Shown one piece after another: positions 1 through 46,520 of a stretch of DNA of 46,520 nt (positions within the stretch are counted from its first letter, which is position 1; each line of letters starts with the position of its first letter). Made by a program: the position numbers and the translations under genes. Location of the stretch: NCBI GenBank assembly GCA_010015585.1, contig ML975163.1; one strand, given 5' to 3'. The stretch comes from Eremomyces bilateralis CBS 781.70 (taxonomy: Eukaryota). The notes below the pieces were generated by a model that did not search any database, had not been told where the DNA came from, and saw only the letters and a list, made by a program, of their open reading frames with translations.

Positions 1-13
1 GACCACCTATTCC

Positions 14-857
14 ATGCCCCAGCCATGGGATTACATCGCAAAGATAGTCTCCTTGGGAGACTCCGGGTGCGGGAAATCAAGCGTATGCCTCGATCGCACC
101 ACCTTGACTGCGAAACCCGCTGACCGCCATCTAGTTAACCATCCGACTATGTGAGGGCCGGTTCTCCCCCTACCACGACGTAACCATCGGCGTCGAATTC
201 GGCTCCCGCATCGTCCCCGTCGGACCGCCGGCGTCCCACGCCCTCCGAGTCAACGACCCTTCCACCACCAACACCGACGATGGCCCTCCGCTGGGACTTC
301 CCGAGCCAAAGCCAAAAGTGGAGAAACAAAAGCAGAAGCACATGAAGCTCAGCATATGGGACACCGCGGGCCAAGAGACCTACAAGTCGGTCACGCGGAG
401 CTACTTCCGGGCTGCCAGCGGCGCGCTGCTGGTCTTCGACATCACGCGACGCGAGACGTTCCTATCCGTTACATCGTGGCTGAACGACCTGCGGCAGATC
501 GCGGAAGACCATGTCGTCGTGGTGTTGGTGGGGAATAAGTCCGATCTGGCGGGCTCGAGCATGGGGACGGACGGCGAAAACCGGCGGCAAGTGCGCAAAG
601 AGGAGGCGGATCAGTGGTGCAAGGACAACAACGTGATGTGCTACGTTGAGACGAGCGCGAAGAGCGGCGAGGGCGTCGAAAGTGCATTCTTACAGGTTGC
701 AGAAAGGATATATCAGAACATTGAGGCGGGGATGTACGATCTGAACGATCGTCGGAGCGGAGTGAAGGGGCCGAAGCTGGGGAATAATGCGAGGACGGTG
801 AATCTAGGGTTGAATGATCGCGATGGAGGGAAGGGGGCCGGAAATGGCTGTTGTTGA
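14..857 (+). CDS. Rab-family small GTPase, Rab2-like (exons 14-82, 135-857; about 263 aa)
   Basis: P-loop GDSGCGKSS, effector loop HDVTIGVEFG, WDTAGQE, GNKSD, ETSAK and a C-terminal CC prenylation motif. The intron gtatgc...tag at 83-134 joins the exons in frame. Confidence 0.93.
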
Positions 858-1779
858 GTTGTCGACGGCATCTCCTGGGAACATCCATATCATTGGGGTC
901 CCCAACATTCTTGTCTGTTCTTATTCGAAACTTATGTGTCCGATGAGCATGGCGTTACGGATCGTCACTCGAAGTATACGCAGTCGGCCTTTCATGGGCC
1001 TAACCGCTTGTTACGTGGATTACCTATATTATACTTGTGGCACGGCTTAAGTGTCCTTGGAAAGCTTGGGCCAACGATAATTGTTTTTCGTTTGAAGTCC
1101 TTTTTAATCTTCCATGTCGGGCTAATCTAGAGTTCTTGTCCGGTTATTGTCAAGATTGCAAGAATGCTTCCTGTGAGCACACATGACCACATATATTTGA
1201 TACCAACTGCCGGAATGAGGGACGGAACGAAAAATGAATATCAAATCAGTCGCTGTAAAGAGCTTGGCACTTAGGAAGTTTGGACTATCGAATTGCGCGG
1301 CCTGACAAGTCACAAGAGTGACAACGGATCTGCGACGTTTCCCACGCCGATCAATCTCCTTCTCCGATCCCACCGCCAAGCCTCGCCGATATGGTCCTCT
1401 ACTTCGATGGGTTGGTGGAAATCTGGACCAATTTTCCAAGACTTCGTCCGCTGGAGATTGATCATTTGCTTTCTTGGGTAATCTCTTGCGACTACTTATG
1501 ATGACACGCCAAGGCGTCGCTAGACGGCATCCCACGATGATCAGAAAGTAGCTCCGGCCAAGACCATGCCGTGAAATGCTTTACGCGGCTTGGGGGGCAG
1601 TGATGGATAGGGAGGGCTGATCAGCGAGGGAGCAGTGATTTGTTAGATATGAGTTCCAGAGGAATATATACCCGACGGCCTATCGAAGGTTTCCTCCTCC
1701 CGCATCGCTTCGCGCTTTATGAACTCTGTCCCGTTCATCTCGTGTCTAGCGTATCATACCATCGGAATATCTCAACATA

Positions 1780-3167
1780 ATGCCCCGATTGGCGCCCCGA
1801 CCGAGCCGAAGCAGCGAGAATCTGAACCCCGATCTCTCCGTATTGCGCAAGTGGCATAAACTCGGAGATCATATGTCTAAAGATGAAAGAGAGTGGAACG
1901 ATCCCGTCATCCCATCCAGACCGAGCTCCGGACCGTACGTACCCCCTCTCCAACACCCCCATCCCCTCACAACATCTAACCTCTCCACAGCGGTCAAACC
2001 CCTACCACCTGCCGCCACAGCCTCTGGCAGCTCCTCGACGTCAATGGCTCCCCTAATTTCCGCTGCCGAGTCTGCAGCATCGACGCCAACCAGAGTCGCC
2101 AACCTCCTGAGACCTGCCGCCACAGCCTCTGGCAGCTGGTCCGGGTCGACGGCGCGGCCCATTTCTACTGCAAAGCCTGCGGTATTGACGCCGACCAGCT
2201 GACGACCGCTTCCGCGCGCCCCGCGCAACGGCGTCCGAAACAAGCGGCTGGGGGACGGGATGTGGTGGCGCTGGAGGATGGTGACGAACTGCGGGGTCTG
2301 GCCGTTATAGACTCTCCATTATCTTCGGGAGAAACGCCTGGGTCCTTCGTCGAGCCGAATAGCTCGCCAAGTGCCGTTCCTTGGAAGGCGACCGACACGG
2401 AGCATGACCACCATCACCCAGCGGAACCCCGCAGCGTCAACTCCGCTGCTCCCACTCGTCCACCTCCACCACCCCCTTTCACCATCAACACCGACTCCGT
2501 TCTCACCACCTCGAGCGTTGCCATCCAACCCGATCCATCCACCCTTCCCCCACCACGCATCCCCCGTCCCCCCATCCCCGACACCCCAGCCACGTCCTCC
2601 AAACGCGTCTCCCTCCGCCTCGACCCCGCCGCCGTAGTGCTGCCCTCCGAACCAGTCGTCCCACCCGCGCACCCCACGCCCAAACGCCTCAGCATCCACC
2701 GAGCCCCCCGATGGTTCGAAACCGTCCCAGCCCTCAGCGTCCGCGTCAAGCTCAGCCCAAAAGGGAAGCCCACCCCCGGCGGCGGAAATACGACGCCACC
2801 CCGCTCCACCCCAACCCGCGCCACCCAACACACATCCCGTCCCGCCCGAAGTCCGAAGACGCACCTCGCGCTCTCCGGAGCTAACGACGCACGCGTTCTG
2901 CAGCGGATGCTGGCGTGTGCGATATTCTTGCTGCCAGAGGGACATGCGCCGGAGATGGGGAGGGAGAAGCGGTTTGGGGTGGTGGAAGGGGAGAGGAGGG
3001 AGGGGGAGGAGCAGTGGGCGGTGGATGTGGGCGGTGAAGGGGTGGGGAGGAGAGGAGGGCGGGGGGTGGTGCCGGATGAGCGGGGGAGGGCGGTACCGGT
3101 GGGGGGAGCGGGTCGGGGTGCGGAGAGTATAAAGTATAGGGTGGTGATTGCCGAGCGGAATGCTTGA
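1780..3167 (+). CDS. Hypothetical protein with two tandem CxH-x15-CxxC repeats and a Pro-rich linker (exons 1780-1934, 1991-3167; about 443 aa)
   Basis: The intron gtacgt...ctaac...cag at 1935-1990 joins the 1780 ORF to the frame of the 2262-3167 ORF, which is open from 1992. The start could be 1873 instead. A further intron near 2851-2903 is possible. Confidence 0.65.
2007..2137 (+). repeat. Intragenic direct repeat with 105-nt period; 26 nt identical at 2007-2032 and 2112-2137
   Basis: acctgccgccacagcctctggcagct occurs twice, and the peptide similarity continues across the 35-aa unit. Confidence 0.9.
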
Positions 3168-3737
3168 GGTGATGGCTTCGGACGGAGAGCTTATAGTAGT
3201 ATACTTATGGGAAAATGGCGTCGGTAGTGGGTTCGGATCGCGGCGTCTATCCAGTTATCAAATACTCGGTGCATGACACCATTTCCTTGCGACGACACAA
3301 TTCAGAACAAGAAATCGCATATAAGAGCCTATGGTTCAGGCAGTTTGCAATTCTAAGCTACATCCGCTACCACCTGCCGTGAACACTATAACTTCGGCTT
3401 TTTGAAATACTCTTATCGCCACCAGCTCCGCCGATTTCCTGGGATGTCGTGATACTCGGGTGAAAACAAGAAAAGGGGGGCAAGGCTCCAAACACAAATC
3501 GGGATCGAACAATCGCGGCTCCGTTCCGTCCATCTTTTGTCCAGTGTGGTCGCGTATCATGTGAACTCGTTATTCGGAAACTTGCTTGTCGTAGTCGTCG
3601 AATTAAAGTGGGAAGGTGAACGGAAACGGAGCCCATGACTATGCTAGCACTTTCGGACGCGCCTGAGGAGTCGATACACACACTACTGGGTTGTCAGCTC
3701 ACGGTCCTTAAATGACTCCGGCCCCTCAATGTTTACC

Positions 3738-5321
<1,584 letters not shown>

Positions 5322-6958
5322 GGCTGCGGTGTTGGAGTTTTAAACTACAGGGAGATTGCGGCGGGGATGTTGCGAGTAGTCCAAGACGAAATGGGAGATG
5401 GGAAGGATGAGAGAATAGACAACAAGAAGATGTGCCTTGAGAGATAGAATCGAGAGGTGAAGAAGGGGAGAGGCAATTGTGGAGAGTTGGGTGTCAGTAG
5501 GAGAAGCGGGCGCTGGCAAGGAGCGATTGCGATCTAAATAAGAGGAAGTGAGAAACCGTCGATGTCCGTCAAAATTGGCGGTGGGTGGTCCGAGCTCAGC
5601 TGGGGGGTGGAAAGCCGATGCCTGGAAAGGTGGAAGGGGGAAAGAACAGCCAGAGGAACGAGGGTGGTTGGCGAATGATGAGGAAGATGTGTCTGCCACC
5701 TGTCTGCCAACTATCTGCCACAAGTAGGAGGCACGTACCCGCCGCTCTTTCCAGAATCCATCCATTGTAGGCGCCTTCGTCAGAGTCCGTGAGCGCCCTG
5801 CAAATCAACCGAACCAGATCGATCGGGGGGTGACATGGTATGTGAATACTGAATACATAGAATCATCAATCATCAATATTCATCACCGCCTTTCTCACTC
5901 TCACTGTCTTACTACTACGTATCATCCCCCAAGTACGTCCGTATTAGAGTATATAATAATAGCTAACCCAACAGCATGAATGCTGCGCATCTCCGTCAGA
6001 AGCCGGCTGTGCTCGAGCGATCCACGTCTCCATGCTGATGGCGTGCAGCCTCGCCAGCCAACGCGGCTCTTTCAGTCTCATCCCAACTCCCCATCTCCAC
6101 TTGCCATCGACTATAATTCCGCCTTGAACATTTACAGTTATCTGGATGGGACAAGAATGCAGCTGCCTATCGGTACGCGCGTTCCATTGCCACACGAACA
6201 CTTCAATTCCACTGTAGGTACCAAGTCAGAGCAGCAATCGGAAGCTTGGCCATCCATGAGAACAACATGAACAACCTATGAGTACGTGGAGGGCCTATGG
6301 GGCATTGTATATTCGTATTGCCATATCATACCACGATGGAATGCTTCCATCAGGAACTCACTTGTCGCATCGAGCACCATCATGGACTCGTGGTCCTCGA
6401 TCGGTCCATCCTCCCTCTTCACGCCTTAATCATACTGCCCACGTCACCCGGAAAGGAAGGAGGGGTAGCTCTTAGCGGGACGCCCAGCCCTCCCCGCGCT
6501 CCGTGTCTTGTTCTCCTTTCCCCGCTCCGCTCCCGGCCCTGCACGTGAACTGCCGTGCTGCACCTCAACCACCCTCGGAGGAGTGGAAGTAATTAACTCA
6601 TGTATCATGCCGTGGACGAGGTCTGATATCGATGTCGTCCAAGGCAATGTAATTTGTATGTGGACCGCCAACTTCTGTGACTCCCATCTACCTCGCGACA
6701 ATATGATGCTATGATAAGCCCATCGAAGCAGAGAGAACTGAACCGAATGACCTAGCAAACTCCGCCAGCAAAAGCTCAAATGGCAGACTGACATCGTCGA
6801 GCCAACTCAAAATTCAACAATCCGCATACAGATATCAGCCATTAATCCTACCTTCTTATATAGCAACCCACACAGCATCCTCGACTCCTCCTCGACGCCC
6901 ATATTCTCTATCGCCTCATCCATCATTTCCCGACAAATCCTCCTCCATCCCTCCCATC

Positions 6959-7650
6959 ATGAACGCCGCCGGCGGATCCTCAATGAACGAGCTCCTCCAA
7001 TGGAGCATACAAAACTCCGACGCCGGCCGTGACCCCAGCCAATCGCAGCACGCCACCCGCGGCCTCTCCGCCGACGCCCTGGCCCAACTGTTCGGCGGCC
7101 CGTCGGACGCCGACCGCATGCGTGACGCCATGGTGGCCGTCGTGTCGCCTGACGTCGACCTGGAGAACAAGCTGATCGCGTTCGACAACTTCGAGCAGCT
7201 AGTGGAGAACATCGATAATGCGAATAACATCGAGCCGCTGGGGCTGTGGGGGCCGTTGATTAAGCAGTTGGAGAATGAGGAGAAGGAGTTGAGAAGAATG
7301 GCGGCATGGTGTGCGGGGACGGCGGTGCAGAATAATCCGAAGGCGCAGGAGAGGGTAAGTCGTTCGTTTGTGTCCTCGAAGAATTCCGTGCTGATGTCTT
7401 GAAGTTATTAGCCGCGGGCGGCGTCCCGATTCTCGTGAACCTCGTCGTCAATGATGCCGACCAAGGCGTTCGAAAGAAGGCGATTTTGGCCCTCAGCTCG
7501 GTGATCCGAAACTACCAGCCCGGGTTGGACATCGCGCTGGAACATCTACCGGACGAGTACAAGTCGGAGGAAAAGATCGATGCGGGTGATATGGAGGCGG
7601 TGGACTCGATAATTCAGAAGCTGCGGGACGCCTCTAGTCAAAAAGGATGA
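6959..7650 (+). CDS. FES1: Hsp70 nucleotide exchange factor Fes1 (exons 6959-7354, 7405-7650; about 213 aa)
   Basis: [47 protein letters not shown] and [14 protein letters not shown] motifs. The intron at 7355-7404 needs an AAG acceptor to stay in frame. Confidence 0.93.
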
Positions 7651-7995
7651 GGCTTGGGGCACGGGATAATGGTTTTGTATAGTATCGTTTGGGACGGATG
7701 GTATCATGGTATATGTCTACGTATAGACTGGGCATAGGTGGCCCTTCGACCAGCAAATAGATGGCGGCGTCGGCGCATCCGCTATTGGAGTTGGCTTCAC
7801 TTCGTCTCATCAGCTACCTTTCGTGTATCCCAGTCCAATGTGTCGACTCCCCTGGTCTCTTGGGCGAACTCTCCTTTAGAGTGGATCACCTTGCGATTCA
7901 GCGTGTTGCAGCCATCGCACTGCCAAAATCATCCGGTCCATGCCTTCGCAGCTATAATCTCTGTACCGAACATATCCCCCCAATCCAGCCCCCTC

Positions 7996-8507
7996 TCACA
8001 AAACCGCGCTCGCCACCCCCAACAAACCCAGCCACTCCCCCCGATCCATCTCCCCTTTCCGCAACCCCAACCCCACCACGACCAGCCGCTGCTCCTCATT
8101 CCGCTTCAACTGCACCATCGCCGCGATCTGCCGCGCCAGCAGCTGCGCCACCGTATCCCTCGTTGCGTCCGCGCCGCCGAGGATCGTCGTTGCCGTTAGG
8201 TGCGAGATGGGCGGAAGGAGGCTCTCCCCCGCGTCGGAGTTGACTTGGAGCGGGGCGGTGGAGGGGTCGGGGAGGGAGGAATTTAGGAGGACGTGGACCT
8301 GGTGAGATGGTTAGCTATGGGTGAAGATGATGAGGGATTGATATCGGGTACCCAGTGCGCGAGCCGGCCGTCCTGTGAGATCGTGATGAGGAGCTTGTCA
8401 GCGAATTCGATGCATGTGGCGGAGGTTTGGATGCCATCGATTTCCTCGGTGGATGATCGAGTCGCGGCGGGATAGGCCTCAAGCTTGAGATCGGAATGGC
8501 CTTCCAT
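7996..8507 (-). CDS. Proteasome assembly chaperone 3 (PAC3/PSMG3)-like protein (exons 8507-8352, 8298-7996; about 152 aa)
   Basis: IDGIQTSATCIEFADKLLITISQDGRLAHW|VHV...LTATTILGG...QLLARQIA...RLVVVGLGL fits the PAC3 pattern. The intron gtaccc...ctaac...cag lies at 8351-8299. Confidence 0.8.
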
Positions 8508-8844
8508 TTTCAGAAGCTTTGCAGAATGCTTGAGCAGCTCACATATTGTGAGACTCAATTCTATTTCGTTTGTTATGGCGATTTCATCTTCGATGCTGGT
8601 GTTGAGGTTCCCCATCCGTCTGTTTGATTGGCCAACATCCCTGTACGCCTCTACATCATTCGCAGATGCAACTGTAAACAGTTGCGCTTTAACTTTATTT
8701 CCTGGCAGATTGAACACCTCAAAATCGATTTTACACCGAAAGTGACGTGTCATACTACTCATTTGATCCAACCGCTGATTATTCGCCACACGCGATACAT
8801 CGAACCCCTCCAGCTTGCAGAAAGCGCCCCTCCTCAGCGCCATC

Positions 8845-9774
8845 ATGCTGTCCTTGCCCCTCGTCATCCCACGAGATGTATGTACCCTAGCCTTCAACTT
8901 CCTCTTAGGTATACTAATAGTACATTAGGACCATGTCCACTGGTACACTCCTCGTCACATCCAAACCACCGCCCCCACCGGCCCAACCACCACCAATCCC
9001 CCACCCACACAACTCTCCCAAACCGACCCTCACACCCGCCCCACCTCTCCCCGCCCCCTCGCCCCACGCAGCGCCCTCGCCCTCCTCGCCCAAGACGAGC
9101 ACACCATCGTCCAACGCAAGCTCAACATCCGCCGCTTCGGCGCCGGGTGGATCCGGCCGCCCGGCATCGCCAAGACGTACCAAGCAACCATGGACGAGGA
9201 AGCCGAACGGGCGGAGCAGGAGATGTTGGCACGGCGGGAGGAGCAGATGGCAGAGTTGGCGGCGGCGCAGGACGGGGAGGGGATGTTGGGGCGGGGGGAG
9301 ATGATGGAGGGGGTGGAAGGGGAGGAAGGGGGGGAGAATGTGGAGGGAGAGCGGGATTTGGACGACGAGGTTCCGGAGGCGGAGGAGGCTCTGTACGATG
9401 ATAGCGAGATGGGGGGGGAGGAGTACGATGAGGAGATAACAGAGGGGATGTTGGGCGCGGAGGAGGCGGAGTTGGTGGGGATCGCGCAGGAGGAGAGGGA
9501 TTTGGATGAGGATATTCCCGAGGCGGGGAGCTATCAGCATACGGATACGGAGGAGGAGAGTAGCGATGGGGAGGAGGATGTGAATGAGGGGAGGCTGTTG
9601 GGGATCGGGAATCGGATGAGCGTGGGGACGGCGGGGTTCGAGGAGGGGAGGAGCAGCTTGTTGAGTGTGAGTGACTTGCTGGACAGCAGTCCTGTGGCCG
9701 GAAGGAGTATGGGGACGAGACATTCGTTCATGAATAGGTTAAGGGGCCAAGGTAACCAGCGGAGTCCTCATTGA
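8845..9774 (+). CDS. APC15: Anaphase-promoting complex subunit Apc15/Mnd2-like protein (exons 8845-8877, 8929-9774; about 292 aa)
   Basis: DEHTIVQRKLNIRRFGAGWIRPPGIAKTYQ motif followed by an acidic tail with repeated RDLDxxxPEA. The intron gtatgt...ctaat...tag lies at 8878-8928. Confidence 0.8.
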
Positions 9775-10061
9775 TCAACAGCATCAAACCACCGAAAGCA
9801 TTATTATCACGCTTCTAGACCATCCTCTAGGCATATGGAGGGGAACACGCTATTCTGGCGTCTTTACACCTTGCGCTATTAATATAGTTACCAAAAGCCG
9901 ACAAGAAAGGGAGCCCAAGCTTCTCCCCGCCAGGATGCTCCTGGATCTTGTTCTTAAACGCCATCTCAAATGCGCCATTCACGCCGGGCTCTAAATGCAT
10001 GAGGCCGGATATGCACAGGTTGACTTCCCAGCGCCTTCTATACCACCACCGTACGGCTGGC

Positions 10062-10700
10062 TCAAAAGAGCCACACGTACCAAAATAGAAATATCACCGC
10101 CGCGAAGAAGCCAACCCATACCTTCCACCCGACCCCCGTCTTCTCAGCCATCCTCAGCATCCGATTCATCGTGCCGCGTAACCGGTTTCTTGTGCCTTCG
10201 AACGAGTCGTTCATCTTCTCCGCCAGCGCGGACGAGTCCCGGATCTCCTTACCCATCGCCAATGTGATCTACGCTGGTTGGTTAGTGGACCAATCCAAGT
10301 GTTTCTGCCGGTTGAGAAACCCACATCCTTGAGTACTTTGACCTTCCCGATCATCCCCTCGACCTGATCATCGTTCTGACTCTCCAATTCCGAGAGCACG
10401 GCGTCGCTGTATCGGCCTCTCGAGTCAGGGGTAGCGGTCCGGAACGCGGCATCGGGCGGCGGTGCTCCGCCTCCGGGATATGCGGAAAATGCGCCCGAGG
10501 GTCCAGACGATTGATAGCCGTAGCCGCCGTTTGGTTTGTGGCCTTTTGAGGGTGATTGTGAGTGTGGGCGGGAATCGTAGCCGGAGAAGAGTTGGGATCG
10601 CGCATCACGTTGGTGGAGGGTGGAGTTGAATCTGGCGGTTGATTAGCGGGTCGGAGTCGGAGGAATAGGGTACAACGGTGGGAACTTGCCTTGACGCCAT
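10062..10700 (-). CDS. BET1: ER-Golgi Qc-SNARE Bet1 (exons 10700-10690, 10631-10325, 10268-10062; about 174 aa)
   Basis: SNARE motif ELESQNDDQVEGMIGKVKVLKDITLAMGKEIRDSS and a C-terminal TM anchor. The first intron is GC-AG. Confidence 0.92.
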
Positions 10701-11039
10701 GGTTCCGACTATGTAAACAGTATATCATGTTCGACTTGAAAGAGGGTGAAATTTTGGAGGTTGAATAGCCGTTCTGGGTTTCTCAAATGCTCAATAGAGT
10801 AAAGGGATGTCTGACGGACGATTGAGGCCAGATATGCCGATCGGGTCGCGTTGCGTCATTGGCCCGAACTTCCACGCGCTTGAAGCCCAAAGCCATGATG
10901 ATCACTGATGAGTGGTGAATCAACCTGGATTGTTATCGCCAACATTGCCCTTAAGATATATTAGCTAGGACTTCGTTTAGTTATCTCCTCCCCCATGGTG
11001 CGACAATGTCAATAGCGCGATAGATCTCATATTCTGGTG

Positions 11040-13742
11040 ATGGCTCTACGATTGTTGTCGCAGCCGGCGACACGAGGGTTTTCGTCCGCATACCGTGCTT
11101 CGCTGCGAACAAGGTATGACTACTAGTATCTAGACCTAGAGTCTGTCTTATGAACAATTAAGGCTCTTGGTGTATTTATCAAACCATTTTCTAATCATCC
11201 AGTACAGAAACACGCCGCCGTGGTCCATACCTCGACATATCCGATGTGCCACTGTACAGGCTGGAGTAAGGAAATCCGGACATATAACCCCCGATGCAAA
11301 TGAAACCCTGATATTCTTTGACAGTAAGAAAGAAATTATCTCCTGAGTAGACCCTCCGCTCAGATTATCCCAGATGTCTATCCACTCCGGTTTCGGTGGT
11401 TGTTGCGATTTCCGTGGCAATCAGACAGAAATCTCCCAAAGTCAGTTGCAAGAGTCGCAGCTCCTGGGGTCCTATCGTATGATCCATCTCGTCTTATTGA
11501 GAAATCCAAACTTAAGGAGCAAGGCGTGGAGGTGAAGGAGATCATTCCTCGATTGAATGAGGGGGCTGCATTCGTCAAAATTGCCTATGGGCCGGAGCAA
11601 ACTGCGACTGAAATCGAAGATGTCCTTGGGAAATATCTTAAGGAACATACTTCCAGCCCTTGGTGGAACCCACTTCGAAGAATGCGAGCCGACATTGTGA
11701 GAGGGAAACCTTGGGTTGAAGACCTGTTCCGTTTCCCAAGTTCTCGAATCGAAGTCGAATTTCTACCAGCAGAATCAGGAGGATCCGCAACCGAGATGTC
11801 GCAGGAGCAGCTATATGCTCTTTTTCGGCATTATGGAAAGTTGACAGACATTATGTCGCAGCCGACAGATTCCAAAATTGTTCCTAGGTATGCACTACTT
11901 GATTTCACCTCCATACGGCGTGCAATATCCGCGAAAAACTGCATGCATGGATATACCGTGTCTGAAGCTGAAGGCGGAGGTAAGGGGGGGACGAGTCTTC
12001 GTCTGAGCTATCAAGAGAAGGATAAGGGACATTGGACCCGGGACTGGCTATTCAGCCATCCTCGGATAGTCATTCCTCTCCTGGTTGCCATTGCCACGGG
12101 AATCACAGTCGTTATCTTCGATCCCATTCGAACGTTTTTCATTCGCGCACATGTCACAAGGAAGTTCCATATCGAGGATAATTCCATCTTCACGTGGTTC
12201 AAGGCGCAAGCGATAGATATCCTCTCCTTCCAAAGACGGCGGGAGTCGGATTCGGGCATGGAAGCCATTTGGGACGACCGAAGACCGCACATCGAGCAAA
12301 TCCAGACGTGGCTCATGGAAACCGCCGATACCTTCATCATTGTACAAGGTCCGAGGGGCTCAGGGAAGCGAGAACTTATCATCGATCAAGCACTGAGGGA
12401 TCGGAAGAACAAGCTCGTCATCGATTGCAAGCCTATCCAAGAAGCTCATGGTGACAGTGCCACCATCCGCGCTGCTGCAGAGCAAGTCAGGTATCGTCCG
12501 ATTTTCTCGTGGATGAATAGTATCAGTGGCATGGTCGATCTCGCGGCACAAGGCGCAGCCGGCGTTAAAACCGGATTTTCGGAGACTCTCGACACCCAGC
12601 TTAGCAAGATCTGGAACAACACCGCTATTGCGCTCAAGCAGATAGCGCTTGAAGGGCGGAAGAAAGATGACAAAGACGCGAACCTTTCGGATGATGAGTA
12701 TCTAGATGCACACCCTGAGAAACGCCCGGTTGTTATCATCGACAACTTCCTACATCGGAGCAACGAGAACAACACTGTCTACGACAAGATGGCTGAGTGG
12801 TAAGGTATCCCATACTGTTGGGAGATCCTTTTGCTAATTATATGCAGGGCTGCCGGTCTCACAGCGGCAAACATCGCCCACGTCATCTTCCTTACCAACA
12901 ACGTCTCTTTCTCCAAATCCCTAAGCAAGGCTCTACCCGACCGAGTATTCCGACAAATATCTCTCAGCGACTGTTCCCCCGAAGTTGCCAAGCGATTCGT
13001 CATCAATCAGTTGAAGATGTCTGACTCGGATGAGGTCGCGTCTTCCGAAGGTGTCGAGAAGAAACCCTCTCCTGAATCGATGAAACCCCGTGATCTTTCG
13101 GAGCTAGACTCCTGCATCGACTCTCTCGGAGGTCGATTGACCGATCTGGAGTTCCTCGCCCGCCGCATCCAGGGCGGTGAAACTCCGCGGAACGCCGTTC
13201 GCGAAATCATCAACCAGAGCGCATCCGAGATCTTGAAGATGTACATTTTCGGGATGGAAGATTCCACACGGCGTTGGACCCCCGAGCAAGCGTGGACGCT
13301 CATCGCAAAGTTAGCGCAACAACCTGATATCCGATACAACGAGCTGTTACTTGACACCAAATTCTCGAGCGACGGAGAGAGCGTCATCCACGCGCTTGAG
13401 CACGCGGAGCTCATTACCGTTGTCTCCGCAAATGGGCGACCGTATGCCATCCGACCCGGAAAGCCCGTGTATCAGCCTGCCTTCAAGCGATTGACCGACG
13501 ACAAGGTATTGAAGAGCCGGCTTGACTTGGCGATCTTAGCGGACTCGATCAAGACCGAGACGGCCAACATCGAAAAATACGAGAAGGAGTTGACGGTATT
13601 AGGAGAGCTTCCCAAGCAGCCATCGGAAGTGGGCCCGAGAGTGAATTGGTTGTTGAAGAAGTTGAAAGCGAGTCAAGTCAAGATTGAGGCAATGGATGCA
13701 GAGAGCACCAAGTTGAAGAGAGTCCTCCAGGAGGAGTATTGA
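11040..13742 (+). CDS. YME2: Mitochondrial escape protein 2, Yme2/Rna12 (exons 11040-11113, 11208-11323, 11374-12799, 12848-13742; about 836 aa)
   Basis: Arg/Ser/Leu-rich presequence, RRM-like region (LYALFRHYGKL...SAKNCMHG), TM segment HPRIVIPLLVAI, P-loop-like GPRGSGKRE and GGRLTDLEFLARRI. Confidence 0.93.
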
Positions 13743-13815
13743 AGGTCATGAATCGATCCTTTGTAGCCCTTCTGTAATGTATATACACATGTCCACTCTA
13801 TGATACATGTGAGCG

Positions 13816-14036
13816 TCCATCCCGGCTCACCAAAGTTTAATTTCAAAATCTCCGGCCTAAGCCCGAGTGTCCAGGTCCCATCGCCTGGCCTGAGTTTCAC
13901 TTCAAAGTGAGTTCAAACTCCCTAGCCCATATATTGGAGTACCTAGATCCCATCACTGGGCCTGAGTCTCATTTGAAACTCTCCAGCCATATACTCAAGT
14001 GTCAATGCCCAAGTCCCATTGTAGACCTAAGTCTAG
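13816..14036. repeat. Degenerate tandem repeat with 66-72 nt spacing between the convergent 3' ends of YME2 and the F-box/LRR gene
   Basis: tcccatcgcctggcctgagtttca (13876), tcccatcactgggcctgagtctca (13948) and tcccattgtagacctaagtcta (14014). Also aaactccctagcccatata versus aaactctccagccatata. Confidence 0.65.
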
Positions 14037-14171
14037 CCCTCTCTCGAACCTCAAAAGCAGATACGCCGAACCCCCCGAACGACGATTGCAATGCAGAAAC
14101 TAAAAAAACGAACACGAGTAAGCTGGCCTTCTAAATGGAAAACTCGCTTATCGTACACGGCACTTCCATTC

Positions 14172-16193
14172 CTACCATGCGTAACCATCGTCATCGATGT
14201 CCTGTCCGTTCCAGTCTCCGTCGTCATCTTCACCTTCCGAAAGGAAATCCCGTTCAGTGTACTGATGTCGCGCGGGCCGCAGACCGTGGACCGTGATATC
14301 GACGCGTGTGCATGTCCCTTCCGCTTGGTCGTCATTTGCTGCGGCAGGCTGCCCATTGACGGCCGTCATCGGCCTCAATTTCCGCTTCGACAACATCTCT
14401 CCCATCTCCTCGAGCGGCCCTCGTAGGAACTGTTGCTCTTTCCATGCGTAAAAACCGGCCACCGACCTCAGCTCTTGACGTGGTTCGGCGCGAGAAAGGA
14501 AACTGTGCCGCATTTTGTTCTCGACCCAATCCCGCTTGAACTGCGCTCGTTCGCGGGGCGTCAGTTCCGTACAGTTCATATGGAGAACGAGCTCCCGGAG
14601 GTTGGGCATCTGGCTCCGTCGATCGAGAAAGGATTGAAAGAGATTGATCGCGGAAATGGTCGTTACGCCTTTCAAATTTACCATCGCGATCGAGCGGATG
14701 GCCGGCGGGAATGCGACAGTCCAGTCCAGTCCTGAGGAATCAATCCAGTCCGGGGACCCTATCATGTGGTCTCCGCGGTATTCAAACAGGTCAATGGAGA
14801 ACTTTTTCAGTTTGGGGCAGTATCGATCAAGTCCTTGGATGAAACCAAGGCCCAACTCCTTGTTGTGGTATAGTTCGAGGGACTCCAGAGTCCTGCCATT
14901 GTCCATTAAGAACTGGTTGAGATGGGGGGTTGACAGATCCGTGCAGGAGGAAAACTCGACTGATGTGAGATTCTTTTCATACTGTGTCAGGAGTTTGCCG
15001 TTGATATCATGATGAACGGAATTCGGATACCAGATGAGGGCGGAATCGACGAATCTCAAGGACTTCAACTTGGGTTGCTGGCGGATGAAGTCCCGCAAGA
15101 TTTCCACGTGCACCTGCCGCTCTGGAGGTTCTGTTTCAGGGTCCCTCCTGAGGAGGACATGGGCGTTGGCATTGTGGATAACCAGTTCTTCGAGAGATCC
15201 CAAAGCCCTTGCTCCTTCGGCCCACAACATAAAGTTGAAGAACCCCGCGCGGTTTATCAAATCGATGTCCAGCGTAAATTCTTTCAACGTGGATTTCAGT
15301 TCATCCAACGCTGGCTGCACCCACCTCTCCAATACCACTCCAAGACCTGTGGTGTTCACCATGGTTCGAAGATAGTCCACATGCAGTCCAGTCAGATTTG
15401 TGAGCGGCCCGGTGAGAGAGGGCAGTTGGAATCGGCCACGTCCGGGAGCGGAGAGAATCAAGTGCTGTTTGGCATCGAGGTGGAGATATCGTATTTTCGC
15501 CCGATAGTCCACGGCAGTCTCATTCGGGTCCTTCACCAAAAGGTCGGCGAGAAGATGCGGTTTTGCGCGCGATCCGGAAATAGGGGGGTCTTCATACAGC
15601 GCCGTCAGCGCTGGCTCTTTGAAACTTTTGCACATGGTTGCCATATTGATAAGCCATTTCACCCCGTCTGTGGCTCGCAAAGTTTTCTTGTCGATGAGAG
15701 GGTACGCGGCGAGCTTGAAGATCTCCACCCTAATCTCATAGGGAAACTCAGCGAGCTGGAATCCAGTCATATTTGAGTTGCCTTTGTCTTGAGGCGGCTT
15801 GAGCTGGTCCAGCTCCATCCGTTTTGATTTCTTTGGCTTGCTGGAGTGAATGCGAGAGACGCCCTGTTTGATGCTTGCAGGTCGGGTGCGTATGGCAATG
15901 CTTGGAGACTTCCGTTTTCTCTTCTTTGACAAATGGCTCTTCTCTGGCCTGAATGATGTCTCCGCATCGAAGTTCTCCTTTTCTAACTTAGTTCCATGTC
16001 CGGTCAGAGCTGTTTCGGTTCGAGATCTAGTTAGTGGTCGTGTGGGGGTTTCGAGATTTCGTGAGCTAGGTTGGAGACGCCCAGAAGATGTGCTATTCGC
16101 CATGGGAGTGGCCAGGTAGGCATCGACGACATCATCGTCGTCGCTGGGTTCTGTATATGATACCCGTTGCCTTTTCCTCAATCGCTGCGCCAT
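14172..16193 (-). CDS. F-box-like / RNI-type leucine-rich repeat protein (673 aa, intronless), probably nuclear
   Basis: Long ORF with a basic NLS-like N-terminus (KKRKRK), an F-box-like segment LAEFPYEIRVEIFKLA...MCKSF, LxxLxL repeats (LEELVI, LKSLRF, LESLEL, LRELVL) and an acidic tail. Confidence 0.8.
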   Translation of the reverse strand: MAQRLRKRQRVSYTEPSDDDDVVDAYLATPMANSTSSGRLQPSSRNLETPTRPLTRSRTETALTGHGTKLEKENFDAETSFRPEKSHLSKKRKRKSPSIAIRTRPASIKQGVSRIHSSKPKKSKRMELDQLKPPQDKGNSNMTGFQLAEFPYEIRVEIFKLAAYPLIDKKTLRATDGVKWLINMATMCKSFKEPALTALYEDPPISGSRAKPHLLADLLVKDPNETAVDYRAKIRYLHLDAKQHLILSAPGRGRFQLPSLTGPLTNLTGLHVDYLRTMVNTTGLGVVLERWVQPALDELKSTLKEFTLDIDLINRAGFFNFMLWAEGARALGSLEELVIHNANAHVLLRRDPETEPPERQVHVEILRDFIRQQPKLKSLRFVDSALIWYPNSVHHDINGKLLTQYEKNLTSVEFSSCTDLSTPHLNQFLMDNGRTLESLELYHNKELGLGFIQGLDRYCPKLKKFSIDLFEYRGDHMIGSPDWIDSSGLDWTVAFPPAIRSIAMVNLKGVTTISAINLFQSFLDRRSQMPNLRELVLHMNCTELTPRERAQFKRDWVENKMRHSFLSRAEPRQELRSVAGFYAWKEQQFLRGPLEEMGEMLSKRKLRPMTAVNGQPAAANDDQAEGTCTRVDITVHGLRPARHQYTERDFLSEGEDDDGDWNGQDIDDDGYAW

Positions 16194-18015
16194 GAGCTTC
16201 TATTCTTTTTTCCCCAGGCAACACAGCCAGGAGCATTGGCAGTATCTACAGTTACCTCTATAAGCGTGCAAGTGCTATTCATATAGAGTCTATAGCTAGG
16301 CAATGTTGCATAGGGTATATTGTGATGAGTTATGAGTGTCGTGAGAATCGGATAGCTGTCAGCTGGAGGATTATGACTGGGTGAGGTCATTCGGCTATAT
16401 CTCGGAAATTGATTAGATCACGTGCTAGGCACCAAGGAGTTTATACCTCAGGCATCTATAGTACCAAACAATGCCTAACAGTCCGACCCAGATGGATTTC
16501 TACAGAATACACCCGGAAAACAGGGATGACTTGTGCTTCATTTTGATCTCAATCCGTTATTTTTCGTTCTGGAATGATATATCTATTATCATTTGCCTCA
16601 ATTGCCATTGCTATATGTACGTGCTAGGTCGAAGACAACTTGGTTATAGCCAAGGATCGGCATCTGCCAGCACTGTTCCCACTGGTTCATTGCCTGAGAA
16701 CACTTTTCACGAGGCCGAGCGGGTGGGGTATTATGTTTCCTTTGATTTACCAGGGAGGAAAACGGGTTCGAAATCCCTCGTGAGTATCTATAATGGTGCT
16801 CGTTGGTGATACAACCAGTCCTCCTATCTCTGTTGGATACATCGAGGGAACGAGGATTCTATGCTGGCAACTCCATTGGGATTTATCTTACATATACTCG
16901 TACTTGCTTGTGATTGAGTAAATTTCGATACAAGTTTTGATGTGCACTCCTAATTTAATAACATAGCTATACTTCGCGGCGCGAACACTGGATCGGTTTT
17001 CTCAAGGGAAGGGGTGGGCAACCAAAAGGCGGAATGGCTGTGTATCCAACTACGATGATATTTCGAAGTTTGACAATTCGAAGTGGTTTGCGAAGAGGCA
17101 CAGGGCGTCCATTTCATGATCCAATGGCATAATGTGAATCATGGGAATATGAGGGGACGACACGGTTCGACGGGCAATCATACAGACATTGGAAGGGCTG
17201 ACACCTTTTGCAGATCAGAACGGTCCACAACGGCCAGCGAACATAGCCAAATAAAAATGAATTTTATTCCTACTTCACATCAGTTCTTTGAACTTTACAA
17301 CGCCAGAGCGTTCTGGACCACTCTCAGCCGATCTGGAGAGCAATAATACATTAACGCAAAGTCACAATCCCGCTCTCCGGAGCATAATGATAAGCTGCCA
17401 CAGAAGAAACGGCACAACCGGACTCGAAAATAAGAATATCCCGGTTCCGGCGTTTGAGAAGCCAGAACGGGTCATGAAACCGGCCAACCGCGCCGGCGAA
17501 CTGGAAACGCGTCGACTCCGACACATACCACCACCGATCCATCCACCAAATGTAAATAGCCAAATCGAAAAACTGTAGAAAAAAATAAGGCAAAAAACAT
17601 GGAATCCCAGAACCGTGATCTATGTATCGAGTTCGGGCCGAAAGAAATGGACATCGTTGGGTCGTCATGTAGAACTTTCGGGGGGGTCGGGTGCCTTGTG
17701 GCAATGCAGATGTGGAAACAGCCAACCAACCGCACAGTGTCTATGGAATAGGTCAAGTAGCTGTGGTCGGGCTTGAAAATATCGATGCCGTGGAACGTTG
17801 GATCAGATAAGTCTCCGGCGTGATCGTATGTATAGAATGATATCGGATCGCTCCAGAGGTGTCGATATCCCAAAATCCAGATGGCAGGCCAGTAAGAAAT
17901 TATGATTAGTGGGGAGTCTATGTTTTTCCGTGGTCGTAAAGGTCGGCATCAGAGCAGACATTCATCGTGTGGACGAATGGTCCGCTCTCCGGTCGTGATC
18001 GATCAGCAACACAGT

Positions 18016-18579
18016 TTACGACCACCGTTTCTCTCCACCAATCTCTTTCAATCCACCGATCCGTTCCAAATCCAGCGACTGATACCGATCCGCATCCGAC
18101 TGCTGATACGGCGGCAGGTTCTCCTTATCGTTGACCGGCGCCATCCCAACGCTATTGGGCTTATCGCCAACCCGCACCACGACCACCCGGCCCGACTGGC
18201 GCTTGCCCTGCTTGTCCAGCTCGTCCGGCAAGGTGATACGAATCTCCGGGACCGGGCTCTGGGGTGGCGAGTTAGAACTGGCCATGAGGTTCTGCTTCTC
18301 CTGGATGACGTAGACGGACTCACGGCCGTATGGGGCGGCTTGGATGCTCAGGCCGCGAGGGTTCCGGGGGGTGAGGGGCTCTTCGGATATGGAACCAGTG
18401 CGGCGGGAGGAGGCGTTGCGGCGTCGGCGAACGCGGCGGAGGACGAAGAGGAGGCCGACGCAAAAGAGGGCGAAGACGAGGAGGGAGAGAAGGGCGATGA
18501 TGAGCTTCACCATCGTTGGGGTGAGAGTGGACTCGTTGCCGTCGTCACGGACGACGAGGGAGCGTTGAATAGCAGGCAT
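18016..18579 (-). CDS. Single-pass membrane protein (187 aa) with PxIxIT and LPPY motifs
   Basis: Hydrophobic stretch LIIALLSLLVFALFCVGLLFVL followed by RRVRRRR. Coding-like C/G third-position bias. Confidence 0.82.
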   Translation of the reverse strand: MPAIQRSLVVRDDGNESTLTPTMVKLIIALLSLLVFALFCVGLLFVLRRVRRRRNASSRRTGSISEEPLTPRNPRGLSIQAAPYGRESVYVIQEKQNLMASSNSPPQSPVPEIRITLPDELDKQGKRQSGRVVVVRVGDKPNSVGMAPVNDKENLPPYQQSDADRYQSLDLERIGGLKEIGGEKRWS

Positions 18580-18813
18580 TGCGATGTTTGGGATGTTATG
18601 TCCGATAAGGTATATTCCAGTACCGATACCAAATGTCGGTAATATCGGGATAAGGATGCAAATGAGCGTGGGTTGCTGTTGGATGTTTGAATAGAAATGC
18701 TTCGGGGGCTATTCGGACAATGCGTTGTTAATCGATGCTAGCATATGCTGCATACGATATGGAAAAACTGCTGGAGCAAAGTCGATAGTCGTGTTGTGGT
18801 ATGATATCAAGTC

Positions 18814-19013
18814 CTGTTCGCAGATAAGGGTCAGCATCATGTGCATATTGGACTCTAATTGACGTTATGATAGTCTTCGAGCAACAGCAAAGGGAATCGA
18901 ATGTCCCAAATCAAACAGCAAGTAGTAGAAAGCGATAAATGCGACTATCGTTGGTGTTGTTGCAGACCGTTGGTCCTTCTTACTTACGGAATGTAGCGTG
19001 GAGTTCGACTTAC
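18814..19013 (-). other. Probable 5'-UTR intron of the membrane-protein gene
   Basis: Donor aag|gtaagt at 19013 (second gtaagt at 18987), branch point gctgac near 18835 and acceptor aacag ending at 18814. Confidence 0.6.
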
Positions 19014-22000
19014 CTTTGGGCGCTGGATGAGGGCAAGTTAGGGCAAGACAAACAACAGATTGATTTGACTTCGTTCGGATTCGAAAAGAGCGATAGAAGT
19101 AAACGAGAGACGATCCGATACAACCAGCTGAAAGAGTGAAGCTGGAGTATGGAGGAAAGAATGTATCTGGTGGTGGTGGAGGAAGAGGAGAGATAGTGAA
19201 GGAGAGGAAACAAAAGGGTTGATGTTGGTCGAAGGGGAGACAAGACAGGCACAATGGAAAAGCAGCACGAGGAGAAGAACCAAGAAGAATACGACAGGAG
19301 TGGAGTTGGCTGCAGACGGTGACCGGTGAACAACTGGGCTCCCTCGAACAGGAGTGGTGTGTGCATCGCTGCGGCGGGTGTGCCTGGCAGAAGCGCTCAG
19401 GGCCTCCCCAGCCGCAAACAACCCAACAACCAACGAGCGAAGGAGTTGTCCTCTTTTGTGTCTTGGCTTCAAGGAGCAAGGCAGATCAACATTCAGTCCC
19501 CACACCGAAAACCGAGAAACCTTTCCACTGTGGGTGGGATAGCGTGGCGCCTTCGTTCAAAACGGTTAGCATGCGACGTTGCACGGATCGTCGGCGCGGG
19601 ACCGTTTGGTCAGCTAACCGTATTAGGAAATATTGAAGCCGGGATTGGAGATTGCGATTTCGTGATCGGACTCCAACGAACTGCTCCTTTTTGGCCGTTT
19701 TGTTGGAGAGCGCCTAAAAAGCACACAATGCGCAGGGGGATCTCGTGGACAGGTGGACTCATGGCTCTGGGACGTGGTTGATTCTGGAAATAAATCAACC
19801 TTGAGCGCAGGGTTGATTAATGATTAGAAGGCTTGGTTATCGATTCCATGTCCCGACCATGCGAAGTACGAAGCAATGGCGATAGGGAACGTGCCGTAGG
19901 AAATCCGATGCTAGTGTTTTCCAATCCCGCTCTGTCGTGCTTCACGAGACTTCACGACGGACTTCGTCTTCGCATCTTCTCATCTCATTCCCCGACGGAG
20001 AATTCGGGGTGGGTACAATTTTCCTGGGTACATAAAAAACCCTTGGCTCCTGAAAATAGGGTCTTGCTGAATCGTCAATGCACTGTCACGAACTGATGGG
20101 CTGGCGGGCTGAGCCTCGCTCGTATGAATGGACTCAAAGGGATGAGACGACGATGCAGGTTTGAACTTCGAATTCAATCATGTATATGTAGTTGACGATA
20201 TTATCCTTACCTGCACAAGCGGCGGACAACAGCTCCGCCAGTTTATCTACACTCTCCAGTCCCTTGAAGATAAGATCAGGTTCCCATTTCTCAGATCACC
20301 TTAATAAGTGGGGTTCTCCTGTGATGCCAGGCTCGTTTCGCCTTCTTCTCTTCTTCTCTTGCCTTGCTATCACTGCATTTTGAGAGGCTGGCGACCTACT
20401 TAGTTACTCGGCCTCTGACGCCAAATGTTACAGCCTTCGGAGTCTCGGAGGGCATGGCACTTCTATCTCGTGGTGGCTGGCCCAACGCGAGGCTAACTGA
20501 TGCCATCATGGCACATGGGTACCATAACCACCCCGAACTTCCTCCTGGAATCAAGAGAATAATTTCTCAGATGGTCGTCCGAGGTTTGCGGAAGGTTCTG
20601 GTCTTCCGGGCGAATGAATTGTCGAATGGGGGACGCTGAGAAGCATCGTCATCCTGGTGATCGCAGAGGAAGAAGGATGCCAGCCGCCAAATATCCAAAC
20701 TCACAAACACCATGATGGGAACTTAGGGGACTCAGGTATGACGATTGATGTCCCTTGGCAGATGCTCAACTTGTCGACATGACTATCATCATTTCCCTTC
20801 TCTTCACGATACGATGCATTCATAAGAACTCGCAAAGTTAGTACGCCCGAGACGGCCGACGCATACGAGGGGTTACTCGGGTAAGATACCTCCGTCGGGG
20901 TGATGGCATCCTATCCACAGTTTCCCAAAGCTGCGACGCGAATCCAGGCCCAAGCATCGGCGTCCTCGGTACCTAATAAATCCCCCGACAATCGCACGAT
21001 GGTGAAAAGTGTGAAAAATTGCTCTTTGATCTGGCGCTGGGATATCATAAGGAGGTCGTTCGGTGTCTTTCCATCCGAGTCTTCCATCATTTCCGATAGC
21101 AGCAACCTCCTTTTCAAATGAGCACCTCTCTAGCCTCACCACTAGACCGTAGATGTGGAAGATCGAACCATGATATTTACGGAATATCACATCCAGTGGT
21201 TTTGCTCCCGGGCGGCTGCAATGGACTACATGAGGGTACCAAGTACGAAGCCGGTGGTCATCCCGGACGGTATTTATGTCGTGTCGTGTGAAGTGTCACT
21301 TAGGCGTTGCCTGTCCCACGTCTCATCGTTGCCCACGCCGAATGCGTTACACATATATCGACTAACTCGCCCCTGGCCCGTCAAGTTCATGATGGATCCG
21401 GAGCTGTTGTACGGTCTCGGATTTATCTGATGAATAGGGTACCCGCAGAAAGACAATCCGCCAAAGGTGCGTCGTATCAACCCTGGAGATTGTTGCTAAA
21501 ATTATGATTAGCAACCCACCTGAGTACCCGAACACAGTCGTATAGACCCTAATTGATTGGCTAACATATGGTAACGTTACCATTTACCGTCTGACGGGAG
21601 GTATGGTAACGACTCCACCATTTGGCTGGTTTAGTCTCCGTTCTATTTCTGCCTATCCGGGGAAACTCTTTGCTTGTGGAGGCCTGGAGATGATTTGGGT
21701 TATCGATCAGATCAGTGCTAAGCATCACGAGGGATATCGACAATATTGTGAGTAATTATACAGGAATTCGAGGTTTATATCCTACCTGAATAGTATCCCA
21801 ACTTTCGCGCCTAAGCACATCGGTATGGATAGATGCCGGAGCGGATCTAGGAAAACCTCATCACCTGTACCGTATCTAACCAGCGATTCCCCTCTGCACT
21901 GCTGGTCGCTGATGGGCTTTGGATGGCTGGCTGCTGTGATAGTTCGGTTATGAAGAACGGTGCCTTGTCAAACCGCTCAACTATCTCTGTACTGGCCAAT

Positions 22001-24204
22001 GGGCCTTATTGAACCATGGCAAGACCGAAGGCACCAGCAGCTTTGGCCATCTACTCATGGGCCGCATCACGATCAAGGAAGCGAGTCTCTGGTTATCTGA
22101 CCACGGGACTTGCAGCTGTCGTGCGACCAAGTCGAGTGGACGTGACTGTTGGCGTTTGACAAAGCTAGAGTATGTAACGGCTTCTCATGTCATCTGAGGT
22201 CTGGCGAAGAAAAGTCTATTTGTTTGGCAAGTGAGGCCATGGGATACCGTTCCAGCAGTCGAGGAGACGAGCTATCAATTTGAAACTGCTCGCCTCAAGC
22301 GTTGGTGTTCTGAAACGCAGGTGACGGCGGGGTTTGTGCGCCGGAGGGCGTGATGAGCGCAGGAAGCAAGGCGGGGTGTGGTACGGATGGAAGAACGGCA
22401 CTAGCAGAGAAGCGTCCCATTATGTAGCTTCAGGTTTAGAGGATGGTACGAGCAGTAATTCAAAAATATGTCAGATCACTTGCGGTGAGCAAGGCAGAAG
22501 TAGGCATCCGATTGATCAACGATGGGGTCTGCGTGCCACGATGCAGTACTGTGATATCCTTCTGAATTTTGTGAACGAGGGGAATATGAACCGGGGGGTT
22601 GATTTGTTTCCAACCCGCTATTCGCTGGAGTAAGGGTTTGTTGAGGATCAAACATCTTGGATGTTACATTTATGTCCTAATAACAAAGGCACAAAATGCA
22701 AATGGCGTAGAGAGAGACAGCAATTAACGTGATAATCTCATAGTTAACTAAAGATATCCAGGAGATTGGAGACGCTAGAATTAGAGCCCACACCCTAGTT
22801 TCTAACGACTGTGGAGTGTGGAGTGTGGAGAATTGGATTGAATGTTGGCAGCTCTCCCGCCCAAAGACAGAAAAATGAGAGCCGGTTTCATAGTTTCAAG
22901 CCGCGAAACGACCAATTTGGGTGCCCCCCCGCGGCCTTCACTCTTTGGAACCTGGGGCCTGGACCCTTGGGGCTTGGACCCTTGGATCCTCCCCATAAAT
23001 CCACTCTATCACCGTAAATACGCCGCAAATAAGGCTTTAGTTAATGGCACTTAGAATTAACGACTCCAACCCCGCACCAGACTGTTCTTTGATCTTTCAG
23101 TTATTACCTACCTTAGCGGTTGGATGGTATTACCGCTTTACCAGTATTAGCAGAAGGGGATGATGGGGGATTGGGGAAGTGGAGTGTTTAGTGGACCGCC
23201 GTAACAACGAAGCCCAAATCCACCACCAACCATCGGATCTGATGTATCATCTTGAATTCGGCATTTCTTGATCTCTTGTGTTTCGCGAATCATCCCATCA
23301 GATCTCGCTCACGCCTTACCCAGTTCCTTTTCCTTTCTTTCCTTTCACACGCTCACCAGCTATTTCTCTTCTCCTACAACCAACTTCTCCACAGTGCCAG
23401 TCACCTTGAATATTCGCCTGGCGTGCCCTTCGTCACCTTCGACCTTGGTTCCTCCTCCCCCATCTTCCCATTCCACCACTTTCCCCGTCCTCCCCTCCCT
23501 TGCGTCGCGATAATTTGGATGGAATCCAAATCCTCCCTGCGGATGCGTTCCCCAACGGACGCGGTCCATCCAGCTATCCTTTTGTGATCCATGTAGAATA
23601 CGGTGCCCATTGAATGCGCGCGCCTTTGATCCTCGTCCTCATTGCGCCAAAAAAATACTCGCGCGGCCTTTTCCAAGGGATCAGCTCAACAGCCTGCGTT
23701 TCCGCTCAAAAACCTGCTCCTCGCCCACTGCCATTCCGCCATCGCATCTGCAACCCTTCTTCCCACTCTCGGATCCTCCGAATACATACCTCTCCTCTTG
23801 TTTTTGTATATTGCGCCCCGTACGGAGTAAGACGAGCGCTCTTAGCTGGCCTATATTGCCCCGCCAAACATACCGGTCGAATCTCCTGCCCTTTATTTTT
23901 TCCCCACGGAGAATCCAGCCTAGACGGGTGGCTTGACGATCGCCGAGTCGGGCCAAACCTGCGTTTGCCTTCCGCTTCAGCCCTGTCGATTCGCGGACGC
24001 GGTGACGCCTGGGAGGGAATTTCCAACCTTCCTAAAATTCAGCTTTCCCGTTGGGTAATCCCATCCCATTGCGGGTAGCGACTGACTTATAGTCCGATTG
24101 CTACTCTTCTCCTGCCTTGCTCCCTTCACTTTCTACTCTTTGCACCCAAATCCCGCGATTAATCCATTCATCCAGGCCAGGAAGTCTGGCATCAAGTATC
24201 CATA

Positions 24205-27200
24205 ATGGTGTCTAGACGACCGAATGGGAGACGGATTCCTGCACTGCCCAACAGCCAAGTAAGTTTGCTTCTCGACTTTTTCCATATTTTGACATGTTTG
24301 TTGGTTTCCCCTTCGGAGAACCCTGGCTAACCTCGAATTCAGCCTAGAAATGCCACCCATCCTAATTATGACTCCCCTTTAGATGACGAGCACTTTGATG
24401 AGGACTTTGAGGCTACCACCGCTTCAAGCGTCAGCACGCCAGGCGACAGTACCATCCTCCCGCCTATGAATCCCTTTTTGGAAAGTACCATCTGGGCTAC
24501 CACCGCCTCCGACGGTCTTAGCAATGGGATCGTCTCTACTGTACGAGATGCTTCCAGGAGTCGAGGTATGGCGATCATTAGAGCTTCCTCAGACCCCAAC
24601 GCGCTGATGATGCTCACAGAGCGACCGAGTCACCTTGGATCTTTAGCGGATACGAGTACCGCACGAAGTGGACAGTCGACTTCATTGTTCCCTTCGCCTG
24701 ACGCTGCGGGTTGGAATGGTCAACTCTCGCAGTGGCCATCCGCTCCCATGCAATCCTCTCTTTATCCGCGAAGCAATGGCGTGTCGCCATCCAGACAACG
24801 AAGCTCGCAGGCCACACCTCACTCACAGTCGGCTTTTGAGGGTGCCGCTCAGTCGTTCACGTCGTACCGCACACCTCTTCCGCAACAGTCTGGTATGAAC
24901 CCACTCGCTCCGCTATTGGACTCCAACACCAGACTGTTGCGCAACGGCGACGCGACTCCAGGGGGTTCCATCACCGCTCTTCCCGCGGCCGGCAACGACC
25001 CGAACCACACACCGCCTACCACCAACCCGTGGGTCGAGGCAGGTGAGTTTAACTATCAACCACCCGACGATCGACGCAGCGTGACAAACCCCGACCACTT
25101 CGGCACGCACAGCGCGGCGGGATCACGAAATGGGAGTTTACCGCCATCGAGACATGGTGCAGATTCCGGTGGATTTTCTAAGCAAGCGGACGATTTCAGC
25201 CGATTCCCCCCTGCGTCGAGCCAGCAGTCTTCGGTCCGTCAGTCATCAGCGATATCCGGGCAGGCATATGGTCGTCGATACAACGGCTCTCCCAATTTTT
25301 TAGAGAATGAGGTGGCGATGCTTAACCGATTGAGAATCGAGGGCGGGATCGATCGTTCCAGTAGCTTGCATAAACCGGCGCTAAGCGTCAACGGCGCCCG
25401 ACCCGGATCCACGGCACAAGGACCCGAACCCCACGATCTTCGATATGCTCGCGCCAGTCTTCCAGATATCTTGCAACCCTTCAACGACGGTTCATTCAAT
25501 GCGGCGGGTTCATTTACGCCGGAGGGGCAGCCTGCATCCCTGGCCCAATTCAATAATCACCACGATCACCTCTCCAATCTGCGGAATCCCTATCGCAACG
25601 GTGCGGCGGGAAATAGGGGGGCCTGGACTCCCAATGGTGACGCCCTTCGCAATGGCACTTATTGTTCGACCGGCTCCACCCCTCCAACGCACGACCAGCC
25701 TCATCACCGCCACGATCTGACGAATCTTCCGTCGACCGGTCCCTCGGGGCATCAGCACCGCTCTCTTTCCTATGGCAACTCCTCTCTGCTGGAACGAAAA
25801 CTCCGTGGTTTGGAGCTCGATCAATCCCGTGTTGCCGCTTCGCCCCCGTCGAAGATCTCATCATCTACAGCCTATGCAAATTACCTTCAAAAAAATGCAC
25901 AGAATTCGTATCATCAGCAAATGTCCCAAGGGCAGCGGATTGGTGGATCGCCGCACCTCAATGGATATGCCAGCACGCAGTATAGCGTGCCTCTTTCCAT
26001 GCAATCCAATGCCGGGACCGGATCATCAATGTCAATGCAGCACTTGAACGGAATGCAGAATATGAATGGAATGATGCACTTGATGCCGGTGGAGATCCCG
26101 AAAGGACCGCGGGAGCAAGAGGGATCCGTGGGCTTGCGAAGCGCGCTTCTAGAGGAATTCATCAACACTTGGAAATTTCGGAAATGGGAATTGAAGGTAT
26201 GCTATTCAACAGCATAGAACGTCTGAAGGATCCCACTTTTCGGGGTGGACGAACTTGAATGACCTTCGCGCTATCAACCCAACCAGTGCAAGGGCACGAA
26301 AGTTCGTCCATGCCGGACTAACATCATGCTCAGGACATGCGCCACCACGTCGTTGAATTTTCCGGGCACCAGCTTGCATCACGACAGATCCAGGACAAGC
26401 TCGGGTCGTCCAACAGCGAGGAGAAAAGCCGATTCTTCGAAGAGCTCCTGCCGAACGCGACGCAGCTGATGGCCGACGTCTTCGGCAACTACGTGATCCA
26501 GAAACTCTTCGAGCATTGTGATCAGAACCAGAAGAAGCTCCTCGCCATGGAGATGAAGACCCATGTGGTGAGCCTCAGTGTGCAGATGTACGGCTGCCGA
26601 GTCGTGCAGAAAGTAAGTGGTGCTTTCAGTCCGACCTTCGACCCCCTTGCTAAACATCGTGATCAGGCCCTCGAGCATATCCTCGTCGATCAACAAGCAG
26701 AGCTCATCAAAGAACTCGACGGCCACGTCCTCCGTTGCGTCAAGGACCAAAACGGCAACCACGTCGTCCAGAAAGCCATTGAGCGCATCCCGTCCGAACA
26801 CATCCAATTCATCGCTGACGCCTTCACCGGCCAAGTCGGCCAGCTCGCCAAGCACTCCTACGGCTGCCGCGTTATCCAACGCATGCTTGAGCGCTGCGAC
26901 GACCGCACAAAGCGCACCCTCCTAAACGAGCTGCACGGCGAAGGGGACCGGCTCATCGCGGACCAGTACGGGAACTACGTCACGCAGCATGCGATCGAGC
27001 ACGGCTCTCCCGAGGACCGCACGAAGATAATCACCCACGTCAAGACGAGGATTCTGATGTTCTCCCGACACAAGTTCGCGTCCAACGTCGTGGAGAAGTG
27101 CCTCGTGCACGGCACCTCGGCGCAGCGCCACGAGATGATGCTGCGGATCCTCGAGCAGTGCCCGCGCAACCCCGGGGTGGCCAGCAACGAGGCGCTCTTC

Positions 27201-27614
27201 CAGCTCCTGAAGGACGCGTACGGGAACTACGTCGTGCAAAAGCTGCTGGACACCGTCGACGACGAGGACTACGAGCTGTTCGCCGCGCAGTGCATCCCCG
27301 AAATGCCGCGCGTCAAGGAGTTCGCCCAGGGCAAGCAGGTCCAGGCGCTCGACGAGAAGCTGCACCAGCGCGCCCTGTATCGCGCAATGCCGACCCTGAC
27401 GCCCTCCGGCTCGGGGACCCCGCCGCTGGAGGACGACACGCAGAGCCCCGATGGCGTCTCGAACCCGAGTCCCAGGGAGGACATGCATATAGCGCTATCC
27501 ATGCGTCCGGAGTTGAATGGGAAGGCGTCCGCCGGGATTCAAGCACAGTTCTCCGTCCCTGATATCGGCGTCGAGCCGTTTCCTGAGCCAGACTCAGACC
27601 CGGACTCGTCATAA
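24205..27614 (+). CDS. PUF3: Pumilio/PUF RNA-binding protein, Puf3 type (exons 24205-24258, 24343-24565, 24620-26196, 26334-26612, 26667-27614; about 1026 aa)
   Basis: Eight PUF repeats with recognition helices SRQIQ, NYVIQ, CRVVQ, NHVVQ, CRVIQ, NYVTQ, SNVVE and NYVVQ. Long low-complexity N-terminus. The 5' exons are less certain. Confidence 0.92.
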
Positions 27615-28669
27615 CTGGTTGAGCTGGGTTGAACCACCTCTTCTATTCATTCCATCCCATCAATCGTTTGTAATTCAAGAACCCCCGGTCACTACTGTCA
27701 GTGAGCCGGTCCCGTCACCCCTTCGATTCGCACTGTAATCCTCTTTTCAATGTTTTAATCCCCGTTCAAATCAATCTTTCCGGTGTATTTTTGCCTTTCC
27801 CTTCTCTTTATTTCACTCCCTTCCAACGGCGTCGAAAAACGGCAGAAAAAGGAAAAACAGGGGGAGCACGGGATGATCGCCTGGTCACGACTCACGATTC
27901 TCCCGTCTAACATCACTCTAGACTCGCGACCACGGTTGCGTGCACGGTAGCATATTTCGATTAGTGGGTGTACAATCGGTTCGGTCGGATTAGGTGGTTG
28001 CTTTCGTTTTTGGTGTCGCGTCTCTCTTTTTAATGCAGCTGGGGCTAATTGTTCATGAATGCCATTCCTTCTACCCTCGTTTCTTGCGTTTCGGCAGATT
28101 TAACTAATGGCTTCGCCGTATCTGCTTGGATAATTCGCCTCCACCTCATGTAATGCTCCTACCAGTTTCGTGGTTTTCGGTGTTGTTCCTCCATCCTGCC
28201 GTCGCTCCAGTCTCGGCAATCTGCAGACGGATCCGGACCGGTGCTGACAGTAGATGGTATGAATGGTCTGAAGGCGCCTGGTTGGCATGGAATATCAACA
28301 GATGGAAGGATAGGGTCCAGTCGGACACCGTTTCGCTTATATGGAGTGGTGCAACGGGCTCTACTTTCTGGGTTCGGTCGGTAAGGTACATGTTATGCGG
28401 ACTGTTCATGTTAGTCGGATGCAGGTATTGATTGTATCGTAATTCTATCTCCGGGTATTCTCATGAGCCCCATGAATCAGGGAATAAATGGGTCGGACCC
28501 GGTGGGCGGGCATGGTTGGCGTATTTTGGGATCTCGCCGGGAAACGAAGATAAATGCATAGTAAATCAATGGCTAATCGAAATCCCTTACTCTTTGATCA
28601 TGGCTTTTGCTATGGGAGTGATTCATTTCTAAGGCCTAGAGGCTTAATCTTACAATTCCATCTATACCA

Positions 28670-30108
28670 TCATCCCTCATTCTCCTCGTCCTCCTTCCTC
28701 TGCCTCTCCTCCTCCCCCACAATCTCCTTCCACCGCTCCGCAAACTCCTTGAGCGCGTCACCCCCCCCGCGGCTGGCGTCCACGACGTCCCGGGGCAGTT
28801 TATGAGCGCTGTACTGCTGCGAACTGAAGTTGTACGCCTCCGGGTCATCACGGTGGACGAGACGGAGTTCGGGGAGATGAGGAAGCAGCGCGTCGGGATT
28901 GAGGAACTCGGAATCGGCGGGTTCGGCAGTGTCAGTCACGGCGCCGTTGGTAGCTTCGGGACGTGGTGGGGTGGAGGAGAGGTGCAGTCGGACAATTTCC
29001 AAGGGCGTGAGCTTCTCCTCATCATCCTTCGCATCTGAGTCAGGCGGAGACGGCCTCTTCGGCATCTCCGCCACCTCTGCATGCTCCTCCGTCAACAGCT
29101 CCTCCCAACTAAACAGCAGCGGATCCGTCCGCGGCGCCCACGGGTTGACGTCGATCAACCAGACGCGCTCGTGGGCCGGCGGGATGTACACGTCGAAGGC
29201 GTAGTCCGGATCGGGGAAGGCGTGCTGGAGCGTGCGCGTGAAGAACTCGAGGATGGTGGCGATCAGCTGCGGGCGGAGGGGGAAGAGGAAGTCGAAGTGA
29301 TTGAGGTCGCGCTGAGAGATGCTGAGGAGGCGGCGGTTGCGGACGAAGCAACGGAATTCGAGGGACGGGTTGAAGTTGACGGATTTGCGGAGGACGAGAT
29401 GGTAGGGGATTTCAGGGATGCTGTCCGGTTTTCTCGCCTCTTCATCGCCGGTTGCTTGGGCTTCTGATGTCTCAGCCGGACCGTCTGCTTCTTCCTCCCG
29501 ATCCGTCTCCTCACAGTCATCAAACACATGCTCCAAATCGTGCGTCACGAAATCCGAGCTCTTCAGCAACAAATACACATCATTGGGCGTCCGACACTCC
29601 ATGCTATTCGTCGCCGAGATCCACGTCGCATCCTTCGGCGCGCTCCAGTTCAGCTTCGGGTGCACCTTGCCGCCCAGCTCGGCGATGGTGGCTCTAATCG
29701 CCAGGTGCACCTCGCGCCACGCGGTGGACGGGTCGTCGTCCTCATCGTCATCGTCGGACGAGGAACCGCCTTGCTCGGCGGAGGAGAAGATTCCGCTGTC
29801 GTCGTCGGACCACTCGTGGCGGGGGGTGTCCTCGGAGGGGAGGATGATGCCATCAGCGCGGAGGTAGGAGAGGAAGGCGGGGGGGAGCGGGATGAGACGG
29901 GCTTTTGGGGTGACGGAGCGGTATCTGTATTATTAGTCTCGGTTTGACAATGAGTAGGCGTAATAGTTACTCACTTAGGATGCCATGAATGGTAGGAGCA
30001 GTTTATGATGTGAGATTTCGTCAGCAGAGGGAAGGTTGGTAATATGAGATTCTCCTCTTCTACCGAACTTCCCGGCTCATTTAAAATTTCAAGATTACTT
30101 GAAGCCAT
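28670..30108 (-). CDS. CDC123: Cdc123/D123 ATP-grasp eIF2 assembly factor (exons 30108-29975, 29924-28670; about 462 aa)
   Basis: [49 protein letters not shown] and WLIDVNPW motifs. Confidence 0.96.
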
Positions 30109-30418
30109 ATCTGCAATCCAAAATCCGTCGAAAGATGTCCAAATCAATGGTGAAGAAATGTACGTCGTGAAAGTCTGGATGATGGTCGAGAATTCGAGAT
30201 TATGACTCCATTCTCCACAGTGCAACCTTGATGGCGATCTCGGCCATGACTCGCGCATTTGCCCCACCTCCATTTCTAAAGCCAAACTTCACCACCATAT
30301 CAATGACATTCACTCTGGAGTTTCCAACTAAAATCTCATGTTTAGATAAAACAATGACCCTCACCGCACCGTCGTAAACTGAACATATCCCCCCGACGCT
30401 AAAAACCTTCAACCCAAC

Positions 30419-30983
30419 ATGTCTGACAACGTCGGCCTCACCACGCCACGAGGCAGTGGCACCTCTGGCTACGTCCAGCGCAACCTCTCCCTCCTCCGAC
30501 CGCGCGACCGTGTCGAACCGTACTCGAAAGAGCTACGACATCAGCAGCGCAAACCAGATCCGGAAATCCTGGAGCATGAGCGGAAACGACGGCTGGAAAA
30601 CGAGGTGTATAAACTGCGCGATCGCTTGGAAGAAGAAGGGTAAGCAACCCACCTGGCGACCCGTTGCCACGCCCCTTACACAGAGCCCAACTGACTGTGT
30701 CCGTAGTGTTAATGACGATGACATCGACGACCAATGCGACGCGCTCCGCAAGAAGCTGCAACAAGACTTCGAGCGGACAAAATCGCGCCCCACGGACGCG
30801 AAGGGACTGAAGTCGCATCAGGTGCACGACCTAGCGAAGGCGAAGATCGAGGAGACGGAGAAGATGCGACGCGCGTTGGGGATCCGGGAGGATTACGAGG
30901 AGGGGAGCCATTGGGAGAAGTCGGAGCAGCGGATGCGGGATGCGGTGGAGGAGAAGGAGGGGGATCGGGATCGGGATCATTGA
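30419..30983 (+). CDS. CWC21: Pre-mRNA splicing factor Cwc21 (exons 30419-30639, 30707-30983; about 165 aa)
   Basis: [33 protein letters not shown] and [13 protein letters not shown]...ALGI motifs. The intron gtaagc...ctgac...tag lies at 30640-30706. Confidence 0.96.
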
Positions 30984-31620
30984 TGATTCGAGGACAACAG
31001 GTCGAGTTAAGGTCGCAAAGTGGGGGTTAACTCCTGTTTCAGGGTTCGGGCTCGCCCTACGGCGCTTGGGAATCATGGCTTCTGTCAATGAGGTATTGGC
31101 GTCGCGCCAGAGATACGGACTCGAATAGAATTCCGACACGGCTACGTCCAGGTGTTGGGGAGGTTCAAAATGGATGATCATATCCAAATATTAATGAAAA
31201 TCTAATATACACAAATACACATCTATCATCTCCGATCATTCCAGTCGTAACCCTCGTGAAGCCCATGGAGCAATGAGCATGCCACGATAACCATCCACGG
31301 CCACCATTGTACGGCCCGAAAGTTGGGATCCGAGCCACCGACACTTTTCCAAACTGTGAATTCCTCTCATTCGTGCCATTTCGTCTTATATGCTCCATTC
31401 GATAAGGTATTCCTTCCAGGCAACCACAACACGTGGCAGGCCTCCAGCAGGTGCTTGAACGAGAGCAGGTTCGTAGTACAACCACGCCTTGCTGCTAGAA
31501 GTTACGGTCCTGGTCTATATTTTATGCCGCCCGCAATCCGGCTGTTGCCAGATTAGTCAAACTTGCCACCAAGCGCGATAGCGATGTGTATCGGTGCAGG
31601 GTCGAAGGCGACTAAAAATG

Positions 31621-32097
31621 TCACTGCAGTGCTGGATTCGCCGCATACAGCATTCGCATATAAGATTGCAGGTCAAGTTGCTGGACAAGCCGGCGCCAGT
31701 GAAGCATGGGATACGCCGCGATGGCAAAATTGATCTGGTCCTTCGGATGCAGATGCCGGAGGATGTTGAGAAGGACCTCGTTCGGCAGCATCCCCTTCGC
31801 CAAGGGGTTCTCATTCCAGCCGTTCGGCACCCAAAAGTCCGGTTCGAATTTTCCCGTGTTTTTATGGATGCCGATCGCATGGAAGAGGCTGAGGGGCGGG
31901 ACGATCTCGGAATGCTTGAGACGCATGAAATCATAGCATGCGAAGACCAGTGCCATGAATTCGTGGGGCTTGAGGTGGTCGATGACACATCGTCGCAATT
32001 CCGGAGGGAGGTCGAAGAATCGGAACGCGTTCTTGGATCTCCTAAATGGGCCCGGCCGTCTTAGTGCAAGGATATTGGAAAGGCTATCCGGAGCCAT
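31621..32097 (-). CDS. Small protein (158 aa) made of two F-box-like motifs
   Basis: FFDLPPELRRCVIDHLKPHEFMALVFAC and MLPNEVLLNILRHLHPKDQINFAIAAY both match the LPxEhxxxIhxxL F-box pattern. The ATG context is catcATGG. Confidence 0.72.
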   Translation of the reverse strand: MAPDSLSNILALRRPGPFRRSKNAFRFFDLPPELRRCVIDHLKPHEFMALVFACYDFMRLKHSEIVPPLSLFHAIGIHKNTGKFEPDFWVPNGWNENPLAKGMLPNEVLLNILRHLHPKDQINFAIAAYPMLHWRRLVQQLDLQSYMRMLYAANPALQ

Positions 32098-32107
32098 GAT
32101 GGATTTT

Positions 32108-32874
32108 TCAGTCAACGTGCGGCTTGGTGGATTCAGATCGCGGTGACAGGATCGAATATGCCTTCTTAGCGACGAACCAGCTTAGGAGCCCGGTCACACA
32201 GATGTACACCCCAGTTGGTACCAGTGATGCCGGGAGGATATTCAAAAGGTAGGGGTCCAGAACTACGGCAGGTAAGCTTCATGCGACAAATAAGCAGCTG
32301 CCAGACTAACTGATATCCACAGGGACAGGATAAGGCTTAAGCATCAACTCGGTGTCAGGTGAAATGTATTCAGGAGAAGCCTGGATCCGCAAGAAGTGCT
32401 TGGACGTGTGTTTCAATTCGGGCACTGGCTCCTGGACGATGCAAGAGTAATCACGATTCTCCGAATACAACACCAGTGATTGGATAAGTTCTGGTACCTG
32501 GAGGACTTCGGAGATGGACAGTACGTCGACGTCAATTTTGGTCGGGTACTATTATACGTCAGGAAACGTCGAACGTGATAATCAGTCTTTCCTACTGTGG
32601 CAGGCCAGCAAACCCGCACTTCAAAGCGCTGGCCGATTCGCAGGTTCTCCAGGAGGTACCAGGAGGAATTATCCGGAGCGCTAAACGAAACTGGTAAACT
32701 GGCGGGCTCCTGGAGGTGATGGGGATGCAGACTGAGCACGTCCAGATCGTCGAGGGTTGGATGGATGTCCAGGATCGGAATGCTGGGCTGAGCGATGAAA
32801 ACGACCTTCTCGACGTTGGCCTGGACAAGTAAAACAAAGAGTGTGAGAATGTGGAGAAAGAGAAGTGAGGGCAT
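32108..32874 (-). CDS. Type I membrane protein, Pga1-like (putative GPI-mannosyltransferase II co-activator) (exons 32874-32596, 32548-32311, 32262-32108; about 223 aa)
   Basis: Signal peptide ending AN-VEK, then WYLLENL...RFEVRVCWPAT, VDIILDPYLLNILPASLVPT and a C-terminal TM. Two canonical introns keep the frame. The family name is from motif recall. Confidence 0.78.
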
Positions 32875-32952
32875 GATGTCGGTAGGCTTCAGTTCACCAC
32901 AGTTTATATGATCATCACAACAACACCGTCAAGGGCTGATGAAGCTATCCGA

Positions 32953-32988
32953 GGGTGACTCTGTGGGTGACTCTGTGGGTGAATCCGT
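32953..32988. repeat. 12-nt tandem repeat (GGGTGACTCTGT x2 plus a variant) in a divergent promoter
   Basis: gggtgactctgt gggtgactctgt gggtgaatccgt read directly from the sequence. Confidence 0.85.
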
Positions 32989-33521
32989 GGGGGGAGGTGA
33001 TAGTAAAGGGCGAAGCACTGCATGAACCATTTACAACCCCAATTGCATAGATATCGTTACCGTCAAGATGGAGACAGTAGATTTAGGAACAACTTATCCT
33101 GATATATGGATTCTGATATATGGTCCCTGATAGTGTATTAGAGAGTGTACCAGTAGAGAGCCGTGAGAATGTAGAGTGAAGATGGGCAACTCCTATCGAG
33201 GGCAAGGCCGAAGATCAGCCACCGCCCTCGAACGCGCTTTCCTCAGTTGGCTGAGAGTGGAAGTGGAAATGGGGAGGATGGCCCGAGCTTCAAGTACTAG
33301 ACCCCATCGGGTATGGGCGACAACACAATAAACATCCATCGCCATCTCTTCTCCTTATCCCACCGCCTGTTCACAGAATCTCTCTCCATCCGTCTTGAAC
33401 CCTCTCTCAAGATTCATCCTTCTTGTATCCCCCTTCCTGTGAGCCATTTACCAGCTCACCATCGCTTTGCCATCCCTCATTCGTCTTCATTCCACTGGAT
33501 CCCTCCGAATAACCACCCAAC

Positions 33522-35248
33522 ATGCGTGAAGTTATCAGCTTGAACGGTAGGGCCCCCACATACGCGCCATGTCCTCACAGAATATGCGAACGATGACTGA
33601 CAATGTCCTTATATAGTTGGCCAGGCTGGTTGTCAGATTGCAAACTCCTGCTGGGAGGTATGCGTCCCCTATTCCTCCGTCCATGGACAGCTCGGGATTG
33701 GTCGGTTGCTGTCATACGAGAATCTTTACTAATCCAATTTCCTACAGCTGTACTGCCTTGAGCATGGCATTCAGGTACGCTTGTCTCCTCCGAACCACTC
33801 TCATTGTTACCATATGCTAATCATCTTTTCGTGTAGCCTGATGGATATCTGACCGAAGAACGTAAAGCTGCCGACGATGACCAGGGATTCAGCACCTTCT
33901 TTTCCGAAACCGGTATGTTGATATTGATGCTTGCTCGGCCAATATCATGCTGAAAAAGAACCAGGCCAGGGCAAGTACGTCCCCCGCACAATCTACTGCG
34001 ATCTCGAGCCCAATGTCGTCGACGAAGTCCGCACCGGCCCGTACAAGAGCCTCTTCCACCCCGAGTACATGATCACCGGAAAGGAGGACGCCTCAAACAA
34101 CTATGCTCGTGGCCATTACACCGTGGGCAAGGAGCTCATTGATCAGGTCTTGGACAAGGTCCGACGTGTCGCCGACAGCTGCTCCGGACTTCAAGGTTTC
34201 CTTGTGTTCCACTCCTTTGGCGGTGGTACGGGTTCCGGTTTCGGTGCCCTGTTGATGGAACGTCTGTCCGTGGACTATGGCAAGAAGAGCAAGCTTGAGT
34301 TCTGCGTGTATCCCGCACCCCAGAATGCGACCTCCGTCGTCGAGCCCTACAACTCGATCCTGACCACCCACACGACCCTCGAGCACTCCGACTGCAGCTT
34401 CATGGTCGATAATGAGGCCATCTACGACCTGTGCCGTCGCAGCTTGGGCATTGAGCGCCCCAACTTCGAGAACCTCAACCGTCTCATTGCTCAAGGTGAG
34501 ATATTCTCTTGAAATTGTAATCGACAGGTCTAATCCGTATTCCAGTCGTCTCCTCGATCACTGCTTCCCTCCGCTTCGATGGCTCCCTGAACGTCGACTT
34601 GAACGAATTCCAGACCAACCTGGTCCCCTACCCCCGTATCCACTTCCCGCTCGTCGCCTACTCACCCATCGTCTCGGCTGCCAAGGCGTCTCACGAATCC
34701 AACAGCGTCCAGGAGATCACCTCGAATTGCTTCGAGCCGAACACCCAGATGGTCAAGTGCGATCCCCGCACCGGGAAGTACATGGCAACCTGCCTGCTGT
34801 ACCGTGGCGATGTGGTGCCAAAGGATGTCCATGCCGCCGTGGCGACCCTCAAGACCAAGCGCACCATCCAGTTCGTCGACTGGTGCCCCACTGGCTTCAA
34901 GATCGGTATCTGCTTCCAGCCCCCGCAGACCGTTCCGAGCGGCGACCTTGCCAAGGTCAACCGTGCTGTGTAAGTCCCCTTGGAAATCCATGATGAGATG
35001 GGTTAGCTAACTTGCATAGCTGCATGCTTTCCAACACCACCGCCATCGCCGAGGCCTGGTCTGCGCTGTCCCACAAGTTCGACCTCATGTACTCCAAGCG
35101 CGCTTTCGTTCACTGGTACGTCGGCGAAGGTATGGAGGAAGGCGAGTTCTCCGAGGCCCGCGAGGATCTGGCTGCCCTCGAGAGGGACTACGAGGAGGTC
35201 GCGGCGGACAGCCTCGAGGATGATGAGGGCCTTGATGCTGAGTACTAG
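33522..35248 (+). CDS. TUB1: Alpha-tubulin (exons 33522-33546, 33617-33657, 33748-33774, 33837-33912, 33965-34495, 34546-34969, 35020-35248; 450 aa)
   Basis: [41 protein letters not shown] signature and an acidic tail ending EY. Six GT-AG introns give 1353 nt. Confidence 0.98.
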
Positions 35249-35554
35249 ACGGCGAAACGTACAGGACCTATATCCCTGTTCAGGTCGGTTCTGATCGTTT
35301 TCGCACGCGGAAATCATTTCTCTGGTACTGGAATGCCTTGAAAGTCGAACTCTAGCGAATCACCCTTTACTCTTGCTTTGTTAAATAGGGAGATGGATTA
35401 GAACCGACATCGTTGGTGGCGAGTAATTCATATCTTAATGAGAGTCCAATTCTACACTACGGATGCCAATGCTTTGGATAAACTTCTCGTGATATGCACA
35501 TTGGTTACATTCGATCCACCCAAAACGGCCCATACATCTAGTGCGACCGGCTTT

Positions 35555-38062
35555 TTACTGGTCTGCGATTTGTGCCTTAACCCAAGACTCGAGCCCTCCC
35601 TTCGCAATAATCTCCTGCACATTCGGCGGCATCGACCCCACCTTCACATCCCACTCCTCCCCGCCGGCCTCTTTCACCAGCACCCGACTCCTCCGCAAAT
35701 CCCACGTCAGCATCCACCCTGTCCGCACCGTCCCCTTCTTCTCCGCGAACGCCGCCCGCAGCTTCTCCACCACCTTCGGACACTCCACGCCCAGCAACCC
35801 GTTGTTGATGCTGTTCCGCGCGAAGATGTTCCCAAAGCTCCCTGCGACCACCAGCGGGATTCCCTTGGCTAGGATGGCGGTGGCGGCCTGCTCGCGGCTG
35901 CTGCCACAGCCAAAGTTGAAGCCGGAGACGAGGACGTCGCCGGGGCGCGCGATCGAGGCGAAAGCGGTGTCGTAGTTGGACATGACGACTTCGGCCATTG
36001 TGTCTTTGGTGACGTTGTCTTGGTAGGTGTATTTGCCGGGGTAGATGCCGTCGGTGTTGATGTTGTCCGCGTCGCAGAGGACGATCTCGCCGGAGATCTT
36101 CTCGGGGAACCCGGGGAGGATCTCCGTCAGGTCATCGGCGGTCGGTTCGGCGGGGGGGTTGGAGGGAGTTTTGGCACCAGCTTCGGCAGTCGGCGAACCT
36201 TGCTCGGCTTGCTCGCTAGCGGTCTTGCTGTCCAGTCCCAGGTTCCCGGAGGACTCGACCTGCGCAATGAGGCTGTCCGCCTGGGACACGATACGTTCCA
36301 ACGCCTCCGCGATGCTCTCGGTCTTGTGCGCCTCGGGGTGCCGCCCGTCGCCGAAGCCGCGGACCACTTCGGCCGCGCTGCCGCCTTCGAACCAGCCGGG
36401 GCCAGCGATGGTACCCTTGAGCGCGCTCGCGGCCACCACCTCGGGGCTCGCGAGGTACGCCTTCGCGTCGACGCTTCCCATGCGGCCCTTGAAGTTGCGG
36501 TTGCTGGCGCTGATGCCCACTTCACCGGGCTCGAGAAGACCGGTGCCAAGGCCGATGCAGGGTCCACAGCCGGATGGGAGCTCCATGGCGCCGGCGGACG
36601 TCAAGATATCCCAGTCGCCGGACTCGACGGCGGCGGCTTGCTCGGCGACGGAGGCGGCAGAGATGTACATGGCGACGTGGGGAGCGATCTTGGGGATCGT
36701 CCCTTCCGGCGAGGACTCGGCGGCGGTGCGGAACACACGGGCAGCGGCGGCGATGTCGGAGCGGCGGGAGTTGGTGCACGATACAAGGTAGGCCTTGTTG
36801 ATCTTGATGTCCTGGCTTTCGAGCTCCGGGAGCGCGGTGGCCACTTTGACAGAGTTGGGGCCGGAGACGTACGGCGAGAGGGTGGACAGGTCGAGGTAGA
36901 GGTACTTCCCGTATTTGGCAGTTGGATCGGCAACCAGCGGGTCCTCGAAGAGGTCGTTTAATCGTTCGTGGTTGAAGCGCAGTTGCGTTGGGCTCGCGGT
37001 GGGGACCGATGTACCGTAGATAGCGGCTTCGGTGGCTTGCGCTCGCAGCCATCCTTGCAGCAGCGAATCGATCGGGAAGAGCCCTGACAGTGCGCCCCAT
37101 TCGGTGGTCATGTTGGCGATGGTGAGCCGGTCATCGATTCCGAGGCTTCGCATCGTCTCTTCCGCGCCGGTGAATTCGATCGCATGGTTCAAGACTTCGT
37201 CGTTGTTGAACAGACCACAGAGCGCAACAATGACGTCCTTACCGGTTACACCGGTTGGCAGGATTCCCGTAAAGGTCACTTTCGCAATCGGTGGGATTTG
37301 CCACCATGTCCGTCCCGTCGCCCATATGCTGGCCGCGTCGGTCCTCACGACCGGCGTCCCCAAGCACCCAACTCCACCATACATGTTGCTATGGCTGTCC
37401 GAAGCGACAACCAATGTTCCCGGCCAAGCATAACCCTCTTCCACCATCACTTGATGTCCAATGCCGTGGCCTGCCGGGTAGAAATCGACCCCTTGCGTCT
37501 TCGCGAACTCCTCGATCTGCCGATACTTCTTGAGGTTCGACTCGCTCTTGTTCTGCACGTCATGGTCGAGCGTCATCACCGTCTGCCGGTTATTATGGAT
37601 CTTCGACGCGCCGATGGACATGAACTTCGTCGCGACGGGCCATGAGTTGTCGTGCGTCATGCAGTGGTGTGGGGAGAGCGTGACATAGTCGCCGGACAGG
37701 ACGCGCTTCCCTTCCGGGAGGCCGAGGGAAAACTTTTGCACAATCTTCTCGGTCAAGGTTTGCGGGGTTTGCGTGGCAGTCTTGGTTGCGGAGAGGAACG
37801 AGGCTGCAATGGGATCCTCCAGTTGCGATTGGAATGCCCGGACATCTTGTCGCTGTGGCCGGGACGTTGAGAATAGGTGCCTCTGTAGTATGGACGGGTT
37901 CGAACGATGTGTGACTCGGTAGAAAGCAAGTCTTGATGCCCGCGACCACTATAATACAGGTCTCATTAGCTCTAGACAATAGCAGATGTGACGATGTGGA
38001 AGTACCAGTTGTCGCTGTATGGGCCGGCCAGTTGCCGTCAGCACTCGGTACAATTGCACCAT
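35555..38062 (-). CDS. LYS4: Mitochondrial homoaconitase, alpha-aminoadipate lysine pathway (exons 38062-38006, 37948-35555; about 816 aa)
   Basis: [31 protein letters not shown], Fe-S cysteines VSCTNSR and GCGPCIGLG, swivel domain GCGSSREQA, and an N-terminal presequence. Confidence 0.96.
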
Positions 38063-38825
38063 TTTCAGCTCGCAGTGACCTAACAACAGGCCAATTCAGG
38101 GTGAAGTCACTCCTGAATCTACAATGGGTAGAGCAAAATATGAATGGCGAAGTCATAGCAACCGGGAACAAAACTTTCCAGTGATTCCCGAGGGCATCTC
38201 AAGCAGTTCAGCCAATCAGAGTTCAGCTGATTCAACAACGCCATCATGAGATTCAGTTGAGTGATTTTCTAGCTTCATTTGATATGCGTTTAAATAATAC
38301 TGGTACTTCGTTCGAGATGCTCTTATGGATCGAAAACATTTATACACGCCCCTTGAACCCAATTCACATAAGAAATATGGTGGGAGCACCAGTTCCAGGC
38401 CTCATCCATCAGGGTAAGATTCCGGAGTAATAGGCTGAGTGTCGTTTCTGAACATTGAGCTATCATTTCCATATCTCCTGATTAATACGGCACCTATCTA
38501 GAACGCCATGATATGCAGTTGGGTATCTATTGGTATTGAAAACATTGGCAATTGTCCAATTCCCTTCTCGTGAATACAAATATTCCGACGCCTAAGTAGG
38601 ACTGTTGAGTGGCCAACGACAATGCCGAGGCTTCGAACCTGGGTGCAGGATTAGGAATCAAGCCATCTTGAACGAGACCGGGAACGGGGGAGTGGAAGTG
38701 CGCAGATCAACACCTGTGAACCATCTAGGAAGAAGGATACGGAATCGAAATACTTCACATGAGAGGTTCGGTAGCGAGGTGTTCTAAGATGGAGGCCTCC
38801 CAAATCACACCGCTCATGCCTTGTC

Positions 38826-41800
38826 TTAATCGTCGTCATCGTCATCATCAAACAACGGGTCAACAGCCCCAAACAGCATTTTCCAAACGTTCCCATCCGG
38901 ATATGGCTCGAAGTCGACATAATCCCTTCGAAGGCGTCAGCATTTTTAGCAAACCCATGGAGCGTTGTAGCTTACTGTTCTACCCCCCGATTCTTATAGT
39001 GCCAATTGAGACGGTCAAGACGCTTCAGTCGATCCGTCCCTCGAGAGCTGTCTCCAAACTGAATAAACTGGAGACCAAAGAACCCTTTTTGTTTCCTGAG
39101 GGCAGAGACGAACTCAACAATTGGTGGTTCCGGGTTGTACTTCTCCGGCCAATCGCCGTCCGTGAAGACGTATATTGTCCTAGGCCTTACGGAGTCTTCG
39201 TTGTGGGCATCCACCGCGGTCCTTAGCTTTTTAAGGAACTCGTTCAGGATCTGACCTAAGCGATGCCGGATATCGCTAGGATAATGACCCTTCTTTGGCT
39301 CTTTGGCCCGCACGGCGCTCAAAAGACTGGTAGAATGCCGTTTATGGATGACATCTAATGTCGATGTAAAGCATAGATCCAGTCCATCAGGGTCATACGG
39401 TTTTACAATGTATCCTAACACATCCAGGCATTTTTCGACGTCTTGCCAATGCGGCTTCATCGATGATGAGGTGTCGATCAGGAAAACCTTCCGACTCTGT
39501 TAGATGGAAAAGGAATGGCTCGAAAACGGATGACTTACATGATCACGCTTCTCCAATTTACTTTCGAAAGTTTGCAGGTGGGGAAGAACCTCTTTGGCTT
39601 GCGATAGCTTCATTAACCGCACCTTTTGCTTCTTCCGCCACTTCCGAGCCTCCTTGACGGGAAGAAAGGGGGGTTTGTGATCGAAATTTGTGCCAGAAGG
39701 TTCTTTCGAGTTGCGTTTTGAGCGCCCTCCTACGGACGATTTCTCCTCCGATGGTTCATCCCCTTCTGGGGGAAGTTGGAACGGGGCCCTGGTATCGCGG
39801 CCGGTTGGCCGTCTAGAAGGAGCAACAGCGGCATCTGTAGCAAACAGATTCAGTTTCGGCCGTCGGTTTCTTTGGCTATCGATATTGGATGTGGCCATGT
39901 TACGACCCCGCCAGCCCAGTTTAGGCCCAAATTGCAATTGATTTCCTTCACTCTGCCCATTTCCATCTAGGTGCAGTCCTTGCATCTGGGTATCCGGGTA
40001 GACTTGGGAATATCGTTCTCTTGTTGGCGATGTTTTTAAGATCGGTGACGTTGCAGAAAATCCGGAGACCCTGCGAGTATAGACCCCATCCGGCGACAAT
40101 GGAGGTCGATCCATCTCGATTCCATCTCGCGTCCTGTAGATGGAATCATGGTTCTCGTCCTTCATCCGTGAGCCAGGCTTGTATTGGCTGCCTCCGTTGC
40201 TGGCTCCATTGTCATGGCTATCTGGAAGTAAATCCCGATCATCTAAGACCGCAGCTTGACGTGTCGGAGTGTGTGGACTGACAGGCAGAGATGACCAAGG
40301 CGTCGTCCGTGACCGGGGGGAAGTAGAAAATGGGCTGTCTCTGTGAGAGCCACGACCATCCTCTAGGATACGGCTGAACGCATTCCAAAGAATAGCTGCA
40401 CTTTGACGTCGCTCCGATGGAAGTAACATATCTTCTACCACTTCCAATGCGTCTAGAGTAATCTTGTCGGAGCGTCTGATTTCCTGGCCAAGATCCAGGT
40501 GGGTTTTCCGCACGATGTCTAAAACCCCTTTCCCGTCATGAAAACAATCAGATTCTTCAATATGGCATTTCGAGGTCTGTTCTTTGCGGAGTGCGGTGTA
40601 TTCTCGGAGCCCATTTGGACCTCGAACCACCCAAACGGCGGCTTCACTGAAGATGCAGCCTAGAGACCAGATATCGGTGCTTTTACTCACCTCCAAAGGT
40701 TGAGCATAAGCAACTTGGTCTGGATTATAGCATTCGGGGGGGCCGTATGTACGTGTGACGGTGCCGCTATATCCCACGACATCATCCTCGTCCCGTTGAA
40801 TACGGCTGAGACCTAGGTCGGCCAGCTTGAAAAGGAGTTTTCCATCTCGCTTGCACACCAGGATGTTCTCTGGCTTAACATCCTGATGGTGTATACAGTG
40901 GGTCGTTTTGTCCTTGAACTCTAGACAATGGAGAACACGAAGCGCGCGAGTCAGGGGAAGCAATGCTTCCCAAAACTGGAAAATTTCATGTTCTTTAGAT
41001 AGACTCGCATGCTCTTCGAAATAGTTTTTGAGTGTGCCTCCGTTGGCGTATTCCAGGATAAGATGGTAGGTAGGACCGTGAACGAAAGCGCCATAAAATC
41101 CGATGATAAGTTCTTCCCGATATGCATTCGAGCATCGAATATTTATAAATGCGTCGACCTCGACAGAGAACCTTTCGGATGGCGTGTTAAAAGACTTCAG
41201 GACGAATTGATTGTCCTCAGTGCTGGACTATACCTCCTGTAAGCAATTATATTTTCCAACACTGGAACCGCTTCATACCACTTACTGGAAGGAGATTGTA
41301 CTCAGGATGAATCGTAATTTGATGGGTTCTTGAACTGCCATGTTGCTGTCCAATCGGTTTGGCGTCGATAATGGGGAAAATCCGGTTGCTTTCGTACTTT
41401 CGACTGCTCCAGTATTCGATCTTTGGTGGGCAAAAGTGCCACTGTGATTCGACGAACTTTTTGAAGTCAAGATTCAACGGCCAATGTGCCGGTTTTGTTT
41501 GGAACGGAAGATGGCTATCCGATAAGCTTTCATAAACACAGAAGTGTTCGATATAGGTCCCGTTATTATTATACAGCAGGATAGCGAAGCATTTCAAGTA
41601 ACTTCGTTTGATTGCTCGTGTCTGTAGGTCCAAAGGCCTTCTGGTAGGGAATAGTTCGTGGCCGATCGCGACCAATCGCCGCTCGTCGAAATGCTTCGAA
41701 AGGGTGCTTTCTGGAACCCACCAACTGTTCACATCTTCCAAGCCAGACTCGTGACCTACTACGCCATTTACGCGCTCATCATTCACGACGTCGTGGAATT

Positions 41801-41855
41801 CGGTAACAGCGCGTTCATAGCGGGTGTGTGGGTCGCTATTTGAGCCTTGGGCCAT
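38826..41855 (-). CDS. Ser/Thr protein kinase (non-RD) with a C-terminal vWA-like domain (exons 41855-41286, 41227-39539, 39487-38976, 38925-38826; about 956 aa; alternative start 41894)
   Basis: Kinase motifs FVLK, LILEYANGGTL, HQDVKPENIL, LADLGLS, TYGPPEC and DIWSLGCI. After a disordered linker come VFLIDTSSSM (DxSxS), IYVFTDG and GLQFIQFG, which are typical of vWA/MIDAS folds. Confidence 0.88.
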
Positions 41856-43193
41856 TATGGTGAGCTGCGAATGTGCGTCGGCGGCGTGTTTCATAGGCTA
41901 AGAGCACCAATACAAGGAGTTGTCCCGCTCTCTCAGTATAGTTTGATGTTCAACGGTTGAGTAACGTGTATTATGGTTCGAGTTGGTAAAAAGACTGTAT
42001 TGAACCGCATGCAAACAGAAAAATAGCGACTAGAACCGAAGATATAAACTCAAGGATGAACGAACCAGCAACAAGGCGGCGATACAACGGCGGCTAAAAC
42101 ATCTTATAAGTCTCGGCGGGGACCAGAGGCCGCATTCTGTTTTCACTGAAGCCGCCTCGACTCCTCTGAAAGGGTTGGGAGGGTGGAAGAAGCAGTCTTC
42201 AGCCAACTGCAAGCATGCGAACCACCTCGTCCGCATTATTGTCAACGCAACTACACACTGCGCCCAGCTGCAACCCCCATGACCATCGAGGCTTTCGGAT
42301 CTCACTATGATTGGTGGTCTTGGGAGTGGGATGGATGAGTGGATGACCAAGCAAGGATGGAAGGCTGCTGGGCTGGGGATTTGGGACAGTGGCATGCAGG
42401 TTAAAGACGACGAACCAGAAGAGCGTCAGGTAATAAATAAGGCACCTTAAGGTTGGGTGGGAGAATAACAATAGATGTCCCCTGAAAAGTCTATCACGTG
42501 TTCTTGTTTTCTTGTCTTATCTCAAGCTAGTTAGTATCATACACCTTAAGTCAGATGTTCAAATGCAGTGCTCTAATTATGGTAAACTATTCTAAAAATT
42601 TATAACTAAGAGATTTTAAAAGTTCCAATCCAAGCATTGTAGCTTCCTAACCAAAGACTCGATATCGTGTTCGTGACCTGACTACATAGTACGGTACACA
42701 TGTACTAGTTAACTAACTACATTAACTTAAGTTAGTGTACCTAATTACAGGTAACTACCTATACATAGTATGCTCGGACTGTGGTCAAATGATGGTGCCT
42801 ACGAAGACCACATTGGTGAACAAAGGTGATCAATAGAGCTCCCAAGTGGTTCGTTTTATCGGTCGCACCAACCACTGATGAAATCCAGAAGAGGCGAAAA
42901 GGCGGGTGAGGGACTCTCGACAATCGTTTGAGCCTAGCTTTCGTGATCCTGTACTCCGATCGATATCAGCTGTTGAACAATCGGCCGTCCACTATGGTAT
43001 AGTTGCATGAGCAGGTCCGCCCGATTCCCACGACGGAGACATAACATGCTATATGCACTTGAAAATAACGACAAGAGTTTTAAATTGTAGAACACAGGAA
43101 CTCCCAGGTTAGAAAGCGAACCAAGTCATATTCCACAAACTTCCTTACAAGACGCGACGACAGTCAGGCCGTTATTTTTCAATATTCCAAAAC

Positions 43194-45217
43194 CTACAAT
43201 GACGCTCCGTCTAATTTGTCATCGGTACCAGACCGATCTATTTGTTTCCTTTCGCTCAATTTGTTGAGGCGACGTGAGTATTGCCATGCTCCGAATAGTG
43301 TAACTGCAGTGACAGGGAGAGCGAGCTCCAAATATAGGCATAGCGCTGGGCTCGAATACGATCTCCTTTCGACTCCTGATTCCGAGGTGGGAAATCGTAT
43401 GATATCCGTACTCATCAGCGTCTGGGGTTGTTAGATTGCCATTCGCTCCGAAAATATTGAGAGCACTCACTGATATGAAAGTCCCTGGTAAGAAGAACAA
43501 TGTGACGATCGTAATGATCCTCATGTGGACCGTTTCCGTACGCGTTTCCTCTGCAACGCGTTGCATGTCTTCGGTAATCCTGTGCATTTGACCTGCAGTC
43601 TCTTGCTGCTTAGACACAAGTTGCATGTTCATGTTTGTACTCCGTTGCTCTAGAGTGGCATGAAACTGTAACACATTCAGTATAAACCAAAAGGGCCGGG
43701 CTGAGGCTCATACCAATTGCTTGCGACCCTCCACAAGCCTCTGCAGGGCTTTTATCCTCCAGATATGCCTATCAGCGTTGTGTGTGATGCCGTCCAGAAA
43801 TTGTTGGAACTGAATCAGCGCCTTCTTCTCGGTAAGAATCTGCTCTGGAACATCCCCACTCGCGAAGAAAGTTGTGTAATGCTCTTTCAGATCTAAAATT
43901 ACCCGTTTGTTTGCATCGAGTACCAATTCAGCTGAGATAACTGTCTCTTCGATATGCTGTAGTCTTTGGAGGCCATTGAAAGTGATATCATCCTGGGATA
44001 TGGTCACTCTTGGCTTCTCGTTGGGATCTTCAGTAGAGTTTGCCAATGCGGCCGGCATAGCGTTCTCTACATCTTCAGGTACCATCCCTAGACTGGAAGT
44101 GACAGCCCTTCTGAGTTTCATGATCAAGTTGTTTGATCTCGCTGCTGGCATCGTAGCAGATCGTTCCAAAAACGGCTTCGAGTCATGGTTTGGCACATCG
44201 ATGGTTGCAAACTTTACTTTCCCGGTCATGTTCTCAACCTTTTCCTCGAGGGAATTGAGATACCATCTCCACTGCTCATCAGACCATTCGCACAGTATCT
44301 TGTGGGTCTCCAACGCGGACCTGAACGCATCCCTAGCGTCATCGAATGCCCGCAAATATTGCTTCTTAACATCTTTTGCGGCTCTTTCAAAGCGATTCTT
44401 CAGACGATCATTGCCTTTCACTATAATCCAGACAGTCCTTCCTGTACTCGTGTCAAATGAGTGGTAAATGCCTGCTTGCCGTATTGACCAGTTGGAGTGA
44501 GGTGAGCTCGATAGTGATGGTGGCTCAACAGACTTCAGGTTATAGCACAGTTGAAAGCCGTAGCCCGAACGGCCAATCTTAGGTATACGGAGTCGGCGAG
44601 ATTCCTCAGTGAAATGGTATTCCTGGCAGAACCCGCTGAAGTAAAAGTCTTTCGGTCGCTCTTGCTTGCCAAAAGGGAATAAGTAATTTAAGAAATCGAT
44701 TTTCACTTGATGATAGCTGAGAAACATCTTCATCATTCCAGATGTGATTTTCAACTTATCCCTAGAGGTTGGGGCCATCACAAATCTAGGTTTTACGTTA
44801 GACTTCCGTGGGATTGCATGGCTGAATACACTTACAGGAATCTACACATCGGATCCTCAGATCGATGGCCATTTTGATCAATGCGGCGCAGCTCTCGCCG
44901 TAATTGATCTGTATCTTTGACAGTGATGGATTCAAATTCTAAGGAGGTTATAGAGCTGATAGATACAGATGTTAAGGGGTAAGGGACACAGGGAAGAAGG
45001 AAGCCGAAACCTTACCGTCGTCTGGTGCGAGCAACTGCAGAATGTGAGCCGCAGCATGTGTTCGTTCGAATAACCTTTCCTCATTTTCCTTGAGTTTATC
45101 TTCCAGAACTTTCAAATGGTGGTCAAATATCCGCCCAGACCGCATGTTGCGGGGATAAGTGGCTGCTTCCACCAGCAATATCTCGAGCTCGTCCATGGTC
45201 GATTCCGGACGAGACAT
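43194..45217 (-). CDS. CorA-like two-TM membrane protein lacking the GMN motif (exons 45217-45016, 44938-44836, 44785-43714, 43665-43471, 43421-43194; about 599 aa)
   Basis: Large soluble N-terminal domain, long helical stalk, then MRIITIVTLFFLPGTFISTLMST (TM1) and LYLELALPVTAVTLFGAW (TM2) with a basic tail. Four GT-AG introns give 1800 nt. The acceptor of intron 1 is inferred from frame. Confidence 0.82.
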
Positions 45218-46520
45218 AGACTGGAGAATTCACAAGTTGAATACCTCTTGACGGACAAAATCTAGGCCTGGGAGGAAGAGGGAAGGCGTGATAAAGGAAT
45301 AAGACAAGAAAGGCTATGCCGTGTAAGTAGGAGAAATGGCAGCGGGCTGTGCCCTCCATAATGCACGAGTCTCCAGATGCCGGTGTGATTCTTACTGCGA
45401 CTTGAGCCCAGGGCTTTCAGGCGTCTAATCAGACCTTAGAATTGCCTCAAATGGGATAAGCCTTACGGTGCTTCTTCTCGGCCCATAATATGGCAGAAGT
45501 CATTCTTGAGGCTGATTGACCGACTTACCTGAAGTGTTTTTGCCCTACTCCCCTTCAGTAGGAGGGCGGTACAGGTTGCTTCTTCGCTTCCAGACTGTCT
45601 CTTTGGTCCTGTAGACAGTAAATATTGTGCTAGAACATTAAAGGCATGAGACTGAGACATATCACGCAACGGACCTACTTTAGTCAGTTTCTTCGGAACG
45701 CTGAACTGAAACTCGTCGTTTTGGTACTAAATCATGGTCAGCCCTGTGAAATTAGCTTGTACACCTTGAATAGCAAATGCAATAACCTCTATATCGAAAT
45801 TATCATTCGTGTATTCCGATCCAAATGTCTTTTGGAGAAATTCGAGGACGGTTGAGCGGTGGAGTCCGTATTGCGGATAACTATCTCGGACCCAAGTCCT
45901 TGACATGTTGGGCTCTAGAGGGCGTAAATCTGCCTATGCTTCTTGAAGAGACGTCTGCGGTCAAACGTTTAACAATGATTAGTTGCTGCAGCCTCAAAGG
46001 CAAGTCGTGTTGGAGCTTGAAAGATGAGACTCCAGCTGGCTGGGGAGATCTAAATACCTCTATTCAACAAGCCCGGCTGGGTTCAGAACCCGACGAGAGC
46101 CTCATTGAGCATTGACTGGTCCCTATGGCATATGATCGGATGCGGTCGATACTTGATAGCCCACCCGCAATGCCCCGCACATGCCTGTCATCTAGATCCC
46201 TCTCTACAAGCGAAGCAACTGGAGACTTGCATGGGCATCCAGGCCCACTCTCTCTGAAATGGTGAGACCTTATAACAGGGTGACAAACAAGACTTGGAAT
46301 GTCGGACACCGAAGCCATCACTAGCCATTCCACGTCGGAGAAGATTCCTACGTCTGAGCCTCTCGGCGCTGCGATGATGTTAAGTGAAAGTTTCGAACTG
46401 GAACCGAAGCAGTGAAGAATCTAGTTAGGAGTTAGGACTGGGGTCTGGGGGTCGTATGGGACCATAAGTTCGAACCCCTGCCTGTTGGCCAACCACCTAC
46501 TTGGCCAGTATCACCATCTT

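What the first reader, a model, noticed from the sequence alone, without database searches (positions are those of the whole stretch)
31621..32874. Operon-like pair: double-F-box ORF starts 10 nt after the stop of a Pga1-like gene
Seen: after splicing, the Pga1-like CDS ends ...PHVD-TGA (32110-32108), followed by aaaatccatc and then ATG (32097) of a 158-aa ORF on the same strand in a different frame. Ten bases leave no room for a 3'UTR, terminator and promoter. Stop readthrough would not fuse the proteins, and the downstream AG sites I tested as alternative acceptors for intron 2 ran into a stop. Inference: this is either a dicistronic mRNA translated by termination-reinitiation or internal initiation, or a promoter buried in the upstream CDS with an overlapping 3'UTR. 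Polycistronic units are uncommon in fungi.
Basis: partly seen in the sequence, partly recalled or inferred. Interest (0 to 1): 0.8.

Follow-up and report, generated by a model that had tools for sequence, protein, structure and literature searches.

The report
Conserved Pga1 / F-box tandem gene pair
A small F-box-like gene starts ten bases after the stop codon of a gene for an ER-membrane GPI-anchor protein, and the same back-to-back pair is kept in many related fungi, so both proteins may be made from one messenger RNA, which is uncommon in fungi.

Summary
The three-exon Pga1-like CDS (223 aa) ends at TGA 32110-32108. Ten bases later, in the +1 frame, a 158-aa ORF with two F-box-like repeats begins. 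Both match separately annotated proteins of Eremomyces bilateralis CBS 781.70.

The pair is not a quirk of this genome. Of 80 metagenomic fungal loci encoding a Pga1 relative, 39 carry the same small ORF directly downstream on the same strand. This holds for all 27 loci with a K-x-H-x-x Pga1 tail and at least 450 nt of downstream sequence. Spacers are 6-156 nt. Public annotations of Zymoseptoria and Aureobasidium fuse the two genes.

ORF2 is under purifying selection (dN/dS 0.05-0.28). The Pga1 message upstream of it is ATG-poor: 1 ATG in 679 nt here, and obs/exp 0.56 in loci with ORF2 against 1.05 in loci without. The spacers are almost ATG-free, and the Pga1 stop is nearly always TGA.

My best reading (about 0.45) is a conserved bicistronic unit in which ORF2 is translated by ribosomes arriving through or after Pga1. 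The main rival (about 0.35) is an ORF2 promoter nested inside Pga1. I obtained no RNA evidence, so transcript structure is untested.

The parts
32596..32874 (-). Pga1-like exon 1 (ATG 32874-32872; signal peptide and lumenal part)
   Evidence: The splice product is identical to the annotated protein P0019.
32549..32595 (-). Intron 1 (GT..AG, 47 nt), at the family's conserved position after CW-x-A-T
   Evidence: Intron gaps lie at the same position in related loci.
32311..32548 (-). Pga1-like exon 2. It holds the only internal ATG of the mature message (32344, the invariant Met162).
   Evidence: M162 is invariant in alignment A2.
32263..32310 (-). Intron 2 (GT..AG, 48 nt, phase 1). It contains one ATG (32282), which is spliced out.
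32108..32262 (-). Pga1-like exon 3: C-terminal membrane helix, K-P-H-V-D tail, and stop TGA 32110-32108
32098..32107 (-). 10-nt spacer AAAATCCATC between the Pga1 stop and the ORF2 start. It is A/C/T only, has no ATG, and supplies A at -3 for the ORF2 ATG.
   Evidence: The junction shows no unusual RNA structure (z +1.21).
31621..32097 (-). ORF2: a 158-aa protein with two F-box-like repeats (about residues 27-81 and 101-153). Stop TGA 31623-31621.
   Evidence: The model has pLDDT 83.9. In relatives dN/dS is 0.05-0.28.
32098..32871 (-). ATG-poor stretch. After splicing it is 679 nt between the two start codons with a single ATG in any frame.
32181..32182 (-). Candidate alternative 3' splice site (ctcctaAG|C). 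With the intron-2 donor it would fuse Pga1 exons 1-2 in frame to ORF2 (358 aa). The acceptor is weak and its use is untested.
32903..32915 (-). Upstream ATG 32915-32913 (3-codon uORF) and a TATAAA-like hexamer 32908-32903, whose first base lies 34 nt upstream of the Pga1 ATG. It may point to a very short 5' UTR. It is not conserved in related loci.
31516..31526 (-). CATAAA/AATATA poly(A)-signal-like hexamers about 95-105 nt downstream of the ORF2 stop. Candidate shared 3' end (inferred only).

Best explanation
The Pga1-like gene and the double F-box-like ORF form one conserved two-gene expression unit. Ten bases leave no room for 3'-end formation before ORF2, so the Pga1 mRNA must run into ORF2 and probably through it to a shared poly(A) site. 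That makes the message bicistronic in structure. I propose that ORF2 is translated from this message by ribosomes that reach its AUG from upstream, by one or both of two routes. In the first, 40S subunits bypass the Pga1 AUG and scan through the ATG-poor Pga1 sequence. In the second, ribosomes terminate at the weak TGA stop, stay on the mRNA and reinitiate at the first AUG downstream. Shown here: the anatomy, the conservation of the pair, purifying selection on ORF2, ATG depletion upstream of ORF2, and the TGA bias. Inferred: co-transcription, the route taken by ribosomes, and any functional link between an ER-membrane GPI-mannosyltransferase II subunit and a cytosolic F-box-like protein.
For: 1) Anatomy: TGA, then 10 nt, then ATG in the +1 frame.
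2) Conservation: 39 of 80 metagenomic Pga1 loci carry the ORF2 family directly downstream on the same strand. This includes 27 of 27 loci with a [KR]xHxx tail and at least 450 nt downstream.
3) Spacers: 31 distinct junctions have spacers of 6-156 nt, median 56.
4) Public fused gene models: Zymoseptoria tritici (P0083, 388 aa), Aureobasidium pullulans (P0108) and A. subglaciale (P0041) show the same adjacency in named Dothideomycetes.
5) ORF2 is a real gene: dN/dS is 0.05-0.28 in the 6 of 8 pairs with finite dS, similar to Pga1. Identity to P0002 is 55%.
6) ATG depletion in the window: the spliced message from ATG1 to ATG2 has ATGs only at positions 0 and 483. Only 15 of 9168 sliding 682-nt windows on both strands have 2 or fewer, and 10 of those 15 are this locus. 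The CDS has 0 out-of-frame ATGs against 3.3 expected under synonymous resampling, P = 0.014. ORF2 itself has 13 ATGs in 477 nt.
7) ATG depletion across loci: with ORF2 (n = 20) 6.9 ATG/kb, obs/exp 0.56; without ORF2 (n = 21) 13.3/kb, obs/exp 1.05; Mann-Whitney p = 4e-6.
8) Synonymous-level avoidance falls in the 2nd, 3rd and 5th fifths of the CDS (ratios 0.53, 0.20, 0.34), against 1.0-1.6 in loci without ORF2.
9) Spacers hold 2 ATGs in 1852 nt where 21 are expected.
10) The Pga1 stop is TGA in 28 of 31 junctions. ORF2's own stop is TGA in 12 of 20 non-redundant loci, and the Pga1 stop is TGA in 8 of 21 loci without ORF2.
11) Precedent: a 26-nt spacer dicistron in Glarea lozoyensis (PMC4471562, passages). 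The derived 9-nt IGG6 spacer supports reinitiation in yeasts and Aspergillus nidulans (PMC10352335, sections 7-8). Extra stop codons lower downstream expression (PMC11677970, passages). ATG under-representation before ORF2 is the signature of leaky-scanning bicistrons in green algae (PMC11291117, passages).
Against: No transcript or translation evidence was obtained.

The Pga1 AUG has A at -3 here and in 19 of 20 related loci, so ORF1 does not have the weak context found in algal leaky-scanning loci.

Most related loci still keep ATGs upstream: a median of 5 between the two starts, clustered in the first and fourth fifths. These should intercept scanning subunits.

Reinitiation after a 223-codon ORF is generally inefficient (established knowledge).

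The ATG-free run before ORF2 (median 207 nt, against 46 nt before the stop in loci without ORF2) is about the length of an ordinary 5' UTR, so it fits a nested promoter as well.

In Zymoseptoria tritici, Iso-Seq polycistronic transcripts were of low abundance next to overlapping single-gene transcripts (10.1101/2023.04.26.537486, passages).

Loci with and without ORF2 belong to different fungal lineages, and none of my tests corrects for phylogeny. Intron masks and ATG1 choices in the loci are approximate.
Confidence: 0.45

Rival explanations
1. Nested promoter with overlapping monocistronic transcripts. ORF2 has its own transcription start inside the Pga1 gene, probably in the last 200-300 nt. 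The Pga1 mRNA merely carries part or all of ORF2 as an untranslated 3' UTR. The pair stays together because the ORF2 promoter and 5' UTR are embedded in Pga1 coding sequence.
For: The ATG-free run before ORF2 has a median of 207 nt in 20 loci, which is 5' UTR-like. ATG avoidance is strong in the last fifth of the Pga1 CDS (ratio 0.34) and in the spacers. Adjacent same-strand genes with overlapping 3' and 5' UTRs are described as the usual source of apparent polycistronic transcripts in Zymoseptoria tritici (10.1101/2023.04.26.537486, passages). The Pga1 AUG context is strong.
Against: It does not explain the synonymous-level ATG avoidance in the 2nd and 3rd fifths of the Pga1 CDS (ratios 0.53 and 0.20). 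It does not explain the complete lack of out-of-frame ATGs over the whole CDS in this window. It does not explain the near-fixation of TGA as the Pga1 stop (28 of 31). I looked for no promoter motif inside Pga1, and none can be predicted reliably in fungi.
Confidence: 0.35
2. Alternative splicing or stop-codon readthrough makes a Pga1-F-box fusion protein, and the two-gene appearance comes from annotating only the major isoform.
For: One acceptor (AG 32182-32181) with the intron-2 donor gives an in-frame 358-aa fusion. Public gene models of 360-388 aa fuse the two parts in Zymoseptoria and Aureobasidium. In 13 of 31 junctions ORF2 is in frame with Pga1 and the spacer is open.
Against: Frames are spread 13/5/13 over the three phases and spacer lengths vary from 6 to 156 nt. 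No single splice or readthrough solution is therefore conserved. In this window the frame is +1, so readthrough cannot fuse the proteins. The window's acceptor is an AAG, which is a weak acceptor. The fusion would delete the Pga1 membrane helix and place an F-box-like domain behind a signal peptide in the ER lumen. The three fused public models join at different points, as predictor artefacts would.
Confidence: 0.05
3. ORF2 is translated from the shared mRNA only after a cascade of short-ORF translation and reinitiation. The early out-of-frame ATGs, or the Met162 ATG, would act like uORFs and couple ORF2 output to initiation-factor status.
For: In related loci the remaining ATGs cluster in the first fifth and around the invariant Met162, with ATG-free zones after each cluster.
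Against: This is post hoc. In this window there are no early out-of-frame ATGs at all. The ATG near Met162 follows from a conserved residue.
Confidence: 0.1

Closest known systems
Glarea lozoyensis glpks3-glnrps7 dicistronic gene and the derived IGG1/IGG6 spacer (PMC4471562; PMC10352335; PMC11677970)
   Same: It is in an ascomycete. Two ORFs lie on one strand, separated by a very short spacer without poly(A) signal or promoter (26 nt natural, 9 nt engineered, 10 nt here). The engineered spacer CAATCAAAC and the window's AAAATCCATC are both G-free. Reinitiation after a full-length ORF was shown with reporters, and adding stop codons lowered downstream expression, which fits a preference for a single weak stop.
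   Different: The Glarea pairs are split PKS-NRPS secondary-metabolite genes with a shared function, and co-transcription was shown by RT-PCR and RACE. Here the genes are functionally unrelated on present knowledge, the pair is conserved across many Dothideomycetes, and no RNA evidence exists yet.
Leaky-scanning bicistronic loci of green algae, and Drosophila stoned and Snapin (PMC11291117, passages; PMC7896298, listing only)
   Same: ATG codons are under-represented in all frames before ORF2. Inter-ORF spacers are short. ORF2 has the better +4 context (G in 11 of 20, against 0 of 20 for ORF1).
   Different: Algal ORF1s have weak Kozak contexts and short 5' UTRs. Here ORF1 has A at -3 (19 of 20 loci) and the 5' UTR length is unknown. 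Depletion is complete only in this window and partial in most relatives.
Iso-Seq polycistronic or read-through transcripts in Fusarium graminearum and Zymoseptoria tritici (10.1101/2021.11.08.467853; 10.1101/2023.04.26.537486; passages)
   Same: They concern same-strand neighbouring genes in filamentous ascomycetes, including a Dothideomycete. There were 321 loci in Fusarium and 224 supported transcripts in Zymoseptoria.
   Different: Those are mostly rare read-through products of genes that also have their own transcripts, and translation of the second ORF was not shown. Here the spacing (6-156 nt) and the sequence signatures point to an obligatory, selected arrangement.
80S-mediated reinitiation after inefficient stop-codon recognition in yeast (PMC11952965, abstract only)
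   Same: Translation of a downstream cistron depends on poor termination at the upstream stop. That would give a reason for keeping TGA.
   Different: It was described as an induced state in laboratory yeast on synthetic constructs, not as a natural conserved locus.

Membership tests
Pga1 (PF10333, GPI-mannosyltransferase II co-activator) | Match to the Pfam model at its curated threshold | tested here: not met
   P0019 scores 18.4 bits, E 0.002, against a cut-off of 20.
Pga1 (PF10333, GPI-mannosyltransferase II co-activator) | Clear homology to proteins that do carry PF10333 | tested here: met
   95 homologs at E <= 0.01, many with precomputed PF10333, for example P0021 at E 4.8e-42. The nearest Atlas clusters carry PF10333 on 42-60% of members, feature score 0.97-0.98, TM 0.84 and 0.61.
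Pga1 (PF10333, GPI-mannosyltransferase II co-activator) | About 200-240 aa with an N-terminal signal sequence, a C-terminal membrane helix and a dibasic ER-retrieval tail | tested here: met
   Read directly from P0019. The tail is K-P-H-V-D. Reading KxHxx as a dilysine-type motif is recalled knowledge, not a call.
Pga1 (PF10333, GPI-mannosyltransferase II co-activator) | Works with Gpi18 in GPI-mannosyltransferase II | not testable with these tools
F-box proteins (PF00646 / PF12937) | Match to the Pfam F-box models at curated thresholds | tested here: met
   PF00646 33.4 bits (cut-off 20.5), 2 stretches. PF12937 26.6 bits (cut-off 24.3). The best stretch covers only profile positions 4-25 of 43, which is the first half of an F-box.
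F-box proteins (PF00646 / PF12937) | Three-helix F-box fold like solved Skp1-bound F-boxes | tested here: inconclusive
   The model has pLDDT 83.9 and pTM 0.72, with two repeats of 3-4 helices. Foldseek against PDB gave no match at E <= 0.001. VIA wide gave a best Z of 2.7. The cyclin F N-terminus (which contains its F-box, from recall) aligned to residues 22-65 at only Z 2.1.
F-box proteins (PF00646 / PF12937) | Binds Skp1 and carries a substrate-binding domain | not tested
   No fungal Skp1 sequence was at hand. The protein has no third domain after the two repeats.
Fungal dicistronic gene translated by reinitiation (Glarea / IGG type) | One mature transcript spans both ORFs | not testable with these tools
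Fungal dicistronic gene translated by reinitiation (Glarea / IGG type) | Short spacer without poly(A) signal, promoter or ATG | tested here: met
   10 nt here. The 31 related junctions have spacers of 6-156 nt with 2 ATGs in 1852 nt.
Fungal dicistronic gene translated by reinitiation (Glarea / IGG type) | A single, weak upstream stop codon | tested here: met
   TGA here and in 28 of 31 junctions. In the window the next in-frame codons are not stops.
Fungal dicistronic gene translated by reinitiation (Glarea / IGG type) | Downstream translation depends on upstream translation | not testable with these tools
   This needs reporter constructs.
Leaky-scanning bicistron (green-algal type) | Under-representation of ATG in all frames before ORF2 | tested here: met
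   1 ATG in 679 nt here. Across loci obs/exp is 0.56 with ORF2 and 1.05 without.
Leaky-scanning bicistron (green-algal type) | Weak initiation context at ORF1 | tested here: not met
   A at -3 in the window and in 19 of 20 loci. Only +4 is non-G (0 of 20 G).
Leaky-scanning bicistron (green-algal type) | Short 5' UTR | not testable with these tools
   The TSS is unknown. A TATAAA-like hexamer starts 34 nt upstream of ATG1 in the window only.

The most novel reading that the evidence does not exclude
Dothideomycete fungi carry an ancient, obligatory nuclear bicistron. A cytosolic double F-box-like protein would be made only from the mRNA of the ER-membrane GPI-anchor assembly subunit Pga1. The upstream coding sequence would have been shaped by selection (loss of ATGs in all frames, a fixed weak TGA stop, an ATG-free spacer) so that ribosomes can reach the second start codon. 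That would be the first deeply conserved, housekeeping, translationally coupled gene pair in filamentous fungi, and it would tie output of an SCF-type adaptor to synthesis of a GPI-pathway component.
Probability: 0.35. Interest if true: 0.8.

Novelty: new member of a known kind. Interest (0 to 1): 0.65.

Why it matters
Natural polycistronic translation in fungi rests on very few cases, all in secondary-metabolite genes of one species. Long-read surveys cannot say whether second ORFs are translated.

A gene pair kept back to back in many related fungi offers a natural system for asking how eukaryotic ribosomes reach a second ORF. It comes with dozens of natural spacer variants (6-156 nt, all three frames) and measurable sequence signatures in the upstream cistron.

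It also matters for annotation. Public gene sets either fuse the two genes (Zymoseptoria, Aureobasidium) or may miss the small one.

It defines a small, uncharacterised protein family of two half F-box repeats with no solved structural relative, whose genomic partner hints at a link to the ER or the GPI pathway.

Tried and rejected
RNA evidence. The look-up of sequencing runs listed one run, X1, holding 0.90 of the sampled words. Its kind is only guessed and no RNA holder is listed. No statement on expression can be made.

Whole genome. None is held for this window.

Metagenome scan with the ORF2 family alignment. I scanned with the Pga1 alignment instead.

Transcript-derived contigs. I looked among the loci for poly(A) ends or short intron-less contigs spanning both genes. 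The 14 contig ends inspected had no poly(A) tail.

RNA structure at the junction. The 141 nt around the stop and start fold no better than shuffles (z +1.21). There is no sign of an IRES-like or pseudoknot element.

TATA-like box. The one starting 34 nt upstream of ATG1 is not conserved (0 of 20 loci with ORF2 have one within 150 nt).

Fold searches for ORF2 gave nothing above noise.

P0003, a 2350-aa protein with 41 matched stretches, is an unrelated tandem-repeat protein hitting a short FW.NE.GW motif. I dropped it.

L047/L048 at first looked as if ORF2 lacked an ATG. Reading the DNA showed an ATG 81 nt after the stop.

Literature. A search for Pga1, F-box and Dothideomycetes found 45 papers with 2 or more terms. 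None of the 10 listed concerns this pair, judged by title and abstract start.

Full report
WHAT IS THERE. All coordinates are on the minus strand. A three-exon gene starts at ATG 32874. Its introns are 32595-32549 and 32310-32263, and it ends ...KPHVD-TGA at 32110-32108. The 223-aa product is identical to P0019, a protein annotated in Eremomyces bilateralis CBS 781.70, a Dothideomycete of the order Eremomycetales.

After the stop come ten bases, AAAATCCATC. Then comes ATG 32097, which opens a 158-aa ORF in the +1 frame that stops at 31623-31621. This ORF equals P0001, which the public collections also hold as a separate protein from the same 623-kb contig.

WHAT THE TWO PROTEINS ARE.
- The upstream protein just misses the Pfam Pga1 threshold (18.4 bits against a cut-off of 20).
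- It nevertheless has 95 homologs of 182-388 aa in Dothideomycetes, Leotiomycetes, Sordariomycetes and others, and many of these carry PF10333.
- Its nearest Atlas clusters are Pga1 clusters.
- It has a signal peptide, a C-terminal membrane helix and a K-x-H-x-x tail. I read that tail, from recall, as a dibasic ER-retrieval motif.
- ORF2 passes the Pfam F-box and F-box-like thresholds through two half-length matches.
- An exhaustive profile search of 1.84 billion representatives found only 17 proteins at E <= 0.001. One is the query itself and one (P0003) is an unrelated repeat protein.
- The other 15 are proteins of 122-193 aa built like ORF2, with two copies of an L-P-x-E-L...F-x-x-A-x-Y...P motif.
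- The AlphaFold model is confident (pLDDT 83.9). It shows two repeats of three to four helices.
- Foldseek and VIA-align found no solved relative. Foldseek had no match at E <= 0.001 and the best VIA Z was 2.7.

THE PAIR IS CONSERVED. Three of the Pga1 homologs are longer gene models: P0083 (Zymoseptoria tritici, 388 aa), P0108 (Aureobasidium pullulans, 372 aa) and P0041 (A. subglaciale, 360 aa). Each consists of a Pga1 part followed by a double F-box-like part. They are joined at three different points, as gene predictors would do with two abutting genes.

A scan of metagenome contigs with a Pga1 alignment gave 204 confirmed relatives, of which the best 80 were kept. An HMM of the ORF2 family found a hit directly downstream of Pga1, on the same strand, in 39 of these 80 loci and nowhere else in them.
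- All 27 loci with a [KR]-x-H-x-x Pga1 tail and at least 450 nt of downstream sequence have the ORF.
- Of the 33 loci with other tails (mostly K-K-x-x) and at least 450 nt of downstream sequence, 5 have it.
- The 31 distinct junctions have spacers of 6-156 nt, median 56. ORF2 sits in frames 0, 1 and 2 relative to Pga1 in 13, 5 and 13 cases.
- All 15 family representatives from the profile search, and P0002, hit ORF2 positions in these loci at 31-69% identity. The family is therefore essentially "the gene after Pga1".
- ORF2 is under purifying selection. dN/dS is 0.05-0.28 in the 6 of 8 locus pairs with unsaturated dS, close to Pga1's 0.11-0.27.

SEQUENCE SIGNATURES UPSTREAM OF ORF2, IN THIS WINDOW.
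- The spliced message from the Pga1 ATG to the ORF2 ATG is 682 nt. It contains ATG only at position 0 and at position 483. The latter is the family's invariant Met162, in a T-at-minus-3 context.
- From the composition given I calculate about 8 expected.
- Sliding 682-nt windows over both strands of the whole 46.5-kb window have a mean of 12.3 ATGs. Only 15 of 9168 have 2 or fewer, and 10 of those 15 are this locus.
- The Pga1 CDS has no out-of-frame ATG in 224 codons. Resampling synonymous codons gives a mean of 3.3 and P(0) = 0.014.
- ORF2 has 13 ATGs in 477 nt.

SEQUENCE SIGNATURES ACROSS NON-REDUNDANT LOCI.
- The Pga1 message has 6.9 ATG/kb (obs/exp 0.56) in 20 loci with ORF2, and 13.3/kb (obs/exp 1.05) in 21 loci without. 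Mann-Whitney p = 4e-6. The background is 16-17/kb.
- Annotated proteins with the K-x-H-x-D/E tail have a median of 1 internal Met (n = 59). Those with K-K tails have a median of 3 (n = 23).
- Permuting each gene's own synonymous codons gives out-of-frame obs/exp of 0.75 with ORF2 (18 loci) and 1.16 without (20 loci).
- By fifths of the CDS the ratios are 1.31, 0.53, 0.20, 1.24, 0.34 with ORF2, and 1.17, 1.21, 1.60, 0.89, 1.03 without.
- Spacers contain 2 ATGs in 1852 nt, where composition predicts 21.
- The ATG-free run before ORF2 has a median of 207 nt. In loci without ORF2 the run before the Pga1 stop has a median of 46 nt (p = 1.5e-4).
- The Pga1 stop is TGA in 28 of 31 junctions. In the non-redundant set it is TGA in 19 of 20. 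ORF2's own stop is TGA in 12 of 20, and the Pga1 stop is TGA in 8 of 21 loci without ORF2.

HOW IT MOST LIKELY WORKS. Ten bases, or 6-20 in several relatives, cannot hold a cleavage and polyadenylation site plus a promoter. The Pga1 mRNA must therefore extend into ORF2. This is an inference. The open question is which RNA feeds ORF2.

Three features are what one expects if ribosomes travel to the ORF2 AUG from upstream on a shared message:
- ATG avoidance far upstream in the Pga1 CDS, partly at synonymous sites;
- ATG-free spacers;
- retention of the weakest stop codon.

Published precedents exist for both routes.
- Reinitiation: a natural 26-nt spacer dicistron in Glarea lozoyensis (PMC4471562, passages). 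Its 9-nt derivative supports reinitiation after full-length ORFs in yeasts and Aspergillus nidulans (PMC10352335, sections 7 and 8). Extra stop codons reduce downstream expression (PMC11677970, passages). In yeast, 80S reinitiation is triggered by poor stop recognition (PMC11952965, abstract).
- Leaky scanning: green algae show ATG under-representation before ORF2 (PMC11291117, passages).

WHAT SPEAKS AGAINST THIS READING.
- The Pga1 AUG has a good context, with A at -3 in 19 of 20 loci.
- Most relatives keep several upstream ATGs.
- The 200-nt ATG-free run is equally what a 5' UTR of a nested ORF2 transcript would look like.
- Overlapping transcripts are the commoner explanation for apparent polycistrons in Zymoseptoria and are frequent in Fusarium.
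- Loci with and without ORF2 come from different lineages, and I applied no phylogenetic correction.

I put the shared-message reading at about 0.45, the nested promoter at about 0.35, a reinitiation cascade at about 0.10, and a fusion protein at about 0.05. The first three are not mutually exclusive. One alternative acceptor (AG 32182-32181) would give an in-frame 358-aa fusion, but the varying frames and spacers in relatives speak against a conserved fusion.

WHAT IS MISSING. No RNA evidence was obtained. Notes of earlier agents on other pieces of this genome speak of transcribed and spliced genes. An RNA data set for this strain therefore probably exists and should be laid on 31300-33300.

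COMPARISON AND NOVELTY. The locus works like the known fungal and algal bicistrons in its anatomy and signatures. Membership in either mechanistic class is open. The single-transcript criterion could not be tested, and the weak-ORF1-context criterion of the leaky-scanning class is not met. My literature search found no paper on a Pga1/F-box pair (45 papers with two or more terms, 10 listed by title and abstract start). I rate it a new member of a known kind. It stands out for its depth of conservation, for involving a housekeeping gene, and for the many natural variants it offers for testing.

Noticed in passing
window 32181-32182 (minus strand): An AG directly after the last in-frame stop of the ORF2 frame. 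With the intron-2 donor it would give an in-frame 358-aa Pga1(exons 1-2)-ORF2 fusion lacking the membrane helix. The acceptor context is weak (AAG).
   Followed up: partly
window about 18890-19570 (minus strand): The only other stretch of the window with 2 or fewer ATGs per 682 nt (5 of 9168 sliding windows). It lies upstream of a 187-aa ORF (18016-18579, minus) and looks pyrimidine-rich. It may be a long ATG-free leader or promoter.
   Followed up: partly
P0019-P0113 and loci L001-L080: Pga1 orthologs fall into two tail types. One ends K-x-H-x-D/E (named members are Dothideomycetes) and is always followed by the F-box-like ORF. The other ends K-K-x-x (Leotiomycetes, Sordariomycetes and others) and mostly is not.
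   Followed up: partly
L043, L044, L049, L051 (about 3716-4692): A K-K-tail Pga1 followed 89 nt later by a larger ORF (about 295-325 aa) that matches the double F-box HMM only weakly (E 4e-4 to 4e-7) and from residue 130 on. The linkage may be older than the small-ORF form.
   Followed up: no
P0083, P0108, P0041 (public proteins): Public gene models in Zymoseptoria tritici ST99CH_3D7, Aureobasidium pullulans and A. subglaciale fuse Pga1 with the downstream F-box-like ORF at three different join points. They are probably predictor artefacts and worth correcting.
   Followed up: partly
P0019 and homologs (names from sources): Automatic names for these Pga1-family proteins disagree ('GPI transamidase component PIG-T', 'Protein PBN1', 'Phosphatidylinositol-glycan biosynthesis...'). 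None of those families appeared in my Pfam scan.
   Followed up: no
loci L006, L019, L022, L040, L050, L064, L074, L075 and window 32263-32310: A second intron at the V-D-I|I-L-D-P position occurs only in loci that have ORF2 downstream. Every refined gene model in loci without ORF2 has at most the first intron.
   Followed up: no
loci L001, L008, L040, L065, L075 (-53) and L036, L039, L056, L057 (-59): Recurrent upstream ATGs at fixed distances before the chosen Pga1 start in loci with ORF2. This could be a conserved uORF, a different true start, or a very short 5' UTR.
   Followed up: no
window 26322-37948: I read the neighbours from ORF translations only and did not search them. They are a Pumilio-repeat protein (26322-27614, +), a CDC123-like gene (28670-29929, -), an alpha-tubulin with introns (about 33928-35000, +, divergent from Pga1) and homoaconitase (35555-37948, -). 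Other intergenic distances here are about 500-1000 nt, so the 10-nt spacing is an outlier.
   Followed up: no

Follow-up and report, generated by a model that had tools for sequence, protein, structure and literature searches.

A CorA-like membrane protein and a kinase-vWA fusion protein encoded side by side in fungal genomes: a probable two-gene unit

Introduction

Several described systems couple a protein kinase, a vWA domain or a membrane channel in ways that bear on the locus presented here. TRPM6 and TRPM7 are divalent-cation channels coupled to their own kinase, both parts residing in one polypeptide of TRP fold that carries an alpha-kinase, and the bacterial TerY-P triad brings together a vWA protein, a PP2C phosphatase and a Ser/Thr kinase. 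Further precedents are cited below for what the accessible parts of the sources state. CorA proteins can be gated by cytoplasmic ligands (PMC8865849), and a CorA effector of type III CRISPR systems is activated by SAM-AMP (PMC10600005, PMC12255297). In fungi, the vWA domain of Ste5 and Far1 serves as a kinase scaffold module (PMC3023161). Wheat Lr9 (WTK6-vWA) and other kinase-vWA proteins of grasses fuse a kinase to a C-terminal vWA, for which a part in immunity, as a decoy or a module for interactions, has been proposed (PMC10260399); these plant proteins are described as derived from receptor-like kinases, are often tandem and have a Vwaint domain, and no CorA-type partner is reported in the accessible text. 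The pairing of a regulator with a membrane executioner is exemplified by RIPK3-MLKL, fungal NLR/HeLo and protease/gasdermin pairs, reviewed in PMC12881547, whose accessible part mentions neither CorA nor a CorA-like/kinase pair.

The locus analyzed here, from Eremomyces bilateralis, encodes a CorA-like protein and a kinase-vWA protein in two neighbouring genes. It resembles TRPM6/TRPM7 in combining a presumed channel with its own kinase, and differs from them in using two genes, a CorA fold and a eukaryotic-type Ser/Thr kinase. With the TerY-P triads it shares the joint presence of vWA and kinase, but the two are fused, the partner is a putative membrane channel, and no conserved phosphatase neighbour is present. 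Plant and fungal kinase-vWA proteins have the same domain order and are of independent origin. The type III CRISPR effector, likewise a CorA-family membrane protein, is described as signal-activated, prokaryotic, nucleotide-activated and free of a kinase. Finally, the logic of regulator and membrane executioner may be common to the fungal pair and to RIPK3-MLKL, NLR/HeLo and protease/gasdermin, although their folds differ from those found here and lethality of the fungal pair is putative.

Results

Gene models and transcripts

The window, i.e. the whole 46,520-nt stretch of contig ML975163.1 (assembly GCA_010015585.1, E. bilateralis CBS 781.70) that was analyzed, carries the two genes co-oriented on the - strand, where an earlier note made from the DNA alone had placed them. 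The CorA-like gene (43194..45217, 5 exons, 599 aa) has the coding sequence join(45217..45016, 44938..44836, 44785..43714, 43665..43471, 43421..43194); in the database model P0001 (592 aa) translation begins at the second ATG, the splicing being otherwise the same. The kinase-vWA gene (38826..41894, 4 exons, 969 aa) has the coding sequence join(41894..41286, 41227..39539, 39487..38976, 38925..38826), and its database model P0040 ends early because the last intron (38926-38975) is missing from it. These models are supported by contigs from one public run (X1), apparently a culture transcriptome, its RNA nature being a guess: the contigs skip 7 of 7 introns with GT..AG ends on the - strand, 4 in the CorA-like gene and 3 in the kinase-vWA gene, and so confirm the last kinase intron. 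The intergenic region from stop to ATG (41895..43193, 1,299 nt) is nearly all covered by the UTRs of both transcripts, the kinase contig extending to 42444 and the CorA-like contig, a separate one, beginning at 42689. Both genes also have the excess of A/T-ending codons that had been claimed for them, with GC3 values of 0.512 and 0.518 vs 0.801 in a comparison with the LYS4 ORF only.

The CorA-like protein

The CorA-like protein is built of an N-terminal alpha/beta domain, a disordered loop, long stalk helices and two C-terminal TM helices. An AF2 model of P0001 (pLDDT 65, pTM 0.61) was compared with known structures by Foldseek, and the top matches were all T. maritima CorA (3jcf_A with E 2.7e-8 over ~520 columns, target TM 0.55-0.60). 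As modelled, the protein has the overall CorA fold, alike over the whole chain to the CorA/Mrs2/Alr1 proteins (2-TM-GxN; T. maritima 3jcf, 4i0u, 2iub), with which it shares the alpha/beta domain, a stalk helix running into TM1, a short outer loop, TM2 and a basic tail. TM1 (...ITIVTLFFLPGTFIS; 43471..43527, - strand) closes exon 4 and is followed directly by a conserved intron. The pore-mouth loop (43398..43421, - strand) reads T-L-M-S-T-D-I-I where CorA has Y-G-M-N-F, in agreement with the description of the protein as GMN-less, and TM2 (43284..43349, - strand; helix 542-580 in the AF2 model) precedes the basic C-terminal tail.

Unlike CorA/Mrs2/Alr1, the protein has neither G-M-N nor G-x-N in its loop; among the 44 dereplicated loci of the family, S-T-D is found in 38 and G-M-N in none (0/44). 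It is further set apart by an extra N-terminal segment, by the disordered loop of ~70 aa, by its pairing with a dedicated kinase, and by failing to reach the PF01544 gathering score: P0001 gives no match, exon 4 gives only a local one at TM1 (E 0.88), and the best relative stays at E 0.028 and 14.2 bits against a cut-off of 27. Since the pore loop lacks both the G and the N of 2-TM-GxN, channel activity is only predicted; the protein is presumably a pentameric membrane channel. The disordered cytoplasmic loop (43993..44208, - strand; P0001 residues ~288-359, pLDDT <50) contains basophilic R-x-x-T and R-R-x-x-T sites, R-x-x-[ST] being found in 17 of the 18 rows of alignment A2 and R-R-A-V-T-like sites in several loci. 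Judged by these motifs, the sites are candidate phospho-acceptors.

Concerning family membership, the Pfam 38.1 entry PF26616 'CorA-like' is the precomputed annotation of P0001 and of all 39 database matches, and the Atlas clusters are 95-100% PF26616. Its members are Ascomycota proteins named 'CorA-like transporter domain-containing protein', and a literature search found no paper that mentions PF26616, hence neither a published function nor a gene partner. The gene is under purifying selection by rough estimates, dN/dS of the large exon being 0.14-0.51 (9 rough pairs, metagenome contigs).

The kinase-vWA protein

The second protein consists, in this order, of a fungal N-domain, a non-RD (HQD) kinase, a linker and a vWA domain. 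Exon 1 (41286..41894, - strand) encodes the N-domain, which is specific to fungi, and the first kinase strands, with conserved L-S-D-x-x-L-P-F and Q-W-x-F-C motifs. The N-domain matched no Pfam family and its nearest Atlas clusters, from Ascomycota, are unnamed; profile A4, built on it, has 3848 representatives at E<=1e-3, and a Pkinase domain follows the N-domain in 18 of 19 long matches. The catalytic domain (approximate limits 40352..41227, - strand) matches Pkinase (PF00069) with E 7.6e-23 and 81.7 bits vs a cut-off of 31.7, and has the F-V-L-K lysine, H-Q-D-V-K-P-E-N and D-L-G. The H-Q-D (40880-40888, - strand; residues 317-319) bears out the earlier assignment as a non-RD kinase. At this position the 29 readable homologs show HQD 23 times, another residue 6 times and HRD never (0), while the catalytic lysine, N and D-x-G are conserved, a residue pattern compatible with catalytic activity in a non-RD kinase.

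A low-complexity linker of ~270 aa (39539..40351, - strand), poorly conserved in alignment A1, connects the kinase to the vWA domain and its conserved acidic tail (38829..39487, - strand, split by intron 38926-38975). The putative MIDAS motif is D-T-S-S-S (39461-39475, - strand), and the T-D-G loop with its Asp is also present. A MIDAS-like D-x-[SAT]-x-[ST] is found in all 21 sequences that cover the domain, with Ala replacing the first Ser in 5/21 and Thr in 2/21, hence metal binding may not be universal. Profile searches stayed below threshold: the Pfam matches of the domain have E 0.006-0.015, VWA scoring 17.3 bits vs 23.8 and VWA_2 and VWA_3 being likewise sub-threshold, just 1 of 11 relatives reaches E 0.0023, and a PDB profile search gave no match. 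The fold was assessed on an AF2 model (pLDDT 81) of the domain from an intronless homolog, L017:8962-9588, which is 30% identical to the window's exon. Its top Foldseek matches are all vWA or I-domains (E 3.4e-5), as are the 50 entries retrieved by VIA (Z 13.3-9.9). Judged on this homolog, the C-terminal domain appears to have a Rossmann-like vWA fold. The domain names given in the earlier note are accordingly kept, Pkinase lying above the Pfam threshold, and vWA and CorA lying below it but supported by fold.

The largest exon of the kinase gene shows dN/dS of 0.43-0.87 (5 rough pairs, metagenome contigs). Neither window protein has a Pfam match to NACHT, NB-ARC or HET domains, and PADLOC returned generic kinase matches only, with none for the CorA-like protein of the window.

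Linkage, rearrangement and co-diversification

For the linkage survey, 79 metagenome loci with the CorA-like family were fetched from one metagenome collection with two peptide patterns; linkage is seen from the side of the CorA-like gene. A kinase-vWA homolog adjoins the CorA-like gene in 50/79 loci and in 34 of the 35 with >=3 kb on both flanks. Dereplication leaves 52 clusters, of which 31 are positive; among the 24 with enough flank, 23 are. L003/L004 make up one full-flank cluster without a kinase, and in one cluster (6 loci) the partner is reduced to N-domain and N-lobe. As a control, recurrent ORF families were counted in 26 dereplicated loci of >=9 kb: CorA-like occurs in 26, the kinase N-domain in 24 and the kinase/vWA part in 24, the next families (5 and 4 loci) are antisense ORFs over the CorA-like and kinase genes, and true neighbour families are common to at most 3/26. 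The 86 ORFs in the flanks are a mixed set, most of them encoding metabolic enzymes, transporters or transcription factors. They include no PP2C phosphatase and no recurrent third family, and the analogy with TerY-type systems, of which this phosphatase is a defining member, therefore fails. Several pairs border AT-rich, ORF-poor DNA.

The pairs are arranged in tandem in 21 clusters, divergently in 9 and reversed in 1 (n=31). The arrangement has changed at least 5 times on either tree with adjacency kept, and median gaps are 913 and 1531 nt despite these changes. In a co-phylogeny of 25 pairs, the Mantel r is 0.855, a value reached by 0 of 2000 permutations, and 12/22 tree splits are shared, where permutations give 0.27 on average and never more than 4. 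This congruence of the two gene trees could partly reflect shared species history. With the flanks otherwise unconserved, linkage of the homologs far exceeds chance expectation, and the proposal that the two genes make a unit stands.

Discussion

Given that almost all related fungal stretches examined carry the two genes next to each other, they are probably one unit, and it is highly probable that this is a functional unit of some kind; a literature search found no description of a CorA-like/kinase-vWA pair. The interpretation we favour, tentatively, is a conserved two-gene module of Pezizomycotina in which a CorA-fold membrane channel is served by a dedicated cytosolic regulator. The vWA, with its putative metal-dependent MIDAS site, and/or the fungal N-domain would sense a signal, and one or both would dock the regulator on the cytoplasmic part of the channel. 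The kinase would then phosphorylate the disordered S/T-rich loop ahead of the stalk helices, and this phosphorylation would gate cation flux through the channel. As output we expect an ion-flux or stress signal that is conditional, not the housekeeping uptake of Mg2+. A sensor kinase gating a cation channel is the most likely mechanism, its gating step being what we infer, and the roles of vWA as sensor, kinase and pore effector assigned in the earlier note are plausible.

It should be noted that the large size and divergence of the family agree with a conflict system no less than with ion signalling. The same module could have a lethal output, the kinase-vWA protein sensing non-self or damage and the CorA-like protein acting as a membrane-permeabilising executioner in a defence or allorecognition pair, which we consider possible although unlikely. 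By analogy, it would be a counterpart of RIPK3-MLKL across Pezizomycotina, a so far undescribed cell-death or innate-immunity module in which the non-RD kinase, informed by its vWA and N-terminal sensor domains, would switch a closed, GMN-less CorA-fold pore to a lethal state, the effector fold being the one found in the CorA effectors of prokaryotic type III CRISPR systems; this version, too, is doubtful. Points that lean this way are the non-RD state of the kinase in 29/29 readable homologs, the large and fast-diverging families (the 3848 N-domain representatives among them), the AT-rich, ORF-poor DNA next to several pairs, and a GC3 of 0.51-0.52 vs 0.80 in LYS4. One homolog only, P0217, lies inside a single 3799-aa model together with NB-ARC/TPR and NACHT-like/ANK parts, but this may be a merged gene model. 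HET-domain ORFs flank 2/26 loci, which means little given how common HET genes are in such fungi. The selection estimates point both ways: the values for the largest kinase exon speak for a defence role and the purifying selection on the CorA-like gene against it. Together with a strongly conserved pore loop, the low dN/dS of the latter makes the protein resemble a selective channel and not a crude pore. Also at odds with lethality are the mostly metabolic, transport and regulatory genes in the flanks, the spliced X1 contigs covering both genes in what is apparently a culture transcriptome, and the merely generic kinase matches of PADLOC.

The accessible parts of the literature offer parallels for such an output, namely the action of kinase-vWA fusions in plant immunity (Lr9/WTK6-vWA, PMC10260399), the CorA-family membrane effector of prokaryotic immunity (PMC10600005) and a 'CorA TM region' family expanded alongside HET in a lichen fungus (PMC3897900). 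Likewise, mimpvic32 of Morchella importuna is a polymorphic CorA-domain gene that maps to a vegetative-incompatibility region (PMC8940278), but it differs in being annotated with PF01544, is only a mapping candidate, and has no annotated kinase in its region, for which 23 genes are annotated, in the part of that source accessible to us. Of the defence or allorecognition module proposed in the earlier note, the two-gene unit therefore holds, and the defence role is suggested by analogies and weak hints.

A third explanation, which we judge improbable, reverses the link or makes it indirect: the CorA-like protein would conduct or bind a metal or ligand sensed by the MIDAS of the vWA while the kinase signals elsewhere, or both proteins would belong to a co-regulated pathway without contact. 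The first form agrees with the conservation of the putative MIDAS motif, with the binding of divalent cations by MIDAS sites and with their transport by CorA relatives; divergent head-to-head pairs (9/31 clusters) and the nearly abutting UTRs in the window agree with shared regulation. However, a Mantel correlation of this size with shared deep clades is more typical of contacting partners, and replacement of the first MIDAS Ser by Ala or Thr in some homologs argues against a common metal signal. That adjacency is functionally meaningless, a product of inherited synteny or chance, is strongly disfavoured and very improbable: linkage was surveyed from the CorA-like side only and some clusters may be close relatives, yet nearly all dereplicated clusters with enough flank are positive where other neighbours are hardly ever shared, adjacency outlasted the rearrangements, and the CorA-like proteins are just ~30-40% identical across the set.

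Returning to the favoured module of channel and dedicated regulator, its interest lies in the families involved. PF26616 'CorA-like' proteins and N-domain kinases are large fungal families without known function, and the near-constant adjacency of their members in the loci surveyed makes of these orphans a single system open to testing, predicting a cognate regulator for a putative channel with an unusual pore motif. To our knowledge, the S-T-D motif differs from that of every studied CorA, and we know of no organism with a CorA-type channel that has its own dedicated kinase. If the output is ion signalling, the pair would represent such a channel; if it is death, it would represent a new effector class in the immunity of fungi, with parallels in other kingdoms, namely the kinase-vWA resistance proteins of plants and the CorA effectors of bacteria.

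Linkage and co-diversification of the pair

In the window, which comes from a member of the Dothideomycetes (Eremomyces bilateralis CBS 781.70), the CorA-like gene is the upstream member of the pair and the kinase-vWA gene lies 1,299 nt downstream, both on the minus strand (38826-45217). JGI metagenomes were scanned with the CorA-like alignment (A2) and two peptide patterns, which matched 174 stretches, 138 of them confirmed. The best 80 make up 79 loci, which were searched by tblastn with 11 proteins of the kinase-vWA family. Scored in this way, from the CorA-like side only and for a pattern-selected subfamily of a single collection, a kinase-vWA family member adjoins the CorA-like gene in 50 of the 79 loci (34 tandem as in the window, 15 head-to-head and 1 with the kinase first). 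Nearly all of the 29 negative loci are short contigs. The linkage of homologs expected from the two-gene module proposed in an earlier note is borne out, seen from the CorA-like side, by 34 of the 35 loci that extend 3 kb or more to each side; dereplication at 90% nucleotide identity left 52 clusters, 31 of them positive, or 23 of the 24 with enough flank.

The single clear negative (L003/L004) lies in AT-rich DNA without long ORFs, and L003 has the CorA-like gene on its own in this DNA. Such AT-rich, ORF-poor DNA (GC 0.04-0.40) borders or splits some pairs (L024:11800-18000, L003 throughout, L027:8000-10504), as if these tracts were degraded repeats, and at L024 a 6.2-kb insert of this kind splits the pair. 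One cluster comprises six loci (L068, L069, L074, L075, L076 and L078; ~7675-8800, minus strand) in which the head-to-head partner aligns with the kinase family over residues 1-277 only, covering the N-terminal domain and the N-lobe, and is either a truncated pseudogene or a functional short form.

As a control for flanking genes, every ORF of 90 aa or longer in 26 dereplicated loci (minimum 9 kb) was clustered. Only three families recur: the CorA-like gene in 26 loci, and the N-terminal domain of the kinase and the kinase/vWA part in 24 each. Those next in frequency, found in 5 and 4 loci, are antisense ORFs over the same pair genes, and genuine neighbour families recur in no more than 3 of the 26 loci. 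Scanned against Pfam, 86 flank ORFs form a heterogeneous fungal set (dehydrogenases, permeases, Zn-cluster factors, NRPS, chitin synthase), with a HET domain in the flanks of 2 loci and neither a phosphatase nor an NLR core domain among the 86. A common third gene of either kind was thereby ruled out, there being no recurrent family to supply it.

Gene trees were built for 25 pairs from approximate proteins made of joined HSPs, 7 of 32 pairs being left out for short coverage. The two trees have 12 of 22 splits in common (permutation mean 0.27, maximum 4), and their patristic distances correlate with r 0.855, a value reached in 0 of 2000 permutations; this congruence may come partly from shared species history, and orthologs and paralogs are not separable among these metagenome loci. 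Gene arrangement changed at least five times on either tree, yet the two genes kept close together, with a median gap of 913 nt in tandem and 1531 nt in divergent pairs. Rough Nei-Gojobori dN/dS values were 0.14-0.51 for the largest CorA-like exon (9 pairs) and 0.43-0.87 for the largest kinase exon, linker included (5 pairs). Pairs with dN of about 0.4-0.5 (for the kinase, those with L045, L053, L064 or L071) were dropped as comparisons of non-matching ORFs on truncated contigs, and the L049/L050 pair, with one synonymous difference, is uninformative.

Gene models and transcripts

The CorA-like gene, join(45217..45016, 44938..44836, 44785..43714, 43665..43471, 43421..43194) on the minus strand, encodes 599 aa; in the database model P0001 (592 aa) translation begins at the second ATG of this CDS, and the splicing is the same. 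The kinase-vWA gene, join(41894..41286, 41227..39539, 39487..38976, 38925..38826) on the same strand, encodes 969 aa. Contigs from X1, a single public run whose RNA nature is only guessed, skip all seven introns of both genes exactly, with GT..AG ends on the minus strand. Together with the homologs they give a second kinase intron of 51 nt and favour the 969-aa model, in which the last intron is 38926-38975 (50 nt). The database model of the kinase (P0040, 937 aa) misses this last intron and reads on to a stop, losing the acidic tail after the vWA domain that, in the alignment, is common to all homologs.

The two genes fall on separate X1 contigs. That of the kinase reaches at least 550 nt 5' of the ATG (to 42444) and that of the CorA-like gene runs at least 505 nt beyond the stop codon (to 42689), so that the UTRs almost meet within the interval 41895-43193, which makes read-through or shared regulation possible. 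Small ORFs at 42030-42471 fall within these UTRs. The richness in A/T-ending codons previously remarked on is reflected in GC3 values of 0.512 and 0.518 for the pair, against 0.801 for the ORF taken for LYS4, an identity that is putative.

Three intron positions are kept across the families (alignments A2, A3 and A4). In the CorA-like gene the intron directly follows TM1 (…F-I-S / T-L-M-S-T-D); in the kinase gene one intron comes behind L-D-x-G-L of the vWA domain and another behind H-P-x-Y-N-x-L, where the N-domain exon ends. Prokaryote-style gene calls on the metagenome contigs end prematurely at these same positions.

Architecture of the kinase-vWA protein

The protein is built of four parts, an N-domain of ~200 aa, a kinase, a low-complexity linker of ~270 aa and a C-terminal vWA-like domain. 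The N-domain matches no Pfam family, and the Atlas clusters nearest to it are unnamed ones from Ascomycota. A search with its profile (A4) gave 3848 representatives at E<=1e-3, of which 505 reach E<=1e-30; many of the representatives are exon-sized gene calls, and in 18 of 19 long matches the N-domain is followed by a kinase domain; a word search for longer proteins with this domain returned only that of the window.

The kinase domain matches Pkinase with E 7.6e-23 and keeps the Lys, the Asn and the D-L-G; its H-Q-D makes it non-RD. This assignment, already made in the earlier note, extends to the family: of the 29 homologs readable at this site, 23 carry HQD and none HRD. PADLOC returned generic kinase models only.

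By sequence, the C-terminal domain barely touches the Pfam vWA models, and a PDB profile search with the vWA alignment gave no match below E 0.9. The window's own domain is split by an intron; the fold was modelled in an intronless homolog (pLDDT 81), for which the top Foldseek matches are all vWA or I-domains, with VIA Z from 13.3 to 9.9 over 50 entries. The window protein carries a MIDAS-type D-T-S-S-S and a T-D-G loop, and all 21 sequences covering the domain have a MIDAS-like motif, the first Ser being replaced by Ala in 5 and by Thr in 2. The tail after the vWA domain (window 38829-38925; D-I-V-D-T…G-N-x-W-K-M-L-L-G…D-P-W-F-D) is conserved and corresponds to residues 170-209 of the vWA structure model m1b551d01ebe2, with pLDDT <50. 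Acidic, flexible and beside the MIDAS site, it could be an intramolecular ligand.

Two database relatives with the N-domain and kinase, P0049 and P0075, have ankyrin repeats in place of the vWA domain, which indicates that the C-terminal module of the family is exchangeable. Another relative, P0217 (3799 aa), begins with ~900 aa of a kinase-vWA homolog, followed by NB-ARC/TPR and then by a NACHT-like NTPase with ankyrin repeats; its H-L-G instead of H-x-D makes it probably a pseudokinase, and the whole represents a genuine fusion or else adjoining genes merged into one model.

The CorA-like protein

The protein fails to reach the classical Pfam CorA model. In precomputed annotation PF26616 ('CorA-like') is assigned to the window protein and to all 39 relatives found, and likewise in the Atlas clusters. 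The best structural matches of its AF2 model (pLDDT 65, pTM 0.61) are full-length T. maritima CorA chains (E 2.7e-8, ~520 columns). Where CorA has G-M-N, the pore loop of the window protein has S-T-D; T-[LIVF]-[MF]-S-T-D-I is found in 38 of 44 family clusters and G-M-N in none, so the description 'GMN-less' holds for the family as well.

Within the disordered loop (P0001 residues ~288-359), where pLDDT is <50, 17 of the 18 A2 rows have conserved basophilic R-x-x-[ST] sites. A separate R-x-x-T count of 15/24, from loop sequences derived from HSPs, was set aside as unreliable because HSPs skip the loop. In one subfamily the otherwise variable loop contains a strongly conserved Y-T-D-P-D-S-G-L-S-Q-P-L-P-P (A2 columns ~400-420), a motif with no counterpart in the window's clade which might serve for docking or as a degron-like element.

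Possible role of the pair

The literature searched, which covers few subscription journals, contains no description of the CorA-like/kinase-vWA pair, no mention of PF26616 and no CorA and vWA combination in fungi; an earlier mention is possible.

The evidence fixes the unit, not its function. A role in cell death or defence, as first proposed for the pair, seems to us rather unlikely. The non-RD kinase, the fact that both families are large and divergent, and the degenerate H-L-G homolog joined in one gene model (P0217) with NB-ARC/TPR and NACHT-like/ANK parts speak for it. By analogy, so may the plant kinase-vWA proteins that act in resistance (PMC10260399) and the CorA effectors linked with CRISPR (PMC10600005). 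A further point is a Morchella mapping study in which a polymorphic CorA-domain gene is named an incompatibility candidate, but no kinase is annotated in that candidate region, as covered by Supplementary Table 7 up to gene 17 (PMC8940278).

We favour a sensor kinase that gates the CorA-like channel, a reading which fits the conserved, CorA-unlike pore loop, the purifying selection on the channel and the ordinary genomic surroundings. The sensor kinase would dock through its vWA domain, its N-domain or both, and once docked would phosphorylate the disordered CorA-like loop, whereby the channel would be gated.
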